DNA of 64,000 bases from Candidatus Multivorans sp. (GTDB lineage: Bacteria > Acidobacteriota > Thermoanaerobaculia > Multivoradales > Multivoraceae), in the NCBI GenBank assembly GCA_965224025.1, contig OZ245033.1, positions 3,264,001 through 3,328,000 of the forward strand, read 5' to 3'. Each line of letters opens with the position of its first letter. Positions within the stretch are counted from its first letter, which is position 1. This document shows positions 1 to 64,000 of the stretch, piece after piece. Position numbers and translations under genes: made by a program. The notes under the pieces are model-generated. The model was not told the origin of the DNA, did no database searches, and was given only the letters and a program-made list of their open reading frames with translations.

Positions 1-261
1 GCCGAAGTTCCGGCGCAGGCGGATGAGGCGGACCCGTGGATCGCGCTCGTGTTGCCGCCGCACCTCTTCGGACGTGCCGTCGGTCGAGCCGTCGTCGATG
101 AACACCAGTTCGGAGCGGACGCCCATGGCGTCCAGGTTCGCAAGGACGCGCTCCGCCAAGGCGGCGACGGTGGCCTCCTCGTTGAGCGCCGGCACCAGCA
201 CGCTGACGTCGAGTGGCGTCTGCTTGGCTTCGGCCTCGGTACTAGGGTCCGGGCTCGGCAT
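1..261 (-). CDS. Glycosyltransferase family 2 (ArnC/GtrB-like), N-terminal part; runs off window edge
   Basis: Own translation from ATG 261: LDVSVLVPALNEEATV...ELVFIDDGSTDGT...VRLIRLRRNFG, the GT2 signature. Not in the supplied ORF track. Confidence 0.85.
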   Translation of the reverse strand, partial: MPSPDPSTEAEAKQTPLDVSVLVPALNEEATVAALAERVLANLDAMGVRSELVFIDDGSTDGTSEEVRRQHERDPRVRLIRLRRNFG

Positions 262-1948
262 CAACCGGAACATACTCGATTCTCCGGCCGTCGACGATCA
301 ACGCCGCCGGCTCGGCTTCGAGGTCGAACTGCACCGTGGTCTCCCGCTTGGAACGTACCCGGATGTGCTGGTCTATCCGCTCCTCGGGGCGCCACCTGGG
401 GTTCTTGAAGATGCTGATGACGTGGGCGCCGACCGGCAGTTGCAGGCTGTCGATCGGTGTCCAGCCGATCGCCTCGTCGCCGATGCGCACGAAGACCGGA
501 CGCGCCGACTCCTCGGCCGAAGCCACGCTGAGGAACCCCGGTCGCACCAGGGGCACGGGCGTTTCCAGCAGGCGGCCCGAAGCGACCTGGGTCACCACCT
601 GCTCCCGGAGCTGGTAGTCGCGGGTGGCGAGTTCGAACGTGAGCACATGGTCGACGCCGGCTTCGACTTCGAACACGCGCCGCCGGTCGAGAACGACGGG
701 CTCTCCACCTGTCACCGAGACGGTGATCTCAGGGTGCCAGGCGGGCGCCAGGGCGAGGCGGCCGGCGCCGCGGCTCGCCGGGCGAAGGGTCTCGGGCCGA
801 CTCGGGGCGGAGCCGGCCGGCGCCGTGGCGTCCGTCGAGGAGTGCAGGTCGTCAGAGGGGAGGGCATCACCCGTCGCGGCCGCCGTGCTCGGCGGTGCCG
901 GTTCGGAAATCGTCTCTTCCGCGGGGGCCTCGGAATCGGCCACGGCCGGACTCCCCTTGGACCACCAGAGAGTGCCGCCGAGCCAGAGCGCGGTTCCGGC
1001 CACCGTCGCGAAGGTCAACCAGCGCCGGCGGAAGCGGGAGCGCGATGGCCGCTTGATTGCCGCCGCCACCGTCTCGAGACTTGGCGGGGTCGCGCTGTCC
1101 TTCCCTGAGGCGCTGCCCCGGAGTTCGACATCGACCAGGGGGACGTCGCCGTGGGTCGCGGTCACGCCGGTGTTGGTCGCGGTGACGTCGGCCGTATCGT
1201 GGATGGCGGCCTCGAGTGCGCCGACAACGGACGTGAAGTTGCCGAGGCGATCCGCGGGATCGTCGTGCAGGCAGGCCTCGAAGACGGGGAGCAGCCGGCG
1301 CGGGAAGTTCGCGGGCGGATCGTTCAGCGGCAGGGAAGACCTCGACTTCAGCCGGCGCGGAAGGGTCGGGTTCGCGCCCGGCTGGCAGGTCAGCAGGCGG
1401 TGGAGCAGGACGCCGAAAGCGTAGAGGTCGGCGCGCACATCGACGGCGTCGCCGCGGAGGAGTTCCGGGGCGCGGTACCGGAGTTCGCCGGTGGCGCCCG
1501 GATTGGCGAAACCGCGCAGTTGGGCCGTGCCGTCGGAACGGATCGTGACCATGCCGGGGTGCAGGTCGCCGTGAACCACGCCCATGCCGTGTGCGTACTC
1601 CAGGGCGCGTGCGATCTGCGCCAGCCAGCCGAGAGCAGTCTCTTTCGGCAGATCGCCGGCCCGCCGGAGATTCGCCGCGAGGGTCTCGCCGTCGGCGAGC
1701 TCCTCGATGCGGCACGAAGTGGCGCCGTCGATCCCGAAATCGAGAATGCGGGCGACCCCGTCGTGCTCAAGCCGCGCGCCGACGGCAGCCCGATCGAGGA
1801 AGCGCGCCTGCGCGTCGGGAGTCTCCGGCGTCCAGATGTCGATCGTCGCCGAGGAGCCGTCGGTGGAGTTGCGGCCGAGGTAGGAAACGGCACCGGCGTG
1901 GGCGTTGAGACGGCCCACGATTTCGAAGCTGCCGATATGTTTGCTCAT
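242..1948 (-). CDS. Membrane-anchored Hanks-type Ser/Thr kinase-like protein (probable pseudokinase) with C-terminal PEGA-like region
   Basis: Kinase subdomains LEHDGVARILDFG, YRAPELLRGD, DLYAFGVLL. TM helix WLTFATVAGTALWLGGTLWW. IGWTPIDSLQLPVGAHVISI resembles PEGA. Start chosen at MSKHIGSFEIV. Confidence 0.8.
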   Translation of the reverse strand: MSKHIGSFEIVGRLNAHAGAVSYLGRNSTDGSSATIDIWTPETPDAQARFLDRAAVGARLEHDGVARILDFGIDGATSCRIEELADGETLAANLRRAGDLPKETALGWLAQIARALEYAHGMGVVHGDLHPGMVTIRSDGTAQLRGFANPGATGELRYRAPELLRGDAVDVRADLYAFGVLLHRLLTCQPGANPTLPRRLKSRSSLPLNDPPANFPRRLLPVFEACLHDDPADRLGNFTSVVGALEAAIHDTADVTATNTGVTATHGDVPLVDVELRGSASGKDSATPPSLETVAAAIKRPSRSRFRRRWLTFATVAGTALWLGGTLWWSKGSPAVADSEAPAEETISEPAPPSTAAATGDALPSDDLHSSTDATAPAGSAPSRPETLRPASRGAGRLALAPAWHPEITVSVTGGEPVVLDRRRVFEVEAGVDHVLTFELATRDYQLREQVVTQVASGRLLETPVPLVRPGFLSVASAEESARPVFVRIGDEAIGWTPIDSLQLPVGAHVISIFKNPRWRPEERIDQHIRVRSKRETTVQFDLEAEPAALIVDGRRIEYVPVDAEPGP

Positions 1949-1985
1949 AGCCCGATGCGAAGAAGTTGATCGACGGGTAGAAGCA

Positions 1986-2073
1986 ATGATAGCACGTTCT
2001 TCGTCTAAGTTGTTGTTTCTCAGTGTGTTGTGTCTCTTCTTGAAGGCTATCGGGCGGCAACGGGTGCTACTCT
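1986..2073. promoter_or_regulatory. Divergent extended -10 promoters
   Basis: TGCTATCAT on - strand (1986-1994) ahead of the kinase-like gene and TGCTACTCT on + strand (2065-2073) ahead of the thrC relic, in an AT-rich spacer. Confidence 0.4.
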
Positions 2074-2091
2074 TCACCGCGGGATCGGTCG

Positions 2092-2552
2092 ATGCGGGCG
2101 AACGGGAACACGTGGGCCAGCGGTCTCGTCTGCTCCGCGACCGGAGTTCAGGCGCCCGATGGAGTGCGCCTTTTCCTGAAGAACGAGGCGGGCAATCCGA
2201 CCGGTTCCTTCAAGGATCGAGGACTGTCGCTGGCGGTGAACCGGGCGAGGGAACTCGGCGCCCCCGGTGTGCAGCTTCCGAGCGCCGGCAACGCAGGCGT
2301 CGCGGCCGCGGCCTATGCTGCCGCCGCGGGGTTTGCCCTGTCGCGTGGCTCTGCCCGAGGACACGCCGGCAACGGTGCGTGAGCGTTGCCGCGGCCACGG
2401 CGGCCCGGGTGGCGGTGGAGGAAGGGGTTCTGGTCGGCCCCGAGACCGCGGCGGCCATGGCGGCGCTCTTCCGCCTGAGCGACTCCGGTACCATCCGTCC
2501 CGGCGAGTCCGTGCTGGTCTTCGCTACCGGCCATCCGGCCAACTACTGCTAG
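2092..2552 (+). pseudogene. thrC: Threonine synthase pseudogene (frameshifted, internally deleted)
   Basis: LFLKNEAGNPTGSFKDRG (PLP lysine) and SAGNAG; then a shifted frame GLPCRVALPEDTP; then a third frame EGVLVGPETAAA...VLVFATG. About 150 codons in total. Confidence 0.75.
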
Positions 2553-2568
2553 GGGAGGCTGACGCGCG

Positions 2569-4275
2569 ATGCCCGAGGAACTGTTCGGGAAGGTGGCGGA
2601 TGGGATCAACGGGTTGCTCGGGCCGGTAGCCGGCTGGTTCGAGGGACTGGTCTGGAACACGCCGCCCCAGGCGCCGATCCTGGCGCTGGTGCTCCTGGGC
2701 ACCGGCCTCTTCGTCACCGTGCGCCTGGGCCTGATCCAGTTGCGCGGCTTCCGGCACGCCTGGGCGATCCTGGGCGGCAAGTACGACGATCCGGACGACG
2801 ACGGCGACCTGGTTCACTTCCAGGCCCTGACCACGGCGCTTTCGGCGACGGTCGGCATCGGGAACATCGCCGGCGTCGCCATCGCGATCCGAATGGGGGG
2901 GCCCGGCGCCCTGTTCTGGATGTGGGTGACGGCGTTCTTCGGCATGGCCCTCAAGTTCGCCGAGTGCACCCTGGCGGTCGCCTACCGGCGGGTTCACAAG
3001 GACGGCTCGGTTTCCGGCGGCCCGATGTACTACATCGAGAAGGGCCTGGGCGCGAACTGGAAGTGGATGGCGATGCTGTTCGCCGGCCTCGCGGTGATGT
3101 GCTCCTTCGGCACCGGCAACATGAACCAGGCGAACACGATGGCCGATCAGCTCGAGTCCCAGTTCGGTCTGGCGCCGGTGTGGACCGGTCTCGTCTTCGC
3201 CTCCGTGGTGGCGTTGGTCATCATCGGCGGTATCCGCCGCATCGGCAAAGTGACCTCGATCCTCGCGCCGGGCATGGCGGTGATCTACGTCGGCGGCGCG
3301 ATGGTCATCCTGCTCATGAACATCGAGAGCGTGCCTGCGAGCCTGGCCCTGATCGTCGAGCAGGCGTTCCGGCCCACCTCCATGGTCGGCGGCGCCGCGG
3401 GCTCCTTCCTGATGACCATGATGTGGGGCATTCGCCGCGGTCTGTTTAGCAACGAGGCGGGGCAGGGCAGCGCGCCCATCGCCCACGCGGCGGCCCGGAC
3501 CGACGAGCCGGTGCGCGAGGGGCTGGTCGCCTCGCTCGAGCCGTTCATCGACACCCTGGTCATCTGCACGATGACTGGTCTCGTCATCGTGACCACGGAC
3601 GCGTGGCGCGACCACGCGCCGCAGACCTTCGGGCTCGACGAGGTCGAGGGCATCCACCGCGTACTCGGGGACGACTCGGAACTGCTGGCGGCGCGCGACG
3701 AGCGGTCGGCGCGCGGCGGCGGCGCGGTCGATGTCGAGGGCGGGGCAGCCGGCGGCTCCTTCGTGGTGCTGCACTCGATGATCGCCGAGCCGCGCCTGGT
3801 GGACGGCGCGGGCGCCGCCTGGAGCGGCAGACTGGACGTCGCCGGCGATGGTTCGCTGACCGCCGCGGGCGATGCGCCGCGGATCGAGGGCGGAGCGCTT
3901 CTGACCGGAGCTCCACTGACGGCGCGGGCCTTCAGTCTCGGTCTGCCCGGCAGCCGGGGCGATCTGATCGTCACCCTGTCGGTGCTGCTGTTCGCTGTCT
4001 CGACGGCGATCTCGTGGTCGTACTACGGCGACCGTTCGACCGAGTACCTGTTCGGCGCCAGAGCCATTCCCGTGTACCGCTGGGTCTATGTCGGCTTCTT
4101 CTTCCTGGGCTGCCTGCTGCCGCTCTCGACCGTGTGGACCTTCGGCGACGTGGCCCTGGGGCTGATGTCGTTCCCGAACCTGATTTCGCTGCTGCTGCTC
4201 TCGGGCGCGGTCACCGGCATGACGAGGTCCTACTTCCGCCGCCACCTCCGCAAGGGCGCTCCGAGGCGGCCATGA
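2569..4275 (+). CDS. Na+/alanine-glycine symporter (AGCS/AlsT family)
   Basis: TVGIGNIAGVA, GGPGALFWMW, GGPMYY, RGLFSNEAGQGSAPIAHAAA, FIDTLVICTMT. Confidence 0.95.
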   Translation: MPEELFGKVADGINGLLGPVAGWFEGLVWNTPPQAPILALVLLGTGLFVTVRLGLIQLRGFRHAWAILGGKYDDPDDDGDLVHFQALTTALSATVGIGNIAGVAIAIRMGGPGALFWMWVTAFFGMALKFAECTLAVAYRRVHKDGSVSGGPMYYIEKGLGANWKWMAMLFAGLAVMCSFGTGNMNQANTMADQLESQFGLAPVWTGLVFASVVALVIIGGIRRIGKVTSILAPGMAVIYVGGAMVILLMNIESVPASLALIVEQAFRPTSMVGGAAGSFLMTMMWGIRRGLFSNEAGQGSAPIAHAAARTDEPVREGLVASLEPFIDTLVICTMTGLVIVTTDAWRDHAPQTFGLDEVEGIHRVLGDDSELLAARDERSARGGGAVDVEGGAAGGSFVVLHSMIAEPRLVDGAGAAWSGRLDVAGDGSLTAAGDAPRIEGGALLTGAPLTARAFSLGLPGSRGDLIVTLSVLLFAVSTAISWSYYGDRSTEYLFGARAIPVYRWVYVGFFFLGCLLPLSTVWTFGDVALGLMSFPNLISLLLLSGAVTGMTRSYFRRHLRKGAPRRP

Positions 4276-4329
4276 GCGCGTGGAACAGGTACGGGACGTT
4301 TCCCGTGCTCCTGGTCGACGGCGCCGGGA

Positions 4330-5856
4330 ATGGCTGAGCACGGCCGCGACCGGGGTCCCTGGGCTTCCGTTGCTACGGGCCTCATCGGCGCGCCGATCCT
4401 GGCGGCGCTGGCGTACTTCCTGATCCCCGAGGCGGCGGTCGATGCCAACGGCGAGGTCGTCTCCGGGCTTTCCGACGGGGGTCGGGCGGTGGCGGCGACC
4501 GGGGTCCTCATGGGCGTGTTGTGGCTGACCGAGGCCCTGCCCGTGGCAGTCACTTCGTTGCTGCCGCTCGTGGCGATCCCGCTTCTGACCGGCGGAGACA
4601 TCGCCATCGCACGGGTCGCGGCGCCCTACGCGAATCCGAACATCTTCCTCTTCCTGGGCGGTTTCATGATCGCCCTTTCGATGCAGACCTGGGGCTTGCA
4701 CCGCCGCATGGCGCTCCACATCATCCTTCGCGTCGGCAGCCGGCCGGATCGCCTGGTGCTGGGCTTCATGGCCGCAAGCGCCTTCCTCAGCATGTGGATC
4801 TCCAACACGGCCACCACGGTCATGATGCTGCCGATCGCCCTGTCCGTGATCGATCTGGTCCGTCAGAGACTCGGGCCGGAGGCGGCGCCGGTGGGGAAGC
4901 CGTTCCCCTTTGCGCTGAATCTGCTGCTCGGGACGGCGTACGGCGCCTCGATCGGCGGCGTCGCGACCAAGATCGGCACCCCTCCCAACCTCCAGATGAT
5001 GTCGTTCGTGGAGGAGACTTACGGCCGGGAGATCACGTTCGCGCAGTGGATGCCGTTCGGTCTCCTGCTCACTCTGTCCTTCCTGCCGCTGGCCTGGCTG
5101 GTGCTCACGCGGTTGGTCTACCGGTTGCAGATCCGCGAAGTGCCCGGCGGCGCGGAGCTCATCCGCGGCGAGCTTCGGAAGCTGGGGCCGATCACCGCAC
5201 CGGAGAAGGCGGTGCTCGCGATCTTCGTTTCGGCCGCCGCGCTGTGGACCACTCGCACTTGGCTCGCCGAGATCGAGATCGGCGGAGCAGTGCCCCTGGC
5301 CGGACTGACCGACCCGAGCATCGCGATCGGCGCCGGCCTGTTGCTGTTCGCGATTCCGGTCCACTTCCGGCGAGGGGTCTTTCTGCTGAGTTGGAAGAAG
5401 GCGCTCGAGGCGCCGTGGGGAATCCTGCTGCTGTTCGGAGGCGGGCTCAGCCTCGCGGCCGCGGTCGTCGGTACCGGTGTGGACCGTTTCATCGGCAGCC
5501 TCCTGCTCGTGCTGGAGGGCATGCCGGTGCTGGTTCTGGTCATCGGCGCCGCCACCCTGCTCATCCTGCTGACGGAGGTCACCAGCAATACGGCGACGAC
5601 CGCGACCTTCCTGCCGATCCTGGGCGCCACGGCGGCGGCGATCAACGTGGATCCGCTGCTCCTCATCGTTCCGGCCACGCTGGCGGCGAGCTGCGCCTTC
5701 ATGATGCCGGTGGCGACGCCGCCGAACGCGATCGTGTTCGGCTCCGGGGAGATCACCATTCCCCAGATGGTCCGCGCCGGCCTGTGGCTCAACCTGATCG
5801 GCCTGGTGCTGGTCGTGTTCTGGGTCTACGTAGCGGGCGGACTGATCGGCCTGTAG
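4330..5856 (+). CDS. DASS/SLC13 Na+:dicarboxylate/sulfate symporter
   Basis: SMWISNTAT, IGTPPN, TEVTSNTAT, FMMPVATPPNAIVF. Confidence 0.93.
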   Translation: MAEHGRDRGPWASVATGLIGAPILAALAYFLIPEAAVDANGEVVSGLSDGGRAVAATGVLMGVLWLTEALPVAVTSLLPLVAIPLLTGGDIAIARVAAPYANPNIFLFLGGFMIALSMQTWGLHRRMALHIILRVGSRPDRLVLGFMAASAFLSMWISNTATTVMMLPIALSVIDLVRQRLGPEAAPVGKPFPFALNLLLGTAYGASIGGVATKIGTPPNLQMMSFVEETYGREITFAQWMPFGLLLTLSFLPLAWLVLTRLVYRLQIREVPGGAELIRGELRKLGPITAPEKAVLAIFVSAAALWTTRTWLAEIEIGGAVPLAGLTDPSIAIGAGLLLFAIPVHFRRGVFLLSWKKALEAPWGILLLFGGGLSLAAAVVGTGVDRFIGSLLLVLEGMPVLVLVIGAATLLILLTEVTSNTATTATFLPILGATAAAINVDPLLLIVPATLAASCAFMMPVATPPNAIVFGSGEITIPQMVRAGLWLNLIGLVLVVFWVYVAGGLIGL

Positions 5857-5921
5857 AAAGCGTGGGCCGCCTCACCGCGGCGGAAACCGAAAGCGGGGAC
5901 CGCTGTCTCCCCGGCCGCGCT

Positions 5922-6155
5922 CTAGGGGATCAGCCGCAACAGGGCGACCACCGCGCCGATGATCACGCCGGTCTGAATCAGCAGGATGCGGACTAGGCGG
6001 ACCTCAAGCTGCGCCAGGTCGGCGCGCGTCACCAAGTCGCCCAACACCTCGGTCGCCGCATCCTCGATCGCTCGCGCATGGCCGGCGGCCTGCCGGTCCG
6101 GCACGCCGGCCTCCATCAACGTCTCCGCCGTACGGAGCGTGCCGGTCGTGCTCAT
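5922..6155 (-). CDS. DUF1640/CCDC90-like small coiled-coil membrane protein
   Basis: LMEAGVPDRQA, LVTRADL, C-terminal TM helix; GGAGG SD upstream. Confidence 0.65.
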   Translation of the reverse strand: MSTTGTLRTAETLMEAGVPDRQAAGHARAIEDAATEVLGDLVTRADLAQLEVRLVRILLIQTGVIIGAVVALLRLIP

Positions 6156-6200
6156 CGCCGGCCCTCCATGCCTTCGATGCTACGCCGAGTGTCGGAACCC

Positions 6201-6335
6201 CAGCAGCGCCGGCTCGTGCGCGGCTTCGTCTCCGAGCAGTGCGCCAGCCGCGGCATGGTCGCGGACGTGGCCTACCACGACGGCGGCACCCGGAACCCTC
6301 ATGCGCAAGTGCTCCTGACGACACGGCGCATCGGC
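6201..6335 (+). pseudogene. MobA/MobL (MobQ, TraA-like) relaxase fragment
   Basis: LVRGFVSEQCASRGMVADVAYHDGGTRNPHAQVLLTTRRI matches the relaxase HUH region, with HAH changed to HAQ. Confidence 0.7.
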
Positions 6336-6454
6336 CGGCCGTCCGGCTTGGAGCGAGTATCGAAGTTCGATCGCGGGCTCCGGGCGGCCATCGAGAGAAC
6401 AGCCGCGGCGGTGGTCTACGCCGCCGCGCTGGGGAATGCGGACGTAGCCACGCC

Positions 6455-7381
6455 CTACTGCGCGGGCTGAAAGACCGAATGCGCCGTCAACTCCCGCCGG
6501 AAGCGGTAGCCGATGCACTTGTAGAGCAGTCTGGCGGCCGTGTAGTCGCTGGCCGGGTTGCCGGGGATGGGCGCCAGTTCGACGACATCCATCGCGATGA
6601 CCCGCTTGTGCTCGAACAGCAGGCGGAGCAGGGCCAGAGCCTGATGCCAGTCGCCGCCGCCGGGTTCGGGCGTTCCGGTCGCCGGCAGCAGCGACGGGTC
6701 GAAGAAGTCGAGGTCGAAGGTCAGATAGACGGTATCCGGCAACGACGCCAGGAGACCCAGGAAGAGTGCCTGGAGCTCGTCTGTGGCCAGGGCCTGCATC
6801 TGGCCGGCCCAGATGACGGGTAGGCCCTCGGTTTCGATCCGCACGGCCTCGGGGCGGCTCAGGGACCGGATGCCGATGGCCAGCGTGGACACGCCGAGGT
6901 CGAGCACCCGGCTCATCGCGCAGGCGTGGTTCCAGGGGGTGCCCGCGTAGGTCGGCCTCAGGTCGGCGTGCGCGTCGAACTGCACGACTCCCAGGTCGGG
7001 GCGCAGGTCCGAACCGGCCGCCTCCACCACGCCGCGCACCAGGGCGGGCGTGACGGTGTGTTCGCCGCCGATCGCGGCGAGGAAACGGCCGCGTTCGATG
7101 GCGGCTCGTGCAGCGGCGCTGATCCGCTCCAGCGCCGCGTCCTCGCCGGCCTCGACGTCGACCGGCGGCAGGGTCTCGATGCCGATGCGAAACGGTTCCA
7201 GCCGGAGTTCCTCGTCGTAGAGCTCCACGTAGTGGGAGGCGCGGAGCAGGGCGGCCGGTCCATCCTCGGCGCCCCGTCCCCACGAGGTCGTGCGTTCGTA
7301 GGGAACCGGCAACACCGCGACGGCCGGCTCGCCGGCCAGCGCCTCGAACTCGAGGAACGGCGTAAGTACGGCGACGCGCAT
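6455..7381 (-). CDS. speB: Agmatinase (ureohydrolase)
   Basis: GGEHT, DAHAD, TFDLDFFDPS, TGTPEPGG. Confidence 0.9.
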   Translation of the reverse strand: MRVAVLTPFLEFEALAGEPAVAVLPVPYERTTSWGRGAEDGPAALLRASHYVELYDEELRLEPFRIGIETLPPVDVEAGEDAALERISAAARAAIERGRFLAAIGGEHTVTPALVRGVVEAAGSDLRPDLGVVQFDAHADLRPTYAGTPWNHACAMSRVLDLGVSTLAIGIRSLSRPEAVRIETEGLPVIWAGQMQALATDELQALFLGLLASLPDTVYLTFDLDFFDPSLLPATGTPEPGGGDWHQALALLRLLFEHKRVIAMDVVELAPIPGNPASDYTAARLLYKCIGYRFRRELTAHSVFQPAQ

Positions 7382-7488
7382 GGCCCGGCAGCCTAGGAGT
7401 GTCCGCAGCGTTGTCGCTGCGCTGTCGCGCAGGGAACAGGCAGCGAGTAGCCAACGTTACAGCGGCGTCGTGGGTTCATAGAGTTGGC

Positions 7489-7644
7489 CGCGCTGGGCAG
7501 CGAGGCCGCGCAGGCACTGGTGTGTTGGCGCCCGACTAGGAGTTTGGCCCGGACCGTGATCGGCGCTCTGACGCTGGCGGCGCGGCTTGTGTCGCGACCC
7601 CGTATGCAAGATTGAGCTTTTCGCCGCGGTCTCTGCCCAGCGCG
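7489..7644 (+). ncRNA. Putative IS110 bridge-like RNA
   Basis: Outer stem 7489-7510 with 7625-7644; inner stems 7517-7535 with 7560-7577, and 7577-7597; loops carry junction-matching words. Confidence 0.6.
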
Positions 7645-7677
7645 ACGATTGGATTCCACATCTACGGGAGGCAGGGG

Positions 7678-8997
7678 ATGGCAAAGCGGAAGGCGGAGCG
7701 TCTGGAAGTCGTTCACCCGGATTGCGCCGGTGTGGACGTAGGCAAGCGCAAGCACTACGTGGCGGTGGCCCCGTCGCGTTTCGAGCGGCCGGTGCGCAAT
7801 TTCTCGTCGTTCACGGAGGACCTCGAGGCGATGGCCTCGTGGCTTCAGGAGTGCGGCGTGCGTGAGGTGGCGCTGGAGTCGACGGGGGTGTACTGGATTC
7901 CGGTGTTCGAGGTGCTGGACCGGGCGGGGTTCGAGGTGCATCTGGTGAATCCTCGGGCGACCAAGCAGGTGAGTGGCCGCAAGAGTGACGTTCTGGACTG
8001 CCAGTGGATCCGGCAGTTGATGAGCTACGGGCTCCTGCGCGGTGCGTTTCGCGCGCCGGACGAGTTGTGTCCGCTGCGTTCGTACACGCGGCAGCGCGCC
8101 CAGTTGGTCCGCGACCGCAGCCGCGCGGTGCAGCACATCCAGAAGGCTCTGGTGCAGATGAACGTGCAGTTGGACAACGTGCTGAGCGACATCATGGGCA
8201 AGACCGGCCAGTTGATCGTGCGCGCGATCGTCGCCGGCGAGCGCGACGGCGCGGCGCTGGCCCGTCACCGGGACGGTCGCTGCAAGGCTGGTCCGGCTGT
8301 GATCGCGGCGAGTTTGCAAGGCAACTGGCGAGACGAGCACCTGTTCGCTCTGGGCCAGGCGCTGGCCCGCTACGACATGCTGCAAGGCCAGATCGAGATG
8401 TGCGAGAAGCGCATCGACGCCGAGCTCGACGGCCTGGCCCAAGACGGCGTCGAGGACGCGCCGCCGCCCGGTTCGAAGGCGCGCGAGCGCGCCCTGCGGA
8501 AGCGGCTGCATCGCATGCTCGGCGTGGACCTGGTCGCCATTCCGACGGTCGGCGTCGAAACCGCGCTGACCTTCGCCGCTGAGATCGGCCCGGACCTGTC
8601 CCGGTTTCCCTCGCAGGGCAACTTCTGCTCGTGGCTGTGTCTGGCTCCACCGACCAACATCAGCGGCGACAAACGGCTGAACGGCCCTCCCGTGAAGCAG
8701 ACCAACCGGGTCGGCCAGGCGCTGCGCCAAGCCGCCACCACAGCCCGCAACAGCAAGACCGCCATCGGAGCCTCTCACCGCCGGCGTCTCCAGCACATGG
8801 AGAAGGCGAAGGCCATCAAGGCCACCGCTCATCAACTCGGCCGACTGATCTACGCCATGCTGACCCACGGCGAAGAGTACGTCGAGCGCGACCTCGCCGA
8901 AATGGAGGCCGTCCGACGCGAACGACAAATCAGAAACCTGCAGCGTCAGGCCCGCCGCCTGAATCTGGCTCTCGTGCCGACCGAACATGCCGCCTGA
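7678..8997 (+). CDS. IS110 family transposase/recombinase
   Basis: RuvC-like DEDD: GVDVGK, LESTGVYW, KSDVLDCQWI. C-terminal Tnp20-type IPTVG...SWLCLAPPTNISG with the conserved Ser. Confidence 0.95.
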   Translation: MAKRKAERLEVVHPDCAGVDVGKRKHYVAVAPSRFERPVRNFSSFTEDLEAMASWLQECGVREVALESTGVYWIPVFEVLDRAGFEVHLVNPRATKQVSGRKSDVLDCQWIRQLMSYGLLRGAFRAPDELCPLRSYTRQRAQLVRDRSRAVQHIQKALVQMNVQLDNVLSDIMGKTGQLIVRAIVAGERDGAALARHRDGRCKAGPAVIAASLQGNWRDEHLFALGQALARYDMLQGQIEMCEKRIDAELDGLAQDGVEDAPPPGSKARERALRKRLHRMLGVDLVAIPTVGVETALTFAAEIGPDLSRFPSQGNFCSWLCLAPPTNISGDKRLNGPPVKQTNRVGQALRQAATTARNSKTAIGASHRRRLQHMEKAKAIKATAHQLGRLIYAMLTHGEEYVERDLAEMEAVRRERQIRNLQRQARRLNLALVPTEHAA

Positions 8998-9198
8998 ATC
9001 GCGCAACCTGCGCTGCCAACAAGGAACCCCTACCCGTTTGTTCCATGCAAGCTTGCGCCCCAGAACGCAACGCGGTGGATTCCTCGGTGAAGCCTGCTTG
9101 GAGCAGACCGCCGTTTCGAGTGACGGTTTGCCGACGCTCGGAGCGCGACGCCGCTTCAGCGGAGTCGAAATTCGTCTAGGTCGGCAGAGGAGCACGCG

Positions 9199-9921
9199 AT
9201 GGCGAGACCAGACAAGCCGCTCCGTAGCACCCTGCGGGAGATGCCTTCGGAGCAACGTCCGCGAGAGCGCCTGCTGGCGCACGGCGCCGGCGTTCTGACG
9301 GACTGCGAGTTGATCGCCATCCTGCTGCGCACCGGGCACCGTGGCTGCTCGGTGCTCGATCTCGCCTATGACCTGCTCTACGACGAGGGACGCGGGCTCG
9401 GCGGCCTGCCGGCGCTCGCCCTGCTGGTTGAGCACGATCTGCCGTCGTTGCGCCGCAAGGGGCTCGGGGACGCCAAGGCGGCTACTGTCCTGGCGGCCGT
9501 CGAACTGGCCCGGCGATTGGCCCGGGCGCAGCTCCCGGAGAGAAGGCCCCTGGGCGACGTGGTCGGCGTCGCCCGCTACCTGAACCTGCGTTACGCGCGC
9601 CGCGACCAGGAGGTGATGGGCGCGATCTACGTCGACATCCGCGGTCGCGTGATCAGCGAGCGGGAGCACTTCGTCGGCGCTCTGGACCGGACCTCGGTCG
9701 AGCCGCGGGTGGTCCTGAAGGAGGCCCTGCGCCTGGGCGCGACGGCTGCCGTGATCTTTCACAATCACCCCAGTGGCGACCCGGATCCGAGCCGGGAGGA
9801 CGTGACCTTCACCCGCCGGCTGGCGCGGGCCGGCGCGGCGGTCGGAGTTGAACTGGTCGACCACCTCATCCTGGGCGGCGGCGGTCGCTGGGTGTCGATG
9901 CGGGAAAGGGGATTCCTGTAG
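9199..9921 (+). CDS. radC: RadC-like JAB domain protein
   Basis: RPRERLL, HNHPSGDPDPSRED, LVDHLILG; GAGGAG SD. Confidence 0.95.
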   Translation: MARPDKPLRSTLREMPSEQRPRERLLAHGAGVLTDCELIAILLRTGHRGCSVLDLAYDLLYDEGRGLGGLPALALLVEHDLPSLRRKGLGDAKAATVLAAVELARRLARAQLPERRPLGDVVGVARYLNLRYARRDQEVMGAIYVDIRGRVISEREHFVGALDRTSVEPRVVLKEALRLGATAAVIFHNHPSGDPDPSREDVTFTRRLARAGAAVGVELVDHLILGGGGRWVSMRERGFL

Positions 9922-9971
9922 CGGACTCCGGCTGTACCGGTTGTGGGCTGCGGGCTGTTATGGTCCGCCCG

Positions 9972-11186
9972 ATGGCTGCTGGAGGCCCCGTACTGCTCCA
10001 CATGGACTGTGCGAGCGGCATCTCGGGCGACATGTTCCTGGGCGCCTGCCTGGACCTGGGGTTGCCGGTCGCCCTGCTCGAGGAAATGGTTGACCGGCTG
10101 GGCCTGGACGGCGTCGAGTTGAAGGTGCGGCGCGCGAACCGGGGGACGCTGGCGGGCGTGCGCTTCAGCGTGCTTCGCTGTGGCCGGCCGGTGGAGGGAG
10201 ACGGCGGCGAGGGCGCTTCGCACCGGAACCTGTCCACCATCCTCCGCATGATCGAGCACAGCGGTCTCGGTGCCGGCACAAGGGGACGGGCCGCGGCGCT
10301 CTTCCGCCGTCTGGGAGAGGCGGAGGCAAACGTGCACGGAGTCGGCCTGGACGAGGTGCACTTCCACGAAGTCGGCGCCGACGACTCGATCGTCGACCTG
10401 GTCGGCGCCGCGCTGGCCATCGAACACTTCGCTCCGGCGGGCGTGTCGTGCTCCACCGTCGTGGTGGGCGGCGGCACGGTCCGGACCCGGCACGGCGTGA
10501 TGCCGGTGCCGGCGCCGGCGACCGCCCTGCTGCTTCAGGGCGTGCCGATCAGCAACGGCGGTGTGGAGGGCGAGTTGACGACGCCCACCGGCGCCGTGAT
10601 CGTGCGCGAGTTCGTGGACTCGTTCGAGCCCTCGGCGGCCGGCAGCCCACGCCGGGTCAAGAACAGCGGCCTCGGGCTGGGCAGCAGGGAACTCGCCGAT
10701 CGGCCGAACGCCTTGCGTGTCCAACTGGCGACGCCCGTTTTGGCCGGCTCGCCGTGGAACCGCGTCGCGGTGCTCGAATGTCAGGTCGACGACGCGACCG
10801 GCGAGGCGATGGGCTACGCCGCGGAGGCGCTGCTTCAGGCCGGCGCGCTCGATGTTTTCGCCACCCCGGTGCAGATGAAGAAGTCGCGCCCGGGCATCGC
10901 CGTCACCGTCATCTGCCGCCCCGAGTGGGCGTCCGAACTCGCCGAGCGGCTACTCCTCGAGACCGGTTCCCTGGGCTGCCGGCGGACGGTCGTCGATCGG
11001 CTGGAGGCTGAGCGGGCGACCGTGTCGGTGACGACGCCCTTCGGCGAGGTCAGGGTCAAGACGGCCTCGATCGGCGGCCGGTCCCTGGGAGCGGCGCCGG
11101 AGTACGAGGACGTGCGACGGATCGCCCGGGAGAGGGGAGTCCCCTTCCGGGCGATCTATCGCGCCGCCCTCGGCGCGGCCGACTGA
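9972..11186 (+). CDS. larC: Nickel pincer cofactor biosynthesis protein LarC
   Basis: SGISGDMFLGA, VHFHEVGADDSIVD, HGVMPVPAPAT, ELTTPTGA, MKKSRPG, PEYED. Confidence 0.93.
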   Translation: MAAGGPVLLHMDCASGISGDMFLGACLDLGLPVALLEEMVDRLGLDGVELKVRRANRGTLAGVRFSVLRCGRPVEGDGGEGASHRNLSTILRMIEHSGLGAGTRGRAAALFRRLGEAEANVHGVGLDEVHFHEVGADDSIVDLVGAALAIEHFAPAGVSCSTVVVGGGTVRTRHGVMPVPAPATALLLQGVPISNGGVEGELTTPTGAVIVREFVDSFEPSAAGSPRRVKNSGLGLGSRELADRPNALRVQLATPVLAGSPWNRVAVLECQVDDATGEAMGYAAEALLQAGALDVFATPVQMKKSRPGIAVTVICRPEWASELAERLLLETGSLGCRRTVVDRLEAERATVSVTTPFGEVRVKTASIGGRSLGAAPEYEDVRRIARERGVPFRAIYRAALGAAD

Positions 11187-11666
11187 ACGACCGGCCGGTG
11201 TCGGCCGGCCGACCCGCGGGTCGGCGCCTGACCGAGGATCTCGCGAGTCACGGCGGTGGTCTCAGCGCCCATCTTCGGGGCGGTGCTGCCTTCAGGCATA
11301 GGCGAGGGGATCGTGGAAAGCGATAGCGCAGCCAATGGGGAGTCTGAGGCGCCTCCGACGCCACGTAGGGATCAGGTATCAGGGGACTCCACCCACTCGA
11401 ACAGGCCGCTTCCTGAAGACGGTCCATATGGTCGTACAAGCCGAGCAACGTATCTGTGGGGACGGACGGGACGGGCGTATGTGTGATTCCCCACGCACCC
11501 TGGCCCTATGTCCTGCTGCAGTCGCGGATCCGGTCGCTGTAGCGCGACGCTCTCTCTCCAGGCGTCTCGACGGAGTGTTGGCTACGTCTTCGCCGCCTCT
11601 CCGTCCGAGGGGCGTGCTACGGCGGCGCCTCCACGCCTTCGCTACGGACCTCGGTGAGTTGGCAGG

Positions 11667-14000
11667 CTAGTTGCGACGCGGTCCGCGACCGCCACCGCCA
11701 CCGGGCCGCGGTCCGCGCCCGCCAGGGCCGCGTCCACCAGGGCCGCGCCCGCCAGGTCCGCGTCCACCGGGACCGCGTCCACCAGGGCCGCCGCGTCCGC
11801 CCGGGCCGCCGCGGCCGCCGGGACCGCCCCTGCGGTCGCCGCGTCCGCGGAAACCGCCCCTGCGGTCGCCGCCGGCGGGCGCCGGGACGCCCATGCCTTC
11901 GTAGTCCTTGGGATCGAAGTCGGGATCGTCCATGATCACCGCCTTGCGGGAGAGCCGCACCTTGCCCGACGGATCGATGTCGATCACCTTGACCGTCATC
12001 TCGTCGCCTTCCGTCACCAGGTCGCGAATCTCGCCGACCCGATAGGGCGCGAGTTCGCTGATGTGGACCAGACCGTCGGTACCGGGGAGGATCTCGACGA
12101 ACGCGCCGAACGGTTCCACCCTGCGCACCTGGCCGGTGTAGACCTTGTCGACCTCGGGCACTTCGGTCAGCCGCTCGATCATCGCGATCGCGTGTCCCGC
12201 CGCGGTGGAGTTCGGCGAGGCGACGACGACGCGGCCGTCGTCTTCGATGTCGATCTGGCAGCCGGTCTCCTCGGTGATGCCGCGGATCGTCTTGCCGCCC
12301 GGTCCGATCACGTCGCGAATCCGGTCGCGGGCGACCATCATCACGTGCAGGCGCGGTGCGTGGTCCGACATCTCCTCGCGCGGCTCGCCGATCTCGGCGG
12401 CCATGTGGTCGAGGATGTGCAGCCGGCCGGCCTTCGCCTGGGTCAGCGTCTGGCCCATGATCTCGCGGGTCACGCCGGCAATCTTGATGTCCATCTGCAG
12501 GGCGGTGATGCCGCCGCGGGTACCGGCGACTTTGAAGTCCATGTCGCCGTGGTGGTCCTCCTGGCCCGCGATGTCGCTCAGCACGGCGAAGTCCTCGCCG
12601 TGCTTGACCAGGCCCATGGCGACGCCCGCGACCGGGGCCAGCATGGGCACGCCGGCGTCGAACAACGCCAGGGAGCCGGCGCAGACGGTGGCCATGGACG
12701 AGGATCCGTTCGATTCCAGGATCTCCGAGACCACCCGAACCGTGTAGGGGAAGTCGTCCTCGGTCGGCAGCACGGGAATCAGGGCGCGGCGAGCCAGAAC
12801 GCCGTGGCCGATCTCACGCCGGCTGGAACCGCGCAGGAACCGCACCTCGCCCACCGAAAACGGTGGGAAGTTGTAGTGGAGGAGAAACTTCTGGTGGGTC
12901 TCCCCCTCGTACTCCTCGATGAGCTGCGCATCGCGGCGGGTGCCGAGCGTGACCGAGGCGAGTGCCTGGGTTTCGCCGCGGGTGAAGAGCGCGGAACCGT
13001 GGACGCGGGGCAGGAGACCCGTGTCGCTATCGAGCGACCGGATCTCGTCGAGTGCGCGGTTGTCGAAGCGCTTGCCCTCCTTCATCACGATCTCACGCAG
13101 CGCCCTGTCCTCGAGTTCGCTGACGATCTTGCCGACCTGGGCGCGGCGCTCGTCGTCCTCGGGAAGCTGCTCGAGGAAGCCGTTGACCACGGCCTTGACG
13201 GCGTCGCGGCGCTCGAACTTCGCGGGCGTGTTGAGCGCCGCCGTGAAGTCGTCCCAGATCGCGCTTTCGACCTGCTGCTGGAACTCGGCCGCGTAGGCCT
13301 CGGGAGCAGTCCAGTCGGGCTTCTCCAGGTTCATCTCGCGGAACAGGTCCCGCTGCGCGCGAACGATCTTCTGCAGCTCCTGGTGGCCCGCGAAGATGCA
13401 ATCGAGGATCACGCTCTCATCGAGCTGATTGGCGCCGGCCTCGACCATGGTCACCGCTTCCTCCGTGCCGACGACGATCAGGTCGAGGTCGGACACATCG
13501 CGCTCGGCGCCGGTCGGGTTGAAGACGATCTCGTCGTCGATCAGTCCCACGCGGACGGCGCCTACCGGGTGGTAGAAGGGGATGTCGGAGAGCACGAGCG
13601 CCGTCGACGCACCGTTGATCGCGAGAATGTCGGGGTCGTTCTCCTGGTCGGCCGAGAGGACGAAAGTGATGATCTGGGTCTCGAAGAAGTACCCCGACGG
13701 GAAGAGCGGCCGCAGCGGCCGATCGGTCAGGCGGCAGGTGATGATCTCCTTCTCGGAGGGCCGTCCCTCGCGCTTGAAGAAGCCGCCCGGGATGCGACCC
13801 GCCGCCGATGTGTACTCGCGGTAGTCGACGGTGAGGGGCAGAAAGCCGCGCGGGGTGCTGTCCGGCGCCATGCAGGCGGTGGTGAGCACGATCGTCTCGC
13901 CGAGCTGCACGGTGCAGGAACCGTTGGCCTGCTTGGCCAGGCGCCCGGATTCCAGGGTCATGGTGGAGTTCCCGATCGGGATGTCCTTGGTGAACTTCAT
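11667..14000 (-). CDS. pnp: Polyribonucleotide nucleotidyltransferase (PNPase)
   Basis: RIPGGFFKREG, SNGSSSMA, GDMDFKVAG, KH (IGPGGK) and S1 domains; start MKFTKD. Confidence 0.98.
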   Translation of the reverse strand: MKFTKDIPIGNSTMTLESGRLAKQANGSCTVQLGETIVLTTACMAPDSTPRGFLPLTVDYREYTSAAGRIPGGFFKREGRPSEKEIITCRLTDRPLRPLFPSGYFFETQIITFVLSADQENDPDILAINGASTALVLSDIPFYHPVGAVRVGLIDDEIVFNPTGAERDVSDLDLIVVGTEEAVTMVEAGANQLDESVILDCIFAGHQELQKIVRAQRDLFREMNLEKPDWTAPEAYAAEFQQQVESAIWDDFTAALNTPAKFERRDAVKAVVNGFLEQLPEDDERRAQVGKIVSELEDRALREIVMKEGKRFDNRALDEIRSLDSDTGLLPRVHGSALFTRGETQALASVTLGTRRDAQLIEEYEGETHQKFLLHYNFPPFSVGEVRFLRGSSRREIGHGVLARRALIPVLPTEDDFPYTVRVVSEILESNGSSSMATVCAGSLALFDAGVPMLAPVAGVAMGLVKHGEDFAVLSDIAGQEDHHGDMDFKVAGTRGGITALQMDIKIAGVTREIMGQTLTQAKAGRLHILDHMAAEIGEPREEMSDHAPRLHVMMVARDRIRDVIGPGGKTIRGITEETGCQIDIEDDGRVVVASPNSTAAGHAIAMIERLTEVPEVDKVYTGQVRRVEPFGAFVEILPGTDGLVHISELAPYRVGEIRDLVTEGDEMTVKVIDIDPSGKVRLSRKAVIMDDPDFDPKDYEGMGVPAPAGGDRRGGFRGRGDRRGGPGGRGGPGGRGGPGGRGPGGRGPGGRGPGGRGPGGRGPRPGGGGGRGPRRN
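11690..11880 (-). repeat. Tandem 15/18-bp GC-rich repeats encoding the (G)GPGGR tail of PNPase
   Basis: Protein ends ...GGPGGRGGPGGRGGPGGRGPGGRGPGGRGPGGRGPGGRGPRPGGGGGRGPRRN. Confidence 0.85.
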
Positions 14001-14264
14001 TGCTGTTCTCTTGTCTTCCTTACTCTGTAGTTTGCACCCGGCGACTTGAGTGGCGGGCATGTGCCTTCATCGGCGAATGATCTGTGGGAAGTGACCCGAA
14101 GAGCAGTTCGACTTCCTTCCTGCGACTTCCTTCCCGGAACGGGAAGTCTCGTCTGTTGGATCCGTTGTCGGATCCAAACTCACCTGTCGGGCGAACCCGG
14201 TCGGTTGCGGAGAGGCGGAACCGCCTGGCGCCTCCGGGCTCCGGGGTCTACCTGCGGATGCCCG

Positions 14265-14534
14265 CTACCTGCGAATTCCGAGGCGCTCGATCGTCGTCCG
14301 GTAGCGCTCGAAGCCCTGGTCGCGGAGGTAGCCGAGCAGCCGGCGGCGGCGCCCGACCAACTTCAGCAGACCGCGACGGCCGTGATGGTCGTGCTTGTGG
14401 ACCTTGAAGTGCTCGGTGAGTTCGTTGATGCGATTCGTCAGCAGCGCGACCTGGACCTCGGGGGATCCCGTGTCCGTCTCGTGGAGACGGTAGTCACGGA
14501 TGATCCGGCCCTTCACTTCGGTTGTCTGTGGCAC
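14265..14534 (-). CDS. rpsO: 30S ribosomal protein S15
   Basis: [29 protein letters not shown]; GTG start gives 89 aa. Confidence 0.97.
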
Positions 14535-14635
14535 TCTCTGATTCCTCGCTGACTCTGCTTGTTCCGTTCTGGTTGGTTCTCTGTGTTGCCTTCTTACGGT
14601 TCCTTCGTCGTTTCCTCTGTCCTTTCGCGGCGCGG

Positions 14636-14644
14636 AGTGTAGCA
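14636..14644 (-). promoter_or_regulatory. Extended -10 box for rpsO-pnp
   Basis: TGCTACACT about 100 nt upstream of the rpsO start. Confidence 0.4.
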
Positions 14645-14697
14645 CGGTCAGTTTACTGGCGCACCTCTCCAAAGTCGCTCTCGGAGAGGACTTTGGC

Positions 14698-15645
14698 TCA
14701 GTGGAAGACGATCTTCGGCTGCACGACGGCGAGGCCGCGGTCGCCGATCCGCTCGGCGACGGCGCCCACGGCGAGGAACCGCCCGCGGTTGTCCGTGATC
14801 TGTACCCAGTCTCCCTCTTCGGCCTCGCTTCCCGGCGCCAGCACGGACTGTCCGTGGGCTATGCGGCGTTCCTGTGCCGCGTCCATCGCGACGCGGGGGA
14901 AGGGCAGGGGGATGTCGTCAAAGGGCACCCAGGCGACTCCCAGATCGCCGGTCGCGAGGGGCTCGTCGCCGCGCTCGACCGCTTCGAGGCGCTGGGAGTC
15001 GAGCGCGCCTTCGACTTCGAATGAACCGATGCGAAGTCGGCGGAGCGCCGCCAGGTGTCCACCGCAGCCGAGCTGCTCGCCCAGGTCGTGGGCGAGGGAG
15101 CGCGCATAGGCCCCCGTGGAGCAACTCAGCCGGAACGGGACCCGGTCGGGGCCCGGTCCTCCCAGCGGGCCGGTCGCCTCGAACTGGAAGATCTCGACAT
15201 CCTTGGCCTCACGTTCGAACTCCTGCCCGCGGCGCGCGAGCTCGTAGTACTTGCGACCGCCGATCTTCTTGGCCGAGTAGGAAGGCGGCAACTGGTGCTG
15301 CGGTCCCTCGAAGTCGCGCATTGTCCGGGTGACCTGCTCGTGGGTCAGGTCCGCGGTGCTGCCCTCGAGGGTCACTTCGCCGGCCGCGTCGTAGGTGTCC
15401 GTGGCCACGCCGAACCGGATCTCGCCTTCGTAGACCTTGGGAGCGCCGATCAGGAAGCGCGTGAGGCGGGTGCTGCGGCCGACGGTCAGCAGCAGCAGGC
15501 CGGTGGCGTTCGGATCGAGGGTGCCGCAGTGACCGATCTTCCGCTCGCCGAGCGCGCGCCGCGCTGCCCGCACCACGTCGTGGGAAGTGCCTCCCGGACG
15601 CTTGTCGACCAGGAGCAGGCCGTGGCGCCCGGGTCCCTGGTTCAC
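14698..15645 (-). CDS. truB: tRNA pseudouridine(55) synthase
   Basis: [34 protein letters not shown]. Confidence 0.96.
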
Positions 15646-16673
15646 GTCGCGTCCTCCGAAGCCGTAGCGCGCCGGCGATTCCCCATGGCCGCCTCGACCG
15701 CGGCGGCCAATTCGGCGATCACTGCGGACTCGTCCGCACCCCCGTCGATCAGGCAGCCGGCGGCGTTGCGATGGCCGCCGCCGCCGCGCCGGCTGGCGAT
15801 TGCCCCGACATCGACCTTGCCGCGGCTGCGCAGGGAGACCTTGAGGTCTCCCTCGGGGCGTTCGCGGAACAGCGCCACCGCCTCGACGCCGCGAATCGAC
15901 CGCGGGTAGTCAATCAGGCCTTCGGAATCGGTCGCCGCGGCGCCGGCGCGTTCGAACATCTGCAAGTCGAGCCGGACGGTGGCGACGCGTTCATCGCAGT
16001 GGAGTTCCAGCGTCCCCAGCATCTCCCCCAACAGCCGCACGGCGCCGGGCGGCTGGGACTCGTAGAGCCACCCGGCAATCTGCTCCGGGCGGGCGCCGCA
16101 GCGGACGAGTTCCGCGGCCGCGTCGAAGGCCCGCGGACTGGCATTGGAGAACCGGAAGCTGCCGGTATCGGTCGAGAGCCCGAGGTAGAGCGCGTTCGCG
16201 GTCGCCGCGTCGATCGGTGCGCCCAAGGCGTGCGCCAGGTGGAGCACCATCTCGGCCACGGCCGGCGCTTCCGTGTCGACCCAGTTGGCCTCTCCGTAGA
16301 GACGATTGCCCAAGTGATGATCCATGTTCAGGAGCTTGATCCGGCAGAGCGCCTGTTCGAGGCCGGTGCGGTCGAGTTGGGGACACTCGAGCGGTACCGC
16401 GAAATCGAAGCCGCCGGGAAAACCGGGCGGCGGCGTCCGACCGACGTGAATGGGCATGTCTCCGATGACGCCGGCATAAGTTGCCGGGGCCGGATCGACG
16501 TTCCAGATCGTGGCGGATCGTCCGGTCGATCGGAGGATCCGCGCGAGCGCCACCTCGGCGCCGATCGCGTCGCCGTCCGGGTGGGTGTGGCTGGAGAGCA
16601 GGAAGCTCGAGCCCCCGCGCAGGGCGCGGACGAACTCCTCGGGGACGGTGAGGGAGAGGCTTCCAGCGTTCAC
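15642..16673 (-). CDS. nrnA: DHH/DHHA1 nanoRNase/pAp phosphatase
   Basis: HTHPDGDAIG, DHH, TDTGSF, KVSLRS, GGGHRNAAG. Confidence 0.9.
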   Translation of the reverse strand: MNAGSLSLTVPEEFVRALRGGSSFLLSSHTHPDGDAIGAEVALARILRSTGRSATIWNVDPAPATYAGVIGDMPIHVGRTPPPGFPGGFDFAVPLECPQLDRTGLEQALCRIKLLNMDHHLGNRLYGEANWVDTEAPAVAEMVLHLAHALGAPIDAATANALYLGLSTDTGSFRFSNASPRAFDAAAELVRCGARPEQIAGWLYESQPPGAVRLLGEMLGTLELHCDERVATVRLDLQMFERAGAAATDSEGLIDYPRSIRGVEAVALFRERPEGDLKVSLRSRGKVDVGAIASRRGGGGHRNAAGCLIDGGADESAVIAELAAAVEAAMGNRRRATASEDAT

Positions 16674-17005
16674 AACTCACTCAGGAGCCGGTCGATCCGC
16701 TCGGCGTGTTCCGCGCCGCGGTAGAGCTCGAAGTGGAGTTCCGGCGTCCGCTTCAGACGCAGGCGCCGCCCCAGGCGGCCGCGAATGAAGCCGGCTGCTC
16801 GTCGCACGGCTCGGATCGCCGTCTGGCGTTCATCGTCGTCCCCAAGCACGGAGAGCAGGATGCGCGCCTGACCGCGATCCGCGCTCAGGGTCAGATCGGC
16901 GATGCTGGCGAGAGCCGCCCGGGGATCCTGGACTTCGCGCCGCAGAATGTCAGTCAACTCCCGGCGCAGCAGATCGCGTGCGCGGGCCTGGGATACGGAT
17001 GTCAA
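16670..17005 (-). CDS. rbfA: Ribosome-binding factor A
   Basis: VQDPR, AAGFIR, LKRTPELHF; position after infB. Confidence 0.9.
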   Translation of the reverse strand: MTSVSQARARDLLRRELTDILRREVQDPRAALASIADLTLSADRGQARILLSVLGDDDERQTAIRAVRRAAGFIRGRLGRRLRLKRTPELHFELYRGAEHAERIDRLLSEL

Positions 17006-17009
17006 GGGA

Positions 17010-19412
17010 CTAGAGGGTTGGGGCGACGGCTTCGTGGTCGAAGGCCTCGATCAGATCGCCGGGTTTGACGTCCTGGAAGCGGTCGATGCCGATACCGCAA
17101 TCGAAGCCGTTGCGCACCTCCGCCGTGTCGTCCTTGAATCGGCGCAGCGAGCCGATCCTGCCCTCGTGGACAACCACGCTGTCCCGTACCAGGCGAATCT
17201 GCGCGCTGCGCGGGATGACGCCCGCGACCACGTGGCAGCCGGCGACCATGCCGACCTTGGGCACCTTGAACACCTCGCGCACCTCGGCGCGGCCCATGGA
17301 GACCTCTCGGTAGGTCGGCTCCAGCAGTCCGGTCATCGCCGCGAGCAGCTCCTCCGTCAGCTCGTAGATCACCGTATGCAGCCGCACCTCGACATCCTCC
17401 TTGGCGGCGAGGTCGGCGGCGTTGCGCTCGGGGCGGACGTTGAAGCCGTAGATGATCGCTCCCCCGGCCGATGCCAGGAGCACATCGTGCGTGGTCACGG
17501 CGCCGACGGCGGCGCGGATCACGCGTACCTTGACCTTGTCCGTCGAGACCTTCTGCAGCGTGTCCCGGAGCACCTCGACCGAACCCTGGACGTCGGCTTT
17601 GAGCACGACGGGCAGTTCCTTGACCTCGCCTTCCTTCAGGCTCGCGAACAGGCTTTCGAGGGAAACGCCGCCCGTGGTGGGAGCGAGTTCGATGCGCCGC
17701 TTCTCCTCGCTCCGGAACTGTGCGATCGAGCGAGCCTTCGCCTCCTTGGCCGCCACCTGAAACGGGTCGCCCGCGTCGGGAAGATCGTTGAAGCCCGCGA
17801 CCTCCACCGGCAGCGAAGGCGGAGCTTCCTTGACCCGCTTGCCCAAATCGTTCATGAGAGACCGGACCCGGCCCCAAGTCGAACCGCAGACGAAGACATC
17901 GCCGATCCGGAGAGTGCCGTTCTGAACCAGGATCGTAGCGACCGAGCCGCGGCCGGTTTCCTTGCTCGCTTCGATCACGACGCCCTGGGCCTGCAACTCC
18001 GGACTTGCCCGCAGCTCCGCCACCTTCGCGGTCAGCGTGAGCATCTCGAGAAGATCGGCGATTCCGTCGCCCTTGAGGGCGGAGATCGGCACCGCGATCA
18101 CGTCGCCGCCCCAGTCCTCGACCACGAGGTCGCGTTCCGCCAACTGCTGCTTGACCCGGTCGACGTTCGCGTTCGGCCGGTCGATCTTGTTGATCGCAAC
18201 CAGGATCGGCACCGCCGCGGCGCGGGCGTGGTCGAGCGCTTCAAGGGTCTGGGGCATTACGCCGTCGTCGGCGGCTACGACCAGGACCACCATGTCCGTG
18301 ACCTTGGCGCCCCGGGCCCGGAGCTGTGTGAACGCCTCGTGGCCGGGCGTGTCGAGGAACGTGATGCGACCGTCGTCCTGCTCGACCTGGTAGGCCGCGA
18401 TGTGCTGCGTGATGCCGCCGAACTCGCTTTCGGTGAGCTTGGACTTGCGGATCGCGTCGAGCAGGGAGGTCTTGCCGTGATCGACGTGGCCCATGATGGT
18501 CACGATCGGCGGTCGCTCGACCTCGGCCATCCCATCGGCGCTATCGCCGCTGGCCTCCAGTTCTTCCTCCTGCTCGATTTGGATTTCCTCTTCAAAGGAG
18601 ACGACCAGGGCGTCGAAGCCCATCCGCTCCGCGAGTTCGACCGCCACTTCCGGTTCCACGACGTGGTTCACGGTCGCCATGACGCCGCGGTCGAACAGCA
18701 TCTTGAGCAGATCCTTCGCCTTGAGGTCCATCTTCTCGGCCAAGTCCCGGACCCGGAGACCGTCTGACACGGTCAGAGCGCGGCGCGGGCCGTCTTCGGC
18801 AGCCGTCTCGGCCTGCCTCTCCTCCCGCCGCTCCCGGCGGCTGCGCAGATCGATGGCGGGAGGCGCCGCTGCCGGAGTTGCCGGGGCAGCCGTTGACGCG
18901 GCGGGCGGCGCCGCCGGGGACGATGTCGGCGTGGCGGTCGGAGCGGAGGCCGGCGTCTCGACCGCCGGCGTCGTCGTCGGCGGTGCCGTGGCCCGGCTTT
19001 CCGACCCGCGCGCGCGCGCGGCCCTGGCCGCCTCCTCGGCCGCAATCTCCTTGGCTGCGATCTCCTCCGGCGTCGGAGGTTTCGGCTTCGTTTCGGTCGG
19101 CGTCAGGGTCCGAATCGTGTGCTTGTGGACGACCTGTCGCCGTCGATTCGGGCGCATCGGCCCGGAGGGCGGCCTGAGGCTCGAAATAGGTCGGCGCCGG
19201 GGCGCGGCCGGCGGCGCCGCGCGGTCGCGCAGGATGACCTCGCGCTGGGGACCGGCGATCTTCCTGCCTTCCAGCAGGGCCTTGATGATTTCCGTGTCGA
19301 TCATCGCGTCTTCGCCTTCTACGCGAACACCGATCGATCGGAACTTGAACAGCAGGTCCTGTTCGGCCACGTTCATCCGCTTGGCCAGATCCTGCAGCCG
19401 GATTTTTGCCAT
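17010..19412 (-). CDS. infB: Translation initiation factor IF-2
   Basis: GHVDHGKT, GGITQHI, DTPGHEAF, NKID. Confidence 0.98.
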   Translation of the reverse strand: MAKIRLQDLAKRMNVAEQDLLFKFRSIGVRVEGEDAMIDTEIIKALLEGRKIAGPQREVILRDRAAPPAAPRRRPISSLRPPSGPMRPNRRRQVVHKHTIRTLTPTETKPKPPTPEEIAAKEIAAEEAARAARARGSESRATAPPTTTPAVETPASAPTATPTSSPAAPPAASTAAPATPAAAPPAIDLRSRRERREERQAETAAEDGPRRALTVSDGLRVRDLAEKMDLKAKDLLKMLFDRGVMATVNHVVEPEVAVELAERMGFDALVVSFEEEIQIEQEEELEASGDSADGMAEVERPPIVTIMGHVDHGKTSLLDAIRKSKLTESEFGGITQHIAAYQVEQDDGRITFLDTPGHEAFTQLRARGAKVTDMVVLVVAADDGVMPQTLEALDHARAAAVPILVAINKIDRPNANVDRVKQQLAERDLVVEDWGGDVIAVPISALKGDGIADLLEMLTLTAKVAELRASPELQAQGVVIEASKETGRGSVATILVQNGTLRIGDVFVCGSTWGRVRSLMNDLGKRVKEAPPSLPVEVAGFNDLPDAGDPFQVAAKEAKARSIAQFRSEEKRRIELAPTTGGVSLESLFASLKEGEVKELPVVLKADVQGSVEVLRDTLQKVSTDKVKVRVIRAAVGAVTTHDVLLASAGGAIIYGFNVRPERNAADLAAKEDVEVRLHTVIYELTEELLAAMTGLLEPTYREVSMGRAEVREVFKVPKVGMVAGCHVVAGVIPRSAQIRLVRDSVVVHEGRIGSLRRFKDDTAEVRNGFDCGIGIDRFQDVKPGDLIEAFDHEAVAPTL

Positions 19413-19453
19413 TGAGTCCTCGGTTCCCCGTCGTCGTATCGGCTCAGACGCCC

Positions 19454-20908
19454 CTAGGCTGCGCCGTTCCCCGTGTCGTTGTCGCCGCCCTCGCCGGCGC
19501 TGCCGGCCTCTTCCTCGCGGGTCTCTTCGCTAAAGGCGCGCGTCAGCGCCGCCATGAAGTCGTCTTCGTCCATCGCGGGGCTGTCGCTGTCCGTTGCGGC
19601 GTCTTCGGCCTCGGCCGACCCGGAGCGTTCGGCGGCCCACGCGAGAATCGCCGCGGCCAACGCGTCGTCGACGCCCGGAACCATCGTCAGGGCCTCCACG
19701 CCGGCGTTCTCGAGGGCTTCGAGTTCACCCAGGCCTGCCCCGGAGAGGGCGGCTGCTACCCCATCGTCGACGCCCGGAATCTCGGTCAGGTCGAGTTCGC
19801 CCGCGCCGCGGTCGACGTTCAGCATCCTGGCCAACGCGTCGGCGACCTCGTCCTTGACGTCCGTTTCGCTCTTGATGTCGATCCGGGCGCCGATGAGTTC
19901 ACTGGCCAGGCGCACGTTCTGGCCCCGTTTGCCGATCGCAAGCGAGAGCTGCTCGTCCTCGACGATCACGTCGAGGTGCGGGGTGGCGCCCTCGTGGGTC
20001 ACCGATACGCGGGTGATCCGCGCCGGCGCCAGGGCGCTCTGCGCGAAGGTCACCTGGTCTTCCGAGTACTCGATGATGTCGATCTTTTCGCCCCGAAGTT
20101 CGCGGATGATCGACTGCACGCGCGATCCCTTCATGCCGACGCAGGCGCCGACCGGGTCGACGTCGCGTTCCCGGCTCAGGACGGCGACCTTGGCGCGTTC
20201 GCCGGGAGCGCGCACCGCGGTCTTGATCACCACGGTGCCGTCGTAGATCTCGGGCACCTCCATCTCGAACAGCTTGACCAGGAGGCGAGGGTCGGTGCGG
20301 GACATCACGATCTGAGGTCCCTTGGGCTGCTTGTGGACCTCGACGATCACTCCGCGGATTCGCTCACCCTGGCTGTAGCGCTCGTGGCGGGACTGCTCGC
20401 TGCGAGGGACGATCGCCTCCGTGCGGCCGAGGTCGACAATGATGTCGCCGCGTTCGAAGCGTCGCACCGTGCCGTTGACCACCTCGCCGACGCGATTCTC
20501 GAACTCGCCGAAGATCTTCTCCCGCTCGGCTTCCCGGACACGCTGGTAGAGCACCTGCTTCGCCGACTGGGCGGCGATCCGTCCAAGCCCCTCGGTGGAG
20601 ATCGGGAGCTCGATTTCCTCGCCGATCTCGGCGTCCTCCTTGTGCTCGCGAGCCTCTTCGAGGGTCCACTCGGCGAAGGGGTCCTCAACCTCTTCCACCA
20701 CCTGCCGGTAGAGGAAGGCGCTGAACTGGCCGGTCTCCCGGTCCATGTAGGAGCGCACCGGCTCCTTGATGTGGTGCTGCTTCTTGGCCGCGGAGGCCAC
20801 CGCGTCCTCGAGGGCGACGATCCACCGGTCGAGATCGATGTCCTTCTCGTGAGCGACCTGCCTGAGGACCTCGTTGATGTTCACTTCGGGAGTGTGCGGC
20901 TGAGCCAT
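19454..20908 (-). CDS. nusA: Transcription factor NusA
   Basis: GRIAAQSAKQ, DPVGACVGMKGSR, AIGKRGQNVRLA. Confidence 0.98.
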   Translation of the reverse strand: MAQPHTPEVNINEVLRQVAHEKDIDLDRWIVALEDAVASAAKKQHHIKEPVRSYMDRETGQFSAFLYRQVVEEVEDPFAEWTLEEAREHKEDAEIGEEIELPISTEGLGRIAAQSAKQVLYQRVREAEREKIFGEFENRVGEVVNGTVRRFERGDIIVDLGRTEAIVPRSEQSRHERYSQGERIRGVIVEVHKQPKGPQIVMSRTDPRLLVKLFEMEVPEIYDGTVVIKTAVRAPGERAKVAVLSRERDVDPVGACVGMKGSRVQSIIRELRGEKIDIIEYSEDQVTFAQSALAPARITRVSVTHEGATPHLDVIVEDEQLSLAIGKRGQNVRLASELIGARIDIKSETDVKDEVADALARMLNVDRGAGELDLTEIPGVDDGVAAALSGAGLGELEALENAGVEALTMVPGVDDALAAAILAWAAERSGSAEAEDAATDSDSPAMDEDDFMAALTRAFSEETREEEAGSAGEGGDNDTGNGAA

Positions 20909-20925
20909 TGTCAGAGTCCCCGGAG

Positions 20926-21393
20926 TCAGAGTTCGACCAGTAGTCTGGCCTTGTCAATGCTGTCGATGGTCAGGGGCAAGGTATCGCCGCTGTCGTCCTC
21001 GAGGATGAGTGCGACACTTGGCGCCTCGGCGCTCAGACCGTCCAGGAGACCCCGCACCGTGCGCCGGCTTCCCGTCGCGGCGTCGGTGAAGGTCACCTTG
21101 GCCCGCCGTCCGCGGAAGCGTTCGTAGTCGGGCGCTCCATGGAGTTCGCGGTCGAGTCCCGGCGAGCTGACTTCAAGCACGTAGCCGGAGATGGGGCCGA
21201 AGTCCTCCGCGTCGAGGAGGACGGACGCCTCCTTGGAGACGCCGGCGCAGTGCTCGTGGGTCACGCCGTCGGGATGATCGATCACCAGACGCAGGCCGCC
21301 GCCCCGAAACGCGGCGTCGAGCAACTCGCAGGAGTGGCTCGCTACCAGGCGCTCGAGGCGTCCAAGAAGGTCGGAATCGATGGCGTTTCCCAT
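20926..21393 (-). CDS. rimP: Ribosome maturation factor RimP
   Basis: YVLEVSSPGLDR; first gene of the nusA operon; start MGNAID. Confidence 0.93.
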   Translation of the reverse strand: MGNAIDSDLLGRLERLVASHSCELLDAAFRGGGLRLVIDHPDGVTHEHCAGVSKEASVLLDAEDFGPISGYVLEVSSPGLDRELHGAPDYERFRGRRAKVTFTDAATGSRRTVRGLLDGLSAEAPSVALILEDDSGDTLPLTIDSIDKARLLVEL

Positions 21394-21513
21394 GGGGTGG
21401 CGCGGTCTCGAAACCGATCCGACCGCCGGCGTTCCATCGGGCGCCCGGAGATCGGAGGTGGGTTGGGGAGAGGGCATACGGTTTCGGGGGGTGGTCTCGC
21501 TGAACGGGTCTCT

Positions 21514-21547
21514 AAACAAAAGAGAGCGGGCCGAAGCACCCACTCTC
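21514..21547 (-). terminator. rimP-leader terminator/attenuator hairpin
   Basis: GAGAGTGGG-TGCTTCGG-CCCGCTCTC followed by TTTTGTTT upstream of rimP. Confidence 0.7.
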
Positions 21548-21907
21548 AGCAGCCGCCTGCCGGTTTTCGGCGGACTTGCGCCCCGGAGGTTGAGGACTGT
21601 TCCCGACTCAGAAGCGATCTCCCCCTCTTCCGGGAGAAGCGTGGGAGAAGCGCCGGCAGTTGGGCGCAGACTATACAATTGATGGTTGGGGCGGGCAACC
21701 GCTCTTCGCGCCCTCACGCCAGAATGGCGCGCTTCCGTGGACCGTGGTGTTCAGCGGCGCCACTCTGTGCCGCGTTGTGTAGCGGAGAAGACCGGGCGGC
21801 GTTGGCAGGCGGATTGCACGCTCGGGGCTCCGCCGGCCACGTCCGCGTAGGGAGGGCGAGCCGGGACGGTTGTATGCTCTCCCTTCTTCAACGAGGTACT
21901 ACTGACG

Positions 21908-23419
21908 ATGAATACGAAGAAGCAGATCCTCTTCACCGGCCTGATGGTGTTCGGCGCCCTGGTGTTCGGCATGGTCATCGCGGGCGGTCTGAACCTCACC
22001 GAACCGACCCGGGCGGAAGAGGCCGGTCAGACCGCCGTGGCTGCGGAGGACGACTCCCGACGAGCGCAGGCAAGGAAGGTCGAAGGCCACGCGAGGACAT
22101 CGATCGAGAGCTTCGCCGATCTGGCGGAGGCCGTCCTGCCGGCGGTGGTCACGGTCGAAGTGGCGAGGATCGAAGAGAGTTCGGGGCCCGAGTTCTTCTT
22201 CCGGCGCAATCCGTTCCAGCGGCAACCGGATCAGGAGTCGGAACCTGACGAACAGCGGCTTCAGGGCGCTGGCAGCGGCTTCCTGATCTCCGCCGACGGC
22301 TGGATCGTGACGAACAACCATGTGATCGACAGAGCGGAGGAGGTCACGGTCCGCTTCGAGGGGCGCGAGTATGAGGCCGAGGTCAGGGGCCGTGACCGGG
22401 AGACCGATCTGGCTCTGATCAAGATCGAAGCGGATGAGGACCTGCCGTTCCTGGCGCTTGGCGATTCGGAAGAGCTTCGGGTCGGCGACTGGATCATGGC
22501 GATCGGCAGTCCGTTGAGCTTCGAGGCATCGGTGACGGTGGGCGTGGTCAGCGCCAAGGGACGCTCGTTCGGCATCGAGGGCGGACCCACCAGCTTCGCG
22601 AACTACATCCAGACCGATGCCGCGATCAATCGGGGGAATTCCGGCGGACCTCTGGTGAACACGGCCGGCGAGGTCGTCGGAATTGCCACTGCGATGGCGT
22701 GGGCCGAGAACATCGGCTTCGCGGTGCCGGTGGACGTGCTGGAGGGAGTCCTTCCGCAGTTGCGGGACGAGGGCAGGGTCCGGCGCGGCTACCTCGGCGT
22801 GCAGATCCGTGACCTGGAACACATCGAGGCCCGCTACTACGAGCTGGACGAGCCGAACGGCGCTCTGGTGCAGGAAGTGGTGGAGGAGACGCCGGCGGAC
22901 AAGGCAGGTGTCGAATCCGGAGACGTGATCCTTGGCGTCGATGACCACGAGGTCGTGGGCACGCGCGACCTGATCGACTACGTGGCGGCGCTGGCGCCCG
23001 GCGAGCGAGTCGAACTCGAGATCCTCCGCGACACTCGGCGGATTAGCCTCGATGTCCTGCTTGAGGAGCGTCCACTACAGATCGCCGAGAGCGGCTCCGC
23101 GCGCCCGGCGCCGACCCGGAGCGAAGGCATGGACTGGCTCGGTCTCGATCTGCGGCCCCTGACCGCCAATCTCCGCGAGCGCTCCGGGTTGGACCGGCGA
23201 CAGCACGGCGTGTACGTGTCGGATGTCTCGGCTCGCAGCGTCTTCGCCGAGCGGGGCTTCCAGGCAGGGGTCGTGATCACCGGCATCGACGATGCCGAAA
23301 TTCGCGATCTGGACGACCTGAAGGCGGCGGCCGCCGATCTTGAGACCGGAGACCTGATCCGCGTGGCGGCGGTGGTTCCCGGCGGCCAGCGGTTCTTCTC
23401 GGTCATCGAAGTCCCCTGA
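21908..23419 (+). CDS. HtrA/DegP-family serine protease with two PDZ domains
   Basis: GSGF, TNNHV, DLALIK, QTDAAINRGNSGGPL. Confidence 0.95.
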   Translation: MNTKKQILFTGLMVFGALVFGMVIAGGLNLTEPTRAEEAGQTAVAAEDDSRRAQARKVEGHARTSIESFADLAEAVLPAVVTVEVARIEESSGPEFFFRRNPFQRQPDQESEPDEQRLQGAGSGFLISADGWIVTNNHVIDRAEEVTVRFEGREYEAEVRGRDRETDLALIKIEADEDLPFLALGDSEELRVGDWIMAIGSPLSFEASVTVGVVSAKGRSFGIEGGPTSFANYIQTDAAINRGNSGGPLVNTAGEVVGIATAMAWAENIGFAVPVDVLEGVLPQLRDEGRVRRGYLGVQIRDLEHIEARYYELDEPNGALVQEVVEETPADKAGVESGDVILGVDDHEVVGTRDLIDYVAALAPGERVELEILRDTRRISLDVLLEERPLQIAESGSARPAPTRSEGMDWLGLDLRPLTANLRERSGLDRRQHGVYVSDVSARSVFAERGFQAGVVITGIDDAEIRDLDDLKAAAADLETGDLIRVAAVVPGGQRFFSVIEVP

Positions 23420-23424
23420 GCCGC

Positions 23425-24780
23425 ATGGGCCCTCGCGTGCTCGTAGTCGACGACGAGGAGTCGATCCGAAGCTCGCTGCGGATGATCCTCGAGTTCGAGC
23501 GCTACCGGGTCGAGGAGGCGTCGACCGGGAGGGAGGCGCTGCGGCGCGTGATGACCAGGCCTCCGGCGGCCGTCCTGCTGGACATCAAGATGCCCGAGAT
23601 GGACGGTCTGGCCACGCTGTCGCGCTTGCGGGAACGCGGCCACGACATGCCCGTGGTCATGATCAGCGGCCACGGCGACATCGCCGCAGCGGTGGAGGCG
23701 ACCCGGCTGGGGGCCTACGACTTCCTGGAGAAACCGCTCGAACGGGACCGCGTGCTGCTGGCTCTGCGCAACGCGATCGAGCGACGGCGGCTCGAGGACG
23801 AGAATCGCCTTCTGCGAGGGGCGCCGTCGGAGTTGGTGGGTGAATCCGCCCCGATGCAGGAACTTCGGGCGACGATCGAACGAGCGGCGCCGACTCCGGC
23901 GACCGTGCTGATCACGGGCGAGAGCGGCGTCGGCAAGGAACTCGTGGCGCGCGGCATTCACGCCGGCAGCCCGCGGTGCGAGGTGCCGTTGGTACAGGTC
24001 AACTGCGCGGCGATTCCCGATGAACTGATCGAGTCCGAGCTCTTCGGCCACGAAAAGGGCGCTTTCACCGGTGCCGTGCGCCGCCAGATCGGCAAGTTCA
24101 CGGCCGCCGACGGCGGCACGATCTTCCTGGACGAAGTGGGGGACATGTCCGCCCGCACCCAGGCCAAGGTGCTGCGAGCGCTGCAGAACGGCGAGATCGA
24201 GCCGGTCGGCGCCCGCACGACCGTTACCGTCGATGTCCGGGTGGTGGCGGCGACCCACCGGGATCTGCTGGCCGAGGTCGAGGCGGGCCGTTTCCGCGAG
24301 GACCTCTTCTACCGGCTGAACGTGGTCCCGGTTCACGCGCCGCCGCTGCGGGCGCACCTGGACGACCTGCCGCTCCTGGTCGCCCACTTCATCGAGCGTT
24401 TCGCCGCGCAAAACAACTACCGGCCCAAGACCCTCACCGGGGAGGCGACCCGGCAGTTGCGGGCGATGCCGTGGCGCGGCAACGTCCGTGAGCTGAAGAA
24501 CCTGGTGGAACGCCTGCTGATCCTGACTCCGGGTGACGAGATCGACCGCGCAGACGTTCTCCGGCTCGCCGGTCCGGAGCGCGGGGGGCTGTCGGAGGCT
24601 ATTCTCGCGGTGTCGACCCTGCGGGAGTTCAGGGAGACCGCGGAACGTCTCTACTTGGCGAAGAGACTCGAGGAGCATGGCTGGAACGTGACCCGTACCG
24701 CCAAGGCGATCGGAACGCCGAGAAGCAACCTGTACAAGAAGATGGACCAGCACGGCCTGCGCCGGGAGGACGCGACTTGA
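23425..24780 (+). CDS. Sigma-54-dependent response regulator (NtrC/NtrX-like)
   Basis: Receiver domain, GESGVGKE, intact GAFTGA, C-terminal Fis-type HTH. Confidence 0.95.
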
Positions 24781-25196
24781 ACACGGAGCGGCCCGACGCG
24801 GCGACACCGCACCGGATTCTGGTCGCGAAGCCCGGACTTGACGGTCACGACCGGGGCGCGAAGGTCGTGGCGCGGGCGCTGCGGGACGCCGGCTTCGAGG
24901 TGATCTACACCGGTTTGCGCAAGACGCCCGAGCAGATCGTCGCGGCCGCCGTGCAGGAGGACGTCCGGGCCGTCGGCCTGTCGACCCTGTCCGGCGCCCA
25001 CAACACCCTGCTCCCCGAAGTCGTCGAGGGGCTGCGCGCGGCGGACGCCGGCGACGTGCTCGTGTTCGCCGGCGGCATCGTTCCGGAGGTGGATATCGAA
25101 GGCCTCAAGGCGGCCGGAGTCGACGACGTCTTTCCCCCTGGCTCCAGCACCGCCGCGATCATCGAGTATCTGAACCGGCGTCTCGGGTCGCGATGA
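24777..25196 (+). CDS. Stand-alone cobalamin-binding subunit of an acyl-CoA mutase
   Basis: [29 protein letters not shown]. Confidence 0.92.
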
Positions 25197-25251
25197 AGAC
25201 ACTGTGAGTAGCGGACGAAGCCGCGGGCCGGGCGGCCGGGGCCGGCGACTG

Positions 25252-27969
25252 ATGGCGGACAACGAGGCTGCGGCGGGCGCCCGAACGGCGGGCGCGGCGA
25301 TGGACAAGCGCTTCAACCCCGCGTCTTACGAGAGCAGGTGGCAGACGTGGTGGGAGGAGCAGGAACTGTTCCGTTGTCCGCGGGATCCGGAGGACGAAGG
25401 ACAGACCCCGTACTGCATCCTGATTCCGCCGCCGAATGTGACCGGCAAGCTGCACATGGGGCACGCCCTCCAGAGCACTCTGCAGGATCTGGTCACCCGC
25501 TGGCGCCGGATGCGAGGCGACAACGCCTTGTGGCTCCCGGGCACCGACCACGCCGGTATCGCGACCCAACTCATGGTCGAACGTCAACTCGAGCAGGAGG
25601 GCACGAGCCGGCTCGAACTCGGGCGGGAGAAGTTCCTCGAGCGGGTGTGGTGGTGGAAGGATGAGTACCACGCGAACATCAAGCGGCAGTTGCAGCGCCT
25701 GGGCGCCTCGTGCGACTGGTCCCGTGAGCGATTCACCCTGGACGAGGGGCTGGCGCGGGCGGTCCGCACGGCCTTCGTCGGGCTCTACCGTGAGGGCCTG
25801 ATCTACCGGGGCGAGTACATGGTGAACTGGTCTCCCGTGCTGCGGACCGCGGTGTCCGACCTGGAAGTCGAGAACCGCGAGGTCGAGGGCACGCTCTACC
25901 ACCTGGCTTACCCGTTGGAACCGGAGGAAGGAAGCGGAGACTCTGGCGAGGAGACGTTGATCGTCGCCACGACCCGTCCCGAGACCATGTTGGGCGACAC
26001 CGCGGTGGCCTTCCACCCCGAGGACGGGCGCTACCGCCACCTTGCGGGGCGTTTCGCGCGGCTGCCGATCCTCGACCGTCGTTTGCGGCTGGTCGCCGAC
26101 GAGCATGTCGACCCGGAGTTCGGCACCGGGCTGGTCAAGGTCACGCCGTTCCACGATCCGAACGACTACGAGATCGCGCAGAGGCACGATCTCCCCGGTG
26201 TGCGGGTAATCGGCCTGGACGGCCGGATGACGGCCGAGGCGGGCGCCGACTTCGAGGGCCTGGACCGCTTCGAGGCCCGTCGCCGCGTCGTAGAGCGTCT
26301 CGAGGCGGAGCGGCGCCTCGTCAAGACCGAGCGGCACGTCCACAGCGTGGGCCATTCGCAGCGGGGCGGCGAACCGATCGAACCGATGCTGTCGCCGCAG
26401 TGGTTCGCCGACGTCTCCGGCATGGCGAAGGAGGCGCTCGCCGCCGTCTCCGGCGGGCGCCTCGAGCTGATCCCGAACTCCTGGGACAGGACGTGGGAGC
26501 ACTGGCTTACGAACATCCGCCCCTGGGTCATCTCCCGCCAACTCTGGTGGGGACACCGGATTCCGGCCTGGTACGACGAGGACGGGGCCTGCTACGTGGC
26601 GATGAACCGCGAGGAGGCCGAGGAGCGGGCGGGCACGTCCGAGCTGACCCGCGACCCCGACGTGCTGGACACGTGGTTCTCGTCCGGGCTGTGGCCGGTC
26701 TCGACTCTCGGGTGGCCCGACGAGGACGCGCCGGACCTGCGGACCTGGTACCCGACGGACGTCTTGATCACCGGCCACGACATCCTGTTCTTCTGGGTGG
26801 CGCGGATGGTCATGCTCTCCAACCACTTCTACGGCGATATCCCGTTCCGCGCCGTCCACCTGACCGGTCTGGTGCGGGATGCCCACGGCGAGAAGATGTC
26901 CAAGACCAAGGGCAACACCGTCGACCCGATGGACCTGGTAAAGGAGTACGGCGCCGACGCGATGCGCTTCACCCTGGCGGTCCTCGACGTGCCGGGAAGG
27001 GACATTCCGCTCGACCTGGAGCGCATGGCGGGCTACCGCGCCTTCGGCAACAAGATCTGGAACGCGGTCCGCTTCGCCCTGGCGCGCACCGAGGGCGCCA
27101 GCACGCCGGCGTTGGCCGCCGAGCTGCTCGGTGACGACCTGGCCGCTCCGGAGCGGTGGATTCTCTCGCGCCTGTCGGCCACCGCGGCGGCGGTGAACGA
27201 TGCCCTGGAGGAGTTCCGTTTCGACCGCGCCTGCAACGCGCTCTACCACTTCTTCTGGCACGAGCTCTGCGACTGGTACATCGAGTTCGCGAAGCCCGCC
27301 CTCTCCGGCGCCGCGCCGCGTCCGCGGACGGCCGAGACCCTCCTGTTCGCGATCGACTTCAGTCTCAGGTTGCTGCACCCCGTGATGCCGCACCTGACCG
27401 AGGAGCTCTGGCAGCGCTTGCCGCGAGGCGCGGCGCCGGAGTCCGCCGGACCCCGGAGCATCGCCGTCGAGGCCTACCCGCTGGGCGACGACGACCTCGT
27501 CTCGCATGAGATCGAGCGGGGCATGGACGTTCTGGTCGCCATGGTGCAGACGGCCCGGAGTCTTCGCCGCGAACGAAACCTCACCGGCGCCGCGAAGATG
27601 GCGGTCTTCGTCGAGGACGGCGACGCGGACCTGATCGCCTTCGTCGTCGAGCAGGCGTCCCTCCTTGGCGCCGTCGCCGGCGTCGGGCAGGTGACCGCGG
27701 GCCAGGGTCCTGCCGGCTCGGTCCGGGACCGGGCCGGGGGCCTGAACCTGGCATTCGAGGTCGAGGCGCCCGCGATGAGCCAGGCCGAGCTGGCGAAGCT
27801 CACCAGGGACCTGGAGAACATCGACGCCGAGATCGCAGGCGCGCGGGGCCGTTTGTCGAACGCCAGGTTTCTTGAAAAGGCGCCAGCCCACGTGGTCGAG
27901 GGCAACCGCGCCCGCCTCGCCGAACTGGAGGAGCAGCGCAGCCGGGTGAGCGAGATCCTGGCGCGTTGA
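25252..27969 (+). CDS. valS: Valine--tRNA ligase
   Basis: PPPNVTGKLHMGH, KMSKT, SRQLWWGH, C-terminal coiled coil; exact start uncertain. Confidence 0.97.
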   Translation: MADNEAAAGARTAGAAMDKRFNPASYESRWQTWWEEQELFRCPRDPEDEGQTPYCILIPPPNVTGKLHMGHALQSTLQDLVTRWRRMRGDNALWLPGTDHAGIATQLMVERQLEQEGTSRLELGREKFLERVWWWKDEYHANIKRQLQRLGASCDWSRERFTLDEGLARAVRTAFVGLYREGLIYRGEYMVNWSPVLRTAVSDLEVENREVEGTLYHLAYPLEPEEGSGDSGEETLIVATTRPETMLGDTAVAFHPEDGRYRHLAGRFARLPILDRRLRLVADEHVDPEFGTGLVKVTPFHDPNDYEIAQRHDLPGVRVIGLDGRMTAEAGADFEGLDRFEARRRVVERLEAERRLVKTERHVHSVGHSQRGGEPIEPMLSPQWFADVSGMAKEALAAVSGGRLELIPNSWDRTWEHWLTNIRPWVISRQLWWGHRIPAWYDEDGACYVAMNREEAEERAGTSELTRDPDVLDTWFSSGLWPVSTLGWPDEDAPDLRTWYPTDVLITGHDILFFWVARMVMLSNHFYGDIPFRAVHLTGLVRDAHGEKMSKTKGNTVDPMDLVKEYGADAMRFTLAVLDVPGRDIPLDLERMAGYRAFGNKIWNAVRFALARTEGASTPALAAELLGDDLAAPERWILSRLSATAAAVNDALEEFRFDRACNALYHFFWHELCDWYIEFAKPALSGAAPRPRTAETLLFAIDFSLRLLHPVMPHLTEELWQRLPRGAAPESAGPRSIAVEAYPLGDDDLVSHEIERGMDVLVAMVQTARSLRRERNLTGAAKMAVFVEDGDADLIAFVVEQASLLGAVAGVGQVTAGQGPAGSVRDRAGGLNLAFEVEAPAMSQAELAKLTRDLENIDAEIAGARGRLSNARFLEKAPAHVVEGNRARLAELEEQRSRVSEILAR

Positions 27970-28002
27970 GCCGGCGCCGCCTCGGTTAGGCTTCGCGCCC
28001 CA

Positions 28003-28821
28003 ATGCCGGACCGCGCTGACGATTTCGACCAGTTTGTCGGGGAACTTCGGTCCCGTTCGCGGCGCCTGCCGGACAACCTGGTGTTGATGGACACGGTCGA
28101 CTCGACGAACCGTTTCGTCAAGGCTCTGGTCGAACGGTTCTTCGAGGAGGACTCCACGCCCCGGACGGCGCTAGTGGTGGCCTTCGAGCAGACCGCGGGC
28201 CGGGGTCGACAGGGTCGTTCCTGGGTCAGCACCGCGGGGCGCGGTCTCTACTGCACCTGGCTGCAGCCGCTGCCGATCGCGGGGGCCGGCCCGCTGGAAG
28301 ATCAGCTCGGTGCGTTGCCGCTGCTCGCCGGAGTCGGGGTGTGCCGCGCGTTGACGGGCTTCACGGGCGGCCGGGCGGGCCTGAAGTGGCCCAACGACGT
28401 GCTCGTGGACGGCCGCAAGATCGCGGGGATCCTGATCGAGACCGTCGTCGGCCGAGAAGGCGGCATGGCCGCCGTGATCGGTTTCGGCGTGAACTACGAC
28501 TTCGGCGCCAGGGACGAGTTGCCGACGCCGGTATCGACATCGCTCGCGCTCGAAACGGAGCGCGCGCCTTCGCGGGCGGCCGTCGTCGAACGGCTCGCGA
28601 CCTCGCTGGAACGCGAGCTCAGCCACGCCGGCGACCCCGTGTACGCACTGGATGTCTACCGCCCCTGCAGCGTCCATCGCGAGGGCGACGAAGTGAGTTG
28701 CAAGCTCGGCGGCGAGAGGGTCTCCGGCCGTTTCGCGGGCTTCGACGACGGTGGCCGCTTCCGCCTCGAGACGTCGGCCGGTCTGCGCACGATCGCCTCG
28801 GGCGAGGTCATCGAGTCGTGA
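28003..28821 (+). CDS. birA: Biotin protein ligase (no HTH)
   Basis: DSTN, QTAGRGRQGRSW, KWPND, KIAGIL. Confidence 0.93.
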   Translation: MPDRADDFDQFVGELRSRSRRLPDNLVLMDTVDSTNRFVKALVERFFEEDSTPRTALVVAFEQTAGRGRQGRSWVSTAGRGLYCTWLQPLPIAGAGPLEDQLGALPLLAGVGVCRALTGFTGGRAGLKWPNDVLVDGRKIAGILIETVVGREGGMAAVIGFGVNYDFGARDELPTPVSTSLALETERAPSRAAVVERLATSLERELSHAGDPVYALDVYRPCSVHREGDEVSCKLGGERVSGRFAGFDDGGRFRLETSAGLRTIASGEVIES

Positions 28822-29510
28822 CCACGGGAGCGGATCCTGAGAGCGGGGACCGCGACTACTTCGAGGCGATCGAAGAGGAGTTCATCCGGCTGCGGGGAGC
28901 GCCGCTGCTGCTGAGTCCCGCCGACTGGCGCCTGGCGCAACAGTGGCGGCAGGAAGGCATTCCCCTCGCTCTGGTCCTGGAGAGCATCCGCGAAGTGTTC
29001 GCGCGCCGGTCCGAGCGGGCGGCCGCCTCGCCGGAGGCGCCGAAGCGGCGCGTGAGCAGTCTGCGCTACTGCCGGGCGACGGTGGAGAAGGCATGGGCGG
29101 TTTACCGGGAGTTGGGGGCGGTGCCGCCGGTGCGCCGGAGGCCCGCCGCGATCGATGTGCCGGCGCGGCTTGCGGCGCTGGCGTCCGCGCTACCGGCGTC
29201 GTTGGAGGGTGTCGATGGCTGGCGGGGCAGGCTGCTTGGGCTGAGCGGTCCGGCGCCCGAGGTCGAAGCCCGGCTGGCCGAGTTGGATATCGAACTTGTG
29301 GCGCAAGCGTTCGAGTCCCTGGCGCCGGCGGCCCGCGACGCCGTCGTGGCGGGCGCCGACGAGGCGCTGGGCCGGATGGCGGGAAGAGTGGACGAGCAGA
29401 GGCTGCCGGATCTCAGACAGCGCCTGATCCGCCGCTCGGTGCGCGAGCGCCTCGGGCTTCCGCTGCTGTCTCTCTTCGCCGAGCCGGCCGCGTCGCCGCC
29501 CGGGAACTGA
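28818..29510 (+). CDS. Hypothetical protein, weakly DnaD-like
   Basis: GTG start overlaps the birA stop; YFEAIEEEFIRLRG, LSPADW, SSLRYC. Confidence 0.7.
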   Translation: MTTGADPESGDRDYFEAIEEEFIRLRGAPLLLSPADWRLAQQWRQEGIPLALVLESIREVFARRSERAAASPEAPKRRVSSLRYCRATVEKAWAVYRELGAVPPVRRRPAAIDVPARLAALASALPASLEGVDGWRGRLLGLSGPAPEVEARLAELDIELVAQAFESLAPAARDAVVAGADEALGRMAGRVDEQRLPDLRQRLIRRSVRERLGLPLLSLFAEPAASPPGN

Positions 29511-29568
29511 CTTGGCAGCCGCATGTTCTACCGCGCCCTCGCTACGGCCCTTAGGCAAAATATGCGGC

Positions 29569-30087
29569 TCAGCCGCTCTGTTCTTCGCTGTTCCGGCGCC
29601 AGCGGTCGGCGCAGCGGTCGTAGAGCACGACCCCAACCGTCATGCCGAGATTCAGCGACACGGCGGTCGGAACCCGGATCCGGTGATCGCTGCGTTTCAG
29701 GATGCGCTCCGATACCGAGCCGCTCTCCGGTCCGAAGACGTAGCAGGCCCGCTCGGGGTGAACGAAGTCGGGTAGCGCTACGGCGTCCGCCACGATCTCG
29801 ACCGCGACCAGGGCCGTGTCGCGAGGCGTCGCCTCGAGCAGGTCCTCGACCTCGATCACCGGGACGTGCCGGTAGGCCCGGGTGGGATCCGTCGGCAGCC
29901 GGCGGATGTCGATGTCTTCCGAGGGCTGGCCCAGGATGATCATGCGAGCCTGGAAGCAGAGCGCGGCGCGCAGGACGTGGCCGACGTTCACTGGATCGGC
30001 CGGCCGGTCAAGTGCTATGCAGGCGAAGCCCCGGCCGCCGGCCAGGCCGGCGCGGCGCTGGACCGGGCGCTCGATCTTCTTCGGCAT
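29569..30087 (-). CDS. TrmH/SpoU family RNA methyltransferase
   Basis: PVNVGHVLR, YVFGPESG, SLNLG. Confidence 0.88.
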   Translation of the reverse strand: MPKKIERPVQRRAGLAGGRGFACIALDRPADPVNVGHVLRAALCFQARMIILGQPSEDIDIRRLPTDPTRAYRHVPVIEVEDLLEATPRDTALVAVEIVADAVALPDFVHPERACYVFGPESGSVSERILKRSDHRIRVPTAVSLNLGMTVGVVLYDRCADRWRRNSEEQSG

Positions 30088-32280
30088 TCAGGACGACTCG
30101 TTGCCGTACTGCTCGAACAGCCGCTCGATGAGGAGCTGGAGCGGGAACCGGTTCAGCCTGCCGGTGCCGGCGGCACGTTCGCCGTAGCTGGTCACCTCGT
30201 CGGGTGCGATCCCGTCGCCCCAGATCAGCACCGGCACCGGGTCGGCGCCATGGGCGCCCACCTCGGACAGGGTGGCGTGGTCGGCCGTCACGGCGACCCG
30301 GATCGGCTGTTCCAGCTTCTCGAGCCGGGCGCCGAGTTCGCGGTCGAGGCGCTCGAGGAAGGCGACCTTCAGATCGGGGCGGCGGTCGTGAGCGGCGATG
30401 TCGGCGCCCTTCACGTGGATCATGACCAGGTCGTGATCCTCGAGCGCTTCAGCGGCGCAGTCGAACTTGAGCGACAGGTCCGTGTCCACGTTCGCGGTCA
30501 TGCCTCGGCGCCGGATCACGGAGGCGCCGAGCGCCGAGGCGATGCCCATCACCGTCCGGTCGCCGCCGATGCAGGCCGCGCTGAGCGGCAGACCGCCCGG
30601 CTCCAGGGGCAGAAGCTGGTGGACCCGGCCCACTCCCCGGGTCAAGACGGCGTTCGCCGCCAGTTCGCCGCTCGCGCGCCGGTCCTCGTTTACCGGATGC
30701 CGCGCCAGCACGCGCCGCGCCTCCTGCTCGAAGAGGGCCAGGACGCGCGCGGTGCGTTCGGCGGTATCGTCGTTCGGATCGAGAGGCCTCGGCGCCAGCG
30801 GCCGTCCGGAGGGTGCGCCGTCGCCCGGATCGGAGCCTTCGATGGCCGACGTGAGGCCTTCTCCGCGCAGGGTGATTGCGAGTCGATGCTCCGTCGTCGC
30901 CCGCACGCGGACCTTGACCCGGTTTGAGGCGGGCAGGTCCAGACGGTCGATTGCCTTGGCGAGTTTCTTGGCCCCTTCGCGAATGCGGCCGGCCCGGCGG
31001 TCGACGACGAAACCGCGCTCGTCGAGGGTGGCGAAGTTGCCCCGGATGGCGATCGTCCCGGTCTTCAACTTGAGGCCGGCGCCCAGGGCCTCGATCGGCC
31101 CTCGGGTCATCACCCGCGGCGACTGGGCGAACAGGGCGAGGTTTCCCGATGCCGTATCCGGAACCACGCCGGGCGCTACCGGGTCGGCCAGACCGCAGGC
31201 GCCTTCCCGGGCCAGCCGGTCGAGCGTAGGCGTCCGCGCGGCTTCGAGAGGCGTCCGCGCCCCGAGCGAGCGCAGGGGGCGGTCGGGAAGACCGTCGATC
31301 ACCAGCAGGAGAGCCGGGGTACGGCGCTCGCTCAGCAACCCCACCGACGCCTGAGTGAGCCAGGGCAGCCGCTGGGACAGGCTCTGCCCGAGCAGGGCGA
31401 TGGCGGTCGGAAGCAACTCCTCCCGGTCCGTCGTGTCGAGAATCGGAACCCCTGCTTCCCGCGCGAGTCGCAACAGGTGCCTTTGCTGTCCACGGATGAC
31501 CCGGAAGTGGTCGAGCTGCCGGTTCGGCCTTCTGCCGGCAGAGGACTCGCGCGCGAGGAAGTGGCCGCGGTGGACTTCCTCGTCAGGAGTCGAGAGCACG
31601 GTGAAGAACTGGTAGGCCTCGCCTTCGAGGTCGGCGAACGGAACCAGACCGGGCAGGAGGTGGACGCCCTCGACGACCAGACTGAGATTCTCGGCAATCG
31701 CTCGCTCGACCACCGCCCGGACACCGACGCACACCCTGGTGGCCTGCTCCTCCAGCGTCGCTACCTGGGGGTTTCCAGCGCCTGTGGCGAACTCGCTCGA
31801 TGGATCCGCGGGCGTTTCATAGCTCGAGACGTGGAGTGCCGGCAGGATCGCCGGCGCGAACACCATCCGCATCACCTGACGCACGGTGTCGGTGGCGTTG
31901 ATCCGGTAGATGCGCAGTTGCGGCGCCAGGTCGAGCGCCAGGGTGGACTTGCCGGTGCCGGCGCCGCCGCCGATGTACAAGATGAGGGGTTTCGGCAGCC
32001 GCCGCAGGCGACGGATCAGCCGGTAGCGCCCGGCGGTGTCCGCGCCCTCTTCCGCTTCCAGGAGTTCGGCGATCCGCTGTGCGAGACGCCGCTTCTCGAG
32101 GCTGGTCGTGCCCTCGCGCTGCAACTCTCGCTGCAGTTGCTCCACCCGCCTGTAGGCCCGGTCGAAGTCGAGTCCGGCAGCGTAGAGGCTACGCGCAAGC
32201 AGTCCGCGGGAGAACGGCTGCGCTTCGCCGTGGTAGGTGATCCGGATCGGGCGCTCGGGACCACCCTCGGCGGCGATCAG
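30088..32280 (-). CDS. Fusion: ATP-cone/2-phosphoglycerate kinase-like plus cofactor-independent phosphoglycerate mutase (ApgM-like)
   Basis: PFSRGLLARSL, GGGAGTGKST, TDTVRQVMR, VVEGVHL; then IDGLPD, TPLEAARTP, HVKGADIAAHD, TADHAT. Start uncertain (CTG 32280 or TTG 32310). Confidence 0.8.
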   Translation of the reverse strand: MIAAEGGPERPIRITYHGEAQPFSRGLLARSLYAAGLDFDRAYRRVEQLQRELQREGTTSLEKRRLAQRIAELLEAEEGADTAGRYRLIRRLRRLPKPLILYIGGGAGTGKSTLALDLAPQLRIYRINATDTVRQVMRMVFAPAILPALHVSSYETPADPSSEFATGAGNPQVATLEEQATRVCVGVRAVVERAIAENLSLVVEGVHLLPGLVPFADLEGEAYQFFTVLSTPDEEVHRGHFLARESSAGRRPNRQLDHFRVIRGQQRHLLRLAREAGVPILDTTDREELLPTAIALLGQSLSQRLPWLTQASVGLLSERRTPALLLVIDGLPDRPLRSLGARTPLEAARTPTLDRLAREGACGLADPVAPGVVPDTASGNLALFAQSPRVMTRGPIEALGAGLKLKTGTIAIRGNFATLDERGFVVDRRAGRIREGAKKLAKAIDRLDLPASNRVKVRVRATTEHRLAITLRGEGLTSAIEGSDPGDGAPSGRPLAPRPLDPNDDTAERTARVLALFEQEARRVLARHPVNEDRRASGELAANAVLTRGVGRVHQLLPLEPGGLPLSAACIGGDRTVMGIASALGASVIRRRGMTANVDTDLSLKFDCAAEALEDHDLVMIHVKGADIAAHDRRPDLKVAFLERLDRELGARLEKLEQPIRVAVTADHATLSEVGAHGADPVPVLIWGDGIAPDEVTSYGERAAGTGRLNRFPLQLLIERLFEQYGNESS

Positions 32281-32459
32281 GTTTCCTCCCGCGTGCGTCG
32301 CAGCGGACAACTTGCGCAACTGAGGGGCTCCCCGTCGGGTCCGAGGACGTCCGGGCCGCCGCAGGAACCGCGCAGGCAGCGGCCGCTCAGCAACACGCCG
32401 ACCGACATGAGGACCACGCAAGCGGCGATGACGGTTATGGTCAGGAACAGGATCGCCAT
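32277..32459 (-). CDS. nqrM: Na+-NQR maturation factor NqrM
   Basis: TM helix followed by LRGSCGG...CASC; downstream of nqr/apbE. Confidence 0.85.
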   Translation of the reverse strand: MAILFLTITVIAACVVLMSVGVLLSGRCLRGSCGGPDVLGPDGEPLSCASCPLRRTREET

Positions 32460-32824
32460 GGCTCGAAGCGGAGTCTACCGGTCGCGCAACGGGCGGTCGG
32501 CGCCCGCCGGTCCGCGGTCCCGGGATAGATCCCAGCGCCTGTTCGCGTTTCTGGAAGAGGATGAGGGACCCTCAGGGGCCCTGCGAGTTGGCTCCTGGGC
32601 TGGTCCCGCAGCCTGTCCAGCCGTTCTCGCGCCAACACCGCTGCATTGCATTCAAGTGGGCTTGGCAATGGGGATTGACTCTCGGATCCGTGCTTTGTCC
32701 ATCGCAGGCGTCGTACCAACGGTGCTGGTGTTCTTCGCAACCTCGGACGTGTCGCGACTTGACGCATAGTGCCTGCAACATCGGATGTGCCGCCCAGATC
32801 GAAGCAAAGTGATCCTCAGTCAAC

Positions 32825-33343
32825 TCAGACCTCGGTGGACTCTCCCGGCAATCCTTGTCGGTCCCAACTTTCGCCATCGCCGTCTTCATGGACGGCCTGG
32901 AGGATTTTTCCCGGTTCGGTCTCGGCGTCGAGGTTCTCAAGTGTCTTCTCGAATCTCTGGCGGTCGAGTCTTCTCTTGATGCGCAGCATCTCGTAGAGCT
33001 GCATCGTACGCTTGTCGTCGCCAATAGCCACGAAGGCTTCCAGTTCGGAGCGAATGGCGGAGAGTTGTGGCGGATCACTGAGAGCGGCCTCAACCGCTTC
33101 TCGGTCTCGGTGCCCAAACCGTAGCGCCTCGTGGAAGTCGAGTAGTTCGGTAGCTTGCATCCGGTCCAGTTCTTGAAAGAGTCGATGCCGTGCGGCAATC
33201 GGATCTTCAAGTTCCGGCAGCAGAGCCGGACGGGACAACTCCATGACCGGAGTAGGAAGCTCCGTGGTGGGCTGGGTGCCAGAAAGTGAAGCGCCAAATG
33301 TCAAGACGAGCATCGCTCCGACGATGGGCAGAAGTCGTGTCAT
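32825..33343 (-). CDS. Hypothetical exported helical protein (possibly frameshifted)
   Basis: Signal-like N-terminus MTRLLPIVGAMLVLTFGASLSG; no family recognised. Confidence 0.55.
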   Translation of the reverse strand: MTRLLPIVGAMLVLTFGASLSGTQPTTELPTPVMELSRPALLPELEDPIAARHRLFQELDRMQATELLDFHEALRFGHRDREAVEAALSDPPQLSAIRSELEAFVAIGDDKRTMQLYEMLRIKRRLDRQRFEKTLENLDAETEPGKILQAVHEDGDGESWDRQGLPGESTEV

Positions 33344-33388
33344 GCAGGAGTCTCCGTTCATGAACGGACCGGCAGATCCTACAGGAGA

Positions 33389-34516
33389 CTACCGTCGCCA
33401 GGGAGCGAAGCCAGTCACCGTCCCGAACCGCGCGTGGAAGGCGGTGCTGGGAAGTTCTTCCAGGGAGTTCCCGCGGTAGACGAAGAGGAGGGCGGCGATG
33501 TCGTTCTCGTTCGCCCAGCGCAGGCCTTCCTGGGGACCCAGGACGATCAGGGCGGTGGCGTAGGCGTCGGCCACGGCGCAGCTCTCGTGGAGCACGCTGG
33601 CCGAGGCGAGGGCGTGTTCCACTGGCCGGCCGGTCCGGGGATCGATCGTGTGGGAGTAGCGGACGCCGTCCCGTTCCCAGTAGTTCCGGTAGTCGCCAGA
33701 GGTGGCCAGGGATCCGTCGGTGAAGGAGAGGACTTTCCGCAGGCTGGCCTCCATGTCGTCCCCCGTGGCGGGAGGTGAGGCGGTTGACCCGGGATCGGTC
33801 GAGCGAGCCGACGGACGTTCGATCGCAATGCGCCACGGGTCGCCGGTACGACTGTGGCCGGCGGTGCGTACTTCGCCGCCGATCTCGACCAGGTGGTTGG
33901 CGTAGCCGGCGTTGGTCAGGTCCTCGGAGACCCGGTCCACGGCCCAGCCCTTGGCGACGGCCGAGAGATCGAGCGCGGCGCCGGGATGGAGCTTGACAAG
34001 TCGTCGGTCGGCGGGCGACGGCTCGATTGCGCCCACGGCCTTCGCCAACTCGGTCAGGCGATCCTCGCCTGGAGGGATCGGTTCTGCGTCTCGTCCCGGC
34101 GCGCCGAACCCCCAGGCGTCGACCAGTGGCCCCACCGTGGGATCGAACGCGCCGCCGCTCTCTTCGCGCACTCGCCAGGCAAGCTCCAGAACCGCCCAGG
34201 TGTCCTTCGAGAAGACGAACGACTCCCCGGCCGCCAGCCGATTGAAGCGGGAGAGCTCCGAGTCGTCGCGCCAGGTCGACATCGCCCGGTCCACCGCATC
34301 CAGCCGTTGCTCGACGAGGCCCTGGATCGCCTCGCGATCGCCGGTCTCCGCGATGACGCGAACCCGGTAGTGGGTCCCCATCGTCGGCCCCTGGAGCACG
34401 ATTTCTTCGTGTGCCTGCGCACAGCCCAGGACCAGGCCGGCCAGGACCACGAGCGGCGTCCAACGGCACCTGGGACCCCTCCCACCGGGCCCGAGCCTGG
34501 CGGGTGCTGGGTACAC
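33389..34516 (-). CDS. apbE: FAD:protein FMN transferase ApbE
   Basis: Lipobox LVLGC, GPTMGT, DLSAVAKG, ATSGDY, HTIDPRTG, ADAYATA. Confidence 0.95.
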   Translation of the reverse strand: MYPAPARLGPGGRGPRCRWTPLVVLAGLVLGCAQAHEEIVLQGPTMGTHYRVRVIAETGDREAIQGLVEQRLDAVDRAMSTWRDDSELSRFNRLAAGESFVFSKDTWAVLELAWRVREESGGAFDPTVGPLVDAWGFGAPGRDAEPIPPGEDRLTELAKAVGAIEPSPADRRLVKLHPGAALDLSAVAKGWAVDRVSEDLTNAGYANHLVEIGGEVRTAGHSRTGDPWRIAIERPSARSTDPGSTASPPATGDDMEASLRKVLSFTDGSLATSGDYRNYWERDGVRYSHTIDPRTGRPVEHALASASVLHESCAVADAYATALIVLGPQEGLRWANENDIAALLFVYRGNSLEELPSTAFHARFGTVTGFAPWRR

Positions 34517-34532
34517 CCAGCCGCGCAGCCGC

Positions 34533-35753
34533 CTAGCCGAAGTCGTCGAAGGCGATGTTCTCAGGCTCGACTCCCAGGTCGTCGAGCATCTTCATGCAGG
34601 CCTGGAGCATCAGCGGCGGTCCGCAGAGGTAGTACTCGACGTCTTCCGGACAGGGGTGGTCCTTCAGGTAGTTGTCGTACAGGACCTGGTGGATGAATCC
34701 GGTGTAGCCCTCCCAGTGATCCTCTTCGAGCGGGTCGGAGAGCGCGAGATGCCAGGTGAAGTTCGGGTTCTCGGCCGCGATGCGGTCGAAGTGATCGGTG
34801 TAGAAGGCTTCGCGGTAGGAGCGGGCGCCGTACCAGAAGGACACCTTGCGGTCGGTGTGGAGCCGCTGGAACTGGTCGAAGATGTGGGAGCGCATGGGCG
34901 CCATGCCGGCGCCGCCGCCGACGAACACCATCTCGGCATCGGTCTCCTTGGCGAAGAACTCGCCGAAGGGGCCGGCGATCGTCACGTCGTCGCCCGGATT
35001 CAGGTCGAAGATGTAGGACGACATCTGACCGGGCGGAAGGTCCATCTCGCGCGGCGGCGGCGTCGCCACCCGGACGTTCAACATGATGATGCCCTTCTCC
35101 TCCGGGTAGTTCGCCATCGAGTAGGCGCGGACCACGGTCTCGTCGACCCTGGAGACCAGGTTCCAGAGCTTGAAGCGGTCCCAGTCCTCGTGGTAGTCGT
35201 CCTCGATCTGGAAGTTGCTGTAGTTCGCCACGTGCGGAGGGCACTCGATCTGGATGTAGCCGCCGGCTTGAAAGGGCACCTCTTCGCCGGCCGGCAGCTC
35301 GAGGATCAGCTCCTTGATAAACGTGGCGACGTTCTCATTCGAGCGCACGGTGCACTGCCACTTCTTGACTCCGAAGATCTCGGCGGGGACCGCGATCTTC
35401 ATGTCCTCCTTGATCTTCACCTGGCAGCTCAGGCGGCAGCCCTCGCGGGCCTCGCGGCGGCTGATGTGGGTCTTCTCGGTCGGCAGCATCGCGCCGCCGC
35501 CGTCGAGCACGTCGACGGTGCACACGCCGCAGGTGCCCTGTCCGCCGCAGGCCGAGGGGATGAAGATCTGGTGCTCGGCGAGCGTGTTGAGCAGGGTGCC
35601 GCCGGTCGTGGAGGTCAGCGTCTTCTCGTCGTTGATCAGGATCGAGACCTCGTCGCCGGCGACCAGACGGGCCTTGGCCTGCATCAGGATCAGGACGAGA
35701 GCCAGGTTGACGACCGTGAACATCACCACCCCGAGCAGGGCTTCGGTGATCAC
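34533..35753 (-). CDS. nqrF: Na+-NQR subunit F
   Basis: [35 protein letters not shown]-terminal DDFG. Confidence 0.97.
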
Positions 35754-36367
35754 AGTTGGATGCCTCCGAAGGCCATGAAGCCGAAGGCCATCAGTCCGGT
35801 GATGACGAACGTCATGCCCAGGCCGCGCAGGCCGTGGGGCACGTTGCTGTAGCGCAGGCGCTCGCGGATCGACGCCAGGGAGACGATGGCCAGGAACCAG
35901 CCGATGCCGGAGCCGAAGCCGAAGACCACGCTCTCGCCGAAGTCGTAGTCACGCTCGACCATGAACAGCGAGCCGCCCAGGATCGCGCAGTTCACCGCGA
36001 TCAGGGGCAGGAAGATGCCCAGGGTGGCGTGGAGCGCCGGGAAGAAGCGGTCGGTCGTCATCTCCACGAGCTGGACCATCGCGGCGATCGTGCCGATGAA
36101 GCAGAGCAAGTTCAGGAAGGTCAGGTCGACATCGGCGAACTCAGGGCTGATCCACGAAAGAGCTCCTTCGCTCAGGAGGTGGGTCTGAATCAGGTTGTTG
36201 GCCGGCACGGTGACGGTGAGCACGAAGATGACCGCCAGACCGAGCCCGACCGCGGTCTCGACCTTCTTCGACACCGCCAGGAACGAGCACATCCCGAGAA
36301 AGAAGGTCAGCGCCATGTTCTCGACGAAGATGGCCTTGACCGCGAGGTTGAGGTATTCCTCGAACAT
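35750..36367 (-). CDS. nqrE: Na+-NQR subunit E
   Basis: [23 protein letters not shown]. Confidence 0.97.
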
Positions 36368-36382
36368 CGTTTCGAACCCCCT

Positions 36383-37009
36383 TTACCCGTCCATCTCGAC
36401 CTGGGCGGGCTTCCAGACGCGGAGCGCCCAGATCAATCCGCCGATGATGAAGAAGGCGGCCGGCGACAGCAGCATCAGGCCGTTCGGCAGGTACCAGCCG
36501 CCCTCCGACACCGTGGGCAGGATGGAGTAGCCGTACAGCTTCCCGGAGCCGAACAGTTCCCTCAGCACCGCCGTGGCCATCAGGATCGCGCTGTAGCCGA
36601 GACCGTTGCCGATGCCGTCGAGGATCGCCAGCGAGGGCGGGTTCTGCATCGCGAACGCCTCGGCCCGGCCCATGATGATGCAGTTCGTGATGATCAGCCC
36701 CACGAACACCGAGAGCTGCTTGCTGATCTCGTACACGTAGGCCTTCAGGATCTGGTCGGTGACGATGACGAGCGAGGCGATCACGGTCAACTGGACGATG
36801 ATCCGGATGCTGTTCGGGATCTGGTGGCGGAGCAGGCTGACCGTGAGGTTGGAGAGGGTGAGCACGCAGACGACCGCCACGCACATGACGAGCGACGTTT
36901 CCATCTTCGTGGTCACCGCGAGCGCCGAGCAGATGCCGAGCACCTGGAGCGCGATCGGGTTGTTGTTCCAGAGCGGATCGAGCGCCGCTTCGCTCTTCTT
37001 GACTGCCAT
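36383..37009 (-). CDS. nqrD: Na+-NQR subunit D
   Basis: [33 protein letters not shown]. Confidence 0.97.
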
Positions 37010-37791
37010 CAGTTCGCCTCCGCCCGGATTCGGGCGAGATACGGCTCGAAGCCGTTCTCGCCGAGCCAGAAGTTGAGCATGTTCGTCACTCCATTGCTCG
37101 TGATCGTCGCGCCGCTCAGACCGTCGACGCGGAAGGGGTCCTCTTCCGCACTGGCGGCCTGACCCTTGATCACCGCCAGTTGGAACTCGCCGTTCGCGTC
37201 GAACGCGCGGCGTCCCTGCCACCGCGCCTTCCAGCGCGGGTTGTCCACCTCGCCGCCCAGCCCCGGCGTTTCCTTGTGCAGGTAGTAGGTGATGCCGCGC
37301 ACGGTCGTCGCGTCCGCGTCGAGCGCCAGGAAGCCGTAGAGGGTGCCCCAGAGCCCCAGGCCCTCGATCGGCAGCACGATCATCTCGAGTTCGCCGTCGT
37401 CGCCCCTCACCTCGTAGAGCAGGGCCTGATCGGGAAGGCGCTTGACGCTGGCCTTGTTCTTCGGAAGCTCGACGCTGGTGGAAGGATTCCGGGCTCGCCG
37501 CTGCTGATCGAACGTTGCCGTGTCGGCGTCGGTCTGCGCTTCGCCGGTCGCGAGGTCGATGATCACCGGTTTGACCGGTTCGAAACGCTCGGCCACCTCT
37601 TCCGGCGTCACCCGCTCGCCGGGCTGGAGCAGGCCCACCGCCTCCAGCACGCGCTTCTGCTTGTCGAGCGCGGCGTTCTCATCCTGGCGCGGCTCCAGGC
37701 TGACCGCGAAAGAGGACACGAGAATGCCGCAGACGATGCATATCGCCATCGCGAACAGGAGGATGTAGCCGGTGGCCTGTCGGTCTGCCAT
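37009..37791 (-). CDS. nqrC: Na+-NQR subunit C
   Basis: [21 protein letters not shown] (FMN-Thr). Confidence 0.96.
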
Positions 37792-37814
37792 TCGAGTATT
37801 GCCGGTCGGGAACT

Positions 37815-39143
37815 CTACTGAGCGTAACGTGCCTTTCGGCGCTTGACGTTCGCCTTGAGCACGTAGTGGTCGATCAGGGGCGCGAACAGGTTCATGAACA
37901 GGATGCCGAGCATCACGCCTTCCGGGAAGGCGGGGTTCACGGTGCGGATCAGGATCGCCAGCACGCCGACCAGGAAGCCGTAGATGTACCGGCCGCGGTT
38001 CGTCTGCGCCGCGCTCACCGGATCGGTGGCCATAAACACCATCCCGAAGGCCCAGCCGCCGAGCACGACATGCCAGTGGAAGGGCACGGAGAGCATCGGA
38101 TTCGTCGTCGACACGACCAGGTTGAGCAGCAGGGAGATGGCCAGCGAGCCGGCGGTGGCGGCGACCATGATGCGCCAGGAGCCGATGCCGGTGGCAATCA
38201 GGATCGCGGCGCCGATCAGGCAGGCGAGGGTCGAGGTCTCGCCCATCGAACCCGGGATGTCGCCCAGGAAGGCCTGCATCCAGGACACGTCGCCCGTGAT
38301 CGCGTCCAGGCCGTTCAACGCGGCGGTGCCCGCTTCCGGGACAGCTTCCTGTGCAGCGACGGCGTCGAGGGTGGTGGAGCTTGAATCGGCGGCGCTCGAG
38401 CCTTCATCGGCCTCATGCACCGCGATGGCGCCGAGCGCCGTGGCGCCGCTGTACCCGTCGGGGGGGGCCGAGGTGCCCGCCGCGATCCATACCGCGTCGC
38501 CCGAGATCTGGGCCGGATAGGCGAAGAACAGGAACACGCGCGCGGTAAGCGCCGGGTTCAGCACGTTGTAGCCGGTGCCGCCGAAGATCTCCTTGCCCAC
38601 CACGACGCCGAAGGTGATGCCGATCGCGACCTGCCAGAGCGGGATGGTCGGCGGCAGCACCAGCGGAAAGAGCATGCCCGTGACCAGGAAGCCCTCGTTG
38701 ATGTCGTGGCGGCGGACGACCGCGAACAGCCCCTCCCAGGCGCCGCCGACGGCGAAGGTCACGATCAGGACCGGCAGGTAGTAGAGCGCGCCGTGGACCG
38801 AGTTGGCGAGCACGCTGCTCGCGTCGAACGGCAGCCCCAGCATCTCCATCGCGTCGGTGCGCCAGTTGGGCAGGGCCGTGGCGCCGCCCGCGATCGCCAG
38901 GTGGATCTGCCGTCCCGTGTTGAACATGGCCATCAGCACGCAGGGCACCAGCGCGACGACGACCGTCATCATCAGGCGCTTCAGGTCCAACGCGTCACGC
39001 ACGTGCGCGGCGCCGGCGGTCGTCTTGCCGGGCGTGTACAGGAAGGTGTCGGGCGCTTCGTAGAGAGGGTAGAAGCGCTCGAACCTGCCGCCGCGCTCGA
39101 AGTGGCGGGCCTGGCGGTCGAGGATTTTGCGCAGGAACTTCAT
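37815..39143 (-). CDS. nqrB: Na+-NQR subunit B
   Basis: [40 protein letters not shown]. Confidence 0.96.
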
Positions 39144-39157
39144 TGCCGGGGTCGGCC

Positions 39158-40567
39158 CTAGCCTTCCTTCTCGATCAGTTCGAGCGCGTCGCGCAGGTAG
39201 GGGCCGTACTCGGTCTTGCCGGGGCACACGAAGGTGCAGAGCGCCAGATCCTCCTCCAGCAGCTCCAGGCAGCCGAGTTCCTCGGCGCGCTCGATATCGC
39301 CGGCCACCAGCGACTTGAGCAGGAAGCTCGGCTGCAGGTCCCACGGGAAGACGTTCTCGTAGAGGCCGATCGGCACGATCGCGCGCGGCGAGCCCCAGGT
39401 CGTCGTGGTCATGGCGAAGGACCGCCGCGGCAGCAGGGAGGAGGCGAAGGCGCGGGCGCGCGAAAAGGCGCCGAACCCCGGCAGCAGCCAGCCCAGGAAG
39501 CGGCGGCTGTGGTCGTCCTCGAGTGCTGAAACCGTGTCGTGGAAGCGGCCGAGATAGCCGTGAAGTTCCGCCGGCGCTCCTTCGCCGATCGCGGTGCGCC
39601 CGCTCAGTGGCGAGCCGGTGACGACGCGTACGTCGGCGTCGATACCGGTCTCGTCCGCCGCTTCGACCTCGCCTCGCACAAGGTCGGCGAGCGAGGCGCC
39701 GAGCCGGGTGCGCAGCAGTCGCGGCGTGCGCACCGGCGGACCCGCCAGGGCGACGATGCGCGCCACGTCGGGCTCGCCGGTCGCGAACAGGCGGCCGATC
39801 GCCAGGGTGTCCTGAAGTCCGATCTGCCAGACGAGCTTGCCGCGGTCGACCGGGTCCAGTGTGTGGATGTGCAGGCCGGGGGCGCCGGCCGGGTGGGGGC
39901 CGACGAACTCCTCGATCCTCACCTGGCCGCTGGTCTCGACGGCCGCGAGCGTTCCGGGTGCGCGGCAGAGGTAGACCGGGCCGTCCGTCAGCCGGGCCAG
40001 GGCCGCGAGACCCCGTTCCAGGTCACCGGCGCGTCCTTCGGCGATCCGGTCCGCGTCGGGCGCGAAGGGTTCGCTGTTCATCGCGGTCACGAAGATCGAC
40101 TTGGGCTGCGACCCGGGAGCGGCGGTGCGCCCGAACGGACGCGCCCGCAGGGCGGTCCAGTCGCCGGACTCGACCAGCAGCGCCTCCGCCTCCTCGCGGG
40201 AGAGAGCGCTCGGGTGCCTCCCCGTGTAGCTCGCGAAGTCGACCTGGGCGCCGCCGGATGCCGCCTGGTCCGAGGGATCCACCCGCACGACGACCGAGAT
40301 CAGGGCTCGCTTGGCGCCCCGGTTCACTGCCGAGACCGTTCCGGCGGCGGGCGAGGTGAAGCGGACGCCGGGCTGCTTGCGGTCCTCGAACAGGAGTTGT
40401 CCGCGCCGTACCCCGTCGCCCGGCGACACATGCATCGCCGGCTTCATGCCCGGGTAGTCGGCGGCGACGACCGCGACCGCAGACGGTACCGCGGCATCGC
40501 CAAGCGTCTGCTCGGGACCGCCGGCAATGGGCAGGCTCAATCCCCGCCTGAAACGGTGCGTGCCCAT
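39158..40567 (-). CDS. nqrA: Na+-NQR subunit A
   Basis: [28 protein letters not shown]. Confidence 0.96.
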
Positions 40568-40726
40568 CCAATCGTGACGTGCTCTATTCCGGCGATCGAG
40601 CTCTAGTCCGGCGAGCGAGGGCGAATCGGTACGCGTCGCTCGGCCAGTAAGGGACTATTCCACAACGGTGGGGGATCGGCAACAAGGGGGCTCGGGTCGG
40701 GAGAGTCGTTCGACTCACCGTCCAGC

Positions 40727-41020
40727 GTGCAGCGCGATGCCGAAGGCCGCAGGCAGCTCGTTCTGCAGGCCGACGAGGCGATCTACCTCCATCCGTCTCG
40801 GGATCGTCCATCTGGCCTGTACGTCGACGTAGGTAGCGACTCGTTGCCCGACGTCGTCCTCGAAGTCGACTTCTCCACGGACGTTCGCCGCGGCCGTTGT
40901 GGCCGCGCCGGCAAGCTCGCCGACTACGCGGCTTGGGGGCTGCGGGAGATCTGGGTCGAAGTGCCCGACACGGTGAGATCCACGGGTCGCCGCCGGCCCG
41001 GTCTGACCATCTTCCTGCAT
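40727..41020 (+). pseudogene. Truncated Uma2/DUF820 endonuclease paralog
   Basis: QADEAIYLHP...PDVVLEVD...KLADYAAWGLREIWVEVPD parallels the middle of the next gene; both termini missing. Confidence 0.75.
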
Positions 41021-41078
41021 CGCGGGGCGTGGGCGCACGGGACACTGCCTTGCAGGTCCGCCTTGATAGCATCGCTCC

Positions 41079-42080
41079 ATGGATGCTCCGGCAGGCTCGA
41101 CGGCAGCCGCGAACCTCCTGACGGATCATGATCGGACCGGCGGTCTCCTCGGCGGGTGGCTCCGCGCGTACTACGGCTGCGAGACCGTGCCGATGACGGT
41201 GGCGGAGTACGACGACGAGGAGAACGAAGGGCGCCGCGTCGAGTGCTGGGATTCGGTCACGGAGACGGCGCAAATCCTGTGCGAGGGCGCCACCCTGCAG
41301 CACGAAGTAGCGGCGACCCGGTTGGTGCAACTGGTCCGGTCGATCGCCTACGCCCGAGGCTCGGCGATCGTTTCGGCCGGTTCCACTGACATCGTCTCGC
41401 GGAACGACGAGGGTCAGAGGTTCTGCCTGGAAGCCGACGCGACGATCTACCTGCATCCCGGGCGGGATCTGCCGGCCGGCCGATACATCGAGGTCGCGAG
41501 CGATGCGCTTCCGGACCTCGTCCTCGAGGTCGATCACACCACGAACGTGCGCCATCGCCGCCGGCGCGGCCAGCGGAGCAAGCTGGACGATTACGCCGCG
41601 CTCGGTATCCCGGAGTTGTGGGTCGAAGTGCCCGACTCATCCAGGACCCGCGGCCGGCGCCGACCCGGCCTGAGCATTCTGCTGTTGGAAGGCGATGGGT
41701 ACCAAGCGTCGTCGGCGAGCCGGGCGTTTGCGGGCTGGACAGCCGCGGAGATCCACAGCGCCCTGAACGAGCGGGAAGAGTCCGCCGAGACGGCCTCCGT
41801 CCTGCGACGGGTGGGCCGGACGATGGGCGCCGCCGAAGGCACCGGGCCGGACGACGATCCGTTCCTTCGGCAGGAGCGCAGGGAAGCCGCCGCGAACCTC
41901 GTCCGCGCGGCGGTTTCCGAGGCGTTCGTTTCGCGCGGCATCCCGGTTTCGGACGCGTTGAAGCAATGGCTCGTAGGATCCGAGAATCCGTCCGATCCGG
42001 CAGGGGTGATTCGACTCGCGTTCACTTGCCGGGATGCGGACGAGTTTCTGAAGAGGGTCGAAGCAGCGAAACGCGGCTGA
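41079..42080 (+). CDS. Uma2/DUF820 family PD-(D/E)XK endonuclease-like protein
   Basis: HE motif, EAD..IY, PDLVLEVD, K..DY..LGIPELW. Confidence 0.85.
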   Translation: MDAPAGSTAAANLLTDHDRTGGLLGGWLRAYYGCETVPMTVAEYDDEENEGRRVECWDSVTETAQILCEGATLQHEVAATRLVQLVRSIAYARGSAIVSAGSTDIVSRNDEGQRFCLEADATIYLHPGRDLPAGRYIEVASDALPDLVLEVDHTTNVRHRRRRGQRSKLDDYAALGIPELWVEVPDSSRTRGRRRPGLSILLLEGDGYQASSASRAFAGWTAAEIHSALNEREESAETASVLRRVGRTMGAAEGTGPDDDPFLRQERREAAANLVRAAVSEAFVSRGIPVSDALKQWLVGSENPSDPAGVIRLAFTCRDADEFLKRVEAAKRG

Positions 42081-42172
42081 TTGGCCGGGACCGGCGCTCC
42101 GGGGACTGAGAGCTTTCCCGCGCGGGCTGGAGCCCGCGAAGAGCGGGGCTCGGGACGGCGACGATCTCGGGG

Positions 42173-43279
42173 CTATGCTCCCAGCAGCACCGGATGAAGT
42201 GCTTCCCTTGGCTTCAGGGGCTTGATGTGGGCAAGCTTGTTTCGAGCCGCTCGCAACCGCCTCGCCTCGCCCATGACCTTCCCGTTCGGGGGTCCGTGTA
42301 GCTGGAAGTAGTAGAGCAATGGGCCGAGTTCCAGGTCATCCGCTTCCTCAAAGCGCCCCAGTTCGGTCTCGAACGGCAGCTTGAAGTGGGTCCGGTGGCG
42401 GTCGATCAACTCCACCCGCCGCTCCTCCAGCAACGGCATGAGCACGGAGGCTTGCGCTGCCCACAGCCTGCGATCCAGTTCCGCCTCGCGACCCTGGATC
42501 GCCAGCAGCGCGGAATGGACGACCGGCCGACTCCGCGGTCCGTCGACCGTGCCGACTTCCCAGTCCTCGACTGTCTCGGCGATCCAGCCTCGGCCCTTCG
42601 CGTAGCTCTTGAGGATCGCCCAGGGCTGCAGGGCGCTCTGCAGGTCGGTCTCCAGCATCTGCTCGGCCAAGGAATGATCCCACTGCGAAACGTGAGCCAC
42701 CGAGTTCGCCCGGAGGGCGCGGCTCATTCGATGGCGGGAGGAGCCACGACTATCCTCGTGTTGTAGCGCCATTACGTAGAGATCGTCGCGGTGAACCACA
42801 TCCCGGAACTTCCGATGGGTTACCGCCACATCCGACAGGTCGGGTTGCTGGAAACCCGCGCCCTGGAGCGGTACGACGAGCGCCGTGCGTCGGTCTTCGG
42901 GCACGTGATTCCGGCTGGCGTCGGAGTAGGCCAGCAGAAAAGTCCTCCAGGCGGGCCAGCTTTCCGGCGAAACGCCGCTCACCCAGATCAGCCGCTCTTG
43001 GAAGTGCTTTAGGCGGACGAGGTCCGCCACGCTCGCGACCTTTGTTTCCTGCCCCTGTGATGGGAGCACCCGGCGAATGGCCGCAAGAGGGGGAGCCTCT
43101 AGCCCGGCGTCGAGTTCCGACCACCGGAAACCCCAGTGACAGTGCCGTTCGAGTTCTTCGGCGAGACCGTCGGGAATGGCGCTGCCACAGTGGACAACTA
43201 CGCTGGAGCCGTTCCGAAGCTCGTCACCGATGGAGCGGACGAATCGGGCCGGGCCCGGGAGCTGCCAGAGAGACTGCAT
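42173..43279 (-). CDS. Hypothetical protein: degenerate P-loop-like N-terminus and C-terminal HEPN-like RxxxxH motif
   Basis: ELRNGSSVVVHCGS strand/loop; C-terminal LRAARNKLAH; starts 24 bp after the large ATPase gene. Confidence 0.7.
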   Translation of the reverse strand: MQSLWQLPGPARFVRSIGDELRNGSSVVVHCGSAIPDGLAEELERHCHWGFRWSELDAGLEAPPLAAIRRVLPSQGQETKVASVADLVRLKHFQERLIWVSGVSPESWPAWRTFLLAYSDASRNHVPEDRRTALVVPLQGAGFQQPDLSDVAVTHRKFRDVVHRDDLYVMALQHEDSRGSSRHRMSRALRANSVAHVSQWDHSLAEQMLETDLQSALQPWAILKSYAKGRGWIAETVEDWEVGTVDGPRSRPVVHSALLAIQGREAELDRRLWAAQASVLMPLLEERRVELIDRHRTHFKLPFETELGRFEEADDLELGPLLYYFQLHGPPNGKVMGEARRLRAARNKLAHIKPLKPREALHPVLLGA

Positions 43280-43303
43280 GGGCCTCTCAGTTCCCTGCCG
43301 AAC

Positions 43304-46300
43304 TCACAGCAGTTTCCTGACGACCGGATCGATCTGCCAGTCGTCCGCGTCGCTTCGCCGTACAAGATGGAGTTTCTCAGCCACCCAGAGGGCGGAGCGA
43401 AGTTCGTCGTCGTTCAACTCGCAGTCGATGAGGTCGCGGGTCTCCGGGTCGAGAAGACTCTCGAGATTCGCGGAGCCGTGTGCGTCCAGAAGGCGTAAGG
43501 TCTCCGACAACGGGTGAAGATCCAGCCCGAACGCTGGCCGAAGGCGGTCGGCGCTCTCGGTGAGCACCCGATCGAAGCCGCTCGGGTCGACGAGGTCGGA
43601 TGGCTTGGTGTCGCCCTGAAGCCGCTGGACGATCAGCTCGATCAGGATCGGCCAACCGCCCGCGTTGTTCGCGAGTTGCATCTCATCTTCGGGCTTGAGC
43701 TTCTTGCCCACGGCGGAATCTTCGTCCAGACAGACAGCCGCAAAGCCCGGATCCCAAGGCCTGAGAGAGACTAGATCGACGTCTCCCTGGGCCAGCCACC
43801 CGTCCATTGCGTTCTGATGGGAAACCAACTGGCCTGGATCGAGAGCGAAGACGACGCGGGCAAACTTCTCGCGTGATCGGAGGTTACCCAGCAGGCGAAG
43901 CGCTTCGTCGACCCACTGTCCTTCCCAGCCGCCAGGAACGATGATCAGCGTCGTCTCGTGGCCACGGGCGTCGAGACGCCGCTTCAGTTCCTTCCTGAAA
44001 TCGTCGACGCTCGGCGTCGGCTCCAGGAGAATCGCTTCACCTCGTTCCTTCCCCCACTGCAGGAAACTCGCCACGTTCCCTAGTCCCGCCGCCTCTGGTC
44101 CGCAGACCAGGACGACGGCGTTCCCCCGTTGACGGGCGAGCCGATGTGCCGAGTCACCGTGGCCGGAGATCCGACGTTCCTGCCAGAGCGTCAGGGGGCG
44201 GGAACGGGGCCCCTTGTCGTCATGGCGTCTCCGGATCTCGAAGGGTCCGGGTTCCGGAGACGCAGGTCTCTTCTCGAACGATGCCAGCCGTTCCTCAATG
44301 TCGTCCTTGCGGCCAAGCAACGACAATACGTTCGGATTCCGCAGGCTGAAGCGGCGGCGGTCTGTTCCGCCGTACGTGCGACGAAGAACGCCTAGCTCGA
44401 CCATCTCGTCGAGCAACGCCCTGAAGTGTTCCGACTCCCTGTCGCTCTCCTCGAAACCCTGGGGCCACCATACGCGGACGTGACGAAGGACTCGGTCGTC
44501 CCCGATCCCTTTCCGCAGAAGGTCCCGGTCCTCGAGACAGGCGAACGCCACGGTGTAGGCGATCGCCTCGTAGCGCGGGTCGAGCTGGAGCGTCCACTCG
44601 AACCGTTGTCGGATCTCCCTTCCCAGTTCGCGGTCTCGTTGAAGAGCCTCCAGAAGATCGGGACCGATCGCTCGAACTGGAGAACCGGTAGACGCCGACG
44701 GGGCGGAGAGCCGGTTGACCAGCGTGGCGCCGTAGATCTGGAGAAGACTCGGATAGTAATTGGCGCGCGCGAGAACGCTGGTTGCAAGCCGCGTCGGTTC
44801 GAAGCGGTAACCGCAGGCATCGAGCGGCGCACAAAGCAATTCGTGGGCGAATCCGCGTTCCTCCCTTTCGATGAATGGCCCGATCCCGATTGGCCGCTCC
44901 ATATGAGCCAACGGGTGGTTCGACTGGGTAGTCGTGCGCACGACGTTGTGCAGGCCGGCGAAGACCACCTTGATCGAACGATCCTCGTCCATTAGGGACT
45001 TCAGGCGCGTCGACTCGGCGAAAGTCTCACGGCTGCTGTTCATGGCGTCTCGCTGCAGGAAGCGGTCCGCCTCATCAAAGAGCAGCAGGAGGGACTTCCC
45101 TGCAGTGCGGTTGAACTGTCTGAGGAGTGCGTCCCTGAACGCATCGACGTTCCGTCTGGTCGGCTGTCTGGTGCTCTCGTCGATCGCGTCGATGCGCCGG
45201 AGAGCCCGCCACATCGCGACCCAAATGTCCGACGTGTGTTCTTCGCCAACGCCCTCGGCCTTGAGATCGATCCAGGCCGCGAAGCGGCCCTCCGCGGGGT
45301 TCATGAATTCCCGCTCCACGTGTCTCAGCAGAGCGGTCTTGCCCAACTGGCGGCCACCGTAGACCAAGCAGGACCCTCTCTCGAAGTCCTGAATCTCCGT
45401 CACTTCGGCTTCGCGTCCGAAGAACATCTCCGGCGGCACTCGTCCTGCGCGCGGCACGAAGGGCTGGTTCCAGGTGAATGGAAGCGCACAGGCGAAGAAG
45501 GCAGCCAGCCGGGAACCGGACTGGGCGGCCATGAAGATGAGGAGCGGCTCGTCGAGAGTGACCAGCGTCAGCGATTGTTCGTCGCTCAGGCGCGCCAGTC
45601 GCATGTGGGTGCGCTCGCCGACCGGATTGAGGCAGATTGCGATTACGGCTTCCCTGCCCGCCTGCTGGAGGCGCTGGAGAATCGTCTCGGCGGTGGGCGG
45701 TCGGAAGAAGATCAGAAGCCTGTAGTTTCCGTTGGCCTCCGAGCCGAAGTGGGGCACCGGACAGTCATTGCGGCTCCTGAGTGCGGACGCCGTCATCCGG
45801 GCACTTGCGAATTCTCCTGACGCCTGCTCAACGTGAACGGAGACGTCCAGGAAGCCTCCAAGGTTCGAGAACAGTCCTCGGGTCGCTTTCCCGATGGCTT
45901 GCCGGTCTGTTGGGCGGCATCGCTTGAGCGCGCTCCAGCCGTCGAGCAGAGTGGCCGCGGACGCTCGTTCGTTCTGGTCGAGGCGATCGAAGCGCAGTGG
46001 GCCGAGCCGCTTGCCCTGTTTGGCAGAGTCGCGCAGGTTCGGCCAGTCCTCCCCGATCTCTCGCAGGCGTTTGCGGCCGATCGTGCGATGGGTGTCGCGA
46101 AGGCTCGGCCGCTTCGCTCTCTCGTCGCCGAACGCCGCGTGGTCGTCACCGGAGCGGTGGAGGAGCTCGTACGCCGTAACCAGATCGCCGTCGTCGATGT
46201 GCCGTTCGATTCTCACGCGCCGCGGGTCATCCGCGTCCGGGTATGCAGCATGAGCCTCGGCTCGGGCTGCGCTCAGGCTGGCCTGGCTGGCCGCCTCCAG

Positions 46301-49300
46301 TTCCCCCCGGACAGAATTGAGTTCGCCGTTCTCGTGGTTGAAGCGGACGGCCGTTTCCTCCCGGACCACTCTCTCGACGGAATCAAGTCGCGCTTCCAGG
46401 TCAGTGCGTTGCTCCTGCTCGATCTGCCCTTGGGCAAAGGCCAGATCAAGGCGATCGCGTACCTCCTCCAGCTCGGTTCGGAGCGAATCGAGCTGCTCCT
46501 GCTGGGTGCCGTGGATTCTCTGTTTCCAGGAATCGACGGCGCCGTTCTTCATGTCGCCTTCAGTTGTAAGCCAGTCCAGAATGTGCCGGGCCGTGTTGGT
46601 CTCACCGCTTTCTATGTTCCTTGCGAGAGCCTCGTTCAGTGGAAGCGGTTCTGCGTTCAGGAGCACGTCCAGTGCCGCTTCGGGATCGCCTTCGACGAGG
46701 CCACGCTCGTCTATTCGCAGGTCGGGGAAGCCGAAGAGCCCCGAGGCCAGGAGCGGTCGCGGATCGGGTTCATCCGCTTGCGGGCCGACGGTCGCGGGGT
46801 CTACCAACTGATCGACCAGCCTGAGCGACCGGAGCGCAACCGAGCTAGCCGCCCGAGTGAGGGCATGCTGTCGGTGTTCGGCCGCGATCGTTCCCAGTGC
46901 CGACTGCAGCGTCGGCGAGCCGCGTCGCAGCGCGCCGACCAGGTCGTCGATGACCTTCTTCAGGTGGCCGCCACCGGCTTCCGGCGCCGCCTCCATGGAC
47001 AGGTACCGTCGCGAGAGTTCGAGAGGCTCGCGGAGGTGACGCCTGAATTGTCGGAAGATCTTCGTGTCGACGCTTTGGCCATGCGATAGAACCTCATGCG
47101 CTAGGCGGTCGACGATCTTTCGCAGGTGCGACTCGTCCTCCAACTCGGCGAGCAGTCGGCGTACCTCCCCGTGTCCGCCCTGAGTGCGAATCGCTTCGAC
47201 CAGCCGACCGAGCTCGCCCGACGTGGAGAGCGCACGCCATACCTTGTTCGCGGGGGTGTAGGACAACGGACTCTTGGCTGGGCCTTCGCGCCAGGCATCT
47301 ACGTCTTGCAGCAGTTTCAAGAGTGCGTCTTTGTGGGTGGCCTGGTCCCTTGCCGTATGGAGGAGAGTCTCGGCGTCAATCCGCGCCTTCTGGACTTCCC
47401 AACTCCGGGCAGCGATCTCTTGGGCAAATCGGTAGAGCGGGTCGAGCCCCTCATGGACGAGGTCCTGGAGGAGAGAGGTTGCACCGGAGTAGGGCGCCAG
47501 CAACACCGCCGGCATGGCCGCAGCGAAGGAGATCAACGCCTCGGCGTTGATCGAGTCAGACTCCCGGTCGGTCAGGGCCTCCGCCGATGGCGCCTCCTCG
47601 ATCGCTAGTTCATACTCGGCGGACAGACGGCTGTTCGGGCGTGCGAACCGGCTTGCGTAGAGGGCTGCCTCAAGCAGCGCGGCCTGCGGCAGGCCGGCGT
47701 CGATCCCGAGTTCTTCGAGCAGGCGGCAGACGTGCGTCGCGTAGGCAAGGCGGGGCGGATCGGCGGCAAACGCGCGGGCAACCGCCTCTCGGGCGTCCAC
47801 GTGCACGCCGGGCTCGTCGGTCTTTGGCACGGCTTCGGCCTGGTCCCACTCAGGCGATGGCGGAGCGGCGGGCTGTTCCTCGGCCGGAACAGAGTCTTCC
47901 TCGGTGACGGAGGGTGCTCCGGTCTCCTCGGCGGCCACCGGCGATGCTGCGACCGTCGGTTCCTCCGGCGCTTTCGAGTCGGTGGGTTCGCCGCCGTCGC
48001 CGTCGCTCGGCGGGTCGACGCCCGTAGCGACCGGACGAGTAGTTTCGCCCTCGGCAGGTTCGGGTTCACCGGCATCGAACGCCGGCGCCAGCGCCTCGAT
48101 CAGAGCATCCTCCGCGGCTCGTCGTTCACGGCGGCGGCGGGTCGCCTCTTCCCGGAGATCGTCTCGCTCGTCGCGCCAGCCGCGGAGGGCCTGTCTATCC
48201 GAAGGGCGATTGGCGCGGAGCGTGTCGAGCCTGTCTTCCACCTCCCGGTGCTGCGTATCGGACTGTCGCAGATTCTCAACCAGTTGGCCGACCTCGCTCC
48301 GAAGGCGCTCGGTCTCTGCACCGGCCCTGGTCGGGTTGAGGGCAGGAATGCCCAACCAGGCGCCACGAAGTCGTTCAAGCTCTTCGGGATCGACCTCTTC
48401 GCTGGCTGGCTCTCTCTCGATTCTGTCCACGAGCGTACGCGCGAGAGACTGGAGTTCCTCGGTCGCGGTCTTGGCCTTCTGGATCTGTTCGACGCGTTCC
48501 TCGATCTCTTCGAGGTCGGCGATTGCTTGCCGCAACTCGTCGAGGACATCCAAGGCAGGCGGCTTCTCGGTCGCCTCCGTGGCGATAGCCGCCAGCGACT
48601 GGAGCCCCTCGCGCCAGGCAGCCTCGGTTGCCGCACCCCCTTCCGAGGGGGCCGCTCCGTCGCTGTCCCGGCTCACGAAGTCGGCGCCCGACGCCGACGT
48701 CTGGTCCTGTTCTTCGGCTGGAGCGGGAACTTCACCATGCGACTGCTCGTTGACGGGTTCGGGCGCGAGCACTTCGGCGTACTCCTCCTGAAGCTCGGGA
48801 ACCCGGGAGCCGGCCTTGTGCAGGATGCCGTGGTCGTCCAGGACGGTGGCCAGACAGAAGAGCTCGACCGTCTTCCACTCCCGCTCCGCCGTCGCCAGCG
48901 ATGGCCAGTCCTCCAGCCCTTGGAGCAGCTCGGTCGCCGTCTCCCGCAGCCTTGCGCGGTCGGGGGGCTTGTCGTTGCCGCCAGCGGCAGCTTCCGCCGT
49001 CTCGGACGATGCTTCGTCGAAGTACTTCCGGAGGACGTTGATCTCGAGACTCGGCGGCGTCTTGGAGTTGGGAGCGCCTTCGGCGTTCGGCCCATCGAGC
49101 CAAGTCTTCCAGAGTTCTCGGCGGTGGGCGGGGTTTCCGTAGAAGGCGAACATTCGTCTACGGTCGTAGTCGCCCGGCTTGCCGCTGTCAGGACCCAGGT
49201 CTCCGATACGGGCACGCACGAACTCGCGATCCAGAAGGCGGCGACGTTTGGCGCGGTTCAGGTACAGAGGCCGCTGGAGCTTCGCCAAGCCGGTCAGGCA

Positions 49301-49348
49301 GCGCGGGAGTCCATGCCCGAGCGCCAGACGGCGTTCCTGATCCTTCAT
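43304..49348 (-). CDS. Giant (2014 aa) STAND/AAA+-type ATPase with coiled-coil N-terminus and a second, degenerate NTPase module
   Basis: VPPEMFFGRE, Walker A GGRQLGKT (45335-45358), Walker B LLLLFDEAD (45065-45091), VVFAG; later VLVCGPEAAG and GGWPIL; GGAGG SD at 49357-49361. Confidence 0.85.
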   Translation of the reverse strand: MKDQERRLALGHGLPRCLTGLAKLQRPLYLNRAKRRRLLDREFVRARIGDLGPDSGKPGDYDRRRMFAFYGNPAHRRELWKTWLDGPNAEGAPNSKTPPSLEINVLRKYFDEASSETAEAAAGGNDKPPDRARLRETATELLQGLEDWPSLATAEREWKTVELFCLATVLDDHGILHKAGSRVPELQEEYAEVLAPEPVNEQSHGEVPAPAEEQDQTSASGADFVSRDSDGAAPSEGGAATEAAWREGLQSLAAIATEATEKPPALDVLDELRQAIADLEEIEERVEQIQKAKTATEELQSLARTLVDRIEREPASEEVDPEELERLRGAWLGIPALNPTRAGAETERLRSEVGQLVENLRQSDTQHREVEDRLDTLRANRPSDRQALRGWRDERDDLREEATRRRRERRAAEDALIEALAPAFDAGEPEPAEGETTRPVATGVDPPSDGDGGEPTDSKAPEEPTVAASPVAAEETGAPSVTEEDSVPAEEQPAAPPSPEWDQAEAVPKTDEPGVHVDAREAVARAFAADPPRLAYATHVCRLLEELGIDAGLPQAALLEAALYASRFARPNSRLSAEYELAIEEAPSAEALTDRESDSINAEALISFAAAMPAVLLAPYSGATSLLQDLVHEGLDPLYRFAQEIAARSWEVQKARIDAETLLHTARDQATHKDALLKLLQDVDAWREGPAKSPLSYTPANKVWRALSTSGELGRLVEAIRTQGGHGEVRRLLAELEDESHLRKIVDRLAHEVLSHGQSVDTKIFRQFRRHLREPLELSRRYLSMEAAPEAGGGHLKKVIDDLVGALRRGSPTLQSALGTIAAEHRQHALTRAASSVALRSLRLVDQLVDPATVGPQADEPDPRPLLASGLFGFPDLRIDERGLVEGDPEAALDVLLNAEPLPLNEALARNIESGETNTARHILDWLTTEGDMKNGAVDSWKQRIHGTQQEQLDSLRTELEEVRDRLDLAFAQGQIEQEQRTDLEARLDSVERVVREETAVRFNHENGELNSVRGELEAASQASLSAARAEAHAAYPDADDPRRVRIERHIDDGDLVTAYELLHRSGDDHAAFGDERAKRPSLRDTHRTIGRKRLREIGEDWPNLRDSAKQGKRLGPLRFDRLDQNERASAATLLDGWSALKRCRPTDRQAIGKATRGLFSNLGGFLDVSVHVEQASGEFASARMTASALRSRNDCPVPHFGSEANGNYRLLIFFRPPTAETILQRLQQAGREAVIAICLNPVGERTHMRLARLSDEQSLTLVTLDEPLLIFMAAQSGSRLAAFFACALPFTWNQPFVPRAGRVPPEMFFGREAEVTEIQDFERGSCLVYGGRQLGKTALLRHVEREFMNPAEGRFAAWIDLKAEGVGEEHTSDIWVAMWRALRRIDAIDESTRQPTRRNVDAFRDALLRQFNRTAGKSLLLLFDEADRFLQRDAMNSSRETFAESTRLKSLMDEDRSIKVVFAGLHNVVRTTTQSNHPLAHMERPIGIGPFIEREERGFAHELLCAPLDACGYRFEPTRLATSVLARANYYPSLLQIYGATLVNRLSAPSASTGSPVRAIGPDLLEALQRDRELGREIRQRFEWTLQLDPRYEAIAYTVAFACLEDRDLLRKGIGDDRVLRHVRVWWPQGFEESDRESEHFRALLDEMVELGVLRRTYGGTDRRRFSLRNPNVLSLLGRKDDIEERLASFEKRPASPEPGPFEIRRRHDDKGPRSRPLTLWQERRISGHGDSAHRLARQRGNAVVLVCGPEAAGLGNVASFLQWGKERGEAILLEPTPSVDDFRKELKRRLDARGHETTLIIVPGGWEGQWVDEALRLLGNLRSREKFARVVFALDPGQLVSHQNAMDGWLAQGDVDLVSLRPWDPGFAAVCLDEDSAVGKKLKPEDEMQLANNAGGWPILIELIVQRLQGDTKPSDLVDPSGFDRVLTESADRLRPAFGLDLHPLSETLRLLDAHGSANLESLLDPETRDLIDCELNDDELRSALWVAEKLHLVRRSDADDWQIDPVVRKLL

Positions 49349-49550
49349 CGGTGGGGCCTCCAGAGGGAAGCAGCGACTCTACACCGGTGATGGACGAATC
49401 AGGTCGAGGCTCGACTCACGTGAGCCTACCGGGGGGCATGATTCGGACCCATGAGCGGTACTGTGATCGGTCGGCAGACAGAGTTCCGGGCCAAGCGCCC
49501 CTGGCTTCGTGGCTGCTAACCGACCCTGGTGGGGAGGTGCGATCGCCCGG

Positions 49551-49572
49551 CCCGACCGCAGGGCCTGTCGGG
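49551..49572 (-). terminator. Hairpin directly after the nfuA stop
   Basis: CCCGAC...GTCGGG inverted repeat; no U-tract. Confidence 0.3.
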
Positions 49573-49573
49573 G

Positions 49574-50140
49574 CTACGGCGCGTAGTACGGGTTCGTGCC
49601 CGCGGCGTGGTCGGTCGTGTCCAGCACGCGAGTGACGGACGGTACGGCTTCGAGGATCGCCTGCTCGACTCCCTGCTTCAAGGTGAGGTCAGCCATGCCG
49701 CAGCCCTGGCAGCCGCCGCCCATGGTGATGAACGCGGTCTCCTCCTTGACCTCGAGCAGGGTGACGAAGCCGCCGTGAGCGGCGATCTGCGGGTTGATCT
49801 GGTCGTCGAGGATGCGCTGGACGTCGGCCGCCGCCGAGTCGCCCCAGGCCGAGTTCGGGTTCTCGAACTTGAAACCGCTCTCGGACAGGCGGGTGACGAA
49901 ATCGATCGTGACGCCATCGAGGTCCGGGGCGCTCTCGGAGTCGACGTAGACCTTGAACGTATCGGTTTCCACCACCTCGTCGCCGGGCCGGGTCTCGTCG
50001 AGTCCGACCAGGTCCATCTGGTAGCGGAAGCCGCCGCCGGTGCGGCCGGTGATCGCGATGCGGAGGGCGAGGTCGTCGCGCTCTTCGTCCTTCATCGCTT
50101 CGGCGACCTTCTTCTGTGCCAGTTCGGTGATCGTTAGCAT
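49574..50140 (-). CDS. nfuA: Fe-S biogenesis protein NfuA
   Basis: Degenerate A-type domain plus NifU-like INPQIAAHGG...GGGCQGCG. Confidence 0.92.
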   Translation of the reverse strand: MLTITELAQKKVAEAMKDEERDDLALRIAITGRTGGGFRYQMDLVGLDETRPGDEVVETDTFKVYVDSESAPDLDGVTIDFVTRLSESGFKFENPNSAWGDSAAADVQRILDDQINPQIAAHGGFVTLLEVKEETAFITMGGGCQGCGMADLTLKQGVEQAILEAVPSVTRVLDTTDHAAGTNPYYAP

Positions 50141-50190
50141 GCGCCACATTCTAGCCCCAGAATCCACTTAGCCGAAGGAGTACCCGCGCC

Positions 50191-50982
50191 ATGAGTTTCG
50201 AGCACATCCTGCTGGACCACCAGGGCCCGATCACGCGGTTGACCCTGAACGTGCCGTCGCAGTTGAACGCGATGACGCCGGCCATGGGCGCTGAGATCAG
50301 GGACGCCGTACGACTGACCAATGACCGGGGCGAAACCCGGGTGGTCATCGTGCGCGGCGCCGGCCGCGCGTTCAGCGCCGGCGGCAGCCTGAAGAGCATC
50401 CAGGAGGAAGTGAGCGAGGATCCTGGCGCGGGCCCGGGCCTCGGCGGCGGCGTGAACTTCTACCGTCTTTACCTCTCGGTTCGCGACCTCGAGGCGCCGT
50501 CGATCGCGGCGATCAACGGCCACGCGATCGGCGCCGGCCTGTGCTTCGCGCTCGGCTGCGACATGCGGGTCATCAAGACCGGTGCGCGGGTGGGGATGAC
50601 CTTCGTGCGGCTCGGGATTCACCCGGGCATGGCGGCGACCTGGACGCTCCCGCGCCTGATCGGCCCCGCCCGCGCCGCCGAACTCCTGTACAGCGGTCGG
50701 CTGATCGACGCAGGCACGGCGGTCGAATGGGGCATCGCCAGTCGAGAGGCGGACGAGGACTTCGACCAGGTCGTCGAGGACCTTGCCATGGAAATCGCGG
50801 CGGCCGGCCCGGTGGCGGTGAAGGCGACGAAGCGGACCGCGCGCGGCACCTTCGAGCGGACGATCGACGAGGCGCTGGACCTGGAGAACGCGGAGCAGGT
50901 GGTCACATTCGGCACGGCCGATGCGCGCGAGGGGGTTCAGGCTCTGAGCGAGCGGCGATCGCCCCATTTCGTGGGCCGGTGA
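50191..50982 (+). CDS. Enoyl-CoA hydratase/isomerase family
   Basis: AFSAGG, IAAINGHAIGAG, LGIHPGM. Confidence 0.92.
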   Translation: MSFEHILLDHQGPITRLTLNVPSQLNAMTPAMGAEIRDAVRLTNDRGETRVVIVRGAGRAFSAGGSLKSIQEEVSEDPGAGPGLGGGVNFYRLYLSVRDLEAPSIAAINGHAIGAGLCFALGCDMRVIKTGARVGMTFVRLGIHPGMAATWTLPRLIGPARAAELLYSGRLIDAGTAVEWGIASREADEDFDQVVEDLAMEIAAAGPVAVKATKRTARGTFERTIDEALDLENAEQVVTFGTADAREGVQALSERRSPHFVGR

Positions 50983-51067
50983 GCGACCCCGCAACCGCGG
51001 CGAGGCCCAGGCTCCTCGGGGACTGTGCGGTCCCGCGTTCGGCGTGGGCGAAGAGTAAGCTACCGCG

Positions 51068-51877
51068 ATGCCCACCGCGGCGGCGCTGATCATCGGGAAC
51101 GAAATCCTCACCGGCAAGGTCGAGGAGGCGAACCTGACCCTTCTGGCGCGGGAGTTGTTCGGCCTGGGAATCGAGTTGCGGCGGGTGGTCGTCTGTCCGG
51201 ACGACACCGCCGGCATCGCGGCCGACATTCAGAGGCTCAGAGGCCGTTTCGACTACGTGATCACGTCGGGCGGAGTCGGTCCGACCCACGACGACGTCAC
51301 TCTCAAGGCAGTGGCTGACGCTTTCGACCGGCCCCTGGTGCGCTCTCCGGAACTGGTGACCAAGATCCGCGAGATGGTGGGGGCACGCTGCACCGAGGGT
51401 CACCTTCGAATGGCCGACGTGCCCGAAGGCGCCGACCTGGTCAACACTCCGGACGTGCCATGGCCTTCGGTGGTGATGGGCAACGTCTACGTGTTGCCCG
51501 GGGTGCCGCGGATCTTCCGCATGAAACTGCCCCTGCTGCGTGACCGGTTGGCGGCCGGCCGGCGGTTCTACAGCCGCGCCGTCTACACACTGTGCCGCGA
51601 GACGGACATCGCCGAGATGCTCGATTTGGTTGTTGCCGCTCACGCCGACGTCGAGATCGGCAGCTATCCAGTGATGGACGGGGACTACCGGGTCAAGCTG
51701 ACGGTCGACAGCCGCAGCCGCGCCGCCGCGGACCTTGCCGTGGAAGCCCTGGTGGCGGCCTTGCCGAGCGGCGCCGTGGTGCGCGTGGAGGGCGGCCGTT
51801 TCTCGTCGGGACCGGCCGCGGCTGCAGGTAGTGCAGGTAGTTGCAGGGAACAGGTAACGACGAAGGGGAAGCCATGA
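51068..51877 (+). CDS. CinA-like molybdopterin-binding-fold protein
   Basis: IIGNEILTG, SGGVGPTHDDVT, LPGVP. Confidence 0.88.
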   Translation: MPTAAALIIGNEILTGKVEEANLTLLARELFGLGIELRRVVVCPDDTAGIAADIQRLRGRFDYVITSGGVGPTHDDVTLKAVADAFDRPLVRSPELVTKIREMVGARCTEGHLRMADVPEGADLVNTPDVPWPSVVMGNVYVLPGVPRIFRMKLPLLRDRLAAGRRFYSRAVYTLCRETDIAEMLDLVVAAHADVEIGSYPVMDGDYRVKLTVDSRSRAAADLAVEALVAALPSGAVVRVEGGRFSSGPAAAAGSAGSCREQVTTKGKP

Positions 51878-54825
51878 TCGAGCGAAGTGTTCTTCCGATG
51901 TCCCGCAGACCGGGCTTGTCCCGGGTGGCGGTGAACACCGCGCTGCTTACCGCCTGGGTGTGTTCGCTTGGGCTCGGCGCCGCCGTCGCGCGGCAGGAAG
52001 CGGCGGAGGTCGGCGGCGACTGGACCTACGAGCTGACCGAGGTCCTGCCCCAGGATCCGGCGGTGCTGACCGGTCAACTGGAGAACGGTCTTCGCTACTA
52101 CGTGCGCAGCAACGGCCGGCCTGAGAACCGGGCCTTTCTGCGACTGGTCGTGCGCGCCGGTTCGGTGCTCGAGGACGACGATCAGCGCGGTCTGGCGCAC
52201 TTCGTCGAGCACATGGCGTTCAACGGCACCAGGAACTTCGAGAAGACCGAGCTGCTCGACTATCTGCAGGGCATCGGCATGCGTTTCGGGCCGGACGTCA
52301 ACGCTTACACGAGCTTCGACGAGACGGTCTACATGCTCGAGGTGCCGACCGATGACCCGAGAATCCTCGACAAGGCGCTCCTGGTGCTCGAGGACTGGGC
52401 GTCCGGCGTCAGCCTGGAGGACGAGGAGATCGAGAGCGAGCGCGCGGTCGTGATCGAGGAATGGCGGGGAGGCCGGGGCGCCGGCGCGCGGCTGCGCGAT
52501 GCCGAGATTCCGTACCGCTTCCACGGCTCGCGCTACGCCGAGCGGTTGCCGATCGGCGACCCGGAGATGCTGCGAGAAGCGCCGCCGGAGCGGCTGCGGG
52601 ACTTCTACCGCGACTGGTACCGGCCGGATTTGATGGCGGTGATTGCGGTCGGCGACTTCGACGCGGCGGCGATTGAGGCGGAGGTGCGCCAGCGCTTCGG
52701 GACGCTCAAGGGGCCGGATCGGCCGCGGGAGCGGTTCGAGGCGGAGATTCCCTCCCACGAGGAGACGCTGGTGTCGATCTTCAGCGATCCCGAACTGCCG
52801 CGCTCCTCGATCTCGGTCGCCTACAAGGGCCCTGCGGATCCGTTCGTCACCGTCGCCGATTACCGCGCGCGGCTGGTCCGCGGCCTCTACAACGGGATGC
52901 TGAACAACCGGCTCGCCGAGCGGGCCGAGGAGGCCGATCCGCCGTTCATCGGCGCCACCAGCGGCAGGGGAACGCTGGCCCGGACCCGCAGCCTCTACGT
53001 GCTCTCAGCCGGCGCCCGCGAGGGCGGCGCGGTGCGGGCGCTCGAAGCCGTACTGACCGAGTCGGAGCGGGCCCGCCGCCACGGTTTTGAAGAGAGTGAA
53101 CTGGAACGGGCGAAGGTCAACACGCTGCGGTCGATGGACCGGGCCTACGACGAGCGCGACAAGACACATTCGGGGGCCTACGCCGGTGAGTACTCGCGGA
53201 ACTTCCTGACCGATGAGCCGTTTCCGGGCATCGCCTACGAACGGGAACTGGCGCGGCGGTACGTGCCCGAAGTCGAGCTGGCCGAAGTGAACGCGGCCGC
53301 GGACTCCTGGATACACGACAACGACCGCGTGATCCTTGCCAGCGGCCCGGAGAAGGAGGGCCTCGAGCAGCCCAAGGAGGAGGAGCTGCTGGACGCCTTC
53401 GACCGGGTCGAACAGGTCGAGGTGGCGGCCTACGAAGACGATGTCGGCGAAGGCGCCCTGGTGCCCGTCCGACCGTCACCGGGACGGATCGTCGAGCGGT
53501 TGACGATCGAGGAGCTCGAGGTCACCGAGTGGCGGCTCTCGAACGGCATCCGGGTCGTGCTGCGGCCCAGTGACTTCAAGAACGATGAGATTCTGGTCGC
53601 TTCCTTCAGCCCTGGGGGCATTTCCCTGGTCTCGGACGACGACTGGCTCGAAGCGAACATGGCGACCTCCGTGGCCCAGCTCTCCGGCTTCGGGAACTTC
53701 AGCCTCACCCAGTTGAACAAGGCGCTGGCCGGCAAGGTGGCGCGGGTCGGTCCCGTGATCGGCCCCCTCTTCGAAGGCATCAGCGGTCGGGGCTCGCCCA
53801 AGGATCTGGAGACGCTCTTCGAGCTGATCTACCTCAGTGCGACATCACCCCGCCGCGACGCGGAGGCGTACGAGTCTTTCCTGACCCGCCAGGGCGCCCT
53901 TTTGCGCAACCAGAGCGCGATGCCGAGGTACGCCTTCTTCGAGGCCCTGACGGAGATCGCGACGCAGGCGCACCCGAGGCGCCGCATGATCACCGAGGAG
54001 ATGCTGGCGGAACTCGATCAGGATCGCATCTTCGCGGTCTACGAGGACCGGTTCAGGGACTTCTCCGACTTCACGTTCTTCTTCGCCGGCAGCTTCGAAC
54101 TCGACGCGATCGAACCCCTGGTCGAGACCTGGCTCGGCGGCCTTCCGTCCTCGGGCCGCGAGGAAGCCTGGAGAGACGTCGGCGTGAGGACGCCGGAGGG
54201 GCGCATCGAACGGACTGTGTACAAGGGCCTGGAGGCGCAGAGCCAGGTCGCCCTGGTGCATAGCGGCCCCTTCGAGCAGAGCCAATTGAACCGCTACCGG
54301 CTGAACGCGATGATCTCGCTGCTGCGGGACCTTCTGCGTGAGCGCCTGCGGGAGGAACTCGGCGGCACCTACGGCGCGAACGTGTCCGGAGGCGCGGACA
54401 GGATCCCGGTTTCGACATTTTCGGTCCAGATCAACTTCGGCTGCGATCCCGACCGGGTCGAAGAGATGCTCCAAGCGATCGACGAGGAGATTGCCCGTAT
54501 TCGCACCGACCCGGCCACCGAGGAGGAGATCGCCCAGATCCAGGAGCAGCAGCGGCGGGGCCGCGAGACGGCCAAGGAAACCAACGGCTTCTGGTTGGGG
54601 GTGTTGCAGACCGTGTACCAATTCGGCGAGGAGCCTCTCAGCATCCTGGAGTACGAAGAACTGTTCGACCAGCTCGATGCGGACATGATCCGCGGCGCCG
54701 CCCGCGACTATCTCGGCGGTGCGAACCTGATCCAGGTTCTGCTGATGCCGGAGGCACAGGCAGCGCCGGATGAGGCGGCCGGCGGGGAAGCCGGGGCGCC
54801 GGCCGCGGCGAGGGACGCCGCGTGA
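51874..54825 (+). CDS. M16 (pitrilysin/PqqL-like) zinc peptidase, exported
   Basis: Inverted zinc motif HFVEH, NAYTSFDETVY, signal-like N-terminus. Confidence 0.93.
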   Translation: MIERSVLPMSRRPGLSRVAVNTALLTAWVCSLGLGAAVARQEAAEVGGDWTYELTEVLPQDPAVLTGQLENGLRYYVRSNGRPENRAFLRLVVRAGSVLEDDDQRGLAHFVEHMAFNGTRNFEKTELLDYLQGIGMRFGPDVNAYTSFDETVYMLEVPTDDPRILDKALLVLEDWASGVSLEDEEIESERAVVIEEWRGGRGAGARLRDAEIPYRFHGSRYAERLPIGDPEMLREAPPERLRDFYRDWYRPDLMAVIAVGDFDAAAIEAEVRQRFGTLKGPDRPRERFEAEIPSHEETLVSIFSDPELPRSSISVAYKGPADPFVTVADYRARLVRGLYNGMLNNRLAERAEEADPPFIGATSGRGTLARTRSLYVLSAGAREGGAVRALEAVLTESERARRHGFEESELERAKVNTLRSMDRAYDERDKTHSGAYAGEYSRNFLTDEPFPGIAYERELARRYVPEVELAEVNAAADSWIHDNDRVILASGPEKEGLEQPKEEELLDAFDRVEQVEVAAYEDDVGEGALVPVRPSPGRIVERLTIEELEVTEWRLSNGIRVVLRPSDFKNDEILVASFSPGGISLVSDDDWLEANMATSVAQLSGFGNFSLTQLNKALAGKVARVGPVIGPLFEGISGRGSPKDLETLFELIYLSATSPRRDAEAYESFLTRQGALLRNQSAMPRYAFFEALTEIATQAHPRRRMITEEMLAELDQDRIFAVYEDRFRDFSDFTFFFAGSFELDAIEPLVETWLGGLPSSGREEAWRDVGVRTPEGRIERTVYKGLEAQSQVALVHSGPFEQSQLNRYRLNAMISLLRDLLRERLREELGGTYGANVSGGADRIPVSTFSVQINFGCDPDRVEEMLQAIDEEIARIRTDPATEEEIAQIQEQQRRGRETAKETNGFWLGVLQTVYQFGEEPLSILEYEELFDQLDADMIRGAARDYLGGANLIQVLLMPEAQAAPDEAAGGEAGAPAAARDAA

Positions 54826-56123
54826 GCCGCATCTGCCTGCGGTCCCCGGTTCGATCCCGCCGCGCGGTTCGCGTCCTTTGTGCGTCCCTTTCGATCCTCG
54901 CCGCCGCGGCGGTCGGGGCATCGGAGTGGCCGAACTGGCGGGGCCCCGACCGCAACGGGTACAGCGCCCACACCGGTCTGCCGGTCGAGTGGTCGCACGA
55001 CGGCGAATCGGAGCGGAACATCGTCTGGAAGCTGCCGCTCCCGGATCGCTCGGGCGCCACGCCGATCGTGGTCGGCAAGCGGATCTTCCTCAACGTGGCC
55101 GAGGAGGACGATCTCTCCCTGTGGCTGGTCGACGCGGACTCCGGGGAGGTCGTCTGGCGGCGGCCGATCTCTGGCGGCAACCGGTTCCAGCGCAAGCACA
55201 ACATGTCGTCGCCGTCGCCGGTGACGGACGGCGAGCGGGTCTGGGTGCTGACCGGCACCGGCGCCCTGCAGGCCTACGACATGGGCGGCAACCGGCTCTG
55301 GGCGCGCGAACTCGAACAGGACTACGGCGCCTTCGGCCTGAACCACGGTTACGGCTCCTCGGCGCTGCTGTGGGAGGGTGTGCTCTACGTGCCTGTGCTG
55401 CACGGCATGAAGACGGACGACCCGTCCTACCTGCTGGCGATCGACGCCGATTCGGGCGAGACGATCTGGCGGCAGGAGCGCCCCACGGACGCCCGGATGG
55501 AGTCGCCGGACGCCTACATCACGCCGGCCCTGGTGGAGAGCGGCGACGGCCACGTGCTGGTCTTGAACGGCGGCGACTACGCCACCGGCCACGACCCGGA
55601 GAGCGGCCGCGAGCTGTGGCGGGTGGGAGGCTTCAACCCGAGAGACAGCCCGATGTACCGGGTCGTCGCGTCGCCTGTTTCGGTCGGCGACCTGGTGTTC
55701 GTGCCCACGCGCGTCAATCCGATGAAGGCGCTGCGGCTGGGGGACGGCGGCGAGCCGGAGACGCTGTGGCAGACGGACCGCGGACCGGACGTGCCGACGC
55801 CGGCGACCGACGGCGAGACGCTCTACCTGCTGCGGGACAACGGTCTGCTGTCGCGGCTCGATGCGGTCACGGGTGAGCCGGTCTGGAAGGACCAGCGCCT
55901 GACCCCGGGCACCTACAGCGCGTCCCTCCTGGTGGCCGACGGCAAGGTCTACGCCACCAACGAGGACGGCGTGACAACTGTCGTCCGCGACGGGCCCGAG
56001 TTCGAGATCCTGGCTCGGAACCAGGTCGAGGGCTTCACGCTGTCGTCGCTCGGAGTGGCGCCCGGCAGGCTCTATCTTCGCACGGCGAGCTTCCTGTACT
56101 GCATCGCCGAACCGGGCGGCTGA
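54822..56123 (+). CDS. PQQ-like (BamB-like) beta-propeller protein
   Basis: WPNWRGP and repeated D..SG..xW blades. Confidence 0.88.
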   Translation: MSRICLRSPVRSRRAVRVLCASLSILAAAAVGASEWPNWRGPDRNGYSAHTGLPVEWSHDGESERNIVWKLPLPDRSGATPIVVGKRIFLNVAEEDDLSLWLVDADSGEVVWRRPISGGNRFQRKHNMSSPSPVTDGERVWVLTGTGALQAYDMGGNRLWARELEQDYGAFGLNHGYGSSALLWEGVLYVPVLHGMKTDDPSYLLAIDADSGETIWRQERPTDARMESPDAYITPALVESGDGHVLVLNGGDYATGHDPESGRELWRVGGFNPRDSPMYRVVASPVSVGDLVFVPTRVNPMKALRLGDGGEPETLWQTDRGPDVPTPATDGETLYLLRDNGLLSRLDAVTGEPVWKDQRLTPGTYSASLLVADGKVYATNEDGVTTVVRDGPEFEILARNQVEGFTLSSLGVAPGRLYLRTASFLYCIAEPGG

Positions 56124-56205
56124 GGACGGCGGCTCGGCGCGGTATCATCGTTGCTTCGCCCGATCCTTCCCATGCGCCGTCAACACCCCTGAGGGGACAC
56201 CGTCG

Positions 56206-57198
56206 ATGAAGATCCGTTCGCTTGCTCCGCTTCCGGCGCTCGTCCTGCTCCTCGCCTGCGGCGGGGGAGGAGGCGGCGAGGGCGACGGCGGTTCCGGGGG
56301 GCCGCAGTTCATCAGCATGGGGACGGCGCCGGTCGGCGGCGCCTTTCCGGTCGTCGGCGGCGCGATCGCCGAGGTTCTTAACGAGAACCGCGGCGAGAAC
56401 GCGTGGAGGGTCCAGCCGCGCGGCACGAAGGGGTCGCAGGAGAACATCCGCCGGCTCGTACGGGGCGAACTGCAGCTCGCGATGTCCAACTCGGCGATCA
56501 GCTATTTCGCGGTTCTCGGGGAGTCGGGGTGGGAGCAGAGCTACGATATCCGCGCGGTTGTAACGCTGGCCCCGAACATCGCGACCTTCATCACCAAGGC
56601 CGACTCGGGCGTCATGAGCATGACCGATCTGGTGGGGCGGCGAGCGATGGTAGGGGTCGCGGGCGCCGGCTTCGAGATGTTCGTTCAACCGCTACTGGCC
56701 GCCCACGGCGTGACCTACGACGACTTCACCCAGGTCTATGGCACGCAGAGCGGCGCGGTCGATATGCTGGGCGACGGTTCGATCGATGCCGCCTTCCTTG
56801 GCGGCGCGGTGCCGACCGGAGCGGTCACCCAGGCCTGCGGCACCCACGACATCCGCTTCCTCCCCTTCGACGAAGAGAAGCGGCAGCAGCTCGCCAGGGA
56901 CTACCCCTTCTTCCAGCTCGCCGTGATTCCGGCCGACGCCTATTCCGATCTGACGGAGGACTATCCTGGCCTCAACGTCGGTTCGATGCACCTGATCACT
57001 TCCGCCGATGCCGATGAGGAACTGGTCTACGAGATGACGAAGACGATCTGGGAGAACCGTCAGGCGGTGGCCGAGAAGCACCCCGCGGGCCGGGCGATCA
57101 ACGAGAGGAACGCCGCCCGCAACACCGGCACGCCCTTCCATCCGGGGGCCGAGCGCTACTACCGCGAAATCGGCATCTGGCCCGAAGAGGCCGGTTGA
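56206..57198 (+). CDS. TAXI-family TRAP substrate-binding lipoprotein
   Basis: Lipobox LLLAC, GSQENI, PFHPGAERYY. Confidence 0.92.
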   Translation: MKIRSLAPLPALVLLLACGGGGGGEGDGGSGGPQFISMGTAPVGGAFPVVGGAIAEVLNENRGENAWRVQPRGTKGSQENIRRLVRGELQLAMSNSAISYFAVLGESGWEQSYDIRAVVTLAPNIATFITKADSGVMSMTDLVGRRAMVGVAGAGFEMFVQPLLAAHGVTYDDFTQVYGTQSGAVDMLGDGSIDAAFLGGAVPTGAVTQACGTHDIRFLPFDEEKRQQLARDYPFFQLAVIPADAYSDLTEDYPGLNVGSMHLITSADADEELVYEMTKTIWENRQAVAEKHPAGRAINERNAARNTGTPFHPGAERYYREIGIWPEEAG

Positions 57199-59438
57199 GC
57201 GCGCCAGAGCAGCTTCCCGACCCCATCGCCTCGCCCCCTGGGAACGCGGGCGTCTCGCCCGCATCCGCTGGCCCCGCGGAATCGGGTGCCGCTCCTGCGG
57301 GGCTGGAGCGCGTTCGTCGCGCCCTGATCGGCGGGCTGGGGGTCGCGCTGTGCTTCTTCGTCCTGTTCGAGGTCAACTACGGCATCCTGCTGCCGCAGTC
57401 GTCGCTGGCGGTGTTCGTCGGTCTCGGGCTGCTGCTTACCTTCCTTGCCTTTCCGGTACACCGGAAGCTCGCTTCGAACCCCTGGCTTCGAGGGCTGGAC
57501 GTCCTTCTCGGTCTGGCGGCCGCCGCGGCGTGCGCCTACGTCGTGGTGCAGACGGAGCCTGCGTTCGAGCATCTGTGGTCGGGCGGTCGATCCCTCGGCA
57601 ACCGGGCGGGAATCGAGACCGGAGCGGACATCGTCCTCGGCCTGATCGGCCTCCTGCTGGTGCTCGAGGCGGCACGCCGCAGCATCGGCTGGATCGTGCC
57701 GGCGCTGTCGCTGGCCTTCATCGCGCACACGCTGTACTGCTACTACAGCTTCCAGGCCGGCTGGCCCCTGCTGCCGGACTGGCTGTACCCCCATGCCGGC
57801 CAGCACCCGCGGGACGTCGTCGGCACGACCTTTCTGCAGAGCCTGGGAGTCTTCGGTCCTGCCGCTTCGGTCATGTTCCGCTACGTCTTCCTGTTCGTCG
57901 TCTTCGGGGCTTTCCTCGAGATGTCGGGAGCGACCCAGTTCATCATGCGGTTCGCGGAACGGGCATTCGGGACGAAACCCGGCGGGCCGGCGAAGGTGGC
58001 GGTCCTCAGCAGCGGCCTGCTGGGCTCCCTCTCCGGCAGCGCGGTCGCGAACGCCGTGACCACCGGGGCCTTCACGATCCCGATGATGCGCAGCAACGGC
58101 TTCAAGCGCCACGTGGCGGCCGCGGTGGAGGCCGCCGCCGCTTCCGGAGGCGCTCTGGTACCGCCGGTCATGGGCGCCGGCGCCTACATGATGCTCGAGA
58201 TCGTCGAGCCCCAGGTCACCTTCCTGCAGATCGTGCAGGCGGCGCTGTTGCCCGCCGTTCTCTTCTACCTGTCCATCTTCCTGATCGTCCACTTCTACTC
58301 GAGGCGGATCGGGACGCCTGAGCGCGAGGGCGAACCGCCTCCGGTTCGGCGGTTCGACGCCCTGGTCTTCGTCTCCGCGCTGGGCGCGCTGATTCTTCTC
58401 CTGCTGCTGCGGTTCTCACCCTTCCGCGCGGTGACGGGCGCCTTGATCGTGATCCTGATCCTGGCCGTGATGCGGAGGGAGATCGAGCTGCCCCAAAGGC
58501 TCCGGTACCTGGCGCTCGGCTGCTTCGGAGCGGTGGCTCTTCTTCACCAGTTGCTCTGGGCCGATACGCCGGCCGGACCGTCCTTCCGGCAGGTCTTCGA
58601 ATCCTGGCTGTCGTCGGGCATCGTGGCGATGCTGGGCTTGCTCGTTTTCGGACTGATCCACCACGCCTGGCGCCCACACATCCTGGGCGCGCTGACCCGA
58701 GCCGCCCGCAACGGGATTCCCTTGGTCGCGGCGAGCGCATGTGTCGGGACGATCATCGGCATCGTCCAGCAGACGGGAATCGCGACCGACTTCAGCGCTT
58801 CGATCAAGGCGGTCGTCGCCACGAACCTCTTCCTGGCCCTGCTCGGGATCATGGTCACCTCGCTCGTTCTCGGCATGGGCGTGCCCTCGGTCGTCTGCTA
58901 TCTGTTGATGGCGACCCTGATGGGCTCCCTGCTCTCGGAGTTGGGCGTCATCCCGCTGGCCGCCCATCTCTTCATCTTCTACTTCGGCATGATGTCCATG
59001 GTCACGCCGCCGGTGGCGCTTGCCGCCTACGCGAGTTCCAGCCTGGCTCAGGCCCCGGTCATGCCCACGGCGCTGGCGGCTTTCCGCTTCGCCCTGGTCG
59101 GGTTCACGCTGCCCTTCATGTTCGTGTACCGGCCGTCCCTGCTGCTGATGGACGAGAACGGGGGGAGCCTCTTCGCCGCCGGGGCCGCCGGTCTGCCGCC
59201 CCTCGTGCTCGCGCTGGGGGCGGCGGTCGTCGGCATCTTCGCGCTTGCCGCCGGCATCGGCGGCTACCTGCGCGCTGAACTCAGCATGCCGCTGCGAGTC
59301 CTGATGCTGGTTGCGGCGGCCCTGCTTCTGGTTCCCGACCTGGGCGGCCCGACCCTGGGAGTCGCGGTGAACGGCCTCGGCGCCGTGATGTTCGCAGCGC
59401 TGGCGGTGTTGAACCGCCCGGCGATGGTTCGGGCCTAA
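57195..59438 (+). CDS. TRAP fused permease (4TM/12TM)
   Basis: GGPAKVAV, SGSAVAN, PPVMGAGA, TPPVALAAY. Confidence 0.93.
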   Translation: MSAPEQLPDPIASPPGNAGVSPASAGPAESGAAPAGLERVRRALIGGLGVALCFFVLFEVNYGILLPQSSLAVFVGLGLLLTFLAFPVHRKLASNPWLRGLDVLLGLAAAAACAYVVVQTEPAFEHLWSGGRSLGNRAGIETGADIVLGLIGLLLVLEAARRSIGWIVPALSLAFIAHTLYCYYSFQAGWPLLPDWLYPHAGQHPRDVVGTTFLQSLGVFGPAASVMFRYVFLFVVFGAFLEMSGATQFIMRFAERAFGTKPGGPAKVAVLSSGLLGSLSGSAVANAVTTGAFTIPMMRSNGFKRHVAAAVEAAAASGGALVPPVMGAGAYMMLEIVEPQVTFLQIVQAALLPAVLFYLSIFLIVHFYSRRIGTPEREGEPPPVRRFDALVFVSALGALILLLLLRFSPFRAVTGALIVILILAVMRREIELPQRLRYLALGCFGAVALLHQLLWADTPAGPSFRQVFESWLSSGIVAMLGLLVFGLIHHAWRPHILGALTRAARNGIPLVAASACVGTIIGIVQQTGIATDFSASIKAVVATNLFLALLGIMVTSLVLGMGVPSVVCYLLMATLMGSLLSELGVIPLAAHLFIFYFGMMSMVTPPVALAAYASSSLAQAPVMPTALAAFRFALVGFTLPFMFVYRPSLLLMDENGGSLFAAGAAGLPPLVLALGAAVVGIFALAAGIGGYLRAELSMPLRVLMLVAAALLLVPDLGGPTLGVAVNGLGAVMFAALAVLNRPAMVRA

Positions 59439-59492
59439 CCGGACCAGTAGGTCGCATATACTGGGAAAGGCTGGCCGTCCGGTCGGGAGGGC

Positions 59493-59930
59493 CTACTGCA
59501 GGTGGGCTACTTCGATGTCGCCCCAGTGTTCATGCAGGTACTCCGCGACCAGGCGGCGGTGGCAGTGGTGAGGTTCGTGCTCGCTGCACAGGAGACAGCC
59601 GTCCGAGATGATCTCTCTCGTCACGGTTTCTTCGATGCGGCGCTCGCGCATCAGCTTACGGAAGCGGATCTCGTAGGTCTCCCAGTCGCCGCGACGCTTC
59701 TTGTAGTCGTCGAGGATGTCCTTCGTGGGGGCGAGTTCCGGGACGTGGATGTACTCCATGCCGCAGATCTCGCGCAGGAAGTAGGCAAGGTCGTCTCGCT
59801 TGGCGAAACCGGCGAGCTGGGACACGTTGTGGAGCCGCACGTCGACGACCCTCTTGGCGCCGGAGGTGCGCAAGAGGCTGAAGAAGCGGGATGCCGGCTT
59901 CTTCGTGAAGCCGATTGTGCAGAGTCTCAT
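59493..59930 (-). CDS. DUF488 family protein
   Basis: TIGFT, VDVR, LLCSE..HCHRRLVAE. Confidence 0.88.
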   Translation of the reverse strand: MRLCTIGFTKKPASRFFSLLRTSGAKRVVDVRLHNVSQLAGFAKRDDLAYFLREICGMEYIHVPELAPTKDILDDYKKRRGDWETYEIRFRKLMRERRIEETVTREIISDGCLLCSEHEPHHCHRRLVAEYLHEHWGDIEVAHLQ

Positions 59931-60033
59931 CAGCGTCTCGATTCGTGTTCAGTAGGCTGATCGGAGGATGCGCTTCACATGCGGCATCGGTCGATTATGC
60001 GTCGAGACCCGCCCGAACCAAGAAAGGGTGGCC

Positions 60034-60093
60034 TCACGTCCTTAGGGCATTGACCACGGAAAGGCCCACGCCTGGTAACCTGCTCGACGTCAC
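60034..60093 (-). pseudogene. Micro-relic of the GyrB/ParE ATP-lid motif
   Basis: VTSSRLPGVGLSVVNALRT versus consensus SGGLHGVGVSVVNALS. Confidence 0.45.
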
Positions 60094-60128
60094 TTAGTCC
60101 ACGGCGGGGCTGTGGAGCGCCGGTTCAG

Positions 60129-61436
60129 CTAAGTCGGCTCGAACCTGAACCGGTTCGCCTTCAGTTCGTAGCGGGGCAGGGCGCCGGGCGCGGCGGTGCG
60201 CACCGGCACCCGCAGGCTGAGACGCTCCTCGAACAGTTCCTGGAGCCGGATACGGACAGCGCCTGTGTCGCGTCCCGGCTCGGGTTCGACTTCCAGCTCG
60301 ACTTCGGCCATCTGCCGGTGCCGCCGCACCGTGGCGCGGTACTCGACGATGCCGCCGGCTTCCCGGATCAACGCGTCAACCGCGTTCGGGTAGACGTTGA
60401 CGCCGCGGACGATGAACATGTCGTCGGTGCGTGCGAGGACGCCGCCGGGAAGAAACACGGTAGGCCGGCCGCAGGGGCACCCGGCGGCGCAGAGCCGGGC
60501 CACGTCGCCCGTGCGGTAGCGGACGGCGGGGCTGCCGATCCGGCCCAGGTTGGTCAGTACGAGTTCGCCGAGGACTGGGTCCTCATGCGCGTGCGATTCG
60601 GGATCGAGCGGCTCGATCAGTTCGCCGGTGGACCGGTCGAGCCACTCGACGACGAACTCCTCCTCGTGGATGTGAAGGTGTTCGGCGACGCCGCAGGGAA
60701 TGCCCCAGGCGCCGACCTCCGTGGCGCCGGCGTGGTCGAAGACCTGGGCGCCGAATCCCTCGGCGAGTTGGCGTTTGACTGCCGGGACGCCCGCGCCCGG
60801 TTCGCCGGCGTGGACCGTTCGCTGGACGGTGCCGCCGGCGATGTCGACGTCGAGGCCGGACGCGACCTCCAGCAGGCGCAGGGCGTAGGTCGGTGTCGAC
60901 AGCAGCACCGTGGCCTCGTCCTCGACGATCATCTGCAACCGCTGCTCGGTGCTGAGGTGGCCTCCCGGCATGACCAGGCAGCCAAGCTGCTGTGCGGCTT
61001 CAAACGCGGTCCAGAAGCCGATGAAGGGACCGAAGCCGAAGGCGGTGAAGACCCGGTCGGCGGGCGTGACGCCGGCGCCGTCGTAGACCGCGAGCCAGCA
61101 GTCGAGGAACCACTGCCAGCTCGCCGGCGTGTCGAGCCAGCGGAGCGGTTGGCCGGTCGTGCCCGAAGTCCGGTGGACGCGGACGTAGCGATCGAGCGGG
61201 AAAGTGAGGTTGGTGCCCCAGGGCGAGCTGGTGTCCTGGTCGGCGGCGAGTTCGTCCTTGGTGGTGAACGGCAGCTCCGTCAAATCGTCCAGTGTGGGCG
61301 GGCGGTCGAATCCGACGCTCCGCCACTTCGCCCGGTAGAAGGGGTTGTGGACGTGGACCTGCTCCGCCATGCGGCCGAAGCGGTCCGCCTGTCGCGCCCG
61401 GAGCCGCTGGCGTCGCCGCGCCAGCCGGTCGGTCAA
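60129..61436 (-). CDS. Phenylacetate-CoA ligase-like (PaaK family) adenylate-forming enzyme
   Basis: TSGTTG, LPFTTK, AGEPG, GATE, RYRTGD, RTDDMFIVRGVNVYP. Confidence 0.9.
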   Translation of the reverse strand: MTDRLARRRQRLRARQADRFGRMAEQVHVHNPFYRAKWRSVGFDRPPTLDDLTELPFTTKDELAADQDTSSPWGTNLTFPLDRYVRVHRTSGTTGQPLRWLDTPASWQWFLDCWLAVYDGAGVTPADRVFTAFGFGPFIGFWTAFEAAQQLGCLVMPGGHLSTEQRLQMIVEDEATVLLSTPTYALRLLEVASGLDVDIAGGTVQRTVHAGEPGAGVPAVKRQLAEGFGAQVFDHAGATEVGAWGIPCGVAEHLHIHEEEFVVEWLDRSTGELIEPLDPESHAHEDPVLGELVLTNLGRIGSPAVRYRTGDVARLCAAGCPCGRPTVFLPGGVLARTDDMFIVRGVNVYPNAVDALIREAGGIVEYRATVRRHRQMAEVELEVEPEPGRDTGAVRIRLQELFEERLSLRVPVRTAAPGALPRYELKANRFRFEPT

Positions 61437-62260
61437 TTCCGTTCTTCCTCGGTCACACCCTGCGAAGGCTCGAGGGCAGGCGCCGGCGACGCCGGCAGAC
61501 TGTCGAACTCGTCGCGGAAACGGACCTCGATCCGGTACCCGTCCACGTCCTCGCCGAACTGCGAGAGCAGGAACGTGCGCACGAAATCGGCCGTCTTGCG
61601 GCGTCCCAGTTCGCGCACCAGAGCGATGTTCTCGCCGGCGCGGGCGGCCAACTGGTCCGTGATGCGAAGACGAAGCTGTTCCAGCACCGCGTCCTCATCT
61701 CGAAGGACCGAATCCGCCTGCACCCGGTACTCGATGGCCGAGGCGTCCACCGCCGGCCGGTTCGTACGCACCCCGGGCGCCAGCACATGGACCGTCGTTC
61801 CCTCGAGGGTCAGCGACCACTCGTCCTCGAGGTCGAGGTAGTAGGTGTAGCGGACCGGAACCCGCGCCTCGACCATCACGTCCGGGAGCCTCAACCGTCC
61901 CCATAGCAGGCTGGCCGAGTCCGTGCGCTGCAGCACCTCGGTCTGGTCGAGAGTCGCGAACTGGAGGAAGGCGCTGCCGGAGATCTCGGTCGCGTAGCTC
62001 AGGAACGAGGTCTGGACGGTGCCGGTGCTGAAGGCCTGCGCGATCCGCTCCACGCCCGCGATCGCATCCCGAGCGAGTTCACGGCCGTCCTCCACCAGGT
62101 CACTGGGCACCTGGGTCAATCGGATGATGACGAAGCCGATCACGATCACCACGACCAACCCCAGGGTCAGCGTCACGAACGCGAGCGGCCACAGAACCTG
62201 GCTGCGGGAGCGTCCTGAACCGGGTCTACGCTCGCGTGGCTCCTGGACCCCTTCACTCAT
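61433..62260 (-). CDS. Membrane-anchored hypothetical protein (DUF4230-like)
   Basis: Single N-terminal TM helix, YTYYLDL; stop overlaps the start of the paaK-like gene. Confidence 0.65.
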   Translation of the reverse strand: MSEGVQEPRERRPGSGRSRSQVLWPLAFVTLTLGLVVVIVIGFVIIRLTQVPSDLVEDGRELARDAIAGVERIAQAFSTGTVQTSFLSYATEISGSAFLQFATLDQTEVLQRTDSASLLWGRLRLPDVMVEARVPVRYTYYLDLEDEWSLTLEGTTVHVLAPGVRTNRPAVDASAIEYRVQADSVLRDEDAVLEQLRLRITDQLAARAGENIALVRELGRRKTADFVRTFLLSQFGEDVDGYRIEVRFRDEFDSLPASPAPALEPSQGVTEEERN

Positions 62261-62454
62261 AGCCGCAGTCTATGTCCGACCTGCCAGGAGCTTGCACCGC
62301 AGAAACGCAACGGAGTAAGTTTCGCGGCGCAAACTCATGGCGAGGTGGGGGCTGGGGCCAAACACGGAGCTCGCGCCGGGTTTGGCGGCTCTAGCCTCGC
62401 GCGCGTTTTCCTCCAGGAATTGACAGAGACACTCAGGAGATTGGAGACCGGACC

Positions 62455-63495
62455 ATGGAACTAGGACTGCTCGCCGGCGCCTTCGGCAGCCAGATGAATA
62501 TCCCGATCGACCGCATCCGTCAGGCGGAGAGCGCCGGTTTCACGTCCGTCTGGACGGCCGAGGCCTACGGCTCCGACGCGGTCTCGACAGCGACGTGGAT
62601 TCTTGCCCAGACCGAGAAGATCAAGGTCGGCACGGCGATCATGCAGATGCCCGCGCGCAGCCCCGCGATGACCGCGATGACCGCCATGACCCTGAATCAG
62701 CTCTCCGGCGGCCGGTTCCTCGTCGGTCTCGGTCCGTCCGGCCCTCAGGTGATCGAGGGTTGGCACGGCGTCGCCTACGGCCGTCCGCTGACGCGCACGA
62801 AGGAGTACATCGAGATCATGCGCAAGGTCTTCGCCCGGGAGGATCCAGTCACTCACGAGGGCTACCACTACCAGTTGCCCTACCGTGGCGACGACGCGAC
62901 GGGCCTCGGCAAACCGCTCAAGAGCATCCTGGCCGCGGATACCTCGATCCCGATCTACACTGCCTCGATCAGCCCGAACGGGCTCGAGTGCAGCGCCGAG
63001 GTCGCGGACGGCGTGTTCCCGATCTGGATGAACCCGGAGCGCTTCGACCTGATCGAGGGCGCCCTCGACCGCGGCTTCGCTGCGGCCGGCAACGGCAAGA
63101 GCCTCGACGATTTCAAGGTCATGCCCTTCGTCACCGTCGTCATGGGCGACGATGTCGAGCAGTGCCGCACCCCGGTCAAGATGAGCATGGCCCTCTACAT
63201 CGGCGGCATGGGCGCGCGCGACAAGAACTTCTACAACGACTACGCGAAGCGCCTCGGCTACCCGGACGAGGCCCGGGCGATCCAGGACAACTTCCTCGGC
63301 GGCAAGCGGAGCGAGGCGATCGGCGCGGTGCCGGACGCCCTGGTCGACGATGTCGCCCTGGTCGGCCCGAAGGAGCGGATCGCCGACCGTCTGGCGGCCT
63401 GGAAGGAAGCCGCGGGCAACGGTCACGTCGCGTCTATGTTGTTGGGCTGCCAGCAGCCGGAGGCGCTCGACGCGATCGCGGAGGCGGTGCTGTAG
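62455..63495 (+). CDS. LLM-class (F420-dependent-type) oxidoreductase
   Basis: WTAEAYGSDA, LSGGRFLVGLGPSGPQVIEGWHG, LYIGGMGA. Confidence 0.92.
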   Translation: MELGLLAGAFGSQMNIPIDRIRQAESAGFTSVWTAEAYGSDAVSTATWILAQTEKIKVGTAIMQMPARSPAMTAMTAMTLNQLSGGRFLVGLGPSGPQVIEGWHGVAYGRPLTRTKEYIEIMRKVFAREDPVTHEGYHYQLPYRGDDATGLGKPLKSILAADTSIPIYTASISPNGLECSAEVADGVFPIWMNPERFDLIEGALDRGFAAAGNGKSLDDFKVMPFVTVVMGDDVEQCRTPVKMSMALYIGGMGARDKNFYNDYAKRLGYPDEARAIQDNFLGGKRSEAIGAVPDALVDDVALVGPKERIADRLAAWKEAAGNGHVASMLLGCQQPEALDAIAEAVL

Positions 63496-63499
63496 CGGC

Positions 63500-63895
63500 C
63501 TAGACTGTGACGGCCAGCGGGTGTCCGGTAAGCTGGCGATCAGCAGTCAGGAGCCGCAGGCCTTCTGCTTGGGCATGCACGAGGAGCAGCTCGTCGAACG
63601 GATCCCGGTGCGGGATCGGAGTCTCCAGTTCGCGCGCGGCGTGGCGGGGCTCAACTGAGAGGAAGGTCACGTCTTGCTCTTGGAGGATCGCGAGCATATC
63701 ATTCGGGTCGTACGGGTTCTTGCGTTCACATGAAGGGTGGAAAGCGTGGTACTTCAGATGCATCTCCCATATTGAGACTGCGCTGACGAAGAACTCCGCG
63801 TCATGCTCGGCTGCGAAACCGCGTATGGATCCCGAGAACTCGCCGTAGGCCGCCATCAGGTCGTACAGGAACGACGTGTCGAGCAGGACACGCAC
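63500..63895 (-). CDS. vapC: PIN-domain (VapC) toxin
   Basis: LLDT, VSAVSIWE, HRDPFD, LLTAD. Confidence 0.9.
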   Translation of the reverse strand: MRVLLDTSFLYDLMAAYGEFSGSIRGFAAEHDAEFFVSAVSIWEMHLKYHAFHPSCERKNPYDPNDMLAILQEQDVTFLSVEPRHAARELETPIPHRDPFDELLLVHAQAEGLRLLTADRQLTGHPLAVTV

Positions 63896-63916
63896 TTTCG
63901 AGTCGACTCTGGGAAC

Positions 63917-64000
63917 TCAGTCGTCTTCCAGGCCGAGGACGCGACGGCTCAGCGCCGCGTCGTGGAACGCTTCGCGCATGGCCCTGGCCTCTTCCGGGGG
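63917..64000 (-). CDS. C-terminus of probable cognate antitoxin (truncated by window edge)
   Basis: Open frame PPEEARAMREAFHDAALSRRVLGLEDD* ending 21 bp before vapC. Confidence 0.5.
   Translation of the reverse strand, partial: PPEEARAMREAFHDAALSRRVLGLEDD

What the first reader, a model, noticed from the sequence alone, without database searches (positions are those of the whole stretch)
42173..49348. Candidate two-gene defence/conflict system: giant tandem-STAND ATPase plus degenerate-NTPase/HEPN partner
Seen: two co-oriented genes 24 bp apart, with their own -10 (TAGAGT 49376-49381) and SD, lying between Uma2 genes and nfuA. The 2014-aa protein has N-terminal coiled coils, an acidic Pro-rich linker, a long helical region and an alpha/beta segment. 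It then has an intact NTPase (FFGRE, GGRQLGKT, LLLLFDEAD, NYYP) with a winged-helix-like end, followed by a second module without a Walker A lysine (VLVCGPEAAG...GGWPIL). The 368-aa partner begins like another dead P-loop and ends in RNKLAH. Established: STAND NTPases (Avs/NLR-like) are anti-phage sensors, and HEPN RxxxxH domains are toxic RNases. Inference: a sensor-effector complex in which ATPase oligomerisation activates an RNase. The layout is unlike Avs (effector-STAND-TPR in one chain), and I cannot assign it to a named system.
Basis: partly seen in the sequence, partly recalled or inferred. Interest (0 to 1): 0.82.

Follow-up and report, generated by a model that had tools for sequence, protein, structure and literature searches.

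The report
Giant STAND ATPase with HEPN partner
Two adjacent genes encode a 2014-residue signalling ATPase and a small partner with a probable RNA-cutting domain; the pair is widespread and unnamed, and it evolves and moves like a bacterial immune system, though no function has been tested.

Summary
Two co-oriented minus-strand ORFs (2014 aa and 368 aa) lie 24 bp apart between Uma2 and nfuA.

The giant protein ends in one intact STAND/AAA+ module. Its best structural match is the archaeal ATPase PAB2304 (Z 19.6). A degenerate second module follows.

The partner is a Walker-less AAA+/STAND-like domain plus a C-terminal helical domain. That domain carries RNx[LIVM][AS]H in 83 of 86 homologues, at the end of a helix as in HEPN RNases.

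- The pair is adjacent in 15 of 15 same-genus loci and in 63 of 80 loci across more than ten phyla.
- It has no PADLOC, NCBIfam or specific Pfam match.
- It occupies two chromosomal spots that are empty in sister genomes.
- It is only 39-55% identical where flanking genes are 78-98% identical.
- A cyanobacterial clade swaps the partner for a PLD-SNF2 helicase (DpdE-like) and carries a complete sigma-70 in its N-terminal part.

Best reading (about 0.55): an unnamed two-gene STAND-plus-HEPN conflict or defence system. Defence, binding between the two proteins and RNase activity are inferred, not shown.

The parts
43304..49348 (-). Gene for the 2014-aa giant protein (P0001)
   Evidence: ORF and translation. 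1750 homologues at E<=1e-3, nearly all about 2000 aa.
48644..49348 (-). N-terminal head, residues 1-235 (conserved GLP, R76, W80, PSLE, W148, F164); fold unknown
   Evidence: Alignment A5 of 31 N-terminal regions. No Pfam, PDB or Atlas match. The same module occurs in 640-690-aa proteins of the genus.
47789..48643 (-). Coiled coil (about residues 250-420) and acidic Pro-rich linker (about 425-515)
   Evidence: Weak SMC/LmuB/ASRP coiled-coil hits over residues 253-417. The low-complexity block varies in length in A5.
45959..47788 (-). Conserved helical region, residues 521-1130; candidate sensor
   Evidence: Homology with distant members begins here. It is the most divergent structured region within the genus, at 37-42% identity. 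It was not folded.
45467..45958 (-). Helices plus a small alpha/beta domain, residues 1131-1294 (invariant R1193, C1196, G1202, G1207, Y1209, D1266)
   Evidence: AF2 model m2c7674c302d9, pLDDT mostly above 90 here. Invariant columns. No fold was assigned.
44279..45466 (-). Active STAND/AAA+ module (NBD, helical domain, winged helix), residues 1295-1690
   Evidence: VIA-align: 2qen_A Z 19.6 (327 of 350 residues aligned), 2fna_B Z 18.3, NLRs Z 16-17. Pfam AAA_22 at 28.9 bits (cut-off 27) and AAA_16 at 28.8 bits (cut-off 32.6).
45335..45358 (-). Walker A, GGRQLGKT (residues 1331-1338)
   Evidence: Invariant in 46 of 46 sequences and in 37 of 37.
45065..45091 (-). Walker B, LLLLFDEAD (residues 1420-1428)
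   Evidence: D1425, E1426 and D1428 are invariant.
43307..44278 (-). Degenerate second STAND-like module, residues 1691-2014 (VLVCGPEAAG, GGWP; no Walker A Lys)
   Evidence: Model: five strands alternating with helices, then a helical bundle and a hairpin. hhalign against module 1: E 5.5e-4, probability 30%. G1750, G1755 and W1899 are invariant.
43280..43303 (-). 24-nt spacer with GAGAGG before the partner's ATG
   Evidence: Sequence.
42173..43279 (-). Gene for the 368-aa partner (P0002)
   Evidence: ORF. Lies immediately downstream of the giant gene in 15 of 15 loci and 63 of 80 loci.
42530..43279 (-). Partner residues 1-250: AAA+/STAND-like fold without Walker motifs
   Evidence: AF2 pLDDT 90.2. 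2qen_A Z 11.1; Cdc6/ORC, ZAR1 and Avs5 at Z about 10. Foldseek: Apaf-1, RFC, CED-4.
42176..42529 (-). Partner residues 251-368: helical, HEPN-like domain
   Evidence: Helices 265-294, 318-328 and 333-350. HEPN_Swt1 matched 3 of 25 homologues, best E 8.8e-4. The fold search did not cover this domain.
42227..42244 (-). RNKLAH (R346-H351), candidate catalytic motif
   Evidence: Invariant in 25 sequences and present in 83 of 86. It lies at the end of helix 333-350. That is where the HEPN survey places Rx4-6H (PMC3710099, passages read).
49357..49361 (-). GGAGG ribosome-binding site, 8 nt before the ATG
   Evidence: Sequence.

Best explanation
The pair is an unnamed two-gene conflict system, most likely anti-phage or anti-mobile-element, built on a STAND-type ATP switch.

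The giant protein has three parts:
- a long N-terminal part (exchangeable head, coiled coil, disordered linker, helical region);
- one hydrolysis-competent NBD-HD-WHD module;
- a catalytically dead copy of that module.

The partner has a third, dead AAA+/STAND-like domain fused to an HEPN-type RNase domain.

Proposed mechanism (inferred):
1. The partner docks on the giant protein through its dead AAA+-like domain. BrxB (an inactive STAND) does this with BrxC in BREX.
2. A cue sensed by the N-terminal part drives ATP-dependent oligomerisation.
3. Oligomerisation brings HEPN domains together to form an active RNase, which cuts RNA and stops growth or infection.

Shown here: gene linkage, folds, motif conservation, distribution, and hypervariability at insertion spots.
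Inferred: binding, the trigger, RNase activity, and defence.
For: Linkage:
- The giant gene is followed by the partner in 15 of 15 same-genus loci and 63 of 80 loci from more than ten phyla.
- No third gene is conserved across the loci.

Folds and motifs:
- Active module; Walker A and B invariant.
- Partner: AAA+-like fold without Walker motifs.
- RNx[LIVM][AS]H is present in 83 of 86 partners. It lies at a helix end, with E317 conserved ahead of the previous helix. This matches the HEPN description in PMC3710099.
- HEPN_Swt1 matched 3 of 25 homologues.

Behaviour typical of accessory or conflict genes:
- 18 of 42 genomes of the genus have a match, and 15 of these have a full-length copy.
- There are two conserved insertion sites.
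- The window's site is empty in 3 of 5 genomes examined that lack the pair. A decayed remnant sits at that site in G054.
- The pair is 39-55% identical against 78-98% for flanking genes. The same pattern appears in Spirochaetia.
- Alleles are mosaic.
- GC3 is 0.76-0.77 against 0.83-0.94 for the housekeeping neighbours.
- Copies occur on plasmids.

Modularity:
- A clade of 13 loci lacks the HEPN partner. In 11 of them a PLD-SNF2 helicase (PADLOC DpdE, E 4e-188) lies next to the giant gene. The other two are cut by a contig or locus end.
- N-terminal heads are exchanged between clades.

Precedent: active plus inactive STAND pairs, and HEPN fused to STAND/AAA+ ATPases, occur in defence systems (PMC12839542, passages; PMC3710099, passages).
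Against: - There is no experimental datum.
- PADLOC, NCBIfam and specific Pfam families gave no hit.
- In the window and at both genus sites the flanks are housekeeping genes (nqr, nfuA, M16 peptidase; GCS2, SDF, GDPD), apart from Uma2 and an AAA_14/DUF4143 gene.
- Among 124 flanking ORFs from the distant loci examined, defence-type families are few: 3 integrases, 2 HipA, 2 HNH_2 and 2 RE_NgoFVII, besides the alternative helicase partner. No background control was run.
- No relative was found in phage records or IMG/VR contigs.
- The HEPN call rests on a motif, its position in a predicted model, and weak Pfam hits. P0002 itself matched no Pfam family, and no solved HEPN structure was matched.
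- 3 of 80 loci show the giant gene with no recognisable partner.
- The other cargo seen at the same site (an LRR-reprolysin protein in G047) is not a defence gene.
Confidence: 0.55

Rival explanations
1. The pair is a regulatory or quality-control machine acting on transcription or RNA, not an immune system. In this reading the giant ATPase associates with RNA polymerase or nucleic acid through its N-terminal part. The partner would process RNA as part of normal physiology or a stress response.
For: - The cyanobacterial clade carries a complete, conserved sigma-70 (regions 1.2-4) in the giant protein: 8 of 57 N-terminal regions scanned.
- STAND ATPases include transcription regulators. MalT appears among the structural matches (8bob, Z 11.5). 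Non-immune STAND clades are noted in 10.64898/2026.01.04.697583 (section 4 read).
- The flanks in the window are housekeeping genes.
Against: - Only 18 of 42 genomes of the genus have a match.
- Sister genomes have empty sites and one has a decayed copy.
- Identity is 39-55% against 78-98% for the flanks.
- The partner is swapped for a PLD nuclease-helicase of a defence type.
- These features are unusual for a core regulatory machine.
Confidence: 0.2
2. The pair is a selfish addiction or toxin-type module, or a weapon in conflicts other than phage defence. In this reading the HEPN toxin is held in check by the ATPase, and the pair persists by harming cells that lose it.
For: - HEPN domains are common toxins of toxin-antitoxin and abortive-infection systems (PMC3710099, abstract and passages).
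- Copies occur on plasmids next to transposases.
- Distribution is patchy and alleles are mosaic.
Against: - A 2014-aa ATP-dependent multi-domain protein is far larger than any antitoxin.
- A decayed remnant keeps most of the partner (residues 1-288) while the giant gene is fragmented. That is not expected if the giant protein were an essential antidote, although the HEPN end is lost there.
- No mobility genes are conserved with the pair.
Confidence: 0.12
3. The pair is a partial copy of a known multi-gene system such as BREX or BREX-related, Dpd, DISARM or Hma.
For: - BREX combines an active STAND/ORC ATPase (BrxC) with an inactive STAND (BrxB) (PMC12839542, passages).
- BrxC is a structural match (9zdx, Z 12.9).
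- The alternative partner in cyanobacteria matches the DpdE, DrmD, BrxH and HmaA models.
Against: - P0001 and P0002 hit no BrxC, PglY, HmaC, Dpd or Drm model.
- No methyltransferase, PglZ or other third gene is conserved across the 80 loci.
- The closest structures are PAB2304 and SSO1545, not BrxC.
Confidence: 0.03

Closest known systems
Avs / bacterial NLR-like STAND defence proteins
   Same: Both use a STAND NBD-HD-WHD switch. Structural matches to Avs3 (Z 10.4), Avs5 (Z 10.2) and plant NLRs (Z 16-17) were found. Both have a large variable non-ATPase part, a nuclease-type effector and a patchy distribution.
   Different: - No PADLOC Avs model matched.
- The domain order is reversed: the long variable part is N-terminal and the ATPase sits at the C-terminal end.
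- A second, dead STAND module follows the active one.
- The effector is on a separate protein that carries its own dead AAA+-like domain.
- No TPR, WD40 or FGE sensor was detected.
BREX BrxC (active STAND/ORC ATPase) with BrxB (inactive STAND)
   Same: Both combine one active and one or more inactive STAND-like modules in a single system. BrxC is a structural match (9zdx_A, Z 12.9; 9zll_A, Z 12.6). The inactive STAND is described as rapidly evolving (PMC12839542, passages).
   Different: No PglZ, methyltransferase, BrxA or BrxL is present. No BREX model matched. Here the inactive module is fused to an HEPN-like domain.
Archaeal ATPase_2 proteins PAB2304 (2qen) and SSO1545 (2fna)
   Same: These are the best structural matches to the active module (Z 19.6 and 18.3, 327 and 318 residues aligned). 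PAB2304 is also the top match to the partner's N-domain (Z 11.1). A weak PF01637 hit was found (E 0.0033).
   Different: They are about 350-aa stand-alone proteins of unknown role. The Pfam score of 17.7 bits is far below the family cut-off of 33.2.
Swt1/Abi2-clade HEPN domains fused to AAA+/STAND ATPases (Ava_2192/DUF499-Hma type; STAND-TPR-S1 type)
   Same: Both pair an RNxxxH HEPN domain with an AAA+/STAND ATPase in conflict systems (PMC3710099, Table 1 passages). HEPN_Swt1 is the only HEPN family that any partner homologue matched.
   Different: In those proteins the HEPN domain is N-terminal and sits on the active ATPase. Here it is C-terminal to a dead AAA+-like domain on a separate protein. 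No DUF499 match was found.

Membership tests
STAND NTPases (NBD-HD-WHD switch) | P-loop NBD followed by a helical domain and a winged helix, resembling solved STAND proteins | tested here: met
   Model pLDDT 84.5. 2qen_A Z 19.6, 2fna_B Z 18.3, wheat G10 NLR Z 17.1, WRR4A Z 16.1, all spanning model residues 256-653.
STAND NTPases (NBD-HD-WHD switch) | Intact Walker A (GxxxxGK[ST]) and Walker B (hhhhDE/DD) | tested here: met
   GGRQLGKT and LLLLFDEAD. K1337, T1338, D1425 and E1426 are invariant in 46 sequences.
STAND NTPases (NBD-HD-WHD switch) | Match to a curated STAND family profile (NACHT, NB-ARC, AAA_16, nSTAND1-6) | tested here: inconclusive
   AAA_16 scored 28.8 bits, below its cut-off of 32.6. 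AAA_22 scored 28.9 bits, above its cut-off of 27. No NACHT, NB-ARC or nSTAND hit.
Avs (antiviral STAND) | Single chain with N-terminal effector, STAND module and C-terminal repeat sensor; match to Avs models | tested here: not met
   No PADLOC Avs hit. The ATPase chassis is C-terminal in the window protein and in all of the best 150 relatives. The effector candidate is a separate gene.
HEPN superfamily | Conserved Rx4-6H motif (often RNxxxH) | tested here: met
   RNKLAH. R346, N347 and H351 are conserved in at least 95% of 86 sequences.
HEPN superfamily | Motif at the end of helix 3 of a four-helix up-down bundle, with an acidic residue in helix 2 (as described in PMC3710099) | tested here: inconclusive
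   In the AF2 model the motif ends helix 333-350, and conserved E317 precedes helix 318-328. The last helix is short. No solved HEPN structure was matched because the fold-search lists were filled by the AAA+ domain.
HEPN superfamily | Significant match to an HEPN profile | tested here: inconclusive
   P0002 matched no family. HEPN_Swt1 matched 3 of 25 homologues, best E 8.8e-4.
HEPN superfamily | RNase activity | not testable with these tools
   Needs biochemistry.
BREX / BREX-related (DUF499) systems | BrxC or DUF499 ATPase together with PglX-type methyltransferase and PglZ or a helicase-nuclease | tested here: not met
   No BREX or Hma model hit for either protein. No DUF499 hit. No third conserved gene in 80 loci.
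Dpd system | DpdA/B/C modification genes together with DpdD-K | tested here: not met
   Only the alternative partner of the cyanobacterial clade matches DpdE. The window's genes hit no Dpd model.

The most novel reading that the evidence does not exclude
The family is a bacterial NLR-like guard of the transcription apparatus that uses exchangeable 'integrated' heads. In cyanobacteria the head is a complete sigma-70. It could act as bait for phage anti-sigma or RNA-polymerase-hijacking factors, or could place the sensor on RNA polymerase. In the window's clade an unknown head would play the same role. Engagement of the head would switch the tandem STAND chassis on, and the chassis would release a trans-acting nuclease: an HEPN RNase here, a PLD-SNF2 helicase in cyanobacteria. 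This would be a prokaryotic counterpart of the integrated-decoy NLRs of plants (that comparison is recalled, not taken from any call).
Probability: 0.12. Interest if true: 0.9.

Novelty: new variant of a known kind. Interest (0 to 1): 0.62.

Why it matters
- If the pair is a defence system, it adds a large family to the STAND/NLR-like immune repertoire. The profile search found 2612 clusters (50% identity) at E<=1e-30, and the genome scan found 380 loci among 185,579 species genomes.
- Its layout differs from known systems: the long variable, candidate sensor part is N-terminal, there are three AAA+-like modules of which one is active, and the nuclease acts in trans.
- The exchange of heads (an unknown domain, sigma-70, and a region annotated as RNase H) and of effectors (HEPN or PLD-SNF2 helicase) on one chassis gives a natural experiment on how such switches couple sensing to killing.
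- Copies exist in cultivable bacteria, so the hypothesis is directly testable.

Tried and rejected
- Complex prediction (giant residues 1295-2014 with partner residues 1-275): no verdict, score 0.00. This is not evidence either way.
- The protein-atlas search on residues 500-1200 and 1-250: no usable hit.
- PDB sequence and profile searches with P0001, P0002, A1 and A5 gave nothing, or only coiled-coil noise. Searches with the Microvirga N-terminal part and the C-terminal domain of the short head-proteins also gave nothing.
- hhalign of the partner against the giant protein, and of the partner's N-domain against either module: no signal.
- hhalign of the HEPN-clade head against the cyanobacterial head: only the first ~70 residues of the shared core align.
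- An HEPN-domain HMM against the DUF3320 protein beside the Salinibacter copy: nothing.
- RNA evidence: no RNA holder was listed among the sequencing runs.
- Phage records and IMG/VR contigs: no relative.
- Promoter scan: no promoter found; 2 terminator-like sites inside the gene body, fewer than in shuffles.
- A MAFFT run on 95 full-length proteins hit the time limit. It was replaced by the align_proteins tool.
- Literature searches found no description of this pair. The term sets were HEPN+STAND+Swt1; HEPN+STAND NTPase+anti-phage+operon; and STAND+sigma-70+anti-phage+fused. Supplementary tables were closed, so the 589 STAND clades of 10.64898/2026.01.04.697583 may already include this family.
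- Considered and dropped: Uma2 as a third component. It is present at the site without the pair in G001 and absent from site B.
Full report
**1. Observation**

The window holds two co-oriented minus-strand ORFs, 43304-49348 (2014 aa, P0001) and 42173-43279 (368 aa, P0002). They are separated by 24 nt.

The consensus scan found no sigma-70-type promoter in 41900-49700, so an own promoter is not established.

The neighbours are a Uma2-family gene (41079-42080, +), the nqr operon beyond it, and an NfuA-type gene (49574-50167, -).

GC3 of the pair is 0.76-0.77. The housekeeping neighbours have 0.83-0.94.

**2. The giant protein**

Database matches:
- Pfam gives only generic P-loop hits at residues 1309-1468: AAA_22 at 28.9 bits and AAA_16 at 28.8 bits, the latter below its cut-off.
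- PADLOC and NCBIfam give only coiled-coil noise.
- The PDB sequence search gives nothing.

An alignment of 46 full-length homologues (26-88% identical) has these invariant features:
- Walker A GGRQLGKT;
- D1425, E1426, D1428;
- H1467, N1468;
- N1477-H1478-P1479-L1480 and H1482;
- N1530, Y1532, P1533.

An AlphaFold2 model of residues 1040-2014 (pLDDT 84.5) shows, in order:
- helices;
- a small alpha/beta domain (residues 1170-1291);
- an NBD-helical-winged-helix module (1295-1690);
- a second five-strand alpha/beta core with a helical bundle and a hairpin (1744-2014).

Fold matches for the first module:
- PAB2304 (2qen), Z 19.6, 327 residues aligned;
- SSO1545 (2fna), Z 18.3;
- plant NLRs, Z 16-17;
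- Cdc6/ORC, MuB, TnsC and BrxC, Z 12-15;
- Avs3, Z 10.4.

Foldseek also lists NLRs and tandem AAA+ proteins such as ClpB, NSF and dynein.

The second module has conserved glycines (G1750, G1755) but no Walker A lysine and no acidic Walker B residue. hhalign of module 1 against module 2 gives a collinear 256-column alignment at E 5.5e-4 and probability 30%. 'Tandem STAND, second copy dead' is therefore supported by the model and only weakly by sequence.

It comprises:
- a conserved head (residues 1-235);
- a coiled coil;
- a low-complexity acidic linker of variable length;
- a conserved helical region starting near residue 520.

**3. The partner**

P0002 matched no Pfam, PADLOC, NCBIfam or PDB sequence entry.

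Its model is confident (pLDDT 90.2). Residues 1 to about 270 resemble AAA+/STAND/ORC proteins: 2qen at Z 11.1, and Cdc6/ORC, ZAR1, Dark and Avs5 at Z about 10. Foldseek lists Apaf-1, RFC and CED-4. The sequence has no Walker motifs.

The C-terminal ~100 residues are helical. R346, N347, L349, A350 and H351 are invariant in 25 homologues. The motif RNx[LIVM][AS]H is present in 83 of 86 partners from many phyla.

In the model the motif closes helix 333-350, and conserved E317 precedes the previous helix. [quoted passage not shown]

Pfam HEPN_Swt1 matched 3 of 25 homologues, with a best E of 8.8e-4. No solved HEPN structure was matched, because the AAA+-like domain filled the hit lists. I call the domain a probable HEPN RNase.

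**4. Linkage and distribution**

Within the genus:
- 18 of 42 genomes match the giant protein. 15 of them carry a full-length copy and two carry two copies.
- The partner was found in 7 of 24 genus genomes sampled and in 0 of 16 genomes of other families of the order.
- In 15 of 15 fetched loci the partner follows the giant gene directly.

More widely:
- A profile of the C-terminal chassis finds 6534 cluster representatives at E<=1e-3, 4363 at E<=1e-10 and 2612 at E<=1e-30. The chassis lies at the C-terminus in all of the best 150.
- A scan of one genome per species finds 380 loci.
- By their record titles, the best 80 come from Acidobacteriota, Binatia, Spirochaetia, Gamma- and Betaproteobacteria, Cyanobacteriota, Nitrospirae, Gemmatimonadota, Latescibacterota, Bacillota, Planctomycetota, Chloroflexota, Ignavibacteria, Rhodothermales and others.

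Partner status in those 80 loci:
- 63 have the HEPN partner immediately downstream on the same strand.
- 11 have a PLD-SNF2 helicase instead.
- 3 are cut by a contig or locus end.
- 3 show no partner.

No third gene is conserved. Copies lie on plasmids of Salinibacter ruber, Brasilonema and Thiodictyon, annotated only as 'ATP-binding protein' or 'hypothetical protein'. None was found in phage records or IMG/VR contigs.

**5. Signs of a conflict system**

- In the genus the pair sits at two conserved chromosomal sites. Site A lies between nqrA and nfuA. Site B lies between luciferase-like and AAA_14-DUF4143 genes on one side and GCS2, SDF, aminopeptidase and GDPD genes on the other.
- I examined site A in five genomes without the pair. 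It is empty in three, holds only Uma2 in one, and holds an LRR-reprolysin gene plus Uma2 genes in one.
- G054 keeps a decayed remnant of the pair at site A.
- At site A the housekeeping flanks are 78-98% identical between species, while the giant protein is 39-48% and the partner 42-55% identical.
- The same contrast is seen in Spirochaetia: flanks are 82-88% identical at the DNA level and the system about 65%.
- Alleles are mosaic. Two alleles share the head (68-76%) and coiled coil (60-61%) with the window protein but only 38-39% in the helical region and the dead module.

Against a classical defence island:
- The flanks are mostly housekeeping genes.
- Among 124 flanking ORFs from distant loci, only a few families are of defence or mobility type. 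No background control was run.
- Some individual neighbours are suggestive: DUF2357, AAA_27, NB-ARC-TPR, an SNF2 helicase and a methyltransferase-like protein.

**6. Modularity**

The cyanobacterial relatives are 2343-2453 aa long.
- They carry a complete sigma-70 (regions 1.2, 2, 3 and 4) at about residues 180-500: 8 of 57 N-terminal regions scanned. Its core motifs are invariant among the eight.
- They are homologous to the window protein only from its residue ~588 onward.
- They pair with a ~1100-aa PLDc_2 + SNF2/ResIII + Helicase_C protein. That protein matches the PADLOC models DpdE (E 4e-188), 'HKD+Snf2', DrmD and BrxH.

More distant plasmid relatives also share the chassis.
- The Microvirga protein (3394 aa) is annotated 'RNaseH domain-containing protein'. 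That label is the record's own and was not verified here.
- It is followed by a partner homologue that keeps RNKVAH and adds a Walker-A domain.

The chassis plus a trans nuclease is therefore the constant. Heads and effectors vary.

**7. Mechanism**

The best-supported reading is a STAND-type switch. A cue is sensed by the N-terminal part, ATP-dependent assembly follows, and the partner's HEPN domains are brought together and cut RNA.

The docking of a dead STAND-like domain on an active one has a precedent in BrxB and BrxC of BREX (PMC12839542, passages; the solved complex 9zll appears among the matches). The HEPN survey lists HEPN domains fused to AAA+ or STAND ATPases (PMC3710099).

Binding, trigger, RNase activity and protection are all inferred.

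**8. Comparison and novelty**

The pair is not an Avs protein: the domain order is reversed, the effector is separate, and no model matches. It is not BREX, BREX-related, Dpd, DISARM or Hma: there is no model hit and no third gene.

My three literature searches found no description of this pair. I read the abstract, section 4 and matching passages of the 2026 preprint on STAND diversity. It does not mention such a pair in what I read.

I rate the finding as a new variant of a known kind (STAND/NLR-like conflict systems with nuclease effectors). Interest is 0.62.

Noticed in passing
L053:4756-11943, L091:4528-11871 and six further cyanobacterial loci: Relatives of the giant protein carry a complete sigma-70 factor (regions 1.2, 2, 3, 4) fused in their N-terminal part. 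They pair with a PLD-SNF2 helicase that matches PADLOC DpdE, instead of the HEPN partner.
   Followed up: partly
L115:546-10730 and 10730-12346 (Microvirga plasmid record): A 3394-aa protein annotated 'RNaseH domain-containing protein' shares the C-terminal chassis. It is followed by a 538-aa partner homologue that keeps RNKVAH and adds a Walker-A domain. The RNase H label was not verified.
   Followed up: partly
L109:4595-6550(-), L110:5204-7219(-), L111:5401-7464(-): The head plus coiled coil of the giant protein (residues 1-390) also occurs in 640-690-aa proteins of the same genus. These have an unassigned ~190-aa C-terminal domain. Only 5 homologues were found and none has a Pfam family.
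   Followed up: partly
window 40567-49574; L104-L108: The gap between nqrA and nfuA is a variable insertion spot. It is empty in three sister genomes and holds only Uma2 in one. In another it holds a 1177-aa LRR plus reprolysin-like metallopeptidase gene with two Uma2 genes.
   Followed up: yes
L113:5630-8318: A decayed remnant of the pair lies at the same site in one genome. It consists of fragments of the giant gene (residues 288-391, 666-824 and 1857-2014) and the partner's residues 1-288.
   Followed up: partly
L010:6177-12290: One of the two copies in genome G056 has an in-frame TAG that splits the giant gene into 228-aa and 1790-aa ORFs. This could be a pseudogene or a sequencing error.
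   Followed up: no
window 40727-42080: Two adjacent Uma2-like ORFs (134 aa and 333 aa, overlapping) sit beside the pair. Uma2 genes occur at this site with or without the pair and are themselves divergent (54-87% identity).
   Followed up: partly
L009:5271-6479 and the equivalent gene in six other site-B loci: An AAA_14 + DUF4143 ATPase gene lies next to the partner at the second insertion site of the genus. Whether it travels with the pair was not tested.
   Followed up: no
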